From: Octopus sinensis | Lineage: Eukaryota | Length of the DNA: 64,000 bases | Assembly (NCBI RefSeq): GCF_006345805.1 | Contig: NC_043007.1 | Coordinates: 46,996,001-47,060,000, forward strand | Direction of reading: 5' to 3' | Shown here: piece by piece, positions 1-64,000 of the stretch | Layout: every line of letters starts with the position of its first letter | Position numbering within the stretch: the stretch's first letter is position 1 | Made by a program: the position numbers and the translations under genes | The notes under the pieces: generated by a model | Database searches by the model: none | What the model was told of the DNA's origin: nothing | What the model saw: only the letters and a program-made list of their open reading frames with translations

Positions 1-288
1 CAGACATGCATGCACGCGCAAACAATCACATAAACAAACATATGTTGCACCTGCGTGTTGTTCCATTACCTGTCATCTTTTGTTTCCTGTAAATTTGAAC
101 CATGTAGATAAATACACACATCTATAAATATATGTATATACATACTTGCAATGAAATTGTTGACCATCCTTAGAATCCATTCAACACAATACATTCACAC
201 AGCTGACCATATTCTCAGTAGAAAAGGAATTTGTCATTTAATTCAATAAAATTTCTGACAACTGAAATCCATTTAGCACAATATATAT

Positions 289-335
289 ATGCCGCTGATG
301 ATTTTCAGATCAAAAATGAAATAAAGATATACATT
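289..335 (+). ncRNA. Degenerate hammerhead relic related to 27507-27568
   Basis: CTGATGA-ttttcagatcaaaaat-GAAA-taaagata-TA-cat shares ttttcagat...aatGAAAt with family F, but stems I and III pair poorly. Confidence 0.35.
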
Positions 336-796
336 GATACAAAAATACTTCCTTCCTCAAAACAATATCTTCAAAAAAAAAAATCACGTACACACACACA
401 CCACAAACATGCAAACATACACACACACACACACACATATAAATATATATATATATATAAATTATATACACATATATACATATACATATACTTATGTATA
501 TGTGTGTGTATGTATATAATCAAAATAAGCAACAAGTATATCCAGAGGTCATACAGTACGATCGTTTCACGTAACTCCATTTAATACATAGAATTTAATT
601 AAATTATTACAGATGGACACATTAGTATGACTTTACCTAAAGTCTCCAAGAAGTTAAGGAGATAGACAAAGAACATGCTGCTTTCACTTGTAGCTTATTT
701 GGATTCCAATCAACTTATTTTGAAATTTTATGGATAATTCGTACCATTGTCATCTGAATCTAAATTTTTGCTAAACTCACATACCATACACAAACG

Positions 797-857
<61 letters not shown>

Positions 858-960
858 TGTGTGTGTGTGTGAGTGTGTATGTATATATATATATATACAT
901 ATATATATGTATATATATATGTGTGTGTGTGTGTGTATGTGTGTGTGATTGTGTGTGTGT
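797..960. repeat. Compound (TA)n/(TG)n microsatellite
   Basis: Direct inspection. Confidence 0.95.
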
Positions 961-1029
961 AAGAAGTAATTGAGATTCAGTTGAATTAGGCACTTAAGTT
1001 TAAGCACACAGTCAGAGAGGTATTAACCG

Positions 1030-2050
1030 TACAACGCAAAGTAAGGTTAATAAAATCAAAATAAGCAACAGGATATCAAGTGGTGATGCAGCACGACCGT
1101 TTCAACCGGCTTTATTTAACTGACCAATGCAAGCATTACATCAATTCAAATGCAGGCCTATCCTCAGCTGCATAAATAAATAGAATGTTTAATCAGTTGG
1201 ATACATTAATATAATTTTACTCAAATTCTCTAATAGAGCCAGAAGACGCTGATTCTCAGCTTATAATTAATATGAAGATAGCATGATTTATCGCCCCTGT
1301 ATTCCATAAGTAAATATACAAAGCAATCTTAATAGTACAGAAACCACTTTGATATGTAAATAATTAAGTAGAGGAATGAATATTAAACTAATTCTATGTA
1401 TTCTTCCCTTTCTAATGTTGAAAATTAGTATACACAAACGTTTTATATGTTCTCGTTATAATATCATTTTTAGTAATTTTAAATTTTATCATTATAGAAG
1501 ATAACAATATTGTTTATATACAATCATCCATAATACCCCATGATAATTTATTCTTTATTTACATCATATGTTTTATTAGCGTCTTGCGCCTTTAACTGGT
1601 GCTTAACATCTTGATTTGGGATCTTCCCCTACCCAGCCTCCTTTACAGACAGTTAATTATATAAATAATAAAATGCTGACAATATTAATGGCCATACCCA
1701 ACTATAAACTGTCAACTCACTCCTTTCTAAGCATACACTGATAGTTGATAAAAAAAGCACTAATAAATTAAAAATTAACCAAAATCCTTTACAAGCTATG
1801 ACCTTAGCAAACCTCATACCGTGTAGTATATTCTTAGCTACATTAGTAGCAACATGGACTATTTTCCTCTTCTGGCTCTTTTAGAGAATTTGAGTAAAAT
1901 TATATTAATGTGTCCAACTGATTAAAAATTTTATTTATTTATGCAGCTATTTAAATTGATGAAATAAATGATTGCATTGCTCAATTAAATGGAGCCGCTT
2001 GAAACGGTCGTACAGGATCAACTCTTGATATCCTGTTGCGTATTTTGATT
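1030..2050. mobile_element. Old non-coding PLE-like unit with inverted HHR-bearing ends
   Basis: ~1055-1250 is an inverted repeat of ~1868-2048 (aatcagttggatacattaatataattttactcaaattctct vs agagaatttgagtaaaattatattaatgtgtccaactgatt). A more diverged relative lies at ~520-665. Confidence 0.65.
1086..1173 (-). ncRNA. Type I hammerhead with long stem II and a mutated cleavage site (family G)
   Basis: Minus strand: atgcag-CTGAGGA-taggc...gccggtt-GAAA-cggtcg-TG-ctgcat. The triplet is GUG here but GUA in related copies at ~2001-2012 and ~555-568. Confidence 0.65.
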
Positions 2051-3434
2051 ATATATGTATGTATGTCTTTGTGTTTATCCCACACCACCGCTTGACAACT
2101 GGTATTGGTGTTTTTACGTTCCCTTAACTTAGTGATTCGATAAATTACCGATAAAATAACTACCAGGCTGAAGAGAAAGTATGTACTGAGTTCGGAAAAG
2201 GTGGCCAAAAATTCAATTCTTCAAGAATTATTGTGTGCGTGGGGTATGAGTGTGTGTGGGGGTGTATGTGTGTCTGTCTGTCTGTGTGGGCGGAAGATCT
2301 GGGCAACGAGAAACAATTTGATTTCATCACATCTAAACATTTATTCACCTCCCCGGCATATTTTGATAATTCCTAGTAAGAAAACTTAATTCCGTAATTA
2401 CTTTGAATCAAGTTTTTCTTTATCATCTTCTGTTATGCAAGATCTTGTCAGTTATGTGTCATTGACTGTATTTTTCTTGGCAACGAACTTGCATGACATT
2501 TTCTAATCTCATTTCAATTTTACCTTGTAGCAGTTTTTCTCTTATTAAAATTAATTTCTTTTGTTATTTCTAAATCTTCTTCACAATTGTTATTGCATCC
2601 ACTTTTTTATTTGTTGACGTATCTGAAGAGGAGATTTAAAAAATCAAAAAGTTGTTTTGATTTGTATATGTTTTATTAATTTCCACTTAATTTTTACAAG
2701 ATAATTTGGAATTCAAGAGTTAAGATTTAAAAATAACTTTTTTTTTGTAAAAAGCCCGTTTTATTTCTTGCTTGCGTTTGAGTTCAGAATATATTTCTCA
2801 GTGATGTGTGCAACATACAGCGATATTTATTTTATTGTTTTCATGAGTAGCCTTGTTAACACACTGGATACTTTGTTGAAAATGCTTTTTACTGGGACAG
2901 CTACCTATAGGAGTAAATATTACCTATTATTTACATTTAGTTAAATTTAACCATCACATAACGTGCAGATTTATTCCTTTTAAATATTCCTTAGTTTGTT
3001 CATGTCGTAGTCTGTCATATTTATAATAATTTATGAATTAGTACTGTTGGTCTCTTAGGCTATGGTCTAGTTACCTCATCGCTCTTTTTTCACTAACAAG
3101 ACAATGGCATTCTTGAAGAGCTTGCCTCTTTCTAAGTTGCACATTTTTGTCATTTAATTATTGTTGCATAGGACTTGCATAGAATTCCATTCTAGTTTAA
3201 CATACATCTGAAATGCAAAATAGAAATGAAAGTAAATGTTGTGTATCTAGAATGTATATTTCCTTTTCTAATAAGTATTGCATTTGTTTTTATAGTTACG
3301 TAAGTACTTTATGCTCATTGATTATTTTATATATGTCTAATGAATATACGGATGAAGAGATTGTTAAAAAGTCTTATGATAATCATGTATTTCACTCGCT
3401 TTCTGAACTCAAGTATTATTGTATTATTAATGCG

Positions 3435-3880
3435 TAACGATGGTTTCAAATTTTGGAATAAGGCCAGCAACGTCAGATCAACGGATAAGTCGATTACACC
3501 GATGCCAGTGCTCAACTGGTACTTATTTTATCGACCTCGAAAGGTTGAAAGGCAAAGCCGTCTTCGGTGGAATTTGAACTTAGAACGTAAAGACATGCGA
3601 AATACGACTAAGCACTTACACCGGTGTGGAAACGATTCCGCCAGCTTACCAACTTCTGCTAATCAATAAATTTTTCTACTGTTGTCAAAAGATCCATGAA
3701 TTTTGGGTGTGGGTCTAGTTGATTGCATCCACCTTAGCGCTCAGCTAGTACCTATTTATCGAACCATAACGGACGAAAGGCAAAGTTGACCTCGGTGGCA
3801 TTTGAAATCAGAACGTAAACGCTGATGAAATACCGGTAAGTATTTTGCCCGGCGTACTAACGATTCTACCAGCTCACGCT
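3435..3880 (-). mobile_element. Two adjacent tRNA-derived SINE copies
   Basis: Reverse complement of the same SINE core (gaaaggcaaagtcgacctcggtggaatttgaact) at ~3545 and ~3775. Confidence 0.8.
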
Positions 3881-5456
3881 TTCTACTAATCAAGTATTAA
3901 CAATTACACGAGCATTTTCAAAATAGTCCCCATCTGCTCTCCCGGAAATGAAATAATTTGTAGCTCATCTTTCTAACCATTTCAAAAAATCATTAAATAT
4001 TTTGGCGAGTACCTTTAAACAATCTTAAGGAAAGTGAAGTCTTTGACGTGCCAGTTTTTTTTAAAAAAACGATAATCATAAGCAAAGAAAACAATTGCTT
4101 TAAACTTCTTGCTATTGCATTTCTTTTTTAAAACTATGGCCTCTTTCTTTAAGAACTTCTTAAATGAGGCAGTAAGCTGATTTTTGTAGGAGCTGTTGCG
4201 GTTTTTCTAAAGGGATATTCTCTCTAGTGATCTCACAATGGCAGCGATATTTTAATAACTAACGGGACCTTACAGACATATTGTATATATATATTGTTTG
4301 ACTGAAAAATGGATAATGCAATGATGGTGTCGAAGATAGACTGAAATACAAGTATTCATATCTGTAAATAACGAGAAGTGTTATTTAATGAAACATTTAG
4401 AAAACTATGAGTAGGTATGTAGGTATATTCGAATGTTAAGCTCAAATGCTAGCATAGTTTATCAATGATACAATTTTCTCCTGTAAGAATTACGCTTGAA
4501 ATTTTAAGTGATATTTCTATATTCATAACTGAAAAAAATTTAGAGGTTGGACATTTATCTTTAAATAACTACAATTGTTTCCGCGCAACTTAGCTCTCGA
4601 GGCGTACCTGTAATTGATTATGCAACCGCTTCCCTGCATTATGAAATCTATATGTGTTTCTTCAGGTGATATGTAAATAGTGTCTCCTTAAATTCTAACT
4701 CCGCGATTTCAAGAACACCTTATCTGCCTGTCGTGGCCTAAATTTAATAGTAGTCACTATGTTTATCGGGGCATGCTGTTGCTGAAGAACTACTGGCAAA
4801 CTTCTTTGACTGTGTAGATGTACTGGGCCGGTGATTCTGCCTCTGTTAAAGTGGTTCCGGTTTAAATGGATTGGCAGTTAATTTCTTTGTACAGTTGACT
4901 TGAAATAGGATGGTCCATAATAAAAAGTGCATAGCCATATAATACACTATCCAGCGTATGTGACTTCTGCCTTGAGGAAGCCTCGTCTTGTGCGTCTTGT
5001 TAAATAACGAAAACTTGGTAAACAAGCATCCTGAGAAAGTACCGAGATGTTGCCACCGCGCCAAATATTCAATTTCCAGATTCAGCTCAGTGAACTCTCG
5101 CTGCCCCCTTCCACCATATCATTGCGTGCTTGTGTCGGGTTGTGTTTATATATATATGTATACGTGCCTGTATGTGTGTTTAATATGCATGAGTGTATAC
5201 ACCTACATAAGCAAATATATATGTGTGTAAGTGTGTGTATGCACACATGAGCGTCTGTATATTATATGCGTGCGTTTGTATGTATATATATTTGTGTATG
5301 TATGTAAATGCGCGTAAATATCTGCATATGTGTGCGTGTGGGTGTATATATAACATAAATATATATATGCATATATATATATAGTATATATAAGTATATA
5401 CATATAAAAAGTATGTATATATAGGTATGTATGTAGGTATATATATATATATGTAA

Positions 5457-5487
<31 letters not shown>

Positions 5488-5597
5488 CATACGTATATGT
5501 ACATACTTACATCTGGACATCTGGAACATGAAGTATCCTTTCGAACAACGAAAGAAACAATTACAAAACAAAACAAACAGCATAAAGAACGACCCTC

Positions 5598-5762
5598 CAT
5601 CAGTTGTTGGTCATTTTCCTAGTCTCGTATTTCGAGCATTTAACAACAATATATGTTTTCGATAAAATAGTTGCGACCGCAAGGAAAATGAAGTAAAATT
5701 TGGGATTTTGCGTGGGGTCAGAATTGGTAGCACAAACAGGACAGTCAAAACAAGCAGGAAGG
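5598..5762. repeat. Interspersed repeat shared with ~50877-51030
   Basis: tcagttgt..atttcgagcattt/aaacaacaatata..acagttg..aaatttgggattt..gtca..ttgg..cacaaaca.gacagt aligns by eye. Both copies are adjacent to microsatellites. Confidence 0.6.
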
Positions 5763-5765
5763 GCT

Positions 5766-5825
5766 ATATAGATATATATATATATATATTATATATATAT
5801 ATGTATATATATATATGTATATATA

Positions 5826-5866
<41 letters not shown>

Positions 5867-5898
5867 AGGGGATTTGGTATAAGGAAACTGAAAGAAGG

Positions 5899-5980
<82 letters not shown>

Positions 5981-5987
5981 TAGATAT

Positions 5988-6082
<95 letters not shown>
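5766..6082. repeat. Compound (TA)n/(CT)n/(GATA)n microsatellite
   Basis: Direct inspection. Confidence 0.95.
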
Positions 6083-6084
6083 TG

Positions 6085-6275
6085 TGTGTTGGTCCTCCAC
6101 CATCGCTTGACAACCAGTGTTGATGATTTTACGTCCACGTAACTTAGCATTTCGGCAAAATAGAAAGACAGTATAAGTATCAAACTTTAAAAATCATAAG
6201 TATTGGGCTTGATTACTTCGGCTAAAATTATTGATTGTGATGCTCCAGAATGTCCGCAGTCCAATGAATGAAATA
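6085..6275 (+). mobile_element. SINE fragment, second family (also ~2075-2195)
   Basis: ccaccatcgcttgacaaccagtgttg..tttacgtcc..gtaacttagc shared with 2080-2135. Confidence 0.65.
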
Positions 6276-6999
6276 AGAAAAAGAGAAACAGTGTATGAAA
6301 GCATGCAGAAGCATTCAGAGACGTGACTTAAAACAATATTTCTTGTGTATAAAATATAACAAGAATAATACGGGCCAAATTTCTTTATTGAGTTCCGTTA
6401 AATAACAATATCATGAATGAGCGATTCCGAATAGAAATTTTAAAGAGAGACAGATCAATAATCTCGCAACCAGTCTAAATCTGATTTGACGGAAGCCAAC
6501 CATCTCTATTTTCTTTCGTGAGATATTAGTAAATCTATAAAATTGATAAATGGATAATGTGTCGCACGAAACTTTACAGTGCAACTTGGTTTTCTATCAA
6601 TTACATTATCAGGCGAACATCTTGGCAGGAAAGTTTCAAACAGAAATAATTTCCACTATTTCCAGATTATATATTGTTTACGTAAGGAAAGGTAATTCTC
6701 TTTGTGTATTCTGTTAAAGATTTTTTTTTTTTTTCTCTTTCTTGAAACTTTCAGCGAAAATCAGTGACTTTCCCCAAACGAAGTTATGTGGCAAAGTTTC
6801 TTTCAGTTATTCAGAACATAATGAAAGCGTAGCTGCTAATTTAGAGATGCTTTCCAGAATGTTCTTACCTGAACTGCCATAAATACGTTAATAATAAATT
6901 ATCTAAAATAGTCTCTCACATTCCCATGCCCTGAAATTTCATCAGAAAGTAAGAAATAGAGTGCTAAACGTAAGTAACTATTAATAACTACAACCACAG

Positions 7000-9560
7000 C
7001 AGCAACAAAAATATTTTTATTAATTTTTTATTCCCCTTAAACGGGTCATCCTCACCAAATTCACCCATCTTTTAACAGGTTTACTGGGAAGCAGCACTTC
7101 CCATTCTCCACTCACGTTCCTTTTCACGTGAAATCTGAAAACGGTGATGAGGGCTTGCTTGAGGAGAAAAGTGCCTGTCTTCAGCCCTTTCAATTACGTT
7201 CACCACGTCACCTATTTCACCATAACCACCAGACAGAAAAAAGTCCCTGCCTTTCTGTGACAAAGAAGTTTGGCGATCGTCAAGAAGAAGTCCGTCGATA
7301 GCTGAATCCGTCCTAGACTGGAAAATGCAGGAGTACATTCCGAACGGTTTTGTCGCTCTATAGACATTGCGAACAGAACTGTCTGGCAACACCTTCGTAC
7401 ATGTAGAGATTATCCTGAACTGACAAAGCCCCCAGGAATCACTACCATGCCACTGATTTCTGGCAATTATCCGTAACCACCAGCCCCCACGTCCGAACGT
7501 CCTCAGCAGCTAACTTATTTCTCTCGATGTCCACAGCTTTCCCTATGTCATCGAGATACTTTTTCGCCACTAATCACCAATAGAACCCCAAGGTCGAATT
7601 TCCATCGTCTGCATTACCCGGCTGGTAGAGAGCTGTGAGCGTTTGACGAAACACCAGGTGCCTATCGCCTTTACTCAGTCTCCGATTTATCCAGACCGTA
7701 GGTCAGACACTGAGACATACTGAGTAAAATCCTGCCTTACAAACGGTGACAACACCGGCTGAACATCAAGGAATCGCTGGAGATTTTCCAGCCTTAGAGC
7801 ATGTCTGTACATCATGAACTACATCATGTCCATCACTCTACGCAGCGGCTGCTGACAACAAATGGATCGTCTGACAAGTGGAACCTGTCCCATCCATCCA
7901 GTCTTCCAAGATGTTCTCGGGTAGAATGGATCTACTTCTCCTCTCATCGATTCGCATTCCTTTGGGGTAGTACCGATCACCACGATTTTCGAGATATCAT
8001 ACTATTACGGTGACGTTATTCGCGTAAGCGACATGAATCTTTTGCATCCTAGTTCACGCATAAAACATCCATTTTCTGCAATAGTAGCTCGACAGTCAGC
8101 ACGCAGAGAAGGAATGAGAGGAAGCATGCTTTGCAGGACAAACATATGATGTTAAACGATTCCGATCGGTGGCCTGATCACTGAGCACTATCGCTGTACA
8201 TAGCCAGGCCGAAGCCGAACACCGCGCGAACGTTTCCCCAAGTATTGATGTTCTAGCCAATCGAAAGATTTCGATTGATACAAACTGATCAGGGATCTAT
8301 CAGTTTCCTTCCTACCCTCTCTGTGATGTAGTCGTCGATAGGTCTTTTTGAGATAGGGCATATCTGCCCATCAGTGACCAGTCATTCAACGGCAAGCGCC
8401 AACTTCTTGGTTAACGCCTTGGCCAAAATCACTTCATCTAATTTTAGCAGAGTTACCAGCCTAAAATTATCACGATATCGCCCACTATACTGTTCGGATC
8501 TTTTCTCAGCAGCACCACCACAGCCAATGAGCCAAGAGATCACCGAATAAGTCTGGGAATATGAAGACAAAAGCACGAAACTATCCAATGCCGGTGACTT
8601 TTCACTTGTAATTGTATCACGCATGTCTTCTGCTATTATCGGCATTTCGTAGAACTCCCCATCCCTGGCCCAACCTTGTGGGAGGCCGTCAAAGTATGTG
8701 ATAAGATCACCTTCGTTCCCCACCCACCACTCTCTCCGTACAGTTCATCAGAATGCTTCTTGAATTCCACACACAATTGCTTTGGTTCGAATAGCAAGAG
8801 CTTATCTTGACCTTTCAAAGATCAAATTGTGGCTTTGCTGCCATGTAACGACTCTGTCATTCCGGCCTCTCAAAAGTCTCCCGTCTCTCTTGTCTTACAG
8901 CACGCGTCCTAGCTCTGACAACGCGGCCTTAATACTTAGCAGTTGTTCGAGAGTCAATCTCGTCGCCAGCATGTCGGTCGTTTTACCTTTCCAAAGTTCC
9001 CCTTCTACCTTCCTAACTAGGTCTATCTCTGCTCTAGATTTTGCTATGGCTATTCCTTCGCTAAATCATAATGCAATTATTGTAAATGGGTGGATGTGGC
9101 GAGTGCTCACATCTCCTCCGTCTTCATTTATCGCCTGAACGTTGCTCCCTAACACGATTGCAGCTTTAGTTACTTGTGGAAATGATGTGCCCTAATGGCC
9201 CAGCGGTGAGTCTGATATCGGTACCCTTTGAGTAGTGGCTTAGGTACACTGCCTTTCTCATTCGCAGACACGTGCTCAGGCTGCAATGATTTCTGGACGG
9301 TAAGCAGATGTGGTCTCCGTTTTTGAGGCAAGTCATTCAGTAGCTCATCGCCTAATCTGTGAGCAATAGTCCAGGATAAAGAAAATACAAGACCACGAGT
9401 GAGCACCTGACACCTAGAGTATCACCAGGTACTCAAAGCCTTCAACCACTGGGGTCCGAACATGTCTTATTTTCATTTTTTTTATCATTTCATCATATGT
9501 AAACCCCAACACTTTATCTCTGTAGTGTTCCTCTCGTCCATCACCAAGGTAGAAAAGTAA
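7000..9560 (-). mobile_element. Decayed Tx1/L1-clade non-LTR retrotransposon ORF2
   Basis: ORF 8382-8723 has KSPALDS and DNFRLVTLLKLDEVILAKALTKKL, matching the RT N-terminal motifs KSPGxDG and RPITLLNxDYKILAK. GC content is higher than the flanks; boundaries are approximate. Confidence 0.75.
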
Positions 9561-9569
9561 ATAAATTAA

Positions 9570-9617
<48 letters not shown>

Positions 9618-9618
<1 letters not shown>

Positions 9619-11660
9619 GTCACACAGTATACAATATCGTGAGGTTGTTGATCGTAGCTATTACGTCTACTAGGAGTCTGTATTGTCTGTCAGGTTACAA
9701 CAATGACCTCAGACATACAGTACTTTACGCAATATACGTGCAGTCCCAAGTAATGCCAATTTTTGAAATACACCCAGATTGTAGGGTATTTCTAAAGTTT
9801 CAGATGTGCTTTTCAGATTGGGTGTTATTGAACCCAATACTTCGATGACAATAGGGATAACCTTTATGTTTGACTCTCGTAGCTGCCACATTTTAGCTAT
9901 CTCTATTTTCAGGTCTTCACAGTTATCAGTCTTTTCTCTTTCTTTCGTGATATGTTGATCTCCTGGCACAGCCGCGTCATCTATTAGGCACTCTTGTTTC
10001 TCCCCCCTAAAGATTATTATATCCGGTCTTCGGTGCTCTAATACATTGTCTGTCTGGTAGTCAAAGTCCCAGAAGATTTTTGCTTTCTCCTTTTTGTCCA
10101 TTACCTTTCCAGGTGTATGTTCGTACCAAGCACTCGTAACCTCATATCCGTACTTACAACATAGATACCAATGGAGGTTTTCAGATACCTTGTGGTGTAT
10201 GCGCTCGTACTCTTTCTGTGTAATATTTTCACAAGCACTAACAATGTGAGTCACAATTTCCACCCTCTTTTAGGTCACCACGATGATGCTTCCTGGTCAA
10301 AATTCATGAGCACTCTCAAGTCCATTTTTGTTAAATTCTTCTGCATTAGGAGCATACTGTAGCGGGTCTTGTTTGCTGTTCACCAAATATTGTTATGTTT
10401 CTTCTTTCACTGCTGATGCCCTCCGTACGCTATTCAGCCCACGTCCACTTTTACCATCTTCATGTAGAGCCTGTGTACATTCACCTTAGGGTGGGGAGCA
10501 CCATACATTGTCATTATCTTTCGGGTACTACAATCGAGTTGGTTAATCTCCGCTTGTGTCCATTTCAGGATGCGTGATCTATAGCGGACTACAACAACCG
10601 CCCTTATGCTGATGGCATTCACAAGATTCCTTGAGTTGAGGTTTGATTTCAAGGGACGTTTAAGGAGCTTGAAATATACAATGATGACGTCGTCGTTCAT
10701 TTCTTTTTGCAAGATATTGTCCAGCTCCAGTATCCCAAGATACTTCAACCCATCATCAACCGGGTCTTCCATTATCCCTTCCTTTGGCAATTATATGCCT
10801 CTGCAATTTACTTATTTCCCCCGATTCACAGTAAGCAACGCACACTTCGATATATGGAATTCCATCCCAAATACCTTGCTGCAAATTTACAGTCTCACCC
10901 AGCCTCTCTATTTCAGTTTCTGTTTTGGCAAACAGTTTTAAATCATCCATGACAAGAAGGTGGTTGAGACGAAGTTTATTCTTTCTCAGCTCACAGTGCG
11001 TGTAAACTTTGCGTAGGACTACAGAAAGTGTGAGAAAGGCTATAACAAATAACAGAGGTGAACAAGATTCTCCTTGGAAGATACTTATTTTGATTGTTAC
11101 CTCGTCTAAGTGCTAGTTGTTACAGGAAAGACGTGTTTTCTAACTAGGCATGCTGTTCTTAATCAGTGCACACACGTTCTCAGCTATTCCACACATGTTG
11201 AGTAAGCCTTTTTAAAGTCTATCCAGGCATGCACAATTTCTTTTTTTGGTACCGTTTTTAGTTCTTCATTACAACCTTGCCTACAAGGTGGTCCTTTGTA
11301 GCCTTGCATACTTTTCGGCACCCCTTTTGTTCTAATGGAAGTATATTGTTTTCCGCAAGGAACGTATATATTGTCTATGCAGGGATGCCTGTTATCACTA
11401 TCCATAAGAAGTTGAGTCAAGCAACGGGTCGGTAATTGCTAACCTCATTACCCATTGACCGGTCTTCAATCAACAATGATGTCGTTCTCTCTACAATCTA
11501 AACCGGAACTGCTCCACACTGTAGGCACACTCTCAAATTGCAACGCAAAGACGCTTGTGTGTTGACCTAAACCACTTGAGCCAGTAGCCTTGAATTACGT
11601 CTGGTACTGCTGCTTCCTAGTTTAGCAGTTTTGATACCTGTGCAATTACATTTTCCGTTG
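9618..11660 (-). mobile_element. Decayed R4/Dong-like non-LTR retrotransposon (RT plus restriction-like endonuclease)
   Basis: MDDLKLFAK, KYLGILE, HIVSAC..H and RRPDIII..LIDDAAVP..KEREK motifs. The 3' UTR abuts (TAA)n at 9571-9617. Confidence 0.85.
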
Positions 11661-11689
11661 TTATGCACACATTGCCGTGTCGTGGAGTC

Positions 11690-12785
11690 TCCGGGTGGTA
11701 GAGTTCGAATCTCATGCAACTTATCAGTATATTCAATCCTACCTTTCTACATAACTCTCAGTGGAATACTCTCCCCTGTTTGTAATGTCTTTTCATGTAT
11801 TCTTTCTGTGATAGCATACTCCATTCACTTACTATATGAGTAAAACTTTCCTCCTTTGATTTGCATAACCTACATTGGGAATCTACTTGGTTTTTGTTTA
11901 CCCTGGCTTTTATCCGATTTGTCCTTAATGCTTGATATTGTGCTGCTACTAATAACATTTCTGTCTCCCTTTTCGGCTTTCCTTTCTGCAACGATAACTA
12001 TGTGTCACATAGTTATCGATAACTATGCGTCACATAGTCAGATAATTTCTATTTTTTTCTGGTTTTTAACTTCTTTTGTTGTTTTGTTTTTTGTTTGTTT
12101 TCGCTATGTCTTGCTGTAATTCTAGCAACTTTTAATAACCTTTGTTCACTACTACCTACATAGGAGTCTGTATCTACTCTAGTTAAATCACCGCAGTCTT
12201 TTACTGATATTAACCTTCCTTTCTAGGTAGATATAATCTTGCTACTCTTGTTTTTCGGGAGCGTCCTCCATTTATATCTATGCCAAATTGCATGGCTATA
12301 TCATTGCTGAAGAGCCGTACAGTGTGTATTAAGGAATCTATCTCTTCTTCATTCTTACTAAGAAGCTTTAGAACATTCATGCAGTGCAAATGGTTAATTT
12401 TTCCCTTTCTATTTCTGAAATGATATCCTGCCTTAATACTAATCTGAGGGGATCAAACATAAGACAAATATTAAAAGTGAAAGCTAGTACCCCTGGAAAA
12501 TTCCTCTTTCGATATTAACTTTCCCTAAGAGCATGTCATCTGAGTAGATATCTACTTTCCATTTCTTCATACAATGATAATTAATTCTATGATGTTGTCT
12601 GCTACACTGAATATACTCAAACATTTACTTATCCATGATTATGGGATCATGTCATAGGATTTCCTATAATCTATCCATGTTATAGTTAGATTTTTCTTAC
12701 TAGATTTTACTTCATTTAGAACTGCTTTGCCTTTATATAATAGATCATGCGTTTCTCTAGACTTCTTCCTGCATCCTTTCAACTT
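11690..12785 (-). mobile_element. Second decayed R4/Dong-like fragment
   Basis: AAQYQALRTN..CRLCKSKEESFTHIVSE (CCHC region) and KGCRKKSR..TWIDYRKSYDMIP (RT motifs). Confidence 0.8.
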
Positions 12786-13420
12786 ATGTACATACACATA
12801 CAAACATATGTACACAGATACATACACATATACATGCGCACATACATACATGCATACATATAGATGCATACTTACATACATGGATAAGCAGCCGCAAGTC
12901 ATCAACTCTTTGTAAATATAAAATCTTTATAAATATCAGAATCTATATTCCATCCACTAAACCATCAGTTCCACATGATAGGTTGCGACCTCTCCTTACT
13001 CTGAATTTACTGAATTTATTGTTTATACAGATATTTTCTGATATTTTTCTTACCAAATCTTCATATAATAACCAATTTTATGGCGTTTAGGTTTGCTCTG
13101 TTTCTGGTTTTCTTTTCTTCTTTATGCCGGTGCGCTTTTTTAAGACAGCTTGATTTAGTATATTGCACAAAGCTATAAATATAGATTTTCTTGCCTAGGT
13201 TGTATTTTTAATCCTTCACAGGGCCTCAGCGACTGGTACGAGGGAATGAAGAAGTTATATTTAAACTGGAAGCATGGACTAAATGCCTGCAAGAGGGTGG
13301 AATCTGCTAACGATATCCGATGTACCAGGTGCTAAGATTAAAACAGAAGAGAGATCATGTCCGCCAATTAAGTAGACCATGATGGGATTTCAACTCATAA
13401 CGGATCAAATATTGTATGTA

Positions 13421-14205
13421 CGAGTGTGTACTCAAAAGTAACTGGTAACGTTCTCTGTAGGACAAGCACGTTGTAATTCCGGCTTCTGCCGCTACTAGCC
13501 ACTTCATGCGACACGCATACATCAGTCTGCCAACCAGCAATCACTGGGTGTGTTTTTGTTTGCGGTGTTTCTCCCCTGTTCGTTGATTTTTGCGACGGCT
13601 GAAGCGAAGTAACAACTTGCTGCCGTAAAATTATGTTTCTGTCTTTAAAAAATGGTGGCCGAAACAGCTGCTATGCTTCAAACAACTTACAACCTCGTTC
13701 AGGGCGACCTTCGACCACCCGAACGAAGGGAAACATCAAGAAAATTCATGAATTGAACCTGGAGGACCGTGAACGAGCAATTGAGAAACTTGTTGAAATG
13801 ATTGGTGAATCCTGAAGCTCCTGCCAACGACGTTTGAGTGAGGAATTGCGAATGATAAAATTTGCAGCATAATTTGTGTCTCCCTGACTCATGGAAGATC
13901 AAAAGCAATCACGACTGAATTCATATCGTGAACTGAAAGAACAGCTAGAAGTTGATCCGGATCATTTTTCGAAGATCATCACTGGTGAGGAAAGCTGCTG
14001 CTGCAGAATTTTGAGATGTAGAAGAGGTGTTAAAGAGTATCATTTCGCAAGGGATTCATCACTGATTCGTGAACAGTGGAAAGCGTGTCTGGACTGACGC
14101 ATTGCTTCAAATGGAGAATAATATGAAGGCGATAAATGTATAAACATGTAAAATTAAATGAATAGAATAACATCGCAAAATTCCGCTTTCTTTGGGTAAC
14201 CCTCA
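13421..14205 (+). mobile_element. Internally deleted mariner-like transposon
   Basis: PRSGRPST and KIITGEES transposase motifs. Degenerate TIRs cgagtgtgtactcaaaagtaac / ttccgctttctttgggtaaccctca, with TA flanks. Confidence 0.8.
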
Positions 14206-14554
14206 TATCTGCTTCCACTCTCCAACGATTGCATTAATCTTCTGTCCTCATTTGGAACTAATCTATTGCACCCGACAGAAGGAAAACTAAAGACTCACCA
14301 GGATTTCAATTCAGAGCAGATAAAGATGGCTGTGCCTATCACATTTTTTCTATAACTACATTTCTCAATGTTTCTTTCCTCTTTAAGATGGCATGGTGGG
14401 ATTCGAGGTATCTTTCACAGTTATTTTTACCGAGCACAACAAACCGTATCAGTGTTCATAGAGACAGGGTTCTTTTTTCCGATCGATGGAATATAAAAGA
14501 AAGATTAGTGTTGTGATTGTTTATGCTGGACTTGTACTGTAACATATATAATGC

Positions 14555-14690
14555 TTACTACATTGGGTACAAAGTCAGCGATTCTTGGAGTCTAGTCGAC
14601 ATCACCGACCTCAGTAATTAACTGGTATATATTTTATTGTCTCCAAAATGTTGAAAAGTAAGATGTTCACGATAGAATTTGAAATCAAAA
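14555..14690 (-). mobile_element. Degenerate SINE
   Basis: Diverged reverse-complement match to the SINE body and tail. Confidence 0.55.
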
Positions 14691-17600
14691 TACTTCTCAC
14701 CTCAGTATAGCAGGAATTTATGGTCTACATAGATTACAATATGTCTAAATACCTACCATAAGTAAATATTGAGAAATGCTATGTAACGCAATGGTAAACA
14801 AAAGGTGGTGACTGTTTATGTTAGTATATTTAAATATAGTGTTCGAATAATTTATTAAAATTTCTTCAAAATGTGGGAGTGGAATAAATTTCTTCAAAGC
14901 ATACTCAGTATTAAAATCAAATTCTATGCAACTTTGGATACGCAGCGGAAAACTTCGAGAGGTGATGCTGGCCGATTTAACTTGTCATATTTACGTTAGC
15001 CTGATAAATGTCTAAGTAACACCGCTTTAGTCAAAAAGAAAATTAAAAGAGAGAAACAAACTTCTTTTAATAGTATTATGTTCGAAATATTAAGTGATAA
15101 GTGATATTTCTATGCTTATATCTGCATACATGAATCTGAATTATTTGTGAAAATGTCATATGTATATTAATGTATAGTGCAAACATATGCGAGAGCCTTT
15201 GTATATATGTATGCCTCTTCGATATTGAAGCTGAGTATTTTAACTCTAATAATTGAATTACCAACTCACTGGAATACAGTACAACTGGCTGAGTATTCCA
15301 CCGTTACCTCTAACCTCAATATAATTCTCATTTACAACAATCAACTTTGCGTTTACATTTAACAGGCCTGTCCCTTTTCCATGCATGGATACATTATATC
15401 TGATGGACATCAACAGTGTTTCTACGTTAGGTTATCGGTTTGCTGGGGTCTAAGGAAGAAAATATTTGCCCAATGTCAACCCATACATGACTTCAGTTCT
15501 CACATTTTAACATATCATCTAAATTCAGAGTTTGTAACATCGTGGTCGTTATTGTTTTTTGCATAAACAAAAAGTGTCGATTTTCAAAAGGGAACTATTG
15601 GAAACCGAATCGCAACTAGTACAGAAATATTATTATATGTTATCAAATATATGAGAAAATTTCAAATGGAATGACAAGACATACCATTTTTAACTCCGAA
15701 AGAAAAACTCTGACTGGAATATTAAATTTTCCTTTACACTTTCTGCAAACCTATTATCTTACGCCAGAATATAAATAGTCGGCTTTAGTTAAAATTCGAA
15801 TGAATTTATATAAACTTCTATACTATTAAATTATCTTTTCATGAGATTATAATTTTCAGTTGGTCCGTTCGAACAAAGCAGGCTAATGTAAAAGACATCT
15901 CATAATGATCTATTTACTCAACAAATAATGCGGCGTCACATTGTTAGAGACTTAACGATACTTTAGTTAATGTAGTTGCAACGGTTTCGTATTTAGAAAC
16001 ACGCCAGTCAATGTTGACAATGTTAGTTATTTAAACAGTAGTTATCTTTAAGTAGTTAGCAATTACATTTGGTATAATTACTTTATTGTAGAATTAGTGA
16101 AACAGCTAATCTAATAATTACTTGCGAGATTAACGCAGCATTAGCGTGCCTTGCAAGAATGGAATATGGTACTTGTTGTCTGAATATATAAGTTTATAGG
16201 TTATAAAAGCTGACTGTATTAATTACTGTGTTAATAATCTTACAACAACCAATAATTAGATTTGCCGTTCCACTAAGTCTGCAACAAGGAAGAAGTAATT
16301 ATACTAAATGTAATTGCCAATGACTAAAATATAACTACTGTTTAAACGACTAAGTTAGTAAGTTTTGGCCGTTTCACTTGTAACTACGAAGTAGTTACAG
16401 AAGCATTAACTAAAGCACCATTACACATCCGTTCGATCATTTTAATAAAGTAACTAAGGTTCACATCAGCACATTATATACTAAATAAAATTTGGCACTT
16501 TCTCCCGGCCATTGTTCAAGCGATAATATAGGAGATAATATGCCAGTGTATATACGGCCGTATATCCCATGCCGACGTTATATATATATTTATCAGCGAC
16601 AATGTATACCTGAATTCAAATATGTACTTAGAAACAATCAGCAACGGTACGTTTATAAAAGTTACAAATACTTACAATTCTGCATATAAATTTCTCCTGC
16701 TGAGTTGAATTCATTTCAGAAATGGTATTGAGGTTTGTCCAACATCTAATTCAATAACCATGACACAATATGAATTACAACACAGCAATATTTACGTACA
16801 ATAAAGTCCAAATACTATCTCAGCATGATTCCAAAAGATTTCCTTGTAAGCACTATAATACCAATCTATAAGATCGTCACATTTTTAATGTACATGGGTG
16901 ATGCTCCTGGGGATTATATCAATCTCCATACTTCATTATTAATTATTTCATTAACTCTAGAGTGGAAAAGACATATAAATGCAAGGTGTTAAGTTCCATG
17001 AAGTTGCTCAGAAACTGTAATAATAATTCTGCAACAATGAGGTAGATTCTAGGCATTCGTTAGACTTCTACAAATATCAGCTAAATTTGAAATTGTGTCC
17101 CACTCTTCGAAAATATGGACACGATAGTGTCATCTGAAATAATTTTGATCATCGGTTTGATTAAACAGAGCAGCAAAACAGGAGAATAAAAATCTATAGA
17201 AGTGAAAGTGTTAGTAATGTAATAATAATAAATAAACAGAACTTATAAAGCGGTGCATATTGGTATGTGTTGCGCAGAGATTCAACTACACTATAAAATT
17301 TGAGTATACCTTGAAATTATACAATCAATGATAGCTTTCAGTATCTAAATTCATTGTCACATTATTGTTCAGAAACACTTGTCTATCTAGAAATTATTGT
17401 TACAGATTGGCTATGAAGATATGTAGAAATATTATGGAACGTAACTTCGTAAAACAACTTGTTTACAATATTAAAATATAAAAAGCAAATGCATAGAAAG
17501 ACACTAATTAAACCGATGACATGACAATATTCTAAATGTGTGATTTCAAACAATGTTTTATAGAAAAACCGATCAATAAAACCAATCGCCGCTATTTTCT

Positions 17601-18542
17601 TGTGTAAGATAGGAAATCTATAAATTTGATACATGGATAACTTTGTGCAGCAAACTTTACATTACAATCCAGACTTCTATCAGTTAACGTATCAAACAAG
17701 CACATTGGCAGAGAAGTTTCATACTGAAATAATTTGTACTTTAAGCATTGTTTACGTTACCAAGGATAAACAATTTAAATATTCAGTTAAGGATCTGTTT
17801 TACTTCTTTAAATATTCACCAAACATCGCTGAATTTCGGAAAATAAAGCTAGTACTTCAAAAACGTATCTTAAAATGACTAAGAAATTCCGTTGTTACCA
17901 ATAATTAGAGACACCTACCAGAATATCCACATCAAATATTGAATCTGAAAATGTGAGAAATATTATATTACTGGTTGATAAGTTTAATATTATTGGACGA
18001 TAAGTTTAAGGAAAATATTGTTTGCCGATATCGAACACTTCTGCGTTTGCCGAAAATTTGTTTCATCCTCAGCGAGATGGTGGAATGAAATGGCTCACTA
18101 ATTATACGACACATATTTCAATACCTTTATACACAAACACGCATAGATTTAAAACATTCACTGAAAGCGCATTCATCGAAAATCTAGTAGATAATAAAAT
18201 ACATAGTGGCCGAGAGAATAATTCGTTGCAAGAAATATTGATTGAGAGACTAAATGATCGGAACGATATTATGGAGGTAAAGGTGTAGTATCTATAAGTT
18301 TGATATTTTGACTACTCATTCGTATATATATATATGTGTGTGTGTGTATGTGTGTATGTGTGTGTGTATGCGTATGTATATCTATATGTATATAAGCATA
18401 CATGCCTACATCTGTACATCTATAAATTCATACATTTAATTATATACATGCACACAGGCATATGCATACATATACATATGTATACGTATATGTGAATGTA
18501 GTATATAGATAATATATATATGTATATATACATATATATGTA

Positions 18543-18576
<34 letters not shown>

Positions 18577-19150
18577 CAAATACATATATATTTATATGCA
18601 TATGCTTCTGTATATGAGTATATGCAAATATATGTATGTAAAAATGTATGAATGCTTGTATGCATATATACATATATACATACATACACATTTATATATA
18701 TGTAGATATGTGTATTTATATGCATAAATATATATACATATGTATACATACATATGTACACACACATGTATATATATATATGTGTGTGTACTTCGTCATA
18801 AGATTATAAATCAGAAAAAGAGTAGATACTACAACATACAGAGCAGATGTTTATTTCTGTGTATGTGAAGTAAAAGTTTTAGAAAAAAAAAACATTGATT
18901 TCATATCTAGCGGGAACTAGACCTATTACTTTTATTCATGATGATTAGGAAATACGAGGAATTACCTATGTCACATGAAGGGACTTTCTAATCACTGCGA
19001 CTGATGCCATGGAATGAGCTTCTTGCTCATTGCAGGATGCAGAGAAAAAACGTCAAAACCTTTACAATTAATATTACAGGAGTTGGTTATATATGGTACT
19101 TAAAACTGTATAACATACAATTCCAGCCAAAATAACTATATGCAATATCA

Positions 19151-19208
<58 letters not shown>

Positions 19209-19209
19209 T

Positions 19210-20340
19210 CGTTATAAGAATATGAATCAGAAAAGGGCATACCATATAAAAAATAGACCAGTTGTTTATTTTTCTATGTGTAAAGTAACAGTTTTAGGGG
19301 AAAACTATTGGATTGGTTCCATATCTATCGTGAACTAGGAAATGTTTTCAGTTTCTCTAAACCATAACTGTTCTCTGCAAAGAACGTTTTTTTTTTTAAA
19401 AAAAAAACCACAAGAACGCCGGTGATAGTTGAAGAAATATTCCTCTTAAAACATTTTGGCCGGGCGAGTTCTCTTCCTTTGCTTGATAGCTAGGTTTTCC
19501 AATTCTGAAGTAAAAATTTTCGAAAATTTGGACAACTCCCCACGGCTTCCGTCCTGGAGTTCAGACAGCCTCCTGGTTCATGTGAGTTCATAAGGATTAT
19601 ATATTTTTCTGTCATACAAAATTTACATACTCTCGTTCCATTTCGATAGGGTCTACAAGTTTCTAGTAATTTGCAACTGATGTTAAAGTGTGTATAATCG
19701 TCCGTTTAGCGCCATAAGTATGATGCGCGTGTTGTTGTGATTCGTCTTTCCAGGACTTTGAAAGAAGATTTGTGGTTGTTCAGACGAATTTTAAATTTAG
19801 ATTCACAAAATCTGACATAAATTTTAGTGCGTGTCCCTGTGTTGGCATTGACGTTATTGATATTTGTGCTGCTCTTGTTTTAGGCTACATTTACTTGGTA
19901 GATTGTAGCCTCGATGATACACAGGCTGTACACTGGGTATTCATTTCTAATCCTGCATGAATAACCTGTCTCTGTCCGTGGTTAAGAAGCGCTAAGTAAT
20001 TTTTTCTTAACATTGGGTGCACAAATGAGAGAAATTCTTAAATTTTGTCTGTTAAAGATCTTTCTATATTTGTGTGATCTTGTGAAATGCTTGTCCACCA
20101 ACATAAGATAAATCTTACCTACGCATGTCCCGGACGTTTTTGGAGAAGGAGAAAGCGAACCATAAGGGAGCCGCTGCGCCGAAAATACCTTTATTTGAAG
20201 ATAAGTTCGAAATTGCTGCTTCTCTTCAGAATATTCTTTTCTTAGTGGTCATACCATATGGGGTCTACCTCTAGTATATTGAATGTACACTTAGTGGTCA
20301 TCCCTCTTATATGCATGTGATATACTTTTTCTCTATCCTC
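19210..20340 (-). mobile_element. Decayed Penelope-like element (Naiad-like), linker plus GIY-YIG endonuclease remnant
   Basis: Manual minus-strand translation: ..LVDKHFTRSHKYRKIFNRQNLRIS..; ..ATIYQVNV..KIYVRFCESKFKIRLNNHKSSFK..; ..LLETCRPYRNGTRVCKFCMTEK. Contains stops and frameshifts. Confidence 0.75.
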
Positions 20341-20807
20341 AGATTTTTTCAGTATGCTAGGCTACTAATATTCAATTTTTTTACCATTATTATTTAAATT
20401 TAAATAACCATGTTCTTTAACCGGACAGAATTTACAGCATAAAATTATTTTCCTCAGAATTATTTCCGGTTTTTGGTGCGCGAAAACGAAGACTTTTGAA
20501 ATATACCCCAAATATAATTGGCAAAACTATATGCATGTTCACTCTCGCGTGGACGCCTCCTGTATAGTTCTGCAACTTATATTGTGGTATGACGGTCACA
20601 TTGATGAATTTCAAACATTTACGTATGTAATATGTAAGTTCGTATCAAGGAAACGTGGTACGTGACTAATCATTATATTTTGTATATTTTCATTTGTCTT
20701 GCTCGCTTACGTTCTGGCGTCTGTTGAATTTTCTTGACAACAATCTTTTCTTAGTGGTCAGACCATACGGGATCTACATATTCGATGTCCACTTAGTGGT
20801 CATCCCT

Positions 20808-20852
<45 letters not shown>

Positions 20853-20907
20853 ATAGATAGATAGATATGTTATTGCATATAGTTATTTTGGTTTGAATTA
20901 CATGTTA

Positions 20908-21308
20908 TCTCTCTATATATAAACGGCAGTTTGTCTGTGCGTGTTTCTGTGTGTCTGTTTGCTTGTACCCTCACCCTGACCACGGCTTTCAACCGATTCT
21001 GATGAAACTTGACACACACATAGCCCAATGTCATAATCCAAAACTAATGCATAATTCAAAACTAATCCAGCGAAAATTTTGAAAAGTTCCCCCAGTTCTG
21101 AAAAAAATCGATAAATTCGACATGGGGTCGAGAATCAGAAACACAAACTGCAAACTGTCTAGGGGACGCAACTCCACCTTTTTTACTCTCAAAAAAATTT
21201 ACCATAATTTTTTTGCTATTTTTTTGCTATTTTTTGGTTATAACTCTCTAAAAATGCTTTATAGTTATTTCCCTTACAAACCTGAGCAATGCCGGGCGAT
21301 ACTGCTAG
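20908..21308 (+). mobile_element. Non-autonomous Helitron-like element
   Basis: Starts with TC after A and ends with CTAG before T. GC-rich subterminal hairpin cctgagcaatgccggg at 21281-21296; (GTCT)-like 5' microsatellite. Confidence 0.8.
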
Positions 21309-24093
21309 TACTGTTTTAAATCCCATTTTTAACTAAATCCTGTGACTTTGATAATAAAATGTTTGACTTCTGCTCTTTAAATATCTGCCTGAATTGACTT
21401 ACTTAAGTTCAAGAGACTCATTCCATGCCATCACTCACAGTGATCATAGAGTTCCTGCATGTGACATGGACAATTCTTCATCTTTCATGATCATCATGAA
21501 TAGAAAAAATTATTCATGTAAACTTTTCAAGCATAGAAAAAACATTTGTTTTCTAAGTCACGCGCAGTTATTAGATGTATAAATATTTCTGGGTTTTTTT
21601 TTTCCCGATATTGCTTTCCAGTTAGAACAACCACGGAGCGATTGCTGGAGACTATTTAGGAATCAATCATATTATTCGCCCTTACATTACGTTTTAATGT
21701 CTAAGATCTGATGCTTTATACTATGATACATATTGTATATGATGTGGTAAAGCTGTTAACTTAAAATCGTATGACGAACATAAATGTCGACATCTTACCT
21801 GCTTTTTCTAAACTACTCGTAGTTTGATTATAGCATGGAAAGAAATCCTTGCTTTTCCATTTTTACGGAACTCGGTAAAGAATATTAAGTTGATATTACG
21901 AAATTATATGACTGCATTATCTCGCAAGATATTGCATTAAGAATCAGTAAAGCAATGATCAAAGATACTTTTGTGAAAAATGTTCCAAGTAATATTGCAG
22001 AGATATAATCTTGTATTTATTTTCTGTGTATTATACGCAATCTGAAAAATAATCAATTCCTAAAATTTCGCTTGATGAAACAAGACACGTCTTTAGGGAA
22101 GCTGGCAATATCACTTTCAGGCTACATGTTAAGAGGGCAGCGAATGAATTTTATGGTTGGGTGAATAAAGCATTACATTTAGAGTGCATTAGATGAGGGA
22201 AATATTTGCATTGATATAGCTCTGAGAATATTTCGTCATAGAATTTCAGGAGGCATATTATATTTGCGAAAGGAAATACCATACAAATCCTCTCTACTTT
22301 CTGTTTTCCTTTACAATCGATAAGGATATTGCAGGTGTTCAAAACAAATCTGCATTATTCTAATGATATCTAATAGGATGCCTAATTGTTTATATTGTCT
22401 CATTAATTATTTTTTGTAAATCTTTGAGACTATATTTTCTCTTTCTTTTACTCTATCTTTTACCATGATCGTTGATTTCAGAATCTTCTCTGTTAGAAAA
22501 CAATTTTGTTATTAAAGTAAAATATTTTATAAAGACTTATAAAAAAACATCTTGATACTTTTTGAAAACCTCACGGGACCAGTTTATTTATTATGTAAGG
22601 TTCATATAAATTATTTTTTTATTAATGGTATAACTCATTTTAACGTGAAAAATTGAGAAGTAAAGATTAATGATTAAACTGATGAGAGCATTAAGTGTGT
22701 CTCTACTGAATATGGTTACTATAATTTGCCACAATGTTCAATGTTTTCAGGAAAACATAGACTATGATAATAGCGATGATCTACGAACATATAAGAAACT
22801 ATAATTGCATGCCTTACGCTCTTACATATGAAATGTGGCACAGATTCTGTTCTCGGTTACTTTCAATGATAACATGTTGCACGCAAACAAAAGGAAAGCC
22901 TTTGAACAGCCATATATCGTCTGACTGCGGAACACGTGTTTGCAGCCCTTCCTCCATTGTAAGAAAGATTATGACATGGAAGAGAAAAGGCTTGTTTCTA
23001 TCATACCTTTTTTTTAATGTTCTATTTTCCATTTCTTTCATTGGAATAAATAGTATTGAATAAAATTATTTGTTTGAATATCCTTGTACATCAAAGGCTA
23101 AAATATTTTCAAATTATATACTGATGAATGAATGTGATTTTTGTTTTTAGGTTTTTCCCATATTCATATTTTTTGGCAATTTCACGTGAAAAGAGATATG
23201 GTGAGTTCCATCTTGAATCTATAATTTCCTTCAAAACAGTTTCATAAGTTATTATTCAGATTCTGATTTTGTTTTTAGTGTTTTGGCAGTTTTAATAACA
23301 TCGCATTATTATATCTTGATAGTTAGAGACTTAGCTTCGATTTTGTATCAACAACTCAGTGTATCAGGCTAAAATTAGTCATTTTATGAATATTTCTGAA
23401 TTAGCATGTCAAAAATGAAAGGCAAAAAGTCCGTTGAAACTATCAGAATTTCCTATGAATAATGAGATGTCAAGTTTCGCATTGTGCAATTTATGAATTA
23501 CAAATATATTCTGTTATATTATTTTCGTCTGTAACCGAACTGCATTGCAGAATACTATTGCGCGACTGCGCAGTTAAATAAAAGTTAGATAAATGTTGTG
23601 GAAATCCGGCTGTTCTGTGTGGTGCATATTTGGGCTTCACATCTGTTATGGGGAAATTTGGAAATTTCGTTATTTTTGACATCATTATTCTAAGAACTCA
23701 TAAAGGTAACTATATATATTCATAATGTTTTAAAGAAATTTTAAACAGGTTAAGGTTTTTAAGGGTTTGCTTAAAACTTATGCTACTGGGTAACCAACAT
23801 TAGTATTTGTGGTTAGCTTAATGTCAACTTTGGTAACAACTCCAAGCAGACTAAAATTATTTTCTTGCAACACAATATCATAGTTTGATTCTCCTCTTGC
23901 CATAGCACCAGCTCTGATGTAATGCTTATGTGTTCCAATAGACTTGCCGAAAAGTAGTCTTTAGTGTTACTACAAATAATTAATGTGTTGTTAAATCTAC
24001 ATAAATGTCAATGGCGAAAGCAGCTACAGTCGCTAGCTGAGAGAAAATTTTAGAGGCGGTTTTGGTTGTAGAAGTCGCGGTTACAGTTCTGAT

Positions 24094-24139
<46 letters not shown>

Positions 24140-25008
24140 GTGTGTGTGTGCGCGCGCGCGTGTGCGTATGTGTAAATATTTATTTATATTTATATACCCA
24201 CAACTGTACCCATATTTGTATAAGTATACATGTGTGAATTTTGCATACATATTGATCCGAAAGATCAATATTTGAAACTAAAACTTTCATATTTAGAGTT
24301 CTGAATGCCAATTAGCGGACAAAAGACATGATATAAATAAATCAAAGATTTTCTCAAAATATATTACCTGTTTTCATGTTTTGATTTTGTGAAGTGGTTT
24401 TTTTGTTTGCATTTTTTGAGAAAAATTATCAACATCAACATAATATCTCAAATTGTTTATTTGTAGTCTACGTAGATATTTCTAAATTTAGGCTTTATAA
24501 AATTATTTTTATCATAATATTTTGTTTAGTGAAACTATAGGAAATATGTCATTCGCAAATGCGCTTTCTACTCAATTACAGTTTTATCATATTTGGCTAG
24601 CATTTATTAAATCCATATCCCATAACTCCTTTCGTATGGGTATTCAGTGAATTTTCTAGCCAGGCAAATGTTATAAACCAAATGATAAGGGGCTAGATAC
24701 TGAATTCTCACACCTGATTGCAATCACTGTTTGAAATCAACCATCTACTGACCCCAAAACGTCAGTTTGAAATATTTATATTTTCCATATATTTTCTGAA
24801 TAATTGCAATCATAACAAAATTTATTTCATATGGCGTTGCAATATGTTGACGTCAATCAAGTTTTGTGAGATATATTGTCGGAATATTTAGAAGTGTTTC
24901 TTATCGGCAAAAATATTAATATGCTGGGTTATTTTATCAATCTTTTGAGATCGTACATAGCTTGATAAACTAGACGTTTTCTGTTTAATTATAGATCTTA
25001 TATCAAAT

Positions 25009-25057
<49 letters not shown>

Positions 25058-25058
<1 letters not shown>

Positions 25059-25610
25059 GAGAAAGAAGCAACAAGAATGGATTGGTTTTTAGTACAATTG
25101 TTTCATACAAAGACAGGCTTTATTACAAGTTGCAAAAATTGCAGCAGATAAAAGTGTCCCGTACTCATCAGCTAAAATACATTTGAGTTCTCTAGACATC
25201 TTAGTGGGTGAGGTTATATTCATGAAATATTGGAGATAGTTCCATTAGAGGCAGATATAGGTTGTAAACAGTTATATATTTCTTGCTAATACAACAAAAT
25301 TCTGTCTGCAACAGTTTAGATGTGAAATGAACCGATGTGTGACCAACAGCTTTCCTTATGTCTCCTGGAATTTATATTTATATCTGCATCTTTATGGATG
25401 GATTTACCTTCTATGAGAAGTTAACAAACATTTTAAAAACATTTTTTTAAAAACTGTGCATTATTAGGAAACATTTTAAGTCTGCTTATTATCTGGCTTC
25501 AAATTCATAGAACTCTTAATACTTCATATGGATAGTTACATTATCTAGGATGTCTGGAAAACATACATGTGATTTAGCTGATGAATACTGGACATTGTAT
25601 TTGCTGCAAT
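25058..25610. mobile_element. Non-coding PLE-like unit with inverted HHR-bearing ends
   Basis: Full HHR on the minus strand at the left end. A diverged partial plus-strand copy (tttagctgatgaatactggaca) lies at ~25545-25610. Flanked by (TA)n. Confidence 0.65.
25087..25177 (-). ncRNA. Type I hammerhead ribozyme with long stem II (family B)
   Basis: Minus strand: ttttag-CTGATGA-gtacgggaca...tgtctttgtat-GAAA-caattg-TA-ctaaaa. Palindromic stem III, GUA triplet. Confidence 0.82.
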
Positions 25611-25653
25611 ATATATATAGTTTTATATATATATATAGTTTTATATATATATA

Positions 25654-25721
<68 letters not shown>

Positions 25722-25724
<3 letters not shown>

Positions 25725-26587
25725 GGTGCGGTGAATAAACTGTAGTCTAAATTACACAAATATGAAAATAACAATGACATGTTATTTTAACAGATATATT
25801 TACGAAAATTACATTAAAAATATCTCGAACTACTAATGAGTAAATGTATTCAATAAAATGGCCATTGACTTCAACCACTTCCGAATCTCCCGCAACTTTT
25901 CTGTATGGCCTCCTTTTTTAAGTTGGTGAATGCTGCCATAATACTTGCCTTCAGTTCATCATTGTTTTTACAAGAGGTTTTGTTGGTCTCTTGCTCAAAT
26001 GCGCCCACTTATAATAATCAAGCGGGTTACAGTCTGGGGAGTTAGATGGCCAGATGTCAGGTGTGATGTGGTCGGAGAAATTGTCTGACAGCCATGACTG
26101 GGTTCTCTTGCTTGTGTGTCATTGTGCAGAGTCCTGTTACCGGACATAGGGTCTTCCAGCAGACGTCCTCTTCAGGCAGGGCAGCACTACCGCCTCCAGG
26201 CACTTGATGTAGGCCATCGTATTGAGTCTGAGGTCGTGCGGGAAGATGAATGGTGGTAAAACGTCGTCATCACTAGTGTTCACTCCAGACACCATGCTGA
26301 CAGGGCCTTTTATTTTTATCACTCTCCATATATGTCCTCAGATTGCACTGGCCTCGGATTGACACACCAATACTCTGAAATGTTCGTATTGGAGCTTCCG
26401 GCGCGAATGTCAAGCAGTAGAGCATGCATTTTCCACATTTCTGGTAGAGTGAATTGCATCGTGGTGCTGTATTTCTCACAGACGGTACCAAATTTACTCT
26501 ACTATACTGTGTATTCGACAAAATCAAGAAAACACGTGCATGAGGAAATAAAAAATCTAAAATAGGCGACAATTTACCCATCGCATC

Positions 26588-26590
<3 letters not shown>
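25722..26590 (-). mobile_element. Tc1/mariner DD37D (maT-like) transposon remnant
   Basis: TIRs cagggtgcggtgaataaactgt / acaatttacccatcgcatcctg inside (TA)n. Transposase pieces ..LPPFIFP..YIKCLEAVVLP..QDSA..WPSNSPDCNPLDY. Confidence 0.85.
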
Positions 26591-27276
<686 letters not shown>

Positions 27277-27506
27277 TATACATCAATTTAAAACAGTGGT
27301 CTAGCATATTCAAAAAAATTCGAAGATTTAAAAATTATATTACAATTAATAAAAGGAATGACCACTAAAGTGGTCTCCTATACGCTGGAGATATACATCA
27401 AATTGCCCTACCACAAAGAGTGTGTTCTCAGGTAAAAAAAATATGCAAACGCCAAAATGTAAAAAATAAGCAAGGAAAATGAAAATTTACAAAATAAAAC
27501 GTTTAA

Positions 27507-27568
27507 CATGTATCATGATTTCATTATTAATACTTGCAAAATGCATGTATCTGAAAATCCTCAGCGTA
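27507..27568 (-). ncRNA. Decayed type I hammerhead (family F)
   Basis: Minus strand: tacg-CTGAGGA-ttttcagatac...gtattaataat-GAAA-tcatga-TA-catg. Palindromic stem III; adjacent to a long (TA)n tract. Confidence 0.6.
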
Positions 27569-28089
27569 GCCTGTCGTATTTCAAAACATATTTCACAGAA
27601 CTATGCACAGAGACGTTTTCTCGAAAGAAAACTCATGTACAGATATACAAAATATATATAAGATTATCTAATACTATTTCATTTCTATTTCAAACTCTAT
27701 TCAAACTTCATTTAAGCTTAAAATAATTTGACAAGACTAACTTTTCGCATTTCCTTCATCTATATATTTCAGCTTGTATTGTAATGTTAAATCTAATTTG
27801 CGCTTGTAACTTTCTTTTCCTCGTTTCCTGTTTCAAATTCCTCTATAACTTTTTATATGACTTTTTTTCTAGATCTTGTACCTATAGCATTCTCGTAACA
27901 ATCAATTCTTTTAAAAGTAATGAGTGATAAGAAAATAACGTTATACTGTACATGTTTGTGTTTGTGTGTGTGTGTCTTTGTGTATATAATTGTGTGTACA
28001 TGTGTGAATCTATATGCGTGTTTTCGCGTTTGTGTGTGGATTTATCTACGTTTATTTGTATGTGTATGCAAATAGCCTTGTTTGGATGA

Positions 28090-30060
28090 TCTACAGGATG
28101 ATCTTTACTAGTTTTGTGAGTCGAGAAGCAGAGGCCGCTCTGAGGTAGGTCCAAACAACGAGGATCAAATAGAAACTTTTCAGCCGATAACGATTTTTGG
28201 ACCGTAATCTAAATGTAGAGTACAAAATTTTGACCAAGATTTTAACAAAGATGTTTACGCAGCAAAAACTAATTGGTGATGCGAAAGCACGTGCCCTCCC
28301 CAGCAGAACCATCCGCAACTACCACCAATCCAGAGTAGGTAAAGAAGCTGGTATGGTGGAGGCCTGACAATTGGGATGAAACTTCGACCAGGGTCGATAC
28401 TTAGCAGCCGTTCTCACGGCGGCCGGTTTCGGTCCTATTTTCCGTGGATGGATCGCCACAATGTACAGTGACATCCGTTCGGTAGTTAGGAGATTGGTTA
28501 CCTACCGAAACCATTCAGCATCATGCACTCGGTGCGTCAAAGGTGTTCTCTCTCATCCCTAATATGTCTACAGATCCTAGAGAACCGTTACTGCGGAAAC
28601 TGGAGGCTTGAGAAGCATCCCACGCAAACTAGGGTGTGGAAGCATATGCTGACGGGGTCAGCGTCACATTATCGAACACCAGGTACGTTGACCTGATCGG
28701 CAGGGCTATAAAAGTACTCTAAAAAGTGAGAGGAGCAAAACATTGCCAAGAAAAGTCAGTTAGCTTGCAGCTCGGCTCCTGGAGTGGCAGATCCATGGTG
28801 TCCAATAACGTCGTGAGACGCTAGACGGAAGGAGCAGTTAAACTGCTTGGTGTCTGGTTCTTTCCGGAACTCCAGGTGGAGAAGAAATGTGTAGAAGTGA
28901 CCAGCAGGTTAGCCAATTTCACCCAGAAATAGGCCACGAGAAATCGAACTCTGAAAGACTGGGCAAAGTTTGTGAATGCTTGCATCATCTCTGTTAGGTA
29001 TTACTGCCTGATAGTCGTGTTTGCCCCATTTTAAGCATGATTAAGCTTGATCGTATACTCTTCCATTTTCTGTGAGAGGGATGAGTTCCACTCATCAGGC
29101 GATCCATTTCCTGTTAACACTCACTAAATGGAAAGTTAGGGAAGCTGTGTCTGCTAATGCGTAGACATATGATGAAGCTACGACGTCTGCAGAAGTTCTT
29201 TCACGGTAAGCAAGTGTCGTCACTGTTTGTCAGACATGATTTTCCAAACCTACTCTCTTTGACTAAACTGCAGTCCTGGATCAAGCGTTGACTGAGGTGA
29301 GGGACCTCAGGGAGGCTCGGGGCGTCGACGAAAATCAAGTGGCTTGTCTGTCACGGAAGACTTCGAATCGGAGACTGTGATTAATTTCCAAAAATCCTTT
29401 GCCTGGCAATGCTACCGGTGTGTGGAGCGGGGCGGAGCATTGCCGATTCGGGATAAATTCTACGGATAGGTATCTGCGATTAGATGGGCTTGCCAAATTA
29501 TGCACTGCTCTGAGGAAGAAACTGTTCTGAACGCTTTAATCTAGTGCCCAGGCAGTGATCACTTGAGGGTTTATGTCAAACACTTATTGTCGCGTGTAGG
29601 ACGGATCCGGGTATAAGCTGAGTCTGTTATGACGGTAAGTCGTCCTGTCACATTATTTTAGCCGGGAAGGACAGGAAGTGTTTCTTTGTCTGATGTCCTT
29701 AACAAAATAAGATGGGTAGTAACAAAATTGAAAGGGTAGACAGATACCTTCCTCTTTGGCTAGGACTTCATCAACTGTTTCAAGTTTTCCGTGAAAAAGT
29801 AGGTAAAGCTAGATAGGGAAGACCTGCCTCACAGAAATGTTAAAAGCTGGGTGGCAGTTGCAAGAACGGTCCGAGAAAACAGGCCTACTTTAAGCATGTG
29901 CCTATGGACGGAATGAAAATGATGTGGAGAGTTCTCATTCCCCCGTGATCGGGATAACCGTGATTTACTGATATCTACACTAGGGACTTTTTGTTAAAAT
30001 TTTGTTATCCTCCTGCATAACTTAACTTGATACATGCTTATACCCGTTCTCTGATACTTC
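28090..30060 (+). mobile_element. Decayed Tx1/L1-clade non-LTR retrotransposon, 3' part
   Basis: Manual translation shows LNVEYKILTKIL, SVRQRCSLS and AYADGV RT motifs with many stops. Similar to the 7-9.5 kb element in the opposite orientation. Confidence 0.75.
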
Positions 30061-30079
30061 ATATTGGTATTTACAGTAT

Positions 30080-32283
30080 AAGAGCCAATGAAGATACACA
30101 CAGACTATCGTAGTGGCGCGAGATGTACTACATATTCAGCTGTTCACTACCAGTGAACTAATGTAACACCTCTTAATTTTCGAGCACCTTCCGGAGTATT
30201 CCAGCGGTTCCAGGCAGTGCTGTTTTCTCCACCCTTATTGCAGCCCCTATTTGTTCCACGTACGTCTCGAGATTTTTGCTCATTGTTCCCAGGGATCCGA
30301 CAATTATTGCTACTACTGCTATCTTTTTCATCGACCACAACTGCTTAAATTCCCAATCTAACCTGTCATATCTCCCGACTTTTCTTTCTTTCTTATCGCA
30401 TACCTTGTCGGCTGGGCATGCTATATCTATGGTCCAGCGTAATTTGTTTTCTTTCAGAATTAAGACTATGTCCGGCTTCCTGTTCTCTATCTCATGGTCG
30501 CAGTGAATCATAAAATCCAATAGGATCTTTGCATTTCTATTTTCGATGATGCCTTCAGGTTTGTGGTCGTACCAAGTTTTTGATCTGTGAAGTCCATACT
30601 TGTTGCAAAGTGTCCAATGGACAAACCTGGCTATATGGTTGTGGCGTCTCTTATATTCCTTCTGGGCTAGTGGCATACGTTAGCTGGTAATATGCCATAC
30701 GGTTTCACCGTTTTGTTCACAGATTCTGCATTATCACTTTCTGCTGTGTTGTCTATTTTGTATTGTATGTAGTTTGTTCTTAGTGCTTGCTCTTGGACAG
30801 CATAGATTAGAGTCTCCGTTTCCGGTTTTAAACAATTTTTGTCATCCACAGCCTTCTTTTTTCTCTGTTGGTCATATCTTCAACATCCCTATGAAATTGA
30901 TCATGCATTCTTTTCTTTACCCACCTATTTTCAGTTTCATTCGTTTTCAATTTCTTGTATATTACTTTATCTTTGCAATCTTTTAACCTACACAAACCTG
31001 ACCTTCTTACTTCTAATAATAGCGGTTCCGTGGCATTTTTTGCATACCATGCTATGTTTTTATCTTCTGCTCTACTGCTGTGTTCGCATCCAATAAGTTC
31101 TCTTCCCCCTACTTTCTTGGTAAATACTGACTGTCTGTGTCACATTTTGGGTGGAATGACCCATTTCTAGTTAGCAACTTCCTTGTCTTTCTGTCTAAGC
31201 TGTTTAATTCCTCTACTGTCCATGCGATTACCCCTGCTCCATATCTAAGGAGTGAAACTGTCAAGGTGTTGATAGCTTCGATCTTATTCTGTCCATTAAA
31301 TTCCGACATAAGGATTAGTCTCAGTCTGTGCAAGCACTCCACCTTAAATTTTTCTGTCATTTCTTTCTCCAACAATTTATCCATTTCCAAAATCCCCAAG
31401 TACCTGTAGCCCGTCTCTTCTGTCTGCTTCATAACCTCCCCCGATGGTATCGCTAGCCCGCTCATACTTTTGATTTTGCCTTTTTTCAAGAATATCACAC
31501 ACTTTCTCAGTCCGTACTCCATTCTGATATTAGAACTGAAGGTATACGCCATATCAACGAGGGAACTGACTTGGGTTTCATCTTTACCATAAAGTTTGAG
31601 GTCACCTATGAATAACAAATGGTTGACTTTTCGTTGGCGGCTTTTGAATACATACCCAGCTTTTGCTTTCCTCAGAATCAGTGTTAGTGGTATCAAGCAC
31701 AGTACAAAGATCTGTAGGGACACTAATCTTTGTACTTGGAAGATACCCGTCCTAATCTCTACTGTCCCTAAACTTCTTCCGTTTGCTGTCAGGTCCGTCC
31801 TCCAATTTGCCGTACTTTTTCCAAGCAATCACTCAACATTCGATGCAATACAAAATAGGTTCATAATTCATAATACAAGAATGTGGGATCATATCGTACG
31901 CTTTACAATAGTCGATTTATGACAAGGTTAAGTTACTTTTCTTCCTCTTGCAGTCTCTCAGTACAATTTTATCTATCAGGAGTTGATCATTGGTACCTCT
32001 GCACTTACGCTTGCAGCCCTTCTGCTCCTGTGGCAGGATTTCATTTTTTTCTAGATGTTCGTAGATTGAATCTGCGAGTATTCCAATCAATAACTTCCAC
32101 ATAAGTGGCAAACAGGATATCGGTCTGTAAGTGTCTACTGTATTGCCTTTTTCGATGTTTTCAGGCACATCACTGTCCTACCCAATGCCAATCACTCTGG
32201 TCGGCATTTAACAAGGTGTAGAGTTGCGCAGCTATTCGTGCATGACATTCCCCAAATCTGTTGATCCAGTTGCTTTGAACACC
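30080..32283 (-). mobile_element. 5'-truncated R4/Dong-like retrotransposon
   Basis: [38 protein letters not shown] and RKPDIV..IDIACP motifs. The 5' end abuts (TAA)n. Confidence 0.88.
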
Positions 32284-32303
32284 ATTATTATTATTATTAT
32301 TAA

Positions 32304-32346
<43 letters not shown>

Positions 32347-32361
32347 ATTATTATTATTATT

Positions 32362-34860
32362 ACATTTTTTTTCTTCTTTCAAATTTGCTTCCATTTCTTG
32401 CCGAGTGTCTTCCCGACTCCTAGGGCAAAGAAACTCATAGTATACATTGGTAAGCCATTAAACCAAACTCAGTAGTTCGTTTATTTTTTTATTTTTTTTT
32501 TTTTAAAGTTAAATTAAAATATATGAGCAGCAACAGTTCTCACATCGACAATGCTCTTCTCAATACGTGTGATGTACCAGTTAAGACAATCTTTTGCACT
32601 TCTTGCAGGGATGGTAAGCCAGGGATCATTCTCATATAATTTTCGGTTCCCTTCTTGATCATTCCTAGTGCTCCTACGATCACTGGTATTGTAACCGCCT
32701 TGAGATGCCACATTTTCTCAATTTCAATGAGTAGGTCTTTATATTTTCTGAGCTTGTCAAACTCTTTCGCTGAGATATTATGATCACAGGGGATGCTCAT
32801 GTCGATCGATAAGCAAACTTTATTGTTTTAGTCTTTCACAACAATATCTGGTTTATTGGCCTTGATGGGTCGGTCTGTATGTACTGGAAAGTCCCACAGA
32901 ATGGTTACATTTCCTCTTTCAGTTGCAGCCTCAGGGTGGTGATTATACCACTTGTCGGCAGTTTTGATATTGTAATGCCGACTTATTAGCCAGTGGAGAT
33001 ATTGGCCAACTCTGTCATGTCTTAATTTATACTCCACTGGTGCTAAGACTTTACATCCAGAGATTAGATGGTCCACTGTTTCAATCATGTCGTTGCAGAA
33101 TCGGCATTTTGGGTCTGCTCCATTTTTCATCACATTGGCCTGGTAGTTCCGGGTTAATAGGCTTTGATCTTGAGCAGCCAGGATGAAACCTTCGCTCTCT
33201 GCTTTTAGCCCTGAGCTCCGTAGCCACTGATGGGTTTGCTTCTGGTCAACATCAGCTTGTTTGCTGCGGGTCACATATTTGCCGTACAGAGGTTTCTCCT
33301 CCCACCTATCAGCCAATTGCTCGTGCGCTTTTTTCATTGCCATCATTTTCACCTTCTTTGCAACAATAGTTGCCGTACTTCCCTCGGTTGTTCAGTTTGG
33401 GTATCCTGCACGAGATCAATAGCAAATTTTTTGCTTTCCTTTATGATAGAATGAAGCTTCTTTCGTCTCTCGTGATTTTCCACGAGCTTTAGCATCCAGT
33501 CATTCGATATTTCGAGATATTTGGCCAGTCCAATTGTGGTTGTTTTGTAAGCTAGTTCAAATTGGATCAGGCCTCGACCTCCTTGGGCTCTGGGAAGGTA
33601 AAGGCGATCTACGTCTGCCTTTGGGTGGTGCATCCTATTACAACTCAGCAGCTTGCGTATTTTCCTATCTATATTCTTTACTTCACTCATATTCCAGTTC
33701 AACACATTGTAGCTATAAGTAACAACTGGAACTGCTAAGGAATTTATAGCTAACACCTTGTTACGTGCATTTAGTTCAGATTTCAGGACTGCACGAACTC
33801 TCATATACATTCCTTCCTGATTTTCTCTTTCATGCTTGCATGCTGAATACCAGAGCCTTCATTTATCCCTAAATATTTGTATGTTTGTTCTTGCTCAAGC
33901 TCTCTTATGACTGTGTCAACATCTAACACGACTGAATTTGTGGTCTTCACTTTCCCTTTCTGGAAAGTGGCCTTGGCACACTTCTCAAGTCCAAACTCCA
34001 TCCCGATGTCATCGCTGAATGATTTCACGGTGCGCAATAGGCCTTCAAGTTCATTATTGTCTTTACCATAAAGTTTTAAGTCATCCATATAAAATAGATG
34101 GCTTATTTTTTTATTGGTAATTTTATACCCATACTCTGTTCTGTTTAATTCACTTGTAAGGGGTATTAGGCTATGCAGAATATTAAAGGTGAAAGTGAGT
34201 CACCTTGAAAAATTCCACAGTTGATGTTTATATTTTCTGAGGCAAGTACTCCATTAGAGTGGTATAATTGGAGATTCGTATTCCACAACGACATATTGTG
34301 CTTCAGGAAGTTTGAAATCACAGGGGAAATTTTGAAGATGTCCAGTGATCTCAAGATCCATTGATGCGGTATACTGTCGAAGGCCTTTTTATAGTCAATC
34401 CATGCGGTGCTGAGATTTCTGCGCTTGTGACAGTTCTCAAGGATCATACGATTAATTAGCAGTTGATCTTTGCATCCTTATGAGCCTCGGCGGCACCCTT
34501 TTTGTTCATTGGGGAAAATATCGTTCTTCTCCATGAATGCATATGTTTTCTCCGCCAGGATAGATGTTAGGATTTTATACGTGGTGGATAAACAGGTTAT
34601 AGGCAGATAGTTTTTTGGAAGTTTGGTTTCGTTATTCTTTGGTAGTAGGTAAGTAATACCACTTGCTAACCATTCAGGTGTTTTCTTTGGCTCTCTCATA
34701 ATTCCATTTAGCAGCTGAACTAGCTTACCGTGTGCGCATGGGAGCGATGCGAGCCAGAAATTCGGCACCCTATCTTTACCGGGGGATTTCCAATTATAGA
34801 CCTTCGTGAGTGCCTTTCTTAGGTCTGCTATTGTGATGTCTTCCCATGCTTGTTGTTGTA
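32362..34860 (-). mobile_element. 5'-truncated, relatively young R4/Dong-like retrotransposon
   Basis: Near-continuous RT (WIDYKKAFDS, GIFQGDSLSPLIFC, MDDLKLY), CRFC..ETVDHLISGC..RHD and KPDIVV..D..K motifs, split by a few frameshifts. (TAA)n on both sides. Confidence 0.92.
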
Positions 34861-35069
34861 AATTATTATTATTATTATTATTATTATTAGCAGTAGTAGT
34901 AGTATTATTGTTATTATTATTTCGGTGTGAATGGTCTTTTATACGGCGCCGAGTTTACAATCCTGTAAAAAATAATTGTGGTATTTTTATATAAGCATAA
35001 AGCAATGACTAAAGAAAATAGTCTAATAAAAAGATATATAAGCCCGCGACAGAAAAAAGAAGGCTTTCC

Positions 35070-35131
<62 letters not shown>

Positions 35132-35151
35132 GTTATTATTATTATTATTAT

Positions 35152-35497
35152 TCTATGTTTGACTTTTGCTTTATATTTGTACAAGTTGGCTCCAAGTCTC
35201 ACCCATAGACCTCAAGAGACAACAGGTTGGAAGTTCGTGATGTTGTTATGCCTAGTGTGCCATATATTTGGTTTTGTATTTAGTGTTGTACTAGTAAATG
35301 TCAAAAAAAAAATTATGTTTGTTTTAAAACTTGAGATTACATAGAAAGTATTTTGCGTAGGATATGAGCAGTTCCCATGAGCACTATCTTTTGAATTTCT
35401 GCCAATTTGGGATTTCCCTGAATCTGAGTTAAGTAGCGATCAGCCCCTTTTGCTATCATTCCCAGGGCACCTATGACAACAGGTAGTGTTTTAGTTT
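35152..35497 (-). mobile_element. 3' end of another R4/Dong-like family
   Basis: Minus-strand translation ..LPVVIGALGMI..EIQKIVLMGTAHILRKILSM* followed by a 3' UTR; lies between (TAA)n tracts. Confidence 0.8.
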
Positions 35498-35588
35498 TAT
35501 TATTATTATTATTATTATTGTTATTATCATTATTATTATTATTATTATATCATCATCATCATCATCATCATCACTATCATTAGTATGT

Positions 35589-35995
35589 AAGGCGGTGAGC
35601 AGGCGGAAACGTTAGCACGCCGGGCGAAATGCGCAGCCGTATTTCGCCTGCCGTTACGTTCTGAGTTCAAATTGCGCCGAGGTCGACTTTGCCTTTCATC
35701 CTTTCGAGATCGATAAATTAAGTACCAGTTATGCACTGTGGTCAATAAAATCGACTTAATCCGTCTGTCTACCCTTGTTTGCCTCCTCTGTGTTTAGCCC
35801 CTTGTGGGTAGTAAAGAAATAGGTATTTCGCCTATCGCTACCCTCTGAGTTCAAATTACTCCGTGGTCGACTTTACCTTTTATCATTTCGGTGTCGATGA
35901 ATTAAGTACCAGTTGAGTACTGCAGTCGCTGTAACCGACTATCTTCCGCCCCAAATTTCAGGCCTTGTGCCTATAATGGAAAGGATTATTATTAT
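35589..35995 (+). mobile_element. tRNA-derived SINE with internal duplication
   Basis: A-box/B-box-like head (ggcggtgagc..gagttcaaat), conserved gtcgactttgcctttcatcctttcg..gataaattaagtaccag core, (ATT)n tail. Confidence 0.85.
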
Positions 35996-35999
35996 TTTT

Positions 36000-36555
36000 G
36001 AGTGATAGAACAATGCATGCCATCAAAGTGATACTGGGGTAAAATATATGAAGCCCACCATATACCCATCATGACTACCCGTCTGATAAGGGTACACCAG
36101 GCACATGCATCACAACCATGCGCGACATGGTGATCTCATATCAAGATAAACGGCACATGACCTTTTAGATGGGGCCTAATTAGAATTTTCTTCTGGTCGA
36201 GTAGCCTATCCCGCTCAAAAGGTCCCTGAAGAAGGATTGTTTAAGGATGTTGAAAGAAAGCACCCATGTATCCAAAGGTGAATTATCCAAACCTCCAAAA
36301 ATCCCTCTCAACACATGGCTATGACGCTCCTCCACTACTTCTGCTTATGATCAGAGACGCACATATCGTCAGCCACTAAGAGACATGGTCAACTGGTTAA
36401 GGTCAAACAACTGACAAGCAAATCTGTGGTACTGGGGAAAATATTTGCTGTAGCCCATCTTTTATACCAAGGCAAAACAATGTACATGATAACACTTCCA
36501 ATTAGTTAAGATCAGCAGCCATGACAGCCACTGCCTGGTACTGCATCAGGGCACT
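36000..36555. mobile_element. ~555-bp non-coding interspersed element, copy 1
   Basis: Same boundaries as, and high similarity to, 36572-37128; bounded by (TTA)n. Confidence 0.75.
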
Positions 36556-36571
36556 TATTATTATTATTATT

Positions 36572-37128
36572 GAGTGAGAGAGCAGTGCATGCCATCAAAG
36601 TGACACTGGGGTAAAATATACGAAGCCCAATATACCCATCATGACTACCCGTCTGATAAGGGTACACCAGGCACATGCATCACAACCATATGTGCGCGGC
36701 ATGGTGATCTCATATCAAGATTAACAGCACATGACCTTGCAGGTGGAGCCCAGTTAGAATTTTCTTCAGGTTGAGTAGCCCATCCCGCTCAAAAGGTCCC
36801 TGAATAAGGGTTGTTTAAGGATGTTGAAAGAACCACCCAGGTTTCCAGAGGTGAATTATTCAAACCCCAAAGAATCCCTCTCAACACATGGCTATGATGC
36901 TCCTCCACTACTTCTTCTCGTGATCAGAGACGCACATATCGTCAGCCACTAAGGGACGTGGTCAACTGGTTAAGGTCAAACAACTGACAAGCAAATCTGT
37001 GGTATTGAGCAGAATATTTGCTGTAGCCCATCTTTTATACCAAGACAAAACAATGTACATGATAACACTTCCAATCAGTTAAGATCAGAAGCCATGAGAG
37101 CCACTGCCTGGTACTGCATCAGGGCATT
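36572..37128. mobile_element. ~555-bp non-coding interspersed element, copy 2
   Basis: gagtgagagagcagtgcatgcc...ggtactgcatcagggc between (TTA)n tracts. Confidence 0.75.
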
Positions 37129-37149
37129 TATTATTATTATTATTATTAT

Positions 37150-37188
<39 letters not shown>

Positions 37189-37226
37189 TACTACTACTAC
37201 TACTACTACTACTACAACTATGTTTC

Positions 37227-37370
37227 GAAGGCAGCGAGCTGGCAGGATCGTTACCATGCTGGACGACACGCTAAGCGGTATTTAGCTCGTCGCTACGTTC
37301 TGAGTTCAAATTCCGCCGTTTATTCCCTTTCTTGAACTTGCTGGCCTTGAGCCAAAATTTGAAATCATTA
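37227..37370 (+). mobile_element. Internally deleted SINE of the same family
   Basis: aaggcagcgagctggcag..ttctgagttcaaattccgcc head joined to the tail. Confidence 0.7.
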
Positions 37371-38784
37371 TTAAAAGCAGCTTACACTTTATGAATTTGA
37401 AATAAATTATTCAAAGAGAATAGGATTTTTTTCCTTCTGCCTTGAGTTAATCTTTTACTGTCTTGAGTGAATAGGAGAAAATAAAATGTTAGACAACCCA
37501 TAATTTAAAAACAAATTGTGCAGTTGCACGAACAAACAAAACCGAATCAATTTGTACCCGGGTGTTGTTTTGATATCGATTTCTTTTAAACATCTCGGGG
37601 AGAATTTGATTTATTAAATTTTCTGGTGTCACATAAAAATAAACTTCTTCTGAAAGTAAAACTCTATAAATTTATTTTCTTTTTCTTAAGTAAAACCTAA
37701 AAAAAAACAGACATTGGGATTATGTATGAATTTTATATCTTAATTTTGGTATCATTTATTTATTGTTTTATACTTATTTCAGAATTTTCACTTCAATTAT
37801 TTTATTGCATAGCACTTATGAAGATAAAAGCCCGGGGGTATTAATTATACATCTGGTATTTCATAATGTTTTAAAATTGAAATTATAATTAAATTTGCTA
37901 AATTAAATCAGCTAACAAATTAAATTAGCTTATAATGTAATATAATTAAGTCCTAACACCAGCAATTGATTTTTTCCAGCGGGGGTAACACAAGAATTAA
38001 GTAAAGTGAGCTAACTAAATCTAGTCAAATCCTAAAACACTTTACAGAATAATATGAAAGTAAAAATGCGATTAGCTTTCTACTGCCAATATTTACAAAT
38101 ACAAGTTATATAAAAAGTATAAACGTAATTATGCTGAAATAAATGTAATTTTTGAGACTTTTATCTTTTCCTGGCCAAGAAAACGTCCTGTACCTCACAT
38201 ACATGACAATCTAAAACCACTTGCCAAATTACGAAAATTAATTACATCTCTCATGGGGTTTTTTACATAAGCAAAAGAACATCAGTCGGAGAAATCTCTA
38301 ATTGGTCCCCGTAAATGACTGGTGTTCATTTCTCCACCGAGAAACACTGCCATGAGAAATAAATTTGAATGCTCTTTCTTTATCCCAAATTTTTATTGAA
38401 ACAATAGCAAAAAATCTAATTAGTTCATGTATGCATAACTCAAAAGCGCAAATATATATATACGTACATGTACATGCGCACACACGCAGACATGTTCACG
38501 TGCACATACACACACACACACGCAGACGCGCGCGCACATACACACAAATTGATAAATATACATGTGTCTGATAACTTATAAACTTCGCTTAGACACTGCG
38601 AACAGCGTAGCTTCCAGAAATATAGCTCAATTCCAGTAGATTCCACATTATTTCTTAAAATATACGTATGAGCACATTTGTTCGTATATACATATATATG
38701 TATATTCTTTATGCTGAACACGTGCTCTCTCAAAAGTATTGACCCCTCCTTGGCAATGACATGTGGCAATGACATGCATTGTTA

Positions 38785-39095
38785 TCCCAGCCAGTCTCCT
38801 GCACATCACAGGCTTTTAATGAGGACTTGACACATTCCCTAAATCGTAGCCTTGGTATCTGACGGGGTCTCATTCATTTTACAAGCTCTCCATATTGCAT
38901 GCTACGCGAAAGCGCACATGTGGTGTAGTGAATGGGAAAAGCTTGGTCTGCAATGTTTGCAGTCGTGTATGCTTGTCAAGAGCAGGGCTCATTAACTACG
39001 AACGGAGCCGCAAATGCAAAATATAAGTTAGTCGTAGAGCACACAATGTTCCTGAAGAACAGCATTGACCTTCCTCGGTTACAAGTGGACAGCCA
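38785..39095. mobile_element. RTE/BovB-like LINE 3' end with internal inversion
   Basis: The minus part encodes YGEL..RPRQIPRLRFRECVKSSLKAC. The plus part encodes CNVCSRVCLSRAGLINY (C-terminal zinc-finger-like) plus a 3' UTR. Confidence 0.6.
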
Positions 39096-39123
39096 TCATA
39101 TATATATATAGAGAGAGAGATTC

Positions 39124-39202
<79 letters not shown>

Positions 39203-39626
39203 GTGTCATTGAATACCGTCAATGTGTTACTAACATCCTGATGATCCCAGTCTTAAAAGACTGACTATAATTTATGATTTTATGATGGACGGTCTCCGAA
39301 AATGGTCCATGTGCAAAACCATTTTTCAATATTTTACATTACGTTTTCATTCACCAACACCGCAGGTCAAAAACTGATGATCCATAAAGGGAAGCGGAAA
39401 GACAACGATCAATTTTTGAAATAAGCCTCAAAGTAACGAATATCATAACCAAAAGCACTGTGCAAAACCAGTATTGTGCAATGAACGATTGTAACGGTAT
39501 GTCCTGCTGGTTAACAAGTCCAATGCTACAGACAAATCCAGGAGCATTCAGAAATCTACAAAATCTCCCATTGCTATAAGTGTGTCCAAAACAATCATCA
39601 CTCTATGTGCATTTAATAACAACGAA

Positions 39627-40042
39627 GATGGCGAGCTGGCAAAAATGTTAGCACACCGGACGAAATGCTTAGCGGCATTTCGTCTGTCTTTACGTCCTGC
39701 GTTCAAATTACGCCGAGGTTGACTTTGCCTTTCATCCTTTCAGGGTCTATTAAATAAGTACCAGTTACGCACGGGGGTCGATATAATCTACTTAATCCCT
39801 GTTCTGTTCTTGTTTGTATTCTCTGTGTTTAGCCCCTTGTGGGTAGTAAAGAAATAGGTATTTCGTCTGCCGCTACGTTCTGAGTTCATATTCCGCCGAG
39901 GTCGACTTTGCCTTTCATCCTTTCGGGGTCGATTAAATAAGTACCAGTTACGCACTGGGGTCGATATAATAGACTTAATTCGTTTGTCTGTCCTTGTTTG
40001 TCCCCTCTGTGTTTAGCACCTTGTGGGTAGTAAAGAAACAGG
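39627..40042 (+). mobile_element. tRNA-derived SINE, dimeric or duplicated body
   Basis: Same family as 35589; the core is repeated at ~39720 and ~39900. Confidence 0.85.
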
Positions 40043-41698
40043 CATTTAATAACAATTTATCAATGGGTACGGGCATTGAGTGTACTCCGCAAAAATGAAA
40101 AGTTAACAGCTCTGGTCATCTCAACTTAGATCGACCGCTATCCAAAGCCAGAGTAGTGAGAGTAAACTTCTTTTTCTACGGAGGCACAAGCATGCTGATT
40201 AGAGTGGATGAGAGTAATATTTCAAAAGATTAAAGCAAATCTTATGCATTTCAATTATTAAATGCATAGACTTAATATACTCGAAACGGTGAAATATATA
40301 CATACACATTCACACACACGCACAGGCACCCACACATACACAAACATACACATACATGCACCTAAGCACGTGCTCGCACACACAAACGCATACACACGCA
40401 CATCGGTATATCACCTGAAGCTATGTAATGCGGTTGCATTGGTTTGAACAAAAGTAAGTTTCAGCTGATGCGATAATGAACAAATATGTAAATTTCTCAC
40501 GTCCGATGGCACATAAAAAAAGGCATGCCAACTGGACTTAAGATAGCGGTCTTCCAATTGGCAGTAGCCAAATATATACGAAAGCCAAAATAGAAAAATA
40601 TTCCCACCTGTATGAAATATGATATATGCTTAACTATAAATATTACTTATTCTTTTAAAACACCTGAAAAGTTTATGCAACAAAATTCGCAGAAATTTTA
40701 CTACAATGATGTATACGTGAGAACATCCGTTACGTTTTGATGGCGTTGTTAGAATGGGTGAGTACAATGTGATTTGTGAAAACGGCTTTAATAGCCGTGG
40801 ATGCGATATCATGTTATATGTCTTCCCACATTGTCAAATAATTGTGCGAGTTTACTGAAAGCTGTCGCCGCAAATGGTATTTTATCATTTTCTGACATTT
40901 GTATTAGTAAGTCTAGAATTCTACTAGGCGTTGTATACCGTTCACGCAAAAAAGAAACAACCGAAAAATCACACATATTTTGACTTCTCACTTCCATAAA
41001 GAAAAACAAACGTGTTGATTTCAAGTACACAGTCATTGATGGGTAAACCTTTCTAGTCGCCTCCAAATATAATGATTTCATTTATTTCCTGTTAGACGCG
41101 AAAATTTAGACGTAACAAAATTTTCTATTCGTTATTTATCACTGCTATTGAACCTATCTACAATTATTTATGTAATTCTATCATTGTCATATGAACAAAA
41201 AGAAAAGGGGGACACCGCTATCAGAATGCGTACTTTGACTACATGACCGGTAGGATGACTTACTGTATGAAGATGTAGCGACCAAACTGGCCTGGATTTT
41301 GTGATTCTGTCAATGTTATGTTTCAGCAAAACCGAAACTTAACATGGGTATTATGCGAAGTATAAGTAATACGCAAATGTCTGAGTAACTCTAAAACGTA
41401 ATCTGAGACATTGAAGGAGATCATGCCAGAAAAATAAGGACATTAATTAAGGAAGGAGAAAAGAATAACATACAGTCGGCTTTACAACGGTTGATGGTCA
41501 AAGCTAATTTGTGTTACCCAATTGTTCTACTGGCTGAAAAGATTCAGTGTCAGTTTATCTCTTTAAATAGTGATACCATTTTCAATACTGGAATCAGTTA
41601 GAGCATAAGCATATATGCACACTTATATGCATACATACATACCTACGCACATACACACACACATATATGTACCTATATATATATATATATATAGTATC

Positions 41699-41740
<42 letters not shown>

Positions 41741-41752
41741 ACACACGCACAT

Positions 41753-41791
<39 letters not shown>

Positions 41792-42058
41792 GCAATTAAG
41801 GACAACTACTTAATAAGGAAAACTTAACAAGAAATTGTCAGGTAGATAGCGTGAAAACCTCATAAGAGAATAAATTTCGAAAATAATTATTTCTTATTGA
41901 ACATATTAATCTATATATAGAGGGCATTATACATACATGCCAGAGGGCATTATACATACATGCCACACGCTAAGAGGGACAATTAGTCATTTCTACCAAA
42001 AATATTACTAATCCCACCGAATGCAATTTTTCAAAGTAAGACATTTAAAAAATATAGA

Positions 42059-42100
42059 CCTGTATCACAGTGATTTCATACTTACGTATTCATCAGCAGG
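42059..42100 (-). ncRNA. Type I hammerhead ribozyme, array 1 copy 1
   Basis: Minus strand reads CCTG-CTGATGA-ATAC(GTAA)GTAT-GAAA-TCAC(T)GTGA-TA-CAGG: intact core, stems I/II/III paired, AUA cleavage triplet. Confidence 0.92.
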
Positions 42101-42534
42101 CCTGAATGTATCATAAATAAACGACCCTGCCCCGCTTAAGCCGATCAGCTAACTGATCAACATCAACGAAGCACATGGGTGAGTTTACATATATTACATC
42201 CTGTAAATGGCATACTTTTACGAATTGCATTTCGGGAAAGGAAAAGTTTTTTCGGAATAAAAATTTAGCAATTAAGGACAACTACTTAATAAGAAAAACT
42301 TAACAAGAAATTATCAGGTAGATAGCGTGAAAACCTCATAAGAGAATAAATTTCGAAAATAATTATTTCTTATTGAACATATTAATTTATATATAGAGGG
42401 CATTATACATACATGCCAGAGGGCATTATACATACATGCCACACGCTAAGAGGGACAATTAGTCATTTCTACCAAAAATATTACTAATCCCACCGAATGC
42501 AATTTTTCAAAGTAAGACATTTAAAAAATATAGA

Positions 42535-42576
42535 CCTGTATCACAGTGATTTCATACTTACGTATTCATCAGCAGG
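42535..42576 (-). ncRNA. Type I hammerhead ribozyme, array 1 copy 2
   Basis: Identical to 42059-42100, 476 bp away. Confidence 0.92.
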
Positions 42577-43010
42577 CCTGAATGTATCATAAATAAACGA
42601 CCCTGCCCCGCTTAAGCCGATCGTCTAACTGATCAACATCAACGAAGCACATGGGTGAGTTTACATATATTACATCCTGTAAATGGCATACTTTTACGAA
42701 TTGCATTTCGGGAAAGGAAAAGTTTTTTCGGAATAAAAATTTAGCAATTAAGGACAACTACTTAATAAGGAAAACTTAACAAGAAATTGTCAGGTAGATA
42801 GCGTGAAAACCTCATAAGAGAATAAATTTCGAAAATAATTATTTCTTATTGAACATATTAATTTATATATAGAGGGCATTATACATACATGCCAGAGGGC
42901 ATTATACATACATGCCACACGCTAAGAGGGACAATTAGTCATTTCTACCAAAAATATTACTAATCCCACCGAATGCAATTTTTCAAAGTAAGACATTTAA
43001 AAAATATAGA

Positions 43011-43052
43011 CCTGTATCACAGTGATTTCATACTTACGTATTCATCAGCAGG
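43011..43052 (-). ncRNA. Type I hammerhead ribozyme, array 1 copy 3
   Basis: Identical to 42059-42100. Confidence 0.92.
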
Positions 43053-43282
43053 CCTGAATGTATCATAAATAAACGACCCTGCCCCGCTTAAGCCGATCAG
43101 CTAACTGATCAACATCAACGAAGCACATGGGTGAGTTGAAAAATTGCATTCGGTGGGATTAGTAATATTTTTGGTAGAAATGACTAATTGTCCCTCTTAG
43201 CGTGTGGCATGTATGTATAATGCCCTCTGGCATGTATGTATAATGCCCTCTATATATAAAATATATATATATATATATATAT

Positions 43283-43356
<74 letters not shown>

Positions 43357-43543
43357 GTGTGTAATTTTCCTTTGTTAAAAATTAACACGGGAAAAACAGA
43401 CAAATAGTTACCAGGGTAGCAAAATATCACACAAGTAAAAATGTTATTGAAGTTAGAAACTCCGGGTTTACGTAAAATATTTTGTATTATATATATAAAT
43501 AAATTAATTGAGTTAAACGCAGGTCTTATTAAAATTCTTTTAC

Positions 43544-43628
43544 CTCCGACACATCTTTCGAAGATATCACTGGTATTATTTCAAAGGAATAAAATGGTGT
43601 AAAACAATGTAATCTTTTCTTCAGGGAA
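43544..43628 (-). ncRNA. Slightly decayed type I hammerhead with long stem II (family D)
   Basis: Minus strand: ttcc-CTGAAGA-aaagat...atcttc-GAAA-gatgtg-TC-ggag. Lies within an AT-rich unit ~43360-43940 bounded by microsatellites. Confidence 0.65.
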
Positions 43629-43994
43629 ACAGAATATCATGGATATGTATAATGATTAACTAAACGCTATTTGTGTACAAAAAACCATAGAGGATATAAC
43701 GTCAAAGGTAGCCTAAAGAAAGAGGAGGGGTAAAGGAAAAAAACAAATAAATGAGTAGTATATAACGATATGTAAATTAAATAAAACTCTTAAGTCTTGG
43801 AAAAAGATATATCTAGTGAATGTGAAATGTAAGAAGAAAATTAACGTTTAAATTATATTGAATGATAGATATCACTTATATGAAATAAGGTGTGTTTCTG
43901 CCAATGTTTACATCGGTATGCACGCTCTATGCGTTTAACTGCATTTATTAATTTACACACACACACATATATATGTATATATATATATATATAC

Positions 43995-44150
43995 GTCGGG
44001 CTTCTTTGAGTTTCAGTCTACCAGATCCACTCACAAGGATTTAGTCGGACCGAAGCTATAGTGGGAGACACTTGCCTAAGGTGCTATGCAGAGGGACTGA
44101 AATTGGGGCCATGTGGTTGGGAAACAAGTTTCTTACAACACAGCCACGCT
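43995..44150 (-). mobile_element. tRNA-derived SINE head
   Basis: Minus strand gcgtggctgtgttgtaagaaacttg..tttcagtccc..gcaccttaggcaagtgtct has A/B-box-like motifs. Confidence 0.7.
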
Positions 44151-44938
44151 GAATATACCTGACTCATACACGCAAACACACACACACACACATACACACA
44201 CACACACACACACACAACACACACACACACACACAGGCCCGCACACTTAGCACAGTGGCAGGGAACAAATAATTTAAATATAGAACCTAAAAGACAGAAA
44301 CTAATAGAAATGTACTCTGCGCATCATTGGTCCTGAATAAAATGTCATCTTAAGTTCGACACCATCTGAAATTCAGTGTCAGCAACGTAAGCTTTTCAGA
44401 ACGCTTTAGATGCAATTTGAGATGAGGATAATTACAAAGACCGATAAGTTCTGGAGAATGAATCTTAATTACAGACCCGTTCGGTTGTATGGATAACGGG
44501 AGGCAATACTGAGCAAAATAATATGTATAACTAAGATACCTTTCAGCTTGAAAACAAATTTATGCTAAGTTCAAATTACGCTTATGGTAGATAGCGTATG
44601 CGTTGAAGCATTGAAAATAAATATAAAATAATTAATTGGGAAATATTCCAAGAGTTGACAAGAGAAGGACAATCTACATCAGTAGATTTAATAAACCATT
44701 CTAATCCGAAATCAGGGAACGTTATTAAATAATACAAGCACCTGCTGCAACAGCAGGGTAAAACGCTTTGTTAATAAAAACTGAGATGAGGCTACTAGTT
44801 CGAAAGATATCAGCGTATAATTTACATATGGAATATTTTCAGCATTACATACGACTACACACACACACATGATAGATAGATAGATAGATAGATAGATAGG
44901 ATGATTTTATTCTTCCTTTTGTGCATTTAAATATTAAT

Positions 44939-45052
<114 letters not shown>

Positions 45053-45828
45053 TGCACATTAAAAGTACTTCAAACCTGCCTTTTGGTTACAGCTCGTATC
45101 TTCTCTGGAACTCTGTTTCTCAATTTTCAACCCCGAGGTGAAGCGCAATACAAATGCAATATGTATTTTAGACAAGGCGGAAATACATTTCATTATTTAT
45201 GATTACTTTTAAATAACCTCGTATAAAAAATCCTAAATGCTTAACAAAGCTTTAGCTAAAGAGTATACAGTACATTTATATCACAACAAAGAAGGCACCT
45301 GCAGATATATGTAGATGTGACAGGCTAATTATCCAATGCCTTTCAAACAAAATTATATGAATTCTTTTCGTGACTTTGAAATTATGTTCACGGTTCAATT
45401 TCCTTGCTATCTATTAACAATGCCTTTGTTTAATAATATGGATTCAATATGGTAATGCCAGAAGGTGATGCATAAATAAAATGTTTTGAATTTTCTAAAC
45501 AATTTTCTTTTGTTCATATTTATATTTAATGTTTTTCATTGCTCACCATATATGCAGGTGTTATGATTCATGGCATTACGTGAAATATACATAGTAAGTT
45601 ATTCTAACACTCGTATCACTGAAATGTATACATACGTGAATGTTGCTGAGAAATATTACGAACGTGAATACTTGTTTCTCTGCAGTATATATTAATGTGT
45701 TACTCTCAGAACTGCAATGGTAGTGCATATCGCGTCTAATTTTAATATATGAAATAGAAGCTGAGACATACATACACATACACACACACACATATACATA
45801 TATATACATACATACTTAATACGTACAT

Positions 45829-45864
<36 letters not shown>

Positions 45865-46527
45865 GTGTGTGTCTGTGTGTGTGTGTGCGTGTGTGTGTGC
45901 ATGCATATCTGTGATTTTGTGTATATTTATGTGTGTGTGTGCATGCATCTGTATGTATATAAGGTGTATTTATGTCATATGAATAAATATTATGTACTCT
46001 TGATGAGACAAGATAATGTAAATATCGCAGGTGTGTGTTGTCTTCTACGTTAACCGTAATATATGAAATGATGGTTTGAACAATAACACTATTTACGTTG
46101 GGAAATATTTCATATAAATTTATGACTTTTAGCTGTTTGACTACTGATTGGATCATTCACAGTTTGTTGAAGCTAAAATTCTCACATTGTAAAAGATTGA
46201 GTCTATCTATTTAAGACACGCAATTTATTTCTTAATAGTACTGCTTACCATCAAATGTTAAAATACAGCATAATGATGTTAGTGACCAAGTCGAAAAAAT
46301 ATGGTAACATATTTGACACTTACGAGACTGTAATATTAACAAATAAACGAAAAGGAAATAGAAATTACTTTGCTAATTTTCAAAAGACTAAATTCAATCG
46401 TTCATAATTCAATTATTAATGCATAGATTTAATGCTCTCGAAATCTTGAAACGTATACATATACACTTACACCTGTGCACATGCACACACACACACACAC
46501 GCACACACATATAGAAAGACAGGGTGA

Positions 46528-46752
<225 letters not shown>

Positions 46753-46925
46753 CATGTATAATTAGGATAAAGTCATTAATTATCAGTAGCCAGTACACAA
46801 AGAACCATATGGTCTAAATTAATATTTAGCGTATAATTATAATTGCAGTTTGGAAGGTGTTTATAAGCCATTTAAAAACACACACAAAAAAACCTTAGAT
46901 TCACTTCAACATTTAAATTTAATTT

Positions 46926-46970
46926 GTCAAAATATTTTCGTCGCTTTGAAACCGCGATCTGTTCACTGAC
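46926..46970 (-). ncRNA. Hammerhead-like motif with a G3:C8 swapped core (family E)
   Basis: Minus strand: gtca-GTGAACA-gatcgc(ggtttcaaa)gcgac-GAAA-atat-TT-tgac. Confidence 0.6.
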
Positions 46971-47155
46971 GAAAAATCGTGCTGCGCAAATTATATTTTA
47001 AACATTAATTTATCACATACGGGTTTTTTTGTATGCTGGTCACTCATAAATCATTAATTATATTCACATGGCTGAAATGGACGATGAGGTTTTTACTTCG
47101 TATATATGTGTGAATGCATGTATATATTCGTATTTGTACGTCTGTATATATATGG

Positions 47156-47187
<32 letters not shown>

Positions 47188-47214
47188 ATATATATATATA
47201 TAATTTCTCAGTTG

Positions 47215-47636
47215 GGATCTTTTCGGCTTGAACGGCAGTTTTTTCTAGCGGTGTCATATGAAATTGTCACCCATAATTATGACCCTAGTATCGATCTATT
47301 ACATTTCAATCTATTTTAGGGTTAGGGTTAGAGTTAGGAGTGGGGGAAGGGTATCTTTTTTTCTTCAGAAATGTAAATAAACCCAATCTATTTCTTAAAC
47401 GGGGGACATATTCATACTGCACAGAATATTTTCACCTCAATAGACATCATTGATTGGTTGAAAATGCAGAAATTGAAGAAAAAAAACAACAAATATCTTA
47501 CAAACTATAGAATTTTCTCAATAAAGCCAAAAGAAAAAGATGTTTTATAAACACATTTTACCAGTATACGAAGTTTAAAAGTGTTTAGTTACGTGGAAAT
47601 TATTTTAAAAAACTGCCGGTCAAACTGAAAAGATCC
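47215..47636. mobile_element. MITE with ~30-bp TIRs and a probable 8-bp TSD (Merlin-like)
   Basis: ggatcttttcggcttgaacggcagtttttt / aaaaaactgccggtcaaactgaaaagatcc, with flanks ctcagttg / ttcaattg. Confidence 0.75.
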
Positions 47637-47739
47637 TTCAATTGTTTACGGTCGGTGTACACTACTGAAGATTGTAACACAATTTCAATATGAAATCTTA
47701 TGATATAAGGTTGTCTATAATATTTTAATAAGTCCTTTC

Positions 47740-48990
47740 TGTCCATTTTCATCGCATACAGCCTTGTGTTAAACGAAGCGCTAACTTAAGTGGTTTGTAG
47801 TTATTGACGTGTATTTCTAGCGTGCTGTGCCTCCAGCTGGCCACTACGCATTCCTATGTCTTTGTTTACTGTGCCATTCTTTTCAATCTTCTCCCTACTT
47901 AGCTAAATCGTCTTCTAATCGTCGTGGAGGCCTTCAAAACGACATTTTTCAATATCTGGAATACTCATCGGCAACTGCACGGGTCCACTTGCAAACATTG
48001 TAACATGTCCGGCCCAGTGAGCTTATGTGCTCGGTAATCTGCTAGTGTACTCCACTCGGATCTGCGGTAATCTGCGAGTTTTCTCCACTCAGTGTGTACT
48101 CGACTCTGAAATCGAATTATTTCGTTTTGAATATGCTCTCATAATGATATTCCTTGTAAGGAACTTTCCATGGCATTTTTCGTCGTAGCCAATCGATGTT
48201 CTTCAATTTTCGTTTTATTCCAAGATTTACTAGCGTATAAGACCACTCGTAAGATTGTAACATTGAAGAGTGTGACAAGAATGATGTTGTCCAGCTTTGA
48301 TTTGACTACATACTTTATTGACGTAAACGCCTTCTTATCTTGTTCTTATTCTCTTCGAAGTTTCAGCATCTATATCTCGATGCATATTCACTGTGTGCCC
48401 TAAGTAGATGTACTCTTTTATCGCCTCGATTTCATCGCTTCCCACTTCTATTCATCTTTGTAATACATCTTCCGACCACATATATTTTGTTTGCTTGTAG
48501 TTCAATTTAAGACCTAAGCTCTGAGTCTCCAATTCTGTCAGCTCAGTCTGCAGCTGATTTGTGGCTTCGGCGATGTGCGCCAAGTCATCTGCGAAAAGGA
48601 AGTTTGTTAGAAACTCGCTGTTGATGTTCCAGCAACCTGTTCAGTCAATGTCACAGATGACCATTACTAGATACGAAATAAAGAGCTGCTTTGGAGAGGT
48701 GTTATCTCCTTGTTTGATGACCTTCCCAACTGGATCTCTTACCAATGGCGAGAGCAGAGATATATTTGTTGTGCACCCAGAATTCGCATCTCTTAGCAGT
48801 TTGATGTATAGCAACTTGACACCCGGCATTTTCAGACATTTCATCACTGCATTCATCTCGACGCTATCAAAGTCGTCAGTGAAAGCGATGCACAAAAGCA
48901 GCTTGTATTCATTAAGTCGTTCTCTAGAGTGAATATGTGATCCATTGTACTATAGTTTCACGGAAAATTCTTGGCTGCTAATCCTGAAGG
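47740..48990 (-). mobile_element. Decayed RTE-clade LINE
   Basis: FDSVEMNAV..KQGDNTSPK, FLFADD and WAGHV motifs on the minus strand. Confidence 0.8.
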
Positions 48991-49060
48991 TATTCCTACT
49001 ATAAGCACATGACCAGAAATTTTTGGTGAAGGGCTTAATCGCTTATATCGAACCCAAGCT

Positions 49061-50286
49061 TCAGTTGAAGAATGAAATGTCTGATTTTTTAAGCAGCAAT
49101 TTTGATAGTCGTCAACTCTATCCTACCAATTCTTTGTTTTACAACATAGAAGAGTTACTTTTCGAAATGCAGTTCGTGATGCCTGATTATATTGAGAGCA
49201 TTCTCTTGTAAATCAATTTTTGTTAACCTATGGCTAGATACAATATTCGTGTTGTTTATAAATATGAGTTCCGTCGTGGAACCAATGCATTCCAGACAGC
49301 TCAAAACATCAATGAGGTGTTTGGTGAATATGTGGCGAATGAGCACACTGTACGTCAATGGTTTGAGAAGTTCCGCTGTGGTGACTTACTCTTCAAAATA
49401 TGTTCCGTGGTAGACATGAGACCAAGGAAAATAATGATGAGCTGGAAACTGTAATGGCAGCGTATACATCTCAAACTACGCGTGAGTTAGCATGAAGGCT
49501 TGATGTTTCGATTCCAATTGTATTGGACAATCCGAAACAAAGGGGCAAAGTAAAGAAACTGGACAAGTAGGTACCACACGAACTGAACGAGTATCAAATG
49601 ACACGTCGTCTTGAGACTTGCTGTTCTTTACTGTCATGGCTTAAAAGCGAACTATTCTTGAATCGTTTTGTTAAGTATTTTGCAAAATGTATTCTTTTCA
49701 ACAATAGCAAGCGTTCAGTACGGTAGTTGGATAGAGACGAAGTGCCAAATCACCATCCAAACAAAAATATTCACCAAAAGCATCTAATGGTGCCTGCTTG
49801 GTGGCCCAGCGAAGGTGTCATTCACTACACTTTCATGAAAGCGTGTAAGTCAATTACAGTGGATGTGTATATCAACCAATTGGATGAAATAATGAGTGAA
49901 TTTGCAATTAAACAACCGAGGTTGATCAACAGGACAGACCAATTCTCTTGCAAGACAATGCTCGACAACATGTTATACAAAAAACGCTACTCTATCATCC
50001 ATAATATTCACCAGACCTTGCAGTAACTGTCACGTTTTCCAGGCTTTAGGCAAATTTTTGCAAGGAACAATTTCAGGTCTGAAGAACATGCAAAAACAGC
50101 CTTTCGTGATTTCATCACCACTTGCTCCCCAGGATCCCTCTCTGCTGGCATAAATAAGCATGCGACAAAATGGCAAAATCATTTTGATGATTTAGGTGCA
50201 TACTTTGATTAACTGCATTGCTTTTTTTTTAAAGATAAAGTAAAATAAGCTTTCAATTCAAAATCGGACATTTCATTCTTAGTGAC

Positions 50287-50290
<4 letters not shown>
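49061..50290 (+). mobile_element. Near full-length decayed mariner transposon
   Basis: YEFRRGTNAFQTAQNINEVFG..TVRQWFEKFRCGD helix-turn-helix and a catalytic region. TIRs aagaatgaaatgtctgatttt / aaaatcggacatttcattctt. Confidence 0.9.
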
Positions 50291-50329
<39 letters not shown>

Positions 50330-50331
<2 letters not shown>

Positions 50332-50535
50332 TTCTACACTAAGCACAAGGTCCGAAAATTTGGGGGAGGGGCCAGTCAATTACATCGACCCCAGAATGCA
50401 GCTAGTACTTAATTTATCGATTCTGAAAGGATGAAAGGCAAAGTCGACCTCGGTGGAATTAGAACTCAGAACGAAAAGACAGATAAAAATAGAACGTTAC
50501 GCATCTCGCCAGGCGTGCGAACGTTTCTGCCAGAA
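50330..50535 (-). mobile_element. tRNA-derived SINE
   Basis: gaaaggatgaaaggcaaagtcgacctcggtggaattagaactcagaacg core. Confidence 0.85.
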
Positions 50536-50540
50536 CAATA

Positions 50541-50543
<3 letters not shown>

Positions 50544-50588
<45 letters not shown>

Positions 50589-50760
50589 GTATATACATAC
50601 ATACATGCACACACACACACATATATATATATATGTATATGTATATACATACATACATGCACACACACACACATATATATATATACACACATATATATAT
50701 ATATATATGTATATGTATATACATACATACATGCACACACACACACATATATATATATAT

Positions 50761-50803
<43 letters not shown>

Positions 50804-50840
50804 ATACATACATACATACATACATACATACATGCATATA
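50544..50840. repeat. Compound TA/CA microsatellite with higher-order ~50-70 bp repeats
   Basis: atgtatatgtatatacatacatacatgcacacacac recurs three times. Confidence 0.9.
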
Positions 50841-51338
50841 TGGTTACAGAATGAAGTACACTCGCAACAGTGCAAGTCAGTTGTCAGCTGTCTATCTACT
50901 CCTCATTTCGAGCATTAAACGACAATATAAGTCTTCAAAGACAGTTGATTCCATAAATTCCAAAATAAATTTTGGATTTGTGGAGCGTCAAAGTTGGAAA
51001 CACAAACATGACAGTTGAGACATACAAGGAAACCGAACGAAAACAGACATAGCGGAAAATAGAGAACGCTGAGAGAGACATTGGTTTTGCAAAGAGAAAA
51101 GATGGAAAAGAGAGCGAAAAAACATGTGTTCTTTTGAACGTCCGATCAGGTGAAGAAAGATGGTCACGTGAGGAAAAGAAAAATGAACTGTAGCCAGGTA
51201 TAAGCAACGTGAGAGTGGTGGGGTATTGACAGATACAGAGAGGACACCAAAGACAAAAAATTACACACACTCACATCTCTTCTCTCTTTGTCTAAAGGCT
51301 GTAAATATGTTTTGGAGCAGAGGATAATCTTTGAAATA

Positions 51339-51866
51339 CAGTAATACTTCATTGTACGAGGACTCGCCTTACGAAACCCCGGGTTTAAGATATTTATTTT
51401 TCAAGCACAAGATCCAAATTTTGATTGAAGTGCAAAAGTTTCTACACTGCTTCTGTGTGTTACTGAGAAATTTATAAAGTGCGAAATAGGCTTCTCCTAA
51501 GCAGAAAACTCTAGGCATGTTTTTTAAAAAGAAATCTATAAGTCCGTCTACGAATGCTTGTTAATCGACGATCGCGTGTGATGGTAAGCGCAAGTCTAGT
51601 GTGAGTAAATGTGATTAAAATAATAATTACTTTTATTATAAATGATCTTGACATTGTTTTTACTTTGTAAAATATTATTTACATTGTACTGTTGTTTTAT
51701 TTCCATTTAGTTACGAGTAATATAAATTTTATAGGTAAAATATTTTTCTGGGAACAAATTACGATTTATAACGTTGTTATCATGGGAAATTATTGCTCTC
51801 CATTACTAGTTTCGCTTTACGAGCTGTCTGCGGAAACAAATTAACTCGTATATTAAGGCATTAGTG
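51339..51866. mobile_element. Tigger/pogo-like MITE
   Basis: Degenerate TIRs cagtaatacttcattgtacgag / ctcgtatattaaggcattagtg, with TA on both flanks. Confidence 0.6.
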
Positions 51867-53750
51867 TACGTGAGATATAGCTCTCAATAAAATACATTCC
51901 AAACGCATTATTGCTTTCCATTTCCTGATGTAGATCACGTACCTTATCATATGCTATTTGTATATATACCTAATTTCATAAAAATGCTTCAAATGTCCTG
52001 CAAACTTAATAAAGTAGCAAACGTAATGAAGATGCCACGCATCGGGATGGATCTCGTTACAACATGGCTAAAAAATATAGTTTTCTCATGGTAAAAAGTA
52101 TAGTTTTCTCATGCCTGAGAAAATATATTTAATTTGTTCGAATATTGCATCACCGATGAAAATCAAAAACCTCCTTCTGGTTATTGATTTATTGGTTTAA
52201 AAGTATTATGTAATAACTATGTTTAATAAATCCAGTCTGTAAAATTCTATTTGACAAGTTTAATGTATGTAATACCAAACTTTAAAGTGCCTGAATGTTA
52301 TATATTCCAGACATTATAAAACGGTATTAGATCACAGAGTGTTTCACATACAACATACGCAGTAATGTCATCGTTTTCTCTTTTACGAAAAAAAAAAGAG
52401 AATATATCTTCTTTATTTGATGGCATTAGCCGTTACGTAAAACGTATTAAATGGATATAATATATTAACTAAATATGTGAGAAAAAACTTTTATACGGAT
52501 TAAATGATTTCCATATATTTTATCTGTGTTTATTGTTAGTTCTGAGGGAACTAGTTCATTTGCCATTATTGCAATTAATAATCTTCACGTGCATGAAGGT
52601 GTCTGCAATAAAAATTAATGCTTGTTGTTAAAATACAGGTTATAAAAATGCAATAGTCACTAATCAAAAAGTTCCGGTTTCGTTTCTACTGCATGACAAA
52701 TTCGATCATCACTTCAGTTCGGCTCAGGTCTGTCCTATGAATGAAACTGTTTAGGCAGACACTGTGCACAACTAGTTAAATGTATCGAATCGATTAAACG
52801 CAACCACTCTTTAGTATAGGTCAGTTTGTTTCAATGACTTGCACCAGGTCTGCAGTCGCTTTATATATTTAGACTCTTCATAGTAACCATGAGTACTGTT
52901 ATTTCACCTCTAGAAAAGAATCAGGTCAACACAAATATCAGAAAACATATAGCATGAACCTGTCCGTTCCAATATTTGATTTTATATTAATAGACTCAGA
53001 GAGCATAGTGTAGTGACTGACAGAATGATTTCATTCTCAAACTTTAATTTCTCTCGATACGTTGCATCGTTGAATTTATAAATTTAAAGTATAATTAATG
53101 CAGTGAATCTAATGTACTTAAAATCGCCTTTTTTATGACATCTAGACAGCATATGTACACAAGTATAAGTAACCCGAAAGTTTGCTTGCAACATTTTATT
53201 GCATTTTATTGCATTTGTATATCTCAACATTGCAGTTAATGCAGTATATGCAACAGAATCTCACATACTAAAGGAAATCTGATATCGTATAAATCCGGAG
53301 AGCATTACGATTTTCTAATCTTCATTTGAAATATGAACAGAAATGTGGGGGAAAAGTAACAAAACAAGAAACGGTAAAAATTTAACCAGATGTATTCGAA
53401 ATAAGGTTGATAAGTTTGAATCTGGATAGTGGCTGATTTAGGAAATAGTGACGAATAATTTGTAGACATATGGGGATTTGTCGTGGTGTCAAAAAAATAT
53501 TCTTGCAACTCTAACAATGCTGATAGCGATGTTGGCGATGACAATTTTAGTGAGTCAGAAAAGATGATACAGGTATGTTATTTAATTTATTCTTTATACC
53601 ACTCCAGTATCATCGACGGAAATGATTCGGATAAATGTTTTGCTAGGGAAACGTCGCAAAGATAACAAATAGTGATACATAATTTATGTAGTGTGATTTC
53701 AAGTCCCAATTATATTTATAGATACCATCACTCTCTATATATCATATATC

Positions 53751-53787
<37 letters not shown>

Positions 53788-53869
53788 CGTGTGTGTGCAT
53801 ATATGTGTGCATAAAGGAATATCACACCCATAAAAGCAGACATTCGTGTATATGTAAATGTGTATAAAA

Positions 53870-53921
<52 letters not shown>

Positions 53922-54451
53922 TATGTATATGTATATATATGTATGTATAAATACAAAAACGGAACAATGTTACACAAATATAAAAACAATAAAAATACAA
54001 TAAAAATAATAACAGGATATAAATAAACAAGTGTCGTTCGACTAAAGACGAACTGAATTAAGCTGGCGCGAGTGGAAATGAAGCCTTACGGCAGAGATAC
54101 AACAATGTCACAAACACAGGGAAAAATATCGATGTTGCACGGACAACTGTCAGACCAACAAAGAAAGAACAGGCTTGGCCGTGGTGGTCAGAGAGAGAAG
54201 TAGAAGCAGGGGGACGGAAGAATTAGGGAGGGACGAGGAAAAATGACAGGGACACAGTGTAGTGAAAAGTGGAGGCAAAGCGAGTAAGAAGAGACGGCAA
54301 AGAAATGTGAGAGAGGCGAAACAAAAGAACGAAGAGTGGAATGAACGAATAAGCGTGAAAGGGCTGACAGACAGAAATAGAGTCGTACAAGATTTAGTAA
54401 AATGTGTCCTTACATATAAGAGACCAAATTGTACGTGCGCCGCTATATATG

Positions 54452-54483
<32 letters not shown>

Positions 54484-54756
54484 AAAATTTAGCAATTAAG
54501 GACAACTACTTAATAAGGAAAACTTAACAAGAAATTGTCAGGTAGATGGCGTAAAAACCTCATAAGAGAAAAAATTTCGAAAATAATTATTTCTTATTGA
54601 ACATATTAATTTATATATAGAGGGCATTATATATACATGCCAGAAGGCATTATACATACATGCCAAACGCTAAGAGGGACAATCAGTCATTCTACCAAAA
54701 ATATTACTAATCCCACCGAATGCAATTTTTCAAAGTAAGACATTTAAAAATATAGA

Positions 54757-54797
54757 CCTGTATCACAGTGATTTCATACTACGTAATCATCAGCAGG
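54757..54797 (-). ncRNA. Type I hammerhead ribozyme, array 2
   Basis: CCTG-CTGATGA-TTAC..GTAT-GAAA-TCACTGTGA-TA-CAGG on the minus strand, with a 1-nt deletion in loop II. Confidence 0.8.
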
Positions 54798-55230
54798 CCT
54801 GAATGTATTATAAATAACACAAACCCTGCCCGCTAAGCCGATCAGCTAACTGATCAACATCAACGAAGCACATGGGTGAGTTTAAATATATTACATCCGG
54901 GTAAATGGCAAGCTTTTACGAGTTGCATTTCGGGGAGAGGAAAAGTTTTTTCGGAATAAAAATTTAGCAATTAAGGACAACTACTTAATAAGGAAAACTT
55001 AACAAGAAATTGTCAGGTAGATAGCGTAAAAACCTCATAAGAGAAAAAAATTCGAAAATAATTATTTCTATTGAACATATTAATTTATATATAGAGGGCA
55101 TTATATATACATGCCAGAAGGCATTATACATACATGCCAAACGCTAAGAGGGACAATCAGTCATTTCTACCAAAAATATTACTAATCCCACGAATGCAAT
55201 TTTTCAAAGTAAGACATTTAAAAATATAGA

Positions 55231-55271
55231 CCGTATCACAGTGATTTCATACTTACGTAATCATCAGCAGG
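55231..55271 (-). ncRNA. Type I hammerhead ribozyme, array 2
   Basis: Same motif with a 1-nt deletion in stem I. Confidence 0.78.
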
Positions 55272-55706
55272 CCTGAATGTATTATAAATAAAAACAACGA
55301 CCCTGCCCCGCTTAAGCCGATCAGCTAACTGATCAACATCAACGAAGCACATGGGTGAGCTTACATATATTACATCCGGGTAAATGGCAAACTTTTACGA
55401 ATTGCATTTCGGGAGAGAAAAGTTTTTTCGGAATAAAAATTTAGCAATTAAGGCAACTACTCTAATAAGGAAAAATTAACAAGAACTTTGTCAGGTAGAT
55501 AGCGTAAAAACCTCATAAGAGAAAAAATTTCGAAAATAATTTTTCTATTGAACATATTAGTTTATATATAGAGGGCCATTATATATACATGCCAGAAGGC
55601 ATATACATACATGCCAAACCTAAGAGGGAAATCAGTCATTTCTACCAAAAATATTACTAATCCCACCGAATGCAATTTTTCAAAGTAAGACATTTAAAAA
55701 TATAGA

Positions 55707-55748
55707 CCTGTATCACAGTGATTTCATACTTACGTAATCATCAGGCGG
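55707..55748 (-). ncRNA. Type I hammerhead ribozyme, array 2
   Basis: Core intact; the 5' strand of stem I is altered. Confidence 0.7.
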
Positions 55749-56029
55749 CTGAAGTATTATAAATAAACAACGACCCTGCCCCGCTTAAGCCGATCAGCTA
55801 ACTGATCAACATCAACGAAGCACATGGGTGAGTTTACAATAAAAATTTAGCAATTAATTGCTAAATTTTTATTCCGAAAAAATTTCCTCTCCCGAAATGC
55901 AATTCGCATAAAGTTTGCCATTTACCGGATGTAATATGTAAACTCACCCATGTGCTTCGTTGATGTTGATCAGTAGCTGATCGGCTTAAGCGGGGCAGGG
56001 TTCGTTGTTTATTTATAATTACATTCAGG

Positions 56030-56070
56030 CCGCTGATGATTACGTAAGTATGAAATCACTGTGATACAGG
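56030..56070 (+). ncRNA. Type I hammerhead ribozyme, array 2 inverted arm
   Basis: ccg-CTGATGA-ttacgtaagtat-GAAA-tcactgtga-TA-cagg. Confidence 0.78.
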
Positions 56071-56505
56071 TCTATATTTAAATGTCTTACTTTGAAAAAT
56101 TGCATTCGGTGGGATAGTAATATTTTTGGTAGAAATGATATGATTGTTCCCTCTTAGCGTTTGGCATGTATGTATATGCCTTCTGGCATTGTATATATAA
56201 TGCCCCTTATATATAAATTAATATGTTCAATAAGAAATAATTATTTTCGAAATTTTTTCTCTTATGAGGTTTTTACGCTATCTACCTGACAATTCTTGTT
56301 AGTTTTCCTTATTAAGTAGTTGTCTTAATTGCTAAATTTTTATTCCGAAAAAACTTTTACTCTCCCGAAATGCAATTGTTAAAAGTTTGCCATTTACCCG
56401 GATGTAATAATATTGTAAACTCACCCATGTGCTTCGTTGATGTTGATCAGTTGGCTGATCGGCTTAAGCGGGGCAGGGTCGTTGTTTATTTAGAATACAT
56501 TCAGG

Positions 56506-56547
56506 CCTGCTGATGATTACGTAAGTATGAAATCACTGTGATACAGG
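56506..56547 (+). ncRNA. Type I hammerhead ribozyme, array 2 inverted arm
   Basis: cctg-CTGATGA-ttacgtaagtat-GAAA-tcactgtga-TA-cagg. Confidence 0.85.
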
Positions 56548-56768
56548 TCTATATTTTTAAATGTCTTACTTTGAAAAATTGCATTCGGTGGGATTAGTAA
56601 TATTTTTGGTAGAAATGGACTGATTGTCCCTCTTAGCGTTTGGCATGTATGTATATGCCTTCTGGCATGTATATATAATGACCTCTATATATAAAATATA
56701 GATAGATATATATATATATAATATAAAAGTATAACTCCACACTAAGATGTCTAGAGAACTCAAATGTA

Positions 56769-56856
56769 TTTAGCTGATGAGTACGGGACACTTTTATCTG
56801 CTGCAATTTTTGCAACTTGTAATAAAGCCGTCCTTGTATGAAACAATTGTACTAAA
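56769..56856 (+). ncRNA. Type I hammerhead ribozyme with long stem II (family B, second locus)
   Basis: tttag-CTGATGA-gtacgggac...gtccttgtat-GAAA-caattg-TA-ctaaa. The host segment 56725-56887 matches 25058-25220 in reverse complement. Confidence 0.85.
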
Positions 56857-56898
56857 AACCAATCCATTCTTGTTGCTTCTTTCTCGTTTATATATATC

Positions 56899-56932
<34 letters not shown>

Positions 56933-56993
56933 ATATATATTTAGTGAAGGAAGAAATGGAGCTGAACGAAGATTCTACAGAATTCCTTTTATT

Positions 56994-57079
56994 ATTTTCT
57001 ACACATGTTTCAAAGGCCGCAAATTTCCAAATTCGGACTGAATAAGGAGACCATTTTGCAGCTTTCTCTTCAGGAAAAT
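56994..57079 (-). ncRNA. Type I hammerhead ribozyme, long stem II (family C, left arm)
   Basis: Reverse complement of 57463-57548 with one stem II substitution that keeps pairing as G-U. Confidence 0.85.
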
Positions 57080-57462
57080 CCAGGAATTTAAAACTCCAAA
57101 ACAAATGCGCATCAAGGTATTCGAACAAAACGCTCCTTAGGAGCCCATGAAATAGCACAAAACTGTCTCTCAATTTGCGTTGATGTCAGGGGGGGTGGAG
57201 GCCGACGAAAAAGTCCGTTGGAATAAATCAGGTCAAACTGCGGTCAAACCTGGTAGTGGAAGAAATACTGAAAACCAAAGGGTGTGAATATATTCTGTAT
57301 AACTAATGCTAATGTTCGGAATGTTTTAAGAATTAAGGCTGTCTTATTTAAGGTGTGAGAACCTGCCTACATGTATGTGTGTGCGCTCCTGTGTATGTGT
57401 GGGAAGGAGCGTTTTGTTCGAATACCTTGCTGCGCATTTGTTTTGGAGTTTTAAATTCCTGG

Positions 57463-57548
57463 ATTTTCCTGAAGAGAAAGCTGCAAAATGGTCTCCTTAT
57501 TCAGTCCGAATTTGGAAATTTGCAGCCTTTGAAACATGTGTAGAAAAT
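57463..57548 (+). ncRNA. Type I hammerhead ribozyme, long stem II (family C, right arm)
   Basis: attttc-CTGAAGA-gaaagctgcaaa...tttgcagccttt-GAAA-catgtg-TA-gaaaat. Distal stem I extension aattcct/aggaatt. Confidence 0.87.
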
Positions 57549-57798
57549 AATAAAAGGAATTCTGTAGAATCTTCGTTCACTCCATTTCTTCCCTTCACTA
57601 AATATATTAAAGTTCAATTATCCGCGCTAAGGCACGGTTGCGACACCCCAAGGTCGTAACTCCAACCGTGTTTTTTCTGTTGTGATTTTTGCTACCCAGG
57701 TATCGGTTAAATTTTGAATAATCCTTAACAAGATAATTCATTTATCCATTTCAATATATATATATATATATATATATAGATGTATGTATGTATGTATG

Positions 57799-57857
<59 letters not shown>

Positions 57858-57867
57858 AATATATATA

Positions 57868-57909
<42 letters not shown>

Positions 57910-57912
<3 letters not shown>

Positions 57913-58291
57913 TAATTAATCAAACCAGTTTGACTCAGTTTTTCGGCACTACGAGAGTTTCGAGCGTGATGCCAATCTTCGCTCATTTTGAATTTGAATG
58001 ACAGAAGTTGATTGTTATTACAGTAAGGTGGACTGCGATTGGTCGCGGAATGTCATGTAATATCGTGGTTTGATGGTGATTTAACTGTAATCAGTGACGA
58101 CCGTTAGTTGAAAAACACCGCATGGTGGACAGGAAATCAGTAAAATTGCTGGAGGGGAGGTAGAAAGTGTCGGTATGCGCAAGTACATAGTTGTATATAT
58201 GGGTGCGTGGACGTGCTCATATGGTTTTACGAGCATGCCTGTATTGATGCGCGCGTGTGCATCTGCATATGGGAGCGCACATGCACACGCT

Positions 58292-58344
<53 letters not shown>

Positions 58345-59495
58345 GAACAGACATGCGCGCATACACACACTTGTATACACATGGACGCACACATATACTA
58401 TCCACACATGCGTATTTATTCATATATACAAGTCATGCATTCATACATGCACACATGCATGTTAGTGTCAAATCTCGCATATGAAAGACCTTGAGAGCTT
58501 CGAGTCTGACCTATGGAACGTTGTAAAGAAGGTGAGGTCTAGGCATGATTCTAAACCCTTCCTTAAATCCCTAAATGACTATATGATCAGCATTAAGCAA
58601 TCACCCAACATACACATACTCGCAGACAAAGCAAAGAACATTTACGAAATAAATACTTCCATAATATATTAAACATCGCACGCATCCAACTTCGCACGCA
58701 TCAACAGACGTAAAACTGCTCCCGCACCACCCCAACCCCAACCGGCCCTCTAAAGGATCTTGCCTCACAAGGGCTCTAGTAGACAGATACACCCTTTCAC
58801 CATCAGACGGCATTAGTAGGCACTATACCGGTGTGTCAGCCAATGACATCAAGGGAAAATACTCTCAGCATATGCACAAGTTCAGATCCAGGGACAGAGA
58901 GAACTCTCCTTCCCACTCTCATTTTGTTTGGAGCCTCCGTGACCACCGAGACGAAACATCCAGCATCGAGTGGACTATTGTCGACAGAGCCCTACCATAT
59001 TCACCCGACACTCACGACTGCCAGCTCTGCTTCCCTGAAAAACTGCATATACTCTAACAACCCGCAGTATCCATCAACAAGAAATACGATTCATCTTATT
59101 CCTGTCACCCACAGTATGCCCCTCTGGCGAATTTCAAGCCTCTGATTGCCGACAACCTGGATATACCTCCTTAGTACCAGCTGCTACTCTGCACCCCCTG
59201 CACCCAAGTCACCGTACTCAATAAAGCCTATGAGCAGGACCGCCAAATACCAATTCCCAAGCTTACCAGCCCATGCATTGTACTTATGAATGAATCCGCA
59301 TGTGTGTGCGTGTGTGCATGTGTTGCCCACCTTACGGTAATGACAATCAAGTCCTTTCAATCAAATTCAAAGTGGCTGAAGATCAGTATCACGCTTGAAA
59401 CTCTCGGAGTACCAACGAATTTGAACCAAGCTGCTTTGATCCATATATGTAACTCCCAATAAATGTTGAGTGCTCTCCTTTCGTTTGTCCACTCA

Positions 59496-59500
<5 letters not shown>
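57910..59500 (+). mobile_element. Internally deleted Penelope-like element (Naiad-like) with inverted 5' pLTR copy and HHR-bearing 3' pLTR
   Basis: 58481-58672 resembles a PLE N-terminal region (..ILADKAKNIYEI). ~58740-59140 encodes a GIY-YIG-like segment (GSCLTRALV..YTGVS..QHMHKF..IEWTIVDRALPY..CQLC..EKLHIL). RT is missing. 57915-58040 is an inverted, diverged copy of ~59325-59445. Confidence 0.75.
59361..59424 (+). ncRNA. Type I hammerhead in PLE pLTR (family H)
   Basis: caaattc..tgg-CTGAAGA-tcagtatcacgctt-GAAA-ctc(tcg)gag-TA-cca..gaatttg. Stem II is weak; a degenerate inverted homolog lies at ~57945-57985. Confidence 0.72.
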
Positions 59501-59534
<34 letters not shown>

Positions 59535-59708
59535 TAATATATATAATATATATATATAAATATAAATATATATATAAATTATAAAATATATATATAAATA
59601 TAAATATATATATAATATATAATATATATATATAAATATAAATATATATATATATAAATATATAAATATATAATATAAAATATAAATATATATATCTAAA
59701 TATAATAT

Positions 59709-59751
<43 letters not shown>

Positions 59752-59765
59752 TATATATACATACA
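59498..59765. repeat. Imperfect (TA)n tract
   Basis: Direct inspection. Confidence 0.95.
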
Positions 59766-60065
59766 ATATACTAGATTATATTACATTATATTTTATTTCA
59801 TTATATGATATGTATATGCGAATAATAGACACAAACAATCGCTATAGTTCCCGACCTTCAACATTATTCGTCAACTAGTTGACCATTTATCTAATGAACT
59901 TAATCGAATGTTTGATGTTCGGTCAATCAATCACCTTATTTCCTCAAACCTTCCGTCATTTTCGACGTCATCAATTAAATTCCCTCTCGACTACAGGATT
60001 ACCTTGAGGATGTCTTTCCATAGATGACTAATCTTAAAATTATACAAGTCGGGACATCATTGAGA

Positions 60066-60097
<32 letters not shown>

Positions 60098-61559
60098 TTC
60101 AGAGAGAGAGAGAGAGAGAGAGGGCGAGAATGAGCGAGCGAGTGTGAGCGTGTATGTGCGTGACTGAGTGCGTGTATGTGCGCATCCGCACCTTTGTAGC
60201 GTCGTGTGGAGTCTATAATTGTGTGCTAGGATCTTGTATATGTAGGTGCACGCGCGTTTATTTATCTGTATGGCGTGGATTTTGTAAAAAGTGAAAGTGG
60301 TTAAGCGTTTATTTGTATATATATTTATTGATTTACTTTATGATTAGCGTCTTAGTTATGGTAAACTGACTGCCTATATAAGAAAGTGCATCGGTTTGTA
60401 AGAAGGCTTGTACACACATTCAAGTCTAGTCGCTGTACTTGCATTCTGAGATGTTATGGATCAATTTACAGCTTTGTGTCACACATTCGTTGTCAATTCC
60501 TGGGATTCAACAGCATTAAATTCTTTTGAGGCTGCACTTCCAAAAAAGAACAGACATGCTGTAGCCAAAATATGCTTTTAACATCATTAAAACAGGGAAG
60601 AAATCTTTTCAGTAAAGTCAGATTAAATAAAACAGACATCAGGGCAACAGAAAGTCATAAAACTGTCGTCACCTTTCCATACACCAACACACACACACAT
60701 ACACATGTAAACATACACGCACAAACATATACACGAACTTACGCACATATATATATATATACACACATACACACACATACACACACCTACACACATTTAT
60801 ATATCTCTAGATATAAACACGTACACACATATATACACACATACACATACCCATGTATAAACGTACACACACGTTTACACAGCGCATGAGTGTGCATGCA
60901 TACACACATATACGCGTATACGTACATATGCATGACCCTACATTTATATTTGTATAAAATATAGAGATATACGCCTACACACGTATAAAATATACAGGTA
61001 TATACTCACTCACATATATGATATATAGATATAAACCAAATGATATAAACAAAATAATATAAAGAAAGATATATGTGAAAATATGTAAGAATGCGTAGAG
61101 AATAACAGAATTAGGAGGTTAAAACATTGGATTCTCAAATATTTCACTATTTATTGAATACAGATGTTGCAAATAAATATTAAGAGAATGCGTAACTGAG
61201 AGGTCGATAACATGATATAACATATCTCTCACATATTTAAAGGATCAAAAATATATAAATGAGATGCATATGCTCAACTACGTTAGAGATTATGAATAAA
61301 TAGTAGCTAAGAAGTATTATTCGAAGTTTGTGTGTGTATGTGTGTTGGAGGATAGAAAATGAGGTCCAGATGGGATCGAAACTGGGCCTTCGTGGTTGCG
61401 AAGCGAATTTCTTATCCATTCTTCTGTGTTACGCCTACATACGCATGTTTTTACATGCACACACAAACACACACACAAACGCTCACACACACATACAGAC
61501 GCTCGTGCATATCCTTTATAAGCAATAGAAGCATTGTTAGAATACACAGTGCATTTTAG

Positions 61560-62277
61560 AAGATTTGAGATTGTCTGGAGAGAATTTATTAATAGTAGAA
61601 ACAGAACTTAGGATCTTCTAAATTCAATGCAATTGTTGTACCGCTTCATTCATTTCTTGAAAGGCCAATCAAATACTTCTAAGTTGAAGGCATCCAGCAC
61701 ACTTTTCACAGCCCCCTTCATTTTCAAAACAACTACCTCAGATTTTTCTGTAGCTTGAGGAACAACCAGATGTCACAGAGAGCAAGGTCTGGATATTTGG
61801 GTGGATGAAGGACAGCTTTAATGCTCATTTCTATCAAGTATTTGGTTGCCAGGATGCTTGTCACTGAGCATCCTGGAAACAAACTTACACAAACTTTGTG
61901 CATTTTCAGATCTTCATGGATAATGTTGTGTACAGTTGGCACAGCAGCCCTAAAATCTACGTTTATTGTTTTTATAGACAAACAACGATCTTCGCCCAGA
62001 AATTTCTAAATTTTCTCAACGATCTAATGGTTTGACGTGTCCCTTTCATTCCCTCTCATCGCCTCTTACCTTCTCTCTACCGTTCTATCGTGTAGAAGCT
62101 AATCAGCCGTAACAAACACTGTTTATAAGGATGTGCTCAAAGTACAGTTACCTCTGTCTCCTTCGATCTTGAATAACAAAACTTGGCATGTCAACTTATT
62201 AGATGCATAGTAATGATATAATAAAATTTCAACAATCATCGTCTTAAAAAGTCGGAAAACATCTGGAATGTATCTCG
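61560..62277 (-). mobile_element. Deleted mariner-like remnant
   Basis: TVHNIIHEDLKMHKVC and HPPKYPDLALCDIWLFLKL (YSPDLAP-like) motifs. Confidence 0.8.
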
Positions 62278-63219
62278 TACCATAGCCATTTGCGTATGAT
62301 ATTTGATATAAATACATCGTTGAAATGCAAATTTACCACAGTATTCTTCCACATAGTTACATAAACTATGATACAGAAACGGGTGTGCGTGTGTGTATTG
62401 TGTGTCTGTGTATTGTGTGTATGTGTGTATGTGTGTGTTTCATACAACTTTCATGTGCTGTATTTACTCACAATGTTTTGATCAATCCGAGGCTAAAGTT
62501 AACTAAACTTGCCCAAATTCACACAGTAAGACTGAAATCGAACCCGCGTGATTTTCAATAAGGAATATCATGTATGAGGCTTACCACATGTGTTTTTTGT
62601 TCAACATTGTTTTGAAAATACGGAATACATTATGAAAATCAAGTGAAAAGTAGATGTATAAATTCTTGTTTAACCTTTTACATATCGGACATCCATCATT
62701 TCGTTGTGCAATTACTGTAGTGTATTTGAGCATATATAATTCATTTGAATCCTTGGCGTGCTTATCGACTTATATATTATGATTTATCGAATGTATGGGT
62801 GCAAATTGAATTTAGGTGTTAGAATCAGCAGATGATATTGGTTTCTTCTCTCTGATATCTGATTATTCAAATGACATTGGTAGATCCTTAAATCAGAACT
62901 AGCATACATGTCAAATTTAGGGTGCCCTACGTTATTAATCTTAAATATTCAAAAGTTTTGTGAAAACTACGTTTCATGTGACACAGACATGTGCTAGAAT
63001 CAAGATAAACAGGACAAAAATCATGTAACTGAAAAGAGCACATGGTAATTACAGGGAATTGATTTTAGGAACGTTGTTTTAGATTAAAATTATAGATTCT
63101 TTAGAATGTCATCGACTGTGAGAAAGAGTCTGATTGCACCTTGCCTTTGATAAGTTCTATATCACGTGTTTGCTCACTGCTGCTCGCTCCTAGCATTCTC
63201 TAGCTTTCAGGAATAGTCA

Positions 63220-63250
63220 TACATACATACATACATACTTATACACACAC

Positions 63251-63285
<35 letters not shown>

Positions 63286-63320
63286 TATATAGACATATAT
63301 ACATATATATATATATAGAC

Positions 63321-63363
<43 letters not shown>

Positions 63364-63512
63364 GACATATATACATATATATATATGAATATATATATAG
63401 ACATATATACATATATTATATATGTATATATATATAGACCATATATACATATATATATATTATATGTATATATATATATATAGACATTATATACATATAT
63501 ATATATGTATAG

Positions 63513-63546
<34 letters not shown>

Positions 63547-63946
63547 TAGACATATATTAATAGATAGTATATATTATATATATATGTATATATGTCTATA
63601 TATATTATATATAATATATATATATACATATATATATATATATGTATAGATATGTCTCTCTCTATATATATATACATATACATATATATATATGTATATA
63701 TGTCTATATATATATATATACATATACATATACATATATATATATGTATATATATTATAATATATATATTATACATATATATATACATATATATATATGT
63801 ATATATGTCTATATATATATATACATATACATATATATATACATATACATAATATATATGTATATGTATATATGTCTAATAATATATATATATACATATA
63901 TATATATATGTATATATGTCTATATATATATATATATATACAGAAC

Positions 63947-63977
<31 letters not shown>

Positions 63978-64000
63978 GACATATATACATATTATATATA
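63220..64000. repeat. Long imperfect (TA)n/(TACA) microsatellite running off the window
   Basis: Direct inspection. Confidence 0.97.

Follow-up and report, generated by a model that had tools for sequence, protein, structure and literature searches.

The window analysed here spans 64,000 nucleotides of the Octopus sinensis genome (contig NC_043007.1, positions 46,996,001 to 47,060,000) and carries hammerhead motifs of five families, designated B, C, D, F, and G, in which a long spacer separates the CUGANGA and GAAA halves of the core. A scan of both strands finds the cores at the positions given in the initial annotation. Features are listed by window position and strand.

509..585, minus: 3′ half alone of a family G hammerhead (GAAA CGATCG TA); the CUGANGA half is missing
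1087..1172, minus: family G hammerhead, 57-nt helix II; G17 in this copy
4560..4677, minus: extra long-spacer copy, absent from the initial annotation; 77 nt, CAATTG; decayed homologue of the motif at locus L242
25052..25273, minus: 3′ end (pLTR) of a family B Hydra-type element, 5′-truncated, terminating at a (TA)n tract
25087..25177, minus: intact family B hammerhead B1; stem I of 6 bp, CUGAUGA with C3 at 25171, 60-nt helix II (25164-25105), GAAA, CAAUUG, UA; predicted cut between 25093 and 25092
27506..27569, minus: family F hammerhead, decayed; 35-nt spacer, stem I broken, no linked ORF
43543..43629, minus: family D hammerhead, damaged at 10.1 and 15.2; 58-nt helix II; homologous to C
56769..56856, plus: intact family B hammerhead B2; 59-nt helix II, inside a truncated element at ~56728-56890
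56938..57757, both strands: complete family C insertion, bounded by (TA)n tracts and made up of an inverted 5′ copy and a sense copy with tail; ends approximate
56994..57079, minus: intact family C hammerhead C1; 55-nt helix II, CAUGUG; short arm of the inverted two-armed insertion
57463..57548, plus: intact family C hammerhead C2; 55-nt helix II, CATGTG; long arm and tail

Four of the eight copies first cited (B1, B2, C1, and C2) are intact type I motifs that satisfy a strict type I descriptor; those of D, F, and G are damaged, and the copy near 558 is a 3′ half. The intact four share a stem I of 5–6 bp, CUGANGA, a 55–60-nt spacer, GAAA, a 6-nt self-complementary insert, and UA, and the spacer is predicted to form one irregular hairpin (three folded; z −1.6 to −2.4). 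Predicted folds and pair counts place three helices around the core, with helix I open and helix III just 2 bp in the monomer. The earlier description of stem III as loop-less is therefore inexact: the monomer would have 2 bp and a 4-nt loop, the dimer an 8-bp duplex. The CATGTG of family C is palindromic by way of a central U·G.

The cores of the D and F window copies are intact. The D copy carries GATGTG, which gives a G·G mismatch, whereas 21 of 22 family matches have CATGTG; unlike the window copy of G, with its G at position 17, all 18 descriptor matches of that family have UA. Other family F copies read TCATGA-TA-CGTAG and have longer spacers than the window copy. A third family G copy, at 1250-2060 (plus), is inverted relative to that at 1087-1172 and has its CUGANGA half deleted. 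Remnants of Hydra-type endonuclease domains occur at 19499-20149 (minus) and 58692-59135 (plus).

The carrier element and its copies in the genome

Long-armed motifs number in the thousands in the O. sinensis genome, where they lie at the ends of Hydra-type Penelope-like elements (PLEs). First-look candidates there number 1095 for B, 1986 for C, 2319 for G, 1741 for D, and 115 for F, which are not copy numbers. The window and nine random regions (154 kb) contain 4 long-spacer matches with a 6-nt palindrome, against 0 in 40 shuffles. In 69 random 10-kb regions (690 kb), 27 hammerhead-like matches were found, 10 of them with a 35–100-nt spacer and a 6-nt palindrome, against a mean of 0.07 per shuffle (15 shuffles). 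Of these ten, six make up a single tandem array and another is from a doubtful family; the independent sites then number 4, or 8 if imperfect inserts and other kinds of stem III insert are included; extrapolation from the random regions gives on the order of 10^4 sites genome-wide. A search of 1.74 Mb that also took in targeted loci and set no rule for stem III gave 27 long-spacer clusters, of which 12 have a 6-mer that is self-complementary throughout; each shuffle run produced 3.5 matches on average, none with such a 6-mer.

A very common repeat in which CTGACGA and GAAAC lie 93 nt apart (window 36945 and 36372, minus; loci L140, L233, L234, L240, and L241) has no long-stem-II fold and may be of another topology or not a ribozyme. 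This family (6 rows) was dropped as a long-stem-II hammerhead because the spacer fails to close into a single stem (z +1.3).

The families had been called unrelated; B, C, D, and G are instead one Hydra-type PLE lineage with the motif in its terminal repeats, and C and D align across it. The proposed identity as PLE-associated type I hammerheads is correct. A C-terminal GIY-YIG domain lies upstream of the family C motif, and a search with this domain retrieved locus L176, where an intact 906-aa RT-endonuclease ORF is flanked by two repeats that each bear a hammerhead and lie 3.67 kb from one another; an inverted copy is present on the 5′ side. Read by motif, L176 and L178 (896 aa) each have a single ORF with the RT followed by a GIY-YIG endonuclease at the C-terminus; Pfam assigned no family to the RT-endonuclease ORF. 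The motifs RW, DKT, GLYRDD, and CNLC...CPH of the C ORF match the Hydra clade by eye against Fig S7 of PMC8557442, in the available part of which the clade hallmarks are an RWK-type motif, DKT, GLYRDD, and CxxC and CxH flanking E and N, with no CCHH. The endonucleases of B and G carry Hydra-type motifs as C does, and Hydra-type ORF remnants lie upstream of B, D, and G; for family F, neither a linked ORF nor a tandem unit was found at 15 loci. A Naiad origin (the published 'half core' cases) was rejected because the endonuclease is C-terminal and not N-terminal, and Neptune was rejected on RT motifs.

Insertions have (TA)n termini, two fixed 3′ ends (the tail), and 5′ ends that are ragged, and arms are often inverted, the pattern published for PLEs; (TA)n targets, a pLTR with hammerhead, a tail, and an inverted 5′ copy are also features of the Hydra clade. 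The CxCX5C linker before the endonuclease is kept in B and G and absent in C and D, which have an Asn/Ser-rich stretch instead; B and G are accordingly filed as Hydra, whereas C and D, which have lost the linker, are filed as Hydra-related. The C/D proteins (L176:2213-4930 and relatives L177-L195) lack the linker and insertion into (TA)n occurs nonetheless, which bears on the idea that the linker targets microsatellites.

In an RT tree, a 100/99 branch separates B, C, D, and G, along with four database proteins (one of them named from Argonauta), from every short-spacer element. The tree has 40 rows (8 own, 26 of 43 external motif-bearing loci, and 6 proteins without DNA), is midpoint-rooted, and contains fragments, with B present in 32% of columns, and long branches; it has no outgroup from another PLE clade and no published named sequences. 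Given its root, fragments, and long branches, a single origin is at most suggested.

Conservation of the fold and the range of helix II

Fifty-four 3′ UTRs were chosen by endonuclease match (49–100% identity), and all 11 core bases are kept in 51 of the 52 that cover the motif. Over 28 clusters, invariant columns make up 11/11 of the core, 15/55 of the C/D spacer, and 7/140 of the upstream flank, in a comparison in which the flank is poorly aligned and young copies are favoured. The C/D spacer keeps a length of 55–58 nt despite ~50% endonuclease identity, and the C/D stem III 6-mer varies (CATGTG, CACGTG, and CATATG) with self-complementarity preserved.

Helix II covaries across the subfamilies of C. 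In four C subfamilies, 91% of cells are paired and both sides have changed at 3 helix II pairs, with all slid controls at ≤1; the compensatory changes lie at spacer positions 7, 8, and 12, above the basal 5 bp. For these four related sequences, only 1 of 500 shuffles attained the helix II covariation score, but 292 of 500 did as well in the number of pairs changed on both sides. The distal spacer, with 6 nt cut off each end, beats shuffles in 14 of 14 long clusters with a 6-nt palindrome (z −0.8 to −3.6, mean −1.8).

The long form had also been put forward as a separate, under-described class that standard descriptors would miss. Hammerhead families in the flanks and random regions of this genome have spacers of 10–96 nt, with lengths running continuously from 12 to 96 nt, and stem III inserts of 2–14 nt; thus, the long-stem-II form is the long end of a range, and no separate class. 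The expectation about descriptors was correct: the available part of PMC4209133 gives the min-HHR descriptor as a stem II of 3–7 bp with a loop of 3–10 nt, ≤26 nt in all, and motifs with 55–60 nt are therefore missed.

In seven families, four basal pairs are followed by a 2x2 internal loop ending in a 3′ A and then by a further hairpin. All seven carry U1.7, a U placed seven bases past the cut, compared with 8 of the 27 other families (p=0.001, though the families may be kin and not independent). Family F has both the 2x2 loop and U1.7; B, C, D, and G are without U1.7 and do not show the docking feature. According to the accessible text of PMC11875169, U1.7 pairs with the last A of loop II in Schistosoma and sTRSV hammerheads, and we infer that a tetraloop may have been opened and a hairpin inserted with the tertiary contact retained. 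In non-coding families, among them F and the 535-nt repeat L238, the hairpin would be inserted mid-tetraloop to give the 2x2 internal loop, and pairing of the 3′ A with U1.7 for docking is predicted to persist. No natural example of this split-tetraloop motif was found in the literature searched; if real, it illustrates how a large domain can be appended to a hammerhead without loss of the tertiary contact, which is relevant to the design of ribozyme switches.

L238 (51-nt helix II) is a young non-coding tandem family of 535-nt units, in which all 40 scored 131-nt copies, spread over 7 contigs, are identical; its arms reach 2601 nt, are multi-unit, and run through the cut site. This fits a retrozyme copied from circular or multimeric RNA, and dispersed non-coding tandem units that each bear a type I hammerhead, as in non-LTR retrozymes, are found in L238; for F this is uncertain. 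At L238:2620-5580 (G000:C1 near 135.003 Mb), 3′ ends fall at a few fixed phases, ~160, 196, and 291-296 nt after the cut, and 5′ ends are spread.

A further family, A, forms 476-nt tandem units at window positions 41781-43268 and 54481-55838 (minus) and 55854-56698 (plus). Its units have a short-spacer (12 nt) type I hammerhead with a TCACTGTGA stem III and U1.7; it is retrozyme-like, and two-armed at 54.5–56.7 kb. L238, A, B, and C are all covered by contigs from runs presumed, as a guess, to be RNA, at depths that neither rank nor prove transcription and with no ends seen.

Place among described hammerheads

The long-armed motifs are real, abundant, conserved, and under-annotated; they are a variant of the known PLE association and not a new class. 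Their arm is two to four times longer than that of published animal hammerheads, and it is the length of helix II that is unusual; the stem III, a 6-nt palindrome, is of an ordinary animal type. Comparisons with the papers cited by accession draw on the available parts of their texts and files. PLE hammerheads in the terminal repeats with a palindromic helix III and a proposed dimer action were already published by Cervera and de la Pena (2014; PMC4209133) and share with the present motifs the pLTR position, the palindrome, the proposed dimer action, and mostly solitary copies; they differ in a helix II of 6–8 bp with a small loop. The Hydra-clade hammerheads of Craig et al. (2021; PMC8557442) are likewise type I, lie in a pLTR after an ORF with a C-terminal GIY-YIG domain, have (TA)n targets, and possess a short self-complementary stem III. 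Their tabulated entries, one from an octopus among them, have spacers of ~12–26 nt and stem III inserts of mostly 7–8 nt, against 55–60 and 6 nt here, and, in contrast to them, C and D are without the CxCX5C linker and the element of family C measures ~3.7 kb. A close match to the Hydra-1_oBim motif of their File S2 exists in this genome at L156 (23-nt spacer, CCAATGG).

A tabulated precedent for the long helix II is Selaginella PLE-X1 (PMC8557442 File S2), in which two PLE type I motifs have ~50 nt between the core halves; these belong to plant, endonuclease-less Chlamys elements, both entries are marked as deviating, and neither covariation nor discussion of them was found in the available parts. 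The non-LTR retrozymes share a stem III of 2 bp and a tetraloop (axolotl HHR_Amex2; Cervera and de la Pena 2020, PMC7229834) and, in the same paper and bioRxiv 10.64898/2026.07.22.740005, a basal U·U in helix II, as in F, and tandem non-coding units (535 nt in L238, 476 nt in A). The portions available of these two describe no long helix II, whereas here the 2x2 internal loop carries a hairpin. The Anolis Poseidon element PAc (Frangieh et al. 2024, PMC11167929) shares the pLTR hammerhead, the lack of a cleavage footprint in vivo, and a tail from two RT start sites; it belongs to another PLE clade, with no long helix II reported in the accessible text. The 'long helix II' of PMC13725137 is, in the part available, one of 6–8 bp. 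The literature searched contained no paper on animal hammerheads with a long helix II, although Lunse et al. (2017) and its supplement may hold long variants.

At the Rfam gathering threshold, 8 loci gave 0 matches, including the short-spacer motifs in L156 and L205, and the Rfam matches listed for the window (150 of 252) include no hammerhead and just microsatellite-driven miRNA matches; Rfam is thus blind to short and long motifs alike.

Among 91 Hydra-type loci on metagenome and genome contigs from other sources, 61 have a hammerhead motif; 69 of 70 distinct motifs have spacers of 10–31 nt, and only 3 have the 6-nt palindrome. This survey cannot confine the long form to this genome, because the query favoured typical Hydra elements and the nearest database proteins come without DNA. 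The one remaining motif, a doubtful 105-nt match (L290, antisense strand, 3-nt stem III), was judged to be chance. Hammerhead-bearing contigs with Hydra-type PLEs also occur inside prokaryote MAG records (L256-L268), where they are probably contaminating host DNA.

Dimer pairing, cleavage, and the long arm

The reading favoured here, at a probability of roughly 0.7, is that the motifs cut themselves weakly and are boosted by dimer pairing or by the protein of the element. In such a model, the lengthened helix II would be a hairpin added above an ordinary basal helix II. Two palindromes would be supplied by a full element (pLTR-ORF-pLTR, with motifs 3.67 kb apart) or by a tandem non-coding array, and their pairing into an 8-bp helix III would build two active cores; cutting and re-joining could then release unit-length or circular RNA. 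Most genomic copies, which are solitary truncated remnants, are probably passive.

In predicted folding of eight long motifs, dimer helices lie 10.6–16.8 kcal/mol below two monomers, the monomer helix III is barely populated (P(A15.1-U16.1) ≤0.04), and helix III is missing from the lowest-energy fold in all eight. In the published record, the axolotl motif, with its stem III of 2 bp and a tetraloop, shows 22% cleavage as a monomer and far more as a dimer (PMC7229834, available part), and 8 of 9 Xenopus retrozyme dimers are without cleavage. A partner in cis is available within full elements and tandem arrays, but not to most copies. Neighbours on the same strand are few, with 2 spacings in 122 rows of C, 1 in 88 rows of B, and none for D or G, and inverted arms place their hammerheads on opposite strands. 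Insertion 5′ ends do not cluster at the predicted cut (0 of 57 arms in B, 1 of 47 in C, and 0 of 52 L238 rows, repeats from overlapping loci included), which implies that the copied RNA was uncut or re-joined. The hammerhead of Anolis PAc, for which a like absence of 5′ ends at the cut was reported, was dispensable for insertion in vitro (PMC11167929, available part).

It is possible, at something short of even odds, that the extension is a tolerated, near-neutral loop II insertion fixed in founder elements, with selection on the basal helix and core alone. The length continuum (12–96 nt), the modest distal z-scores (mean −1.8), and the variation of family F copies through expansion of a short TGCATTT repeat all point this way; the compensatory changes beyond the basal 5 bp (spacer positions 7, 8, and 12) and the recurrence of the 2x2 loop with U1.7 do not. 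Such an insertion is compatible with weak cutting and merely denies the extension a job.

A more active role is doubtful, namely that helix II would be a switch for RT-endonuclease binding or folding in an allosteric, protein-gated ribozyme, with non-coding retrozymes attaining a similar shape via the 2x2 docking loop. Unlikely, too, is a version in which the long helix II is a domain for RT-endonuclease binding or folding, the monomer cuts in the RNP, and the palindrome is secondary. There is a parallel in the Anolis PAc hammerhead, which, according to the available text of PMC11167929, cuts only with its protein; the extension is held at 55–58 nt in C and D, whose endonucleases are ~50% identical, and solitary copies dominate. 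Yet the 69 Hydra motifs from other sources manage with 10–31 nt, merely 15 of 55 C/D spacer columns are invariant, and the 6-mer shifts between CATGTG, CACGTG, and CATATG while staying self-complementary, as dimer pairing predicts.

That the motifs are catalytically dead relics or a structural signal, and not ribozymes, is quite improbable. Although insertion ends bear no cutting footprint and published in vitro activity of PLE hammerheads is low, PAc likewise leaves no read footprint and cuts in vitro (PMC11167929, available part); moreover, the 11 core bases are invariant across lineages that differ by up to ~50% in protein, and cores are perfect in young families with identical copies. Chance matching in AT-rich repeat DNA, suggested by the failure of the F, G, and ~558 window copies under the strict descriptor, is already refuted by the shuffle controls (154 kb, 690 kb, and 1.74 Mb) and by family majorities, in which the motif is restored.

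If the motifs cut, the published descriptor overlooks much of this genome's hammerhead content, and ribozyme counts in such animals are consequently too low. The long-armed families are natural constructs for asking whether PLE hammerheads act as dimers, depend on protein, or are passengers, and testing is eased by young families with intact ORFs (L176) and by identical tandem units (L238).

Three family B inversion junctions (L397, L400, and L405) lie ≤9 nt from the cut, on the stem III palindrome or on a GTAC across the cut site, and may reflect microhomology.

Follow-up and report, generated by a model that had tools for sequence, protein, structure and literature searches.

Introduction

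Animal non-LTR retrozymes accumulate as RNA circles (PMC7229834), and a preprint of July 2026 argues that retrozymes derive from Penelope-like elements, or PLEs, and are non-autonomous (bioRxiv 10.64898/2026.07.22.740005). In its account of Xenopus, 24 of 57 retrozyme families match known transposable elements at their termini, 21 of the 22 matched elements are PLEs, and eight of nine predicted retrozyme dimers gave no cleavage in vitro; its sample comprises vertebrates, three insects and a coral. In the passages of both sources that concern it, reverse transcription of retrozyme circles, and the enzyme responsible, are still treated as hypothesis (PMC7229834; bioRxiv 10.64898/2026.07.22.740005).

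PLE insertions are described as partial tandems with an inverted 5' copy and a tail that is often present at one end only (PMC8557442; PMC3846280), and the making of these tandem and inverted insertions is named as an open question (PMC8557442). According to the sections of PMC11167929 on the purified enzyme, nicking and extension by a PLE take place on both strands, AT-rich DNA is the preferred target, and reverse transcription begins at two internal sites whose spacing equals the tail. Hammerhead mutations did not reduce insertion, the main substrate was uncleaved RNA, and the hammerhead of the Anolis PLE required protein and was dispensable for insertion (PMC11167929).

The kind of element that we analyze here is thus already described (PMC7229834; bioRxiv 10.64898/2026.07.22.740005). 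Among cephalopods, the relevant part of a paper on the giant squid genome goes no further than a count of 235 hammerhead matches, and the words octopus and cephalopod are absent from the main text of PMC7229834. Full-text searches gave us no description of a cephalopod family of such elements, although Repbase, Dfam, subscription journals or supplements may hold one.

Results

The array lies at 41790-43137 of the window, by which we mean the whole 64-kb stretch of DNA that was analyzed, and TRF gives it a period of 476, 2.8 copies and 98% matches. The sequence-only reading had seen three near-identical head-to-tail units here. Their near-identity (1-5 substitutions apart) and their orientation hold, but the third unit is partial, the 2.83 units being two full ones and one of 396 nt. 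A higher-order dimer periodicity, drawn from the pattern in which unit 1 equals unit 3, was rejected, as the differences are private to unit 2.

With q1 as the base directly 3' of the cleavage site, this long arm runs on the minus strand from q354, the inversion junction, to a fixed long 3' end (site A; q262-273, 41790-41801, minus strand) that directly follows a predicted hairpin and joins (TA)n. A short inverted arm on the plus strand (43136-43268) meets it head-to-head with a 2-nt overlap at the junction; its 133 bp are 98.5% identical to unit positions 29-160. It ends in (TA)n at a fixed short 3' end (site B; the q143-153 region, 43245-43260, plus strand), directly after 23-bp hairpin repeats. 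The tail of about 120 nt between sites B and A is found only at the end of the long arm (41790-41909, minus strand). Both flanks are microsatellite target, (TA)n/(CA)n on the left (41663-41790) and (TA)n followed by (TAGA)n on the right (43261-43356), so the array does sit in (TA)n with a short inverted copy, as had been noted; a target-site duplication was unreadable in these flanks. Since this layout fits the two-end insertion pattern of PLEs, the window copy is one insertion event, in which A primed the long arm and B the short one.

The unit has a GC content of 33% and codes for no protein. Its longest stop-free frame is 56 codons and the longest ATG ORF, taken over the concatemer, is 42 codons, which upholds the description of a tandem type I hammerhead repeat without an ORF. 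The monomer folds with z = -7.9 (0 of 100 shuffles were equally stable), to which a 23-bp internal duplication contributes, and in this it shows the high self-pairing that is a feature of retrozymes.

A structural pattern scan for hammerheads over both strands of the whole window returned four matches, namely three identical type I hammerheads and one loose match at 43624. The three lie on the minus strand at 43008-43055, 42532-42579 and 42056-42103, and each has a stem I of 7 bp, CUGAUGA, a stem II with a GUAA loop, GAAA and a near-palindromic stem III. Their cores start at 43048, 42572 and 42096 and H17 falls at 43015, 42539 and 42063, which puts the predicted cleavage sites at 43015/43014, 42539/42538 and 42063/42062. 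The scan therefore agrees with the sequence-only reading on one complete motif per unit (three of three in the window) and on a predicted cut after AUA between 42063 and 42062. Cleavage at the three sites would free two full monomers.

What type I requires is present: the core CUGANGA, GAAA, UH, three helices and an open stem I. Stems I and II both form in the predicted fold of the full unit, where stem I (AGGCCUG/CAGGUCU, 7 bp with one G-U) has a mean pair probability of 0.97, as its proposed length would have it, and opens into a multibranch region. A distal helix, acatt/aatgt, that had been suggested beyond it was dropped, as each strand pairs with other sequence in that fold. The motif had also been called intact. 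This is true of its core, which is complete, but not of an efficient fold: stem III is worth +0.8 kcal/mol when it folds into a hairpin and -10.1 when two copies form a duplex, a misfold (-12.1) is favored over the active fold (-9.7) in the isolated motif, and the G10.1-C11.1 pair typical of canonical motifs is absent in all 60 loci compared, where the 10.1-11.1 pair is A-U in 46, U-U in 12 and G-U in 2 (it is G-C in a sister family, B, introduced below). Because the monomeric stem III is unstable and G10.1-C11.1 is missing, cleavage probably needs dimers or protein. By analogy with the systems of PMC4209133 and PMC7229834, it should be favored in tandem transcripts and disfavored in a monomer circle. 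The proposed check against the Rfam hammerhead model came back empty: nothing in the window reached the gathering score, and of the 12 matches up to E = 10 at 41700-43700 none was to a hammerhead family.

Some other features of the window deserve mention. A degenerate hammerhead-like motif with a long stem II lies on the minus strand at 43548-43624, 300 bp from the array; similar motifs at two other loci (L084, L088) point to its belonging to another repeat family. At about 56930-57600 there is a TA-flanked inverted pair of another repeat that carries a type I hammerhead-like motif with a palindromic stem III. Broken non-LTR retrotransposon frames occur at 9709-11112, 30173-31828 and 32540-34954 (minus strand), and we take their look to be R2/R4-like. 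Finally, among assembled contigs from four of 24 runs, which carry no information on strand, ends or circles, a contig of run X6 over 42461-42835 has eight plus-strand T-to-C differences (on the hammerhead strand they read A-to-G), and their cluster at 42749-42799 coincides with the predicted hairpin before site A. These differences could be A-to-I editing, seen in one contig of depth 9 under another organism code, from a run not recorded as RNA and without matched DNA.

The genome-wide search with the unit that had been proposed as a check found a dispersed, young family. In the 2.72-Gb genome 39 of 1,567 candidates were scored, and these yielded 152 matches; the full-length ones are mostly 97-99% identical, and short arrays are dispersed over many contigs. 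The genome contains 1,704 exact copies of a 30-mer that runs through stem II, GAAA, stem III and the cleavage site, and 0 of its reversed control, so the motif is not due to chance. Extrapolation from 42 loci among the first 100 matches listed gives about 700 loci. The earlier retrozyme reading is upheld, since the units are non-coding, arranged in tandem and dispersed, and every one has its own type I hammerhead. The window itself holds a second, independent insertion at 54481-56698, of a sister subfamily that is 90-97% identical. Its arms are head-to-head, the left end being of type A and the right end of type B, and it has many small indels.

Two older, diverged sister families (B and C; the family of the window array is A) align with the unit over its full length. 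At one set of sister-family loci (L097-L111) the unit is about 494 bp and copies are 89-96% identical, and at another (L112-L126) copies are 75-88% identical. Each older family has about 1,700 first-look candidates and two ends of its own, and the end domain aligns locally between sister families at z 13-30 against shuffles. We read the families as successive waves of one lineage.

All 13 core positions of the hammerhead are correct in the unit, the core is kept in 59-60 loci, and CUGAUGA shows one mismatch in 1,202 observations. The comparison of core with flanks that had been proposed came out divided. Among loci picked by unit similarity, or by the exact 30-mer, which itself covers 6 of the 13 core positions, one of 13 core positions ever varies against 171 of 463 others (p = 0.04), whereas for recurrent variants the contrast is non-significant (0 of 13 against 52 of 463, p = 0.38). 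Between families A, B and C, stems I, II and III all differ yet pair, and the core is kept, with a hammerhead pattern for the sister families that preselects core-like matches. In an unselected alignment of family C, three of four copies have a damaged core or cleavage position, as is expected of old copies. Stem III of family C is a perfect palindrome. These patterns suggest a ribozyme under constraint, which we count in favor of our best explanation.

The ends of the insertions were studied in 60 stretches, 40 of them best matches and 20 taken in order along the largest contig, that together contain 61 insertions. Their 3' ends fall at two positions, site B at q ~146-160 and site A at q ~272-282. 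Forty-five of the 61 insertions are head-to-head inverted, and 43 of these have one A and one B end; the remaining two combine A with a non-standard end, and none is A/A or B/B (p = 2e-13 against an independent choice of ends). Of the 16 direct insertions, 8 end at A, 7 at B and 1 elsewhere. A motif search located 100 terminal ends (52 A, 48 B; five rows that are internal copies are left out), and every one of them runs into (TA)4 or longer. An autonomous PLE of the genome has the same A/B polarity in all 4 inverted copies whose two ends are both visible, as do family B (read by eye; 8 loci look inverted, and the 5 that have two standard ends all conform) and a PLE family that we label N1 (1 of 1). 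Two fixed 3' ends with a tail, tandem and head-to-head copies, and a (TA)n target are features of PLE-mobilized elements, and it is in these that the link to PLEs, which the sequence-only reading had given as background, can be seen.

Sites A and B both read CCT, seven bases, TAAAT, directly 3' of a hairpin. The long end of N1 (L090:1060-1085) has a similar motif after a hairpin, a weak likeness in AT-rich sequence. In a separate observation, four of the 45 inverted insertions (L009, L056, L176, L178) have arms that start at nearly the same unit position in different unit copies, which makes the junction palindromic. Such junctions are more frequent than a uniform spread of starts would give.

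Arms are up to 12 units long and consist of unit sequence only. Their 5' ends are spread over the unit, and the pile-up at the cleavage site that cleaved linear templates would leave was looked for and rejected: 0 of 104 fall at q1-5 and 5 of 104 at q6-10, and 5 of 104 over q1-10 against about 2 expected is an unconvincing excess. Locus selection ensures that at least one arm per locus spans the cleavage site, the other arm being unbiased. Since arms read across the cleavage site, the template was continuous there, either as a ligated circle or as an uncleaved multimer.

Variants within the arms bear on this choice. For 117 variant alleles, all covered units carry the allele in the one arm and in the other, with more than one unit covered, and 6 of these 117 are private to one of 61 loci, where private is relative to a sample of 61 out of about 700. 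Against these stand one in-register and one partial case of sharing between arms, the in-register kind being what a heterogeneous linear multimer should leave, and 82 singletons for which the in-register unit of the other arm is covered are unshared. A further 18 variants are common within one arm only and therefore indicate local duplication after insertion. In a 13-unit insertion (L172), 16 variants are fixed in both arms and one is a singleton. The single haplotype of each insertion favors a monomeric circle as template without proving it; the evidence is not decisive, because young homogeneous source loci would look alike.

An ORF with reverse transcriptase and GIY-YIG domains joined to the repeat, the feature of an autonomous PLE, was found in none of the 60 stretches, and PLE fragments near units are separate or decayed. 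Elsewhere the genome contains intact young PLE frames of 781, 775, 727 and 717 aa. The GIY-YIG search scored 150 of 5,029 candidates, and the queries used were not specific to the Penelope/Poseidon, Nematis and Naiad clades. Young PLE families whose RT-GIY-YIG frames are intact number at least four (at L081, L085, L150, L129 and L137), and all of them end in (TA)n at two alternative ends. We provisionally describe two as two-ORF Neptune-like and two as Hydra-like, a naming by motif (PMC8557442) rather than by tree.

Six PLE families, labeled N1, N1b, N2, N3, H1 and H2 in this analysis, share no clear DNA with the unit among the BLAST matches listed, and their terminal repeats differ from it. 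Local alignment against shuffles gave z 4.4 for A with N1 and 4.7 for C with N2 among 18 AT-rich comparisons; set against z 13-30 between sister families, these were rejected as partner assignments. N1 is the best partner lead: a faint, AT-rich similarity links its final 120 nt to q124-200 (compared with AT-matched stretches of the genome, empirical p 0.003-0.005, uncorrected for six families). Inverted arms, however, are rare in N1 (1 of 40 scored copies), which counts against it. An apparent PLE-retrozyme chimera at L068 was rejected because a decayed element carries the retrozyme within its inverted arm. At L139 the insertion is nested in a TA tail. A decayed PLE endonuclease-region fragment in the window (58480-59100, plus strand; no Pfam match) was dropped as a partner lead because it leads to an old, broken, high-copy family.

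Discussion

We conclude with considerable confidence that the array is a non-autonomous retroelement of the animal non-LTR retrozyme kind that is copied by a PLE enzyme supplied in trans. The full explanation that we lean towards adds a circle as the template. A multi-unit array would be transcribed on the hammerhead strand, and neighboring hammerheads would cut it, probably by acting as a double hammerhead or aided by protein; the resulting 476-nt monomer would be ligated to a circle, both steps being modeled on known retrozymes. A PLE reverse transcriptase-endonuclease would then nick both strands of a (TA)n tract, as the TA flanks suggest, and of the two 3' ends one would prime on the RNA at site A, its counterpart at site B, which is how we would read the end positions and their A/B complementarity. 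Each round of reverse transcription would copy upstream, often for several units, across the cleavage site that arms are seen to span, and probably does so by going round a circle, the simplest route. Joining of the two cDNAs would produce the head-to-head structures observed, and where only one strand is primed, the 5' end would join the target via TA homology, in keeping with the direct insertions. Some long arrays were enlarged further by local duplication.

A stricter version can be put forward tentatively, and we would sooner doubt it than defend it: a PLE dimer nicks both (TA)n strands and obligately assigns its reverse transcription sites to A and B, each going round one 476-nt circle. 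If true, such an assignment would account at once for the tandems of pseudo-LTR type, the inversions with head-to-head arms and the tail on one side. It would also provide genomic evidence for retrozyme circles as a transposition intermediate, in a genome that itself encodes intact candidate enzymes.

The closest competitor concerns only the template. The same PLE-mobilized element could be copied from an uncleaved linear multimer, with a hammerhead that acts slowly or late and with length rebuilt by local duplication or template jumps. The weak monomer fold and the missing G10.1-C11.1 speak for this, as do the uncleaved RNA that is the main substrate of the purified PLE in the experiments described in PMC11167929 and the local duplication in the long arrays L051, L052 and L056. 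Reading across the cleavage site is expected of such a template too, and linear transcripts of a few young homogeneous source loci could give homogeneous arrays. A linear multimer would sit poorly, on the other hand, with one in-register variant against 117 fixed in both arms, 6 of them private, with the 13 units of L172 (16 variants fixed in both arms, one singleton), and with the circles in which described animal retrozymes accumulate (PMC7229834). On balance we think the linear template rather unlikely, and retain the circle as the preferred template.

Two further readings would deny that the array is an element of its own, or that it is a retroelement. The arrays might be truncated pseudo-LTR tandems of an unsampled autonomous PLE. 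Their end structure is exactly that described for PLE pseudo-LTRs (PMC8557442; PMC3846280), and the Xenopus families that match transposable elements at their termini (24 of 57, with PLEs as 21 of the 22 matched elements; bioRxiv 10.64898/2026.07.22.740005) set a precedent for such a relationship; yet arms of up to 12 units hold the unit alone, an ORF adjoins the unit in 0 of 60 stretches with nearby PLE fragments separate or decayed, and the terminal repeats of six PLE families differ, so we consider this improbable. Still further from the evidence is an ordinary satellite or minisatellite with a hammerhead relic that spreads at the DNA level, for which one may cite the tandem organization, some local amplification and the lack of an Rfam match. 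The scatter of short arrays over many contigs, the fixed ends within (TA)n, A/B complementarity and compensated hammerhead stems across families weigh against it, and the end analysis has already largely refuted it; we regard it as very improbable. The preferred reading remains a retrozyme copied by a PLE enzyme in trans, most plausibly from a circle.

As a test case, this family offers about 700 young insertions with exact start sites, a strict one-of-each end rule and a single haplotype within every insertion; the fold is conserved across three related families, and the genome that holds them also has several intact PLE ORFs. The A/B rule, in its strictness, and the uniform haplotype of each insertion make the circle-template hypothesis testable with enzymes from that genome.

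Comparison with known systems places the element at the meeting point of three described groups. With the dimeric type I hammerheads of PMC4209133 it shares an unstable, near-palindromic helix III and a predicted activation as a double hammerhead in tandem transcripts. Helix III here is 4 bp in the monomer and 5+5 in the dimer, as opposed to the 1-2 bp given in the relevant part of that paper, and the G10.1-C11.1 that it describes as typical of canonical motifs is absent.

With PLEs, as portrayed in the sections used of PMC8557442, PMC3846280 and PMC11167929, the family has in common tandem and inverted copies, a tail at one end and a (TA)n bias, together with a hammerhead in the repeat and two start sites of reverse transcription (PMC8557442; PMC11167929). 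Unlike PLEs, it has no ORF, and its tail is about 120 nt rather than 30-40. The PLE tail is said to be at one end 'often' or 'optionally' (PMC8557442; PMC3846280), whereas all 43 scorable inverted copies here are complementary in their ends, and for the PLE reaction in vitro no difference between strands in the start site was seen (PMC11167929), in contrast to the strict A/B division here.

The likeness to animal non-LTR retrozymes, as characterized in the passages drawn on, is broad: tandem units that lack an ORF and carry a single type I hammerhead, a GC content below 45%, a highly self-paired unit, dispersed monomers to multimers, and PLEs in the same genome. At 476 nt the unit exceeds the RNAs of 170-400 nt in PMC7229834 but falls within the 51-972 bp of the preprint (bioRxiv 10.64898/2026.07.22.740005). 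Two fixed ends and head-to-head arms are undescribed for retrozymes in the passages of these two sources. Circles and cleavage have been shown for published retrozymes (PMC7229834; bioRxiv 10.64898/2026.07.22.740005), and are predicted for the octopus family; on every feature that DNA can speak to, the window element corresponds to an animal non-LTR retrozyme.

Follow-up and report, generated by a model that had tools for sequence, protein, structure and literature searches.

Metazoan non-LTR retrozymes, as described in the available parts of PMC7229834 and bioRxiv 10.64898/2026.07.22.740005, are dispersed multi-copy arrays of low-GC tandem units without open reading frames, each unit carrying a type I hammerhead ribozyme and giving a highly self-paired predicted RNA. 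The unit was first described as 150-450 bp long and measures 51-972 bp in the 2026 preprint. Penelope-like elements (PLEs) have been proposed as the mobiliser of retrozymes in both works, whose accessible text leaves open which enzyme mobilises those of animals and from what template. Insertions of PLEs themselves are reported to form partial tandems, to include a 5'-truncated copy in inverted orientation, to have a tail of 30-40 bp at one of their ends and to favour (TA)n (PMC8557442, available in part). In work with a purified PLE protein, nicking and extension took place on both strands of AT-rich DNA, with starts at two internal RNA sites which bound the tail, and the hammerhead of a lizard PLE was dispensable for insertion in vitro (PMC11167929, available in part). 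In the sections of PMC8557442 and PMC11167929 at our disposal the origin of the tandem and inverted structures of PLEs, and of their one-sided tail, is treated as an open question.

The stretch analysed here (the window) comprises 64,000 nucleotides of AT-rich animal DNA from contig NC_043007.1 of the 2.72-Gb Octopus sinensis assembly (GCF_006345805.1) and contains two arrays of one ~476-nt unit, a length slightly above the range first described for retrozymes and inside that of the 2026 preprint. Array 2 (54481-56698) is an inverted insertion of this non-coding hammerhead repeat, a non-LTR retrozyme, in which ~4.6 copies with a period of 475-476 nt are arranged head-to-head and set in (TA)n. 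The left arm (54481-55838, ~2.85 units) has the ribozyme strand on the minus strand, and its outer 3' end, at a unit position termed site A, carries a tail of ~125-130 nt. The right arm (55854-56698, ~1.75 units) has the ribozyme strand on the plus strand and its outer 3' end at site B, without the tail. Remnants of the target are found on either side, (TA)n at 54444-54483 and a (TA)-rich stretch at 56699-56726. The five type I hammerhead cores are located on the minus strand at 54761-54793 (core 1, with a 1-nt assembly gap in loop II), 55234-55267 (core 2, with a 1-nt gap in the 3' strand of stem I) and 55711-55744 (core 3, with the 5' strand of stem I garbled), and on the plus strand at 56033-56066 (core 4, with a 1-nt gap in the 5' strand of stem I) and 56510-56543 (core 5, intact, with the predicted cut after 56543). 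This layout agrees with the first-pass annotation, made from the sequence alone, which had described a second array of the same monomer with a central inversion and five hammerheads distributed over both strands. The same annotation had pointed to scattered indels as a sign of poor polishing, and array 2 is indeed among the noisiest segments of the family, with 49 indel bases in 2218 (a rate ranking 73rd-lowest of 81 segments, median 0.5%); four of its five ribozymes have a small assembly defect and core 5 alone is letter-perfect.

The arms meet in a perfect 36-bp palindrome (55838-55873). The claimed palindromic junction, centred on 55855/55856, is therefore present, but no long mirror extends beyond its 18-bp arms, past which the left arm picks up ~68 nt further along the unit. 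Seventeen additional bases on the left side of the junction are an antisense copy which starts exactly at site A; they could have arisen by fold-back fill-in, by a restart at site A, or by a fold-back with loss of 68 nt afterwards. Contigs of four runs matched to 55740-55960 left positions 55844-55851 uncovered in all four cases, these contigs being ~60-nt pieces from filtered records of animals which may differ. Two further repeats are located next to array 2, a pair of 205-bp inverted repeats (98% identity) which adjoins it at 56935-57607 and a 196-bp repeat at 56730-56921, the inverted copy of which lies at 25023-25218.

The hammerhead motif was matched eight times in the window, five times in array 2 and three times in array 1, compared to no match in 100 shuffles. 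It is composed, in order, of a 7-bp stem I, a CUGAUGA core, a 3-bp stem II closed by a U.U pair, GAAA, and a short near-palindromic stem III, an arrangement which we take to be that of a type I hammerhead. The U.U pair at the base of stem II recalls the axolotl ribozyme HHR_Amex2, as far as the description available to us goes. A scan of the window against Rfam gave no match at the gathering threshold, and the 66-nt ribozyme folded alone was no better than its shuffles (z -0.39); stem II is weak, and this weakness, like the dispensable hammerhead of the lizard PLE, counts against the mechanism preferred below. Across 77-78 insertions the 5' strand of stem I and the core positions are near-invariant and neighbouring positions vary, conservation within the 29-nt search pattern being discounted as the sample was selected on that pattern. 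The A or G variants at the stem II base, like a change from G.U to G-C in stem I, retain or improve pairing. Double-sided changes were found at five of six stem I pairs across three families, and only 1-2 of 500 shuffles matched this in what is a small test of four sequences. On these features of pairing and conservation, the unit is predicted to encode a type I hammerhead and a self-cutting RNA.

Tandem hammerheads, a short unit of low GC content (31-36%), dispersal in the genome, a self-paired RNA and the lack of any open reading frame of at least 150 aa in the arrays identify the repeat of array 2 as a non-LTR retrozyme. The RNA of the whole unit, taken from array 1, has a predicted fold of -133 kcal/mol (z -6.2), and none of 100 shuffles was equally stable. 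As no frame for a reverse transcriptase (RT) with GIY-YIG endonuclease is present in the arrays or attached to them, the element is non-autonomous. In four runs presumed to be RNA, the contigs cover 27-30 of the unit's 30 bins, and in three of the four the end of the unit is joined to its start, a result which a tandem transcript or DNA would give equally; among the runs carrying the unit, none is recorded as RNA.

Array 1 (41787-43268) belongs to the same family, with another subfamily haplotype and three hammerheads. It has site A on the left, site B on the right and an inversion at 43137, so that the inversion is not a peculiarity of array 2. Elsewhere in the window, broken reading frames at 9709-10269 and 30173-34954 look by eye like pieces of non-LTR retrotransposon RT and endonuclease, and a tandem duplication of ~570 bp with 91.5% identity is present at 35985-37144.

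A 29-nt stretch of the ribozyme was searched in the whole genome, where it has 2095 exact matches (control 0). The first 100 of these matches fall into 40 loci, and an estimate of roughly 800 loci for the family follows by extrapolation. Mapping covered 77 regions: the two arrays, the 36 regions scoring best against array 2, and 39 loci taken from contig 1 in order of position, the 40th contig-1 locus being already within the best-hit set. Because regions were chosen as best hits to array 2 or by an exact 29-mer, the sample leans to young, long copies. A script defined 81 segments, of which 53 read minus then plus, one minus-plus-minus-plus, 27 were on a single strand and none read plus then minus. 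The outer 3' ends sit at two unit positions, A and B, ~125-130 nt apart and each leading into (TA)n, and an A end was combined with a B end in 47 of the 53 inverted segments.

Curation by eye merged interrupted or duplicated loci and reduced the 81 segments to 78 insertions: L039 and L111 were each counted as one insertion that other elements interrupt, the segments at L035 and L098 proved to be local duplicates, and three odd ends were recast as B ends in units without one 23-nt repeat. The B arm of L036 is only 25 nt long. In the curated set 55 of 78 insertions are inverted, all of them head-to-head; 53 of the 55 combine A with B, one end is destroyed in the remaining two (L056 and L130), and neither A+A nor B+B occurs. 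The 23 uninverted copies end at B (15), at A (7) or elsewhere (1). In the position-ordered sample of contig 1 alone, 28 of 40 copies are inverted. The A arm is the longer one in 32 of 47 A+B insertions, and either arm can dominate (A 185 and B 1600 nt, as against A 4918 and B 1197 nt). Both arms exceed one unit in 20 of these 47, for which a circle copied with strand displacement, or a long tandem RNA, is required as template. In the flank listings TA runs abut the outer 3' ends, giving an AT-rich or (TA)n target in which duplications of the target are unreadable. One of the two 23-nt direct repeats has been gained or lost in L035, L038, L045, L060, L125 and L131, sometimes differently within one array. 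The other elements inserted inside arrays, at L039:4461-5883 and L111:3172-4873, are unrelated to each other, and the one in L111 has a 473-codon frame which by eye is similar to a retrotransposon ORF1.

The head-to-head inverted, 5'-truncated copy and the tail extension at a single end are the footprint of PLEs, which accounts for the inversion and had escaped the first-pass annotation. In the available text of PMC8557442, PMC3846280 and PMC11167929, endonuclease-bearing PLEs share with our element the partial tandems, the head-to-head 5'-truncated copy, the one-sided tail, the (TA)n bias, palindromic junctions in some copies and two RT start sites. The octopus element differs from them, as there described, in being free of protein, in having several units in both arms, in the length of the tail (~125-130 nt against 30-40) and in the near-obligate pairing of a tailed with a tail-less end over its 55 inverted copies. 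Compared to retrozymes, the inverted arms, the fixed paired ends and the (TA)n targets are absent from the descriptions given in the accessible parts of PMC7229834 and the 2026 preprint. The retrozyme class and the PLE layout have each been published already. For a quantified rule of end pairing, or for inverted, end-paired retrozyme arrays with a long tail, our search found no paper, few subscription papers being within reach.

The variants within the arrays are informative on the template. Arrays 1 and 2 show 11 differences over 429 well-covered sites, which include the three substitutions named in the first-pass annotation and eight more. These three do separate the two arrays; they are not array-specific, being subfamily alleles which recur at other loci, and the alleles of array 2 are the majority allele in 19, 15 and 20 of 41 contig-1 segments. 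Array 2 has zero differences from L032 and L033, array 1 has zero from L129, and neither array has a private fixed variant among the sampled loci. The argument for one template per array that had been built on the three substitutions is therefore wrong, and the homogeneity of array 2 says little by itself as its haplotype is common (among its best hits, cross pairs match fully in 82 of 500 cases). At the level of the family, the haplotypes of the arms do bear out a single-template event. The number of substitutions per site is 0.0057 for pairs from one arm (n = 347), 0.0062 for pairs from opposite arms (n = 228) and 0.0418 for pairs from different insertions of contig 1 (n = 7845). Comparison at 36 subfamily sites gave 7 mismatches in 519 when both arms belonged to one insertion, and 5210 in 13462 when they came from different insertions of contig 1; among the sampled monomers variants thus cluster by locus, the point raised by the proposed check, instead of being shuffled among loci, and both arms derive from one haplotype. 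All shared subfamily sites agree between the arms in 15 of 21 contig-1 insertions and in 23 of 551 cross pairs. Furthermore, 15 of 54 well-covered insertions have between them 20 fixed variants which no other sampled locus shows, the sample amounting to about a tenth of the family; 14 of the 20 are fixed in both arms. A minor allele is carried by two or more units at 19 sites, with a periodic distribution in five long arrays and an arm-specific one in two or three; array 2 has no such site.

Our preferred reading, to which we give a probability of about 0.6, is that array 2 was written in one event by the borrowed RT-endonuclease of a PLE, from one RNA, probably a circle, with priming on both cut strands. 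Units would be transcribed, excised by their hammerheads and ligated to a circle of ~476 nt. The GIY-YIG endonuclease would nick both strands of a (TA)n target, and each 3' end would prime reverse transcription at one of the two internal AT-rich start sites ~125-130 nt apart. Both enzymes would then run a variable number of rounds with strand displacement, and the joining of the two cDNA ends via short microhomology or a short templated patch would give the inversion. If one end were left unextended, the copy would look uninverted and 5'-truncated. Two-ended priming on one RNA would bring the polarity, the A+B rule, the independent arm lengths and the shared haplotypes into one scheme. The components of this reading differ in strength: that array 2 is a real, single insertion of the PLE type is highly probable, priming from two ends is to be preferred over a fold-back with good confidence, and for the template we lean towards a circular over a linear tandem RNA. 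Rolling-circle copying of a circle is an inference, as a homogeneous tandem transcript would look much alike.

Twin priming of L1, the original paper on which reportedly dates from 2001, was also considered. It produces two cDNAs from opposite strands of the target on one RNA (PMC2837659, available in part), and the inverted insertion with cDNAs joined internally is similar to what we observe. Unlike L1 inversions as described there, the octopus arrays have no poly(A), the second primer site is fixed, the arms may re-cover the same sequence several times, and ~70% of the sampled copies are inverted. Twin priming of the L1 type was rejected on the lack of poly(A) and on the two outer ends, both of which are fixed sites unrelated to the breakpoints.

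The junctions bear on the choice between two primers and one. Of 53 junctions, 31 show overlaps of 1-11 nt and some of the others have short additional patches, a picture which resembles microhomology-mediated joining. With an exact-match parser 17 junctions were clean, and 12 of these have at least 2 nt of microhomology where 19% are expected; this parser is confounded by subfamily substitutions (35 of 52 junctions were scored as inserts), and its insert counts were discarded. The alternative to two primers is a single priming followed by self-priming: by folding back or switching onto itself, the first cDNA would become the template of the second arm, and the product would be resolved by the endonuclease at the other of the two fixed sites. 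Self-priming has been suggested for head-to-head palindromic junctions of PLEs (PMC3846280, available in part). It would directly explain arms of the same haplotype, exact fold-backs at short palindromes account for four of 52 junctions (0.33 expected, P about 3e-4), and array 2 itself can be read as a fold-back at TTAA with a subsequent 68-nt deletion. The other 48 junctions, however, connect unrelated positions of the unit, and since either arm may be the longer one, each site would have to serve both as start and as cut site, and always as a complementary pair. We consider self-priming unlikely as the general explanation.

About as unlikely is a template in the form of a linear tandem RNA transcribed from a parent array, with later growth in place by unequal crossover and with circles as a by-product. 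Local amplification and unequal crossover are discussed, and local amplification suggested, in the available part of the 2026 preprint (bioRxiv 10.64898/2026.07.22.740005), and our data allow for it in part only. Homogeneous daughters are expected from a homogeneous parent, several loci share identical haplotypes, and in L040, L050, L057, L065 and L114 minor alleles recur every two or four units. These periodic alleles are signs of a later local duplication or of dimeric templates, and count against a pure one-step origin of the five long arrays. Array 2, in contrast, has no minor allele common to two units, the 14 variants fixed in every unit of both arms imply a bottleneck of one unit at some point, and the inversion and the paired ends are beyond the reach of local growth. 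The 5' breakpoints are scattered over the unit, with 8 of 126 within 10 nt of the predicted ribozyme cut and 5.5 expected, which speaks against linear cleaved monomers as templates. Both self-primed fold-back and linear tandem templates with local growth may contribute to the family alongside two-ended priming on a circle.

A long-read or assembly artefact, i.e. a fold-back chimera, had been suspected for the inversion, and the noise of array 2 as well as the 36-bp palindrome at its junction would fit such an origin. A chimeric read, however, would mirror the whole arm together with its flank and be blind to the ribozyme strand, and here the ends are different fixed sites with unlike flanks. 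A simple tail-to-tail arrangement occurs in none of 54 multi-orientation segments, and the same layout is found in array 1, in a sister family and in an autonomous PLE. With polarity and end rules holding family-wide, this type of inversion is biological, the inversion in array 2 is very likely real, and an artefact is highly improbable. An origin of the two arrays by segmental duplication, which the first-pass annotation had likewise argued against, or as uncollapsed alleles of a single locus can be practically dismissed in spite of their near-equal left arms (1357 and 1356 nt, breaking at unit positions 194 and 192), since their 2-kb flanks show no similarity, their 11 fixed differences belong to haplotypes each found intact elsewhere, and their right arms are unequal (133 nt in array 1, 845 nt in array 2). 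The two left arms lie 11 kb apart in the same orientation, and their similar length despite the haplotype differences may be due to chance or to a stall site.

The genome carries thousands of GIY-YIG candidates. A young PLE family (L166-L227) has an intact 781-aa frame with RT and GIY-YIG domains, many near-identical copies, and ends in (TA)n. In 20 of its regions, picked by best match to its 3' end, all six inverted copies have a hairpin tail of ~37 nt on exactly one arm. The (TA)n ends and the one-sided tail constitute a footprint common to this PLE and the retrozyme. A motif scan found no canonical hammerhead in the 781-aa family. PLE-linked loci were sampled around GIY-YIG hits and PLE 3' ends (150 of 5029 and 150 of 18843 candidates scored), and the search for a partner extended, besides the 781-aa family, to a 775-aa family and to loci identified by means of a third endonuclease. 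None of 147 PLE-linked loci contained an autonomous PLE with significant similarity to the unit, the best score being 88 compared to 68 +/- 9 for shuffles, 12 of 300 of which scored as high. A profile of three retrozyme families had no match to PLE sequence in 117 PLE loci, a further 30 loci overlapping with those sets; its sole match, in L217, belongs to a distinct retrozyme fragment situated 3.2 kb away from the PLE. In the PLE-linked loci sampled, no significant homology of the retrozyme to a PLE pseudo-LTR (pLTR) was found. The 47-nt AT-rich resemblance of site B to the 3' end of the 781-aa family is not significant, and this family is not supported as the partner PLE, the similarity of its end to the unit being not significant. 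Another PLE-like family (L264-L272) has more than 1 kb of conserved, TG/TA microsatellite-like sequence after the endonuclease.

The sister retrozyme family (L228-L247, contig 1) is ~74% identical to the one described here; its unit of ~475 nt has a longer stem II, and its arrays end at the homologous counterparts of sites A and B. Its search pattern gave 1255 matches, including those of a third, more distant family present in L242.

The RT start site is the same for both strands in the available part of PMC11167929, and the pairing of A with B therefore has no biochemical explanation so far. We tentatively raise, without yet favouring it, the possibility that two-ended priming is obligate for PLE enzymes, with a dimer nicking both (TA)n strands and making one cDNA from each of the RNA sites which define the tail, so that the arrays would be the double rolling-circle product of one RNA. 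If true, this would explain the inverted-repeat structure of PLEs with its one-sided tail, and would provide genomic proof that PLEs mobilise the retrozyme circles of animals. With an intact enzyme of the candidate type in the same genome, both open questions, that of the retrozymes and that of the PLEs, can be put to the test with a small RNA circle on a (TA)n target. Inversions of this kind should not be thrown out as long-read chimeras. The array 2 locus is an ordinary, noisy member, and its value is in the rule to which the whole family conforms, the family offering hundreds of young, haplotype-tagged insertions under strict end pairing.

What the first reader, a model, noticed from the sequence alone, without database searches (positions are those of the whole stretch)
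56940..57603. Apparent MITE whose 200-bp inverted arms each encode an outward-pointing hammerhead with a very long stem II
Seen: both arms contain attttc-CTGAAGA-[55-nt stem II domain, gaaagctgcaaa/tttgcagccttt]-GAAA-catgtg-TA-gaaaat, with a distal stem I helix. A TIR finder would label this a DNA transposon. The ribozymes suggest it is instead a retro-derived inverted pLTR pair (inference). Read-through transcription would give a long dsRNA hairpin that competes with ribozyme folding.
Basis: partly seen in the sequence, partly recalled or inferred. Interest (0 to 1): 0.75.

Follow-up and report, generated by a model that had tools for sequence, protein, structure and literature searches.

The report
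Penelope-type foldback with long-stem hammerheads
This MITE look-alike is most likely a short back-to-back insertion left by a Penelope-like retroelement, a known layout, and its one unusual feature is a predicted self-cutting RNA motif with a side stem two to five times the usual length, which standard ribozyme searches miss.

Summary
Arms 56935-57138 and 57404-57607 are about 98% identical, and each carries an outward-facing type I hammerhead motif with a 55-nt stem II domain. It is not a MITE. In other sequencing runs the family continues 146 bp past the right 'TIR' to a second (TA)n, coverage peaks on the hammerhead, and some copies continue differently at the right junction. A 5'-truncated unit with an inverted 3' copy, a one-sided extension and a (TA)n target is the published footprint of Penelope-like elements (PLEs). 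Three other repeats in this window show the same geometry, one of them a Hydra-type PLE remnant. No parent ORF was found, so the clade is open. The stem II length is unusual: 55 nt here and 59-60 nt in a second family, against 10-25 nt in 41 of 41 control PLE hammerheads. Rfam misses it. A 53-nt precedent exists in a plant PLE. Conservation of the catalytic core across copies was not shown, and cleavage is untested. In read-through RNA the arm duplex removes every hammerhead helix. Verdict: a new variant of a known kind, of modest interest.

The parts
56889..56939 (.). (TA)n run at the left end of the insertion; the neighbouring family-B fragment also ends in it
   Evidence: sequence
56940..57138 (-). 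left arm: hammerhead-bearing 3' segment reading leftwards, ending about 60 nt after the predicted cut at an AT-rich word that merges into (TA)n
56981..57088 (-). left hammerhead motif (core starts at 57073; predicted cut after 57000)
   Evidence: extent mirrored from the right arm fold
57139..57403 (.). 265-nt non-coding internal segment, multi-copy in other runs; the left junction recurs in other copies, the right junction has alternatives
   Evidence: tables 2, 5, 7, 8; no ORF of 45 aa or more lies wholly inside it
57404..57607 (+). right arm: hammerhead-bearing segment reading rightwards
57454..57561 (+). right type I hammerhead motif: distal stem I 57454-60/57555-61, proximal stem I 57463-68/57543-48, core 57469-75 and 57531-34, stem III 57534-41, predicted cut 57542/57543
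57476..57530 (+). 55-nt stem II domain: G.U closing pair, 11-pair proximal helix with one mismatch, distal hairpin
57608..57753 (+). 146-nt one-sided extension that belongs to the family (continuous with the arm in other runs)
   Evidence: contigs 57539-57627, 57581-57685, 57580-57724; all 30 bins covered in 4 of 4 runs
57754..57779 (.). (TA)n run at the true right end of the insertion
   Evidence: sequence
56730..56886 (+). context: second family (B), a 3'-end fragment with a 59-nt stem II hammerhead (core 56774-56851); second copy at 25058-25218 (-)
57920..59490 (+). context: internally deleted Hydra-type PLE with an inverted 3' copy at its left end and an extension of about 45 nt only on the right; same layout as the finding
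54488..56690 (.). context: 475-bp hammerhead tandem repeat, left copies on -, right copies on +, ends in (TA)n; a related array lies at 41792-43260

Best explanation
The stretch 56940-57753 is one insertion made by Penelope-like-element (PLE) machinery into a (TA)n run: a 5'-truncated 3' segment of a PLE or of a non-autonomous PLE derivative, with an inverted copy of its hammerhead-bearing end joined at the 5' side. Shown: the anatomy, the multi-copy status, the asymmetry, and the same geometry in neighbouring repeats. Inferred: a PLE protein nicks both strands of the AT-rich target and primes two cDNAs from the 3' region of the RNA, one from each side of the break, starting at two different AT-rich points (57607 and 57753). 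Both stop early and are joined 5' to 5', most likely at 57403/57404 over 3-4 shared bases, which leaves the hammerheads facing outwards. The hammerhead is inherited from the parent's pLTR, where it would cut tandem transcripts as a dimer through its self-complementary stem III, possibly with help from the element's protein. In this inverted copy it has no cis partner and any read-through RNA pairs it with its own antisense, so this copy is probably inactive as a ribozyme. The 55-nt stem II is a family trait, not a feature of this copy alone.
For: Asymmetry: contigs bridge the end of the right arm into 57608-57753 (table 8: X1 records 6 and 7, X7 records 31 and 32). Coverage is not flat: summed contig depth in X1 is 2,000-38,000 over 57139-57432, 296,000-552,000 over the two halves of the hammerhead and 45,000-89,000 over 57559-57663; the same shape appears in 4 of 4 runs (the tool warns that depth is not a copy number). 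At the right junction, X1 record 3 matches 57322-57405 with 1 difference and then carries 69 letters that do not lay, and X2 has a loose end behind 57402. The left junction recurs (X1 loose end before 57404; X7 joint 57150 to 57406 on opposite strands). The hammerhead grammar equals that of PLE hammerheads: 41 motifs in 33 of 77 Hydra-type PLE loci, and Craig 2021 File S2. Stem III is self-complementary, -6.0 kcal/mol as a dimer, with pair probability 0.11 as a monomer. Four of 4 inverted structures of hammerhead repeats in the window are joined 5' to 5', and one carries PLE protein remnants (1311 hits at E up to 0.001; E 1e-9 to the N-terminal part of an RT-endonuclease ORF). The layout is published (PMC8557442; PMC8969392; PMC4209133). 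Two-strand nicking, internal RT starts and protein-assisted cleavage are shown for the Anolis element in PMC11167929. Long stem II is shared: X2 record 11 and X4 record 21 match only 57452-57541, with 15 differences and 0 gaps, and unrelated flanks.
Against: No RT or GIY-YIG ORF was found in or linked to this family, and no genome is held to look for one. The element shows no meaningful similarity to the 77 PLE loci (best blastn E 0.18). The extension is 146 nt, against 30-40 nt for the published tail. The hairpin motif that follows 26 of 31 Hydra-type hammerheads is absent. Core conservation is not demonstrated: none of the 8 variant sites shown in 57454-57561 hits the 13 core positions, but chance gives that 35% of the time and 58 of 98 variant rows were not shown. 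Three of those 8 variants (57483, 57487, 57546) break a predicted pair unless the partner also changes, which the output does not show. Only 32 of 2533 contig pieces were listed, so copies that bridge the right junction may exist unseen. With upstream arm sequence the hammerhead fold is 10-13 kcal/mol above the best fold; 10 of 23 control PLE hammerheads also have stem I probability under 0.1 in context.
Confidence: 0.72

Rival explanations
1. A fixed-structure, non-autonomous foldback family: the whole unit (left arm, 265-nt core, right arm, extension) is copied as one by PLE enzymes, so the inverted pair is inherited and not made anew at each insertion.
For: The internal segment is multi-copy right up to the left junction, and that junction recurs in runs of other samples (tables 2, 5, 7). 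Depth over the first 30 nt of the arm is similar to that of the internal segment.
Against: Copies exist that continue into non-arm sequence at the right junction (X1 record 3, X2 loose end behind 57402), and other upstream sequences join the arm at 57406, 57443 and 57454. A full-length RNA would fold into a -339 kcal/mol duplex, a poor template (inference).
Confidence: 0.17
2. A true MITE or foldback DNA transposon whose terminal repeats captured, or happen to contain, a hammerhead.
For: Non-coding, about 660 bp, long near-perfect inverted arms, TA at both arm ends.
Against: The right arm continues into family sequence. Depth differs more than tenfold along the element. The hammerhead is shared with families whose flanks differ. 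The arm ends read TAGTG...CACTA, the reverse of CACTA termini (consensus recalled). The TA flanks are explained by (TA)n targeting.
Confidence: 0.05
3. The motif is a decayed or non-catalytic relic or look-alike; the 55-nt domain is an insertion that killed an ordinary hammerhead and was then amplified passively.
For: The competing fold is favoured by 10-13 kcal/mol; the whole motif has z near -1; some family variants break pairs; core conservation is not significant.
Against: Chance is excluded for the motif as such (7 cores against 0.1). A second, unrelated family has a 59-60-nt stem II with the same closing G.U pair and palindromic stem III. The stem II length is kept without gaps at 83% identity where flanks no longer align. 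Variants at 57494 and 57516 are partners in the predicted fold. This rival concerns activity, not origin, and can coexist with the best explanation.
Confidence: 0.04
4. A non-autonomous DIRS-type element (inverted terminal repeats, right-hand extension, internal complementary region).
For: Inverted repeats with an extension on the right one resemble DIRS anatomy (PMC8969392 passage; the extension is recalled).
Against: No internal complementary region: local alignments of the internal segment with the extension and with the left end score at shuffle level on both strands.
Confidence: 0.02

Closest known systems
PLE insertions with an inverted 5'-truncated copy and one-sided tail (Craig et al. 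2021, PMC8557442, Fig. 2 legend; Penelope-13_HM in Files S1 and S2)
   Same: Inverted repeat flanking the unit, hammerheads on both strands facing outwards, (TA)n target, extension at one end only.
   Different: No ORF between the arms; extension 146 nt against 30-40 nt; stem II domain 55 nt against at most 24 nt in the 26 animal rows of File S2 (my count by eye).
Minimal type I hammerheads of metazoan PLEs (Cervera and de la Pena 2014, PMC4209133)
   Same: Type I topology, palindromic stem III, no stable monomer stem III; opposite-strand pairs 100-700 bp apart were reported in Schistosoma mansoni.
   Different: Helix II there is 6-8 bp; here 11 pairs plus a distal hairpin, and stem I is extended by a 7-bp distal helix beyond an internal loop.
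Hydra-clade PLE hammerheads (File S2 of PMC8557442; 77 loci)
   Same: CTGAnGA, then G pairing with a pyrimidine before GAAA, then CA..TG and TA; one control has the 6-nt palindrome form.
   Different: Stem II 10-25 nt in 41 of 41 controls; the downstream hairpin motif seen in 26 of 31 controls is absent here.
PLE-X1_sMoe and PLE-X1_sTam hammerheads of Selaginella; Naiad 'HHR_half_core' cases (PMC8557442)
   Same: Long stem II region: 9 bp + 35-nt loop = 53 nt in PLE-X1_sMoe, flagged as deviating; eight Naiads have core halves 35-50 nt apart.
   Different: Those are plant endonuclease-less elements or incomplete cores; here the core is complete, in an animal-type repeat. Six words from this window's hammerheads were not found in that supplement (line breaks could hide a word).
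Non-LTR retrozymes (PMC7229834; bioRxiv 10.64898/2026.07.22.740005)
   Same: Short, non-coding, type I hammerhead, proposed PLE derivatives.
   Different: Retrozymes are direct tandems; no direct tandem of this family is in the window. The 475-bp neighbour fits this class better.

Membership tests
Penelope-like element (EN+) | ORF with telomerase-like RT and GIY-YIG endonuclease | tested here: not met
   No such ORF inside 56940-57753; parent not found; no genome held. Hence 'mobilised like a PLE', not filed as an autonomous PLE.
Penelope-like element (EN+) | Type I hammerhead near the 3' end with palindromic short stem III | tested here: met
Penelope-like element (EN+) | Inverted 5'-truncated copy joined at the 5' end | tested here: met
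   Arms joined 5' to 5'; alternative continuation at the right junction
Penelope-like element (EN+) | 30-40-bp tail at one end only | tested here: inconclusive
   A one-sided extension is present but 146 nt long; the neighbouring PLE remnant has about 45 nt
Penelope-like element (EN+) | Insertion into AT-rich or (TA)n targets without a clear duplication | tested here: met
   (TA)n at both true ends
Penelope-like element (EN+) | Direct partial tandem (pLTR) in full-length copies | not testable with these tools
   No host assembly; contigs laid were short
Hydra clade of PLEs | Hairpin motif after the hammerhead (my own observation in controls, not a published criterion) | tested here: not met
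   26 of 31 controls and the neighbouring remnant have it; this element does not
MITE / TIR DNA transposon | Inverted repeats are terminal on both sides | tested here: not met
   Family sequence continues past 57607
MITE / TIR DNA transposon | Uniform length and ends among copies | tested here: not met
   Depth varies more than tenfold along the element, with several alternative upstream sequences (depth is only a rough guide)
MITE / TIR DNA transposon | Target-site duplication and a partner transposase | not testable with these tools
   (TA)n flanks hide a duplication; no genome
Hammerhead ribozyme (type I) | Conserved core and three helices | tested here: met
   not recognised by Rfam models
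Hammerhead ribozyme (type I) | Core conserved and helices covarying across copies | tested here: inconclusive
   0 of 8 shown variants in the core (chance 0.35); one partner pair varies together in the table; three variants break pairs on their own
Hammerhead ribozyme (type I) | Self-cleavage | not testable with these tools
   needs an assay
Non-LTR retrozyme | Direct tandem units each with a hammerhead | tested here: inconclusive
   None in the window; genome not available
DIRS-type element | Internal complementary region | tested here: not met

The most novel reading that the evidence does not exclude
This genome holds several high-copy PLE-associated families whose hammerheads carry a selected 55-60-nt domain in stem II (a protein-binding or switching module, or a docking partner for the bulged stem I). 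These are active ribozymes that Rfam and the published descriptors cannot see, so hammerheads of animal PLEs are undercounted and some 'half-core' or 'hammerhead-less' elements may in fact have one.
Probability: 0.3. Interest if true: 0.6.

Novelty: new variant of a known kind. Interest (0 to 1): 0.35.

Why it matters
The layout itself is ordinary for Penelope-like elements and mainly a warning: TIR finders will file such insertions as MITEs. The long stem II could matter more. It lies far outside the range of 41 control PLE hammerheads and beyond the 7-17-nt spacer used in a published core search (PMC8557442), it occurs in two unrelated families within 64 kb, and it appears to be high-copy. 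If it cleaves, ribozyme censuses of invertebrate genomes miss a class, and the role of hammerheads in PLEs, which PMC8557442 calls unclear, gains a natural variant to test. Foldback copies like this one are also candidate sources of long dsRNA (inference).

Tried and rejected
No host genome is held, so no genome-wide copy alignment, empty-site or ORF-linkage test was possible. Rfam: 0 matches at gathering score in the window; at E up to 10 over 54400-59600, 29 matches, none a hammerhead, mostly microsatellite-like miRNA models. Exact family motif in metagenome contigs and viral contigs: 0 and 0. Sequencing runs: no RNA holder listed on record; the run X7 is RNA only by guess, and no pile-up of ends was listed (table 6; contigs cannot show ends), so there is no evidence on expression or cleavage either way. 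Joints that skip 314-349 bases (table 5) have sides under 30 letters at 80% likeness and were set aside. Pfam on 8 window ORFs: only a weak zf-RVT hit outside the finding; Pfam on 8 more proteins gave no RT or GIY-YIG family, so the PLE call for the neighbour rests and my comparison by eye with Hydra-1_Obim rows. A word-index search with the neighbour's endonuclease piece found nothing. PLE loci in viral contigs: none. DIRS internal complementary region: none. Strand skew and a CRE-like word did not settle which strand is the parent's sense (4 of 30 controls have the word). The bacterial promoter scan is at chance level and not relevant. Earlier-findings look-ups by sequence, by place and two word sets returned nothing. 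Literature: 7 searches found no paper describing a 55-60-nt stem II in an animal PLE hammerhead; Lunse et al. 2017, the most likely place for such variants, could not be read, and the preprint's supplements were not seen.

Full report
1. Observation. The arms are real: 56935-57138 and 57404-57607, 204 nt, 265 nt apart, with 2 substitutions and 2 one-base indels. A scan for type I hammerheads over both strands of the window found 7 cores against a mean of 0.1 in 30 shuffles. Stem I has 6 proximal and 7 distal pairs around an internal loop. Stem II closes with G.U and has 11 proximal pairs with one mismatch and a distal hairpin (z -2.8, 1 of 300 shuffles). Stem III is weak as a monomer (probability 0.11) but self-complementary (-6.0 kcal/mol as a dimer). 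Rfam sees no hammerhead here. The window is rich in microsatellites and LINE-like fragments and looks like an invertebrate animal genome; that it resembles octopus DNA is my recollection, not a result, and no genome is held.

2. True extent. The stretch is held, in part, by 20 of 24 listed runs from 9 studies and four coded organisms; none holds half of its words. I laid 57139-57750 on 4 of them (contigs only). All 30 bins are covered in all 4. Contigs run from the right arm into the sequence beyond it (57539-57627, 57581-57685, 57580-57724), so the family continues to the (TA)n run at 57754, and the insertion is 56940-57753 with a 146-nt extension on one side. Summed depth in run X1 is 2,000-38,000 over 57139-57432, 296,000-552,000 over the two halves of the hammerhead (73,000 between them), 45,000-89,000 over 57559-57663, and 223,000-557,000 over 57664-57726. 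The tool warns that this is no copy number; I use only the shape, which is the same in the 4 runs and is not the flat profile of a MITE. Different upstream sequences join the arm at 57406, 57443 and 57454. Two 252-nt contigs match only 57452-57541, with 15 differences and no gap, so a related family keeps the long stem II while its flanks have diverged beyond 80%. The left junction recurs (X1 loose end before 57404; X7 joint 57150 to 57406 on opposite strands). At the right junction, X1 record 3 matches 57322-57405 with one difference and then leaves the reference for 69 letters, and X2 has a loose end behind 57402. I read the right junction as the breakpoint of this copy; the two junctions share 3-4 bases and differ by a 5-base gap. 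This rests on 32 of 2533 listed pieces and is moderate evidence.

3. Conservation of the ribozyme. Of 98 variant rows 40 were shown, and 8 fall in 57454-57561. None is in the 13 core positions, which chance would give 35% of the time. Positions 57494 and 57516 are partners in the predicted fold and their variants pair with each other; 57524 and 57547 keep a G.U pair; 57504 is in the loop; 57483, 57487 and 57546 break a pair unless the partner changes too, which is not shown. The table does not link variants on one molecule. So selection on the core is not demonstrated.

4. Neighbours. Immediately left lies a fragment of a second family (56730-56886; another copy at 25058-25218) with a 59-60-nt stem II, a G.U closing pair, a palindromic stem III and an end in (TA)n. 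It has no convincing sequence similarity to the finding. Immediately right lies an internally deleted PLE. Its frame 58665-59054 matches 1311 proteins at E up to 0.001 and GIY-YIG clusters by features (0.92-0.94), and 58469-58669 matches the N-terminal part of P0074, a 690-aa RT-endonuclease ORF, at E 1e-9. It has a short-stem hammerhead near 59378, a degraded inverted copy at its 5' end, and about 45 extra bases only on the right. Two arrays of a 475-bp hammerhead repeat (41792-43260, 54488-56690) also carry inverted parts. All 4 inverted structures are joined 5' to 5' and end in TA-rich runs. The finding is therefore one of several products of the same process.

5. Control for stem II. From relatives of P0074 I fetched 77 metagenome loci with this type of ORF (the best of 365 confirmed stretches). 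A scan allowing stem II up to about 125 nt, slightly different in its stem II rule, found 41 hammerheads in 33 of 77 loci and 0 in shuffles; all 41 have a stem II domain of 10-25 nt. Their grammar is that of the finding. This control covers one clade, and several loci are near-duplicates. In File S2 of PMC8557442, the 26 animal rows have at most 24 nt, while PLE-X1_sMoe has 53 nt and is flagged as deviating (counted by eye). A hairpin motif follows the cut in 26 of 31 controls and in the neighbouring remnant, but not in the finding, so I do not file it under Hydra.

6. How it most likely works. Published: PLE insertions are 5'-truncated, often with an inverted copy at the 5' end, a tail at one end and (TA)n targets (PMC8557442); the Anolis element nicks and extends both strands, starts reverse transcription at two internal sites downstream of the hammerhead, and its hammerhead cleaves only with the protein present (PMC11167929); metazoan PLE hammerheads work poorly and as dimers (PMC4209133). 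Inferred here: two cDNAs primed from the two sides of a break in (TA)n, started at 57607 and 57753, truncated and joined. In a read-through RNA from either side only one hammerhead is in sense and its antisense precedes it; the arm duplex is -339 kcal/mol and all four tested hammerhead pairs drop to probability 0. Even a single arm prefers a fold in which 57430-57452 pairs with the GAAA, stem III and cut site, by 10-13 kcal/mol; 10 of 23 control hammerheads also lose stem I in context and 8 of 23 keep it, so this does not disqualify the motif. This copy is probably silent as a ribozyme; any activity belongs to tandem parent transcripts.

7. Novelty. The architecture is known. The long stem II in an animal-type, apparently high-copy family was not found in 7 literature searches, but it has a plant precedent and a hint in eight Naiad 'half-core' cases, and one key paper (Lunse et al. 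2017) could not be read. I rate it a new variant of a known kind, interest 0.35.

8. What I saw of each paper. PMC8557442: passages, supplement parts 1-2 of 59 and search rows. PMC4209133: parts 1-2 of 4. PMC11167929: parts 1-2 of 4. bioRxiv 10.64898/2026.07.22.740005: part 1 of 5 and passages, supplements not seen. PMC7229834, PMC6765202, PMC8969392, PMC13725137: passages only. CACTA termini, the DIRS extension and the CRE label are recalled.

Noticed in passing
window 56730-56886 (+) and 25058-25218 (-): A second repeat family with a complete type I hammerhead motif and a 59-60-nt stem II domain, ending in (TA)n about 35 nt after the predicted cut; 96% identical between the two copies. A further weak 65-nt match lies at 25545-25609.
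   Followed up: partly
window 57920-59490: Internally deleted Hydra-type PLE: an N-terminal piece close to the endonuclease with the RT missing, a short-stem hammerhead near 59378 and an inverted degraded 3' copy at the left.
   Followed up: yes
window 41792-43260 and 54488-56690: 475-bp tandem repeat with a 12-nt stem II hammerhead, retrozyme-like, in direct tandems with inverted parts and (TA)n ends.
   Followed up: partly
L001-L068, 110 nt after the hammerhead cut; window about 59452-59473: A conserved hairpin motif, GCT[C/T], 2-22 nt, GAG[C/T][A/G]C, follows the hammerhead in 26 of 31 Hydra-type PLE copies and often occurs twice before the start codon; a candidate RT or endonuclease recognition site. 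I did not search the literature for it.
   Followed up: partly
window 57664-57726: A second coverage peak as high as that on the hammerhead, in all 4 runs: a block in the extension that is kept among related families. It is T-rich and ends in a CAG/G that could be a splice site (inference).
   Followed up: no
window 56792-56816 and 57671-57695: The distal stem II of family B resembles the extension of the finding at 19 of 25 bases (2 of 200 shuffles, one of 16 tests, T-rich); probably chance.
   Followed up: partly
window 57181-57188: Nearly all contigs read C at 57184, which makes an 8-base CRE-like palindrome next to a G-rich box, about 110 nt upstream of the left hammerhead on the - strand; the label is recalled.
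   Followed up: partly
window 57430-57452 with 57527-57543: Predicted pairing of upstream arm sequence with the GAAA, stem III and cut site, a possible off-state of the ribozyme.
   Followed up: partly
window 8382-11112 and 30173-34954 (-): Broken LINE-like reverse-transcriptase fragments in several frames; a weak zf-RVT hit at 32831-33391. A 555-bp direct duplication lies at 36000-37126.
   Followed up: no
L001, L008, L019, L026, L033, L077: 6 of 77 PLE loci hold inverted segments of 50 nt or more, several at the 5' side of the ORF.
   Followed up: no
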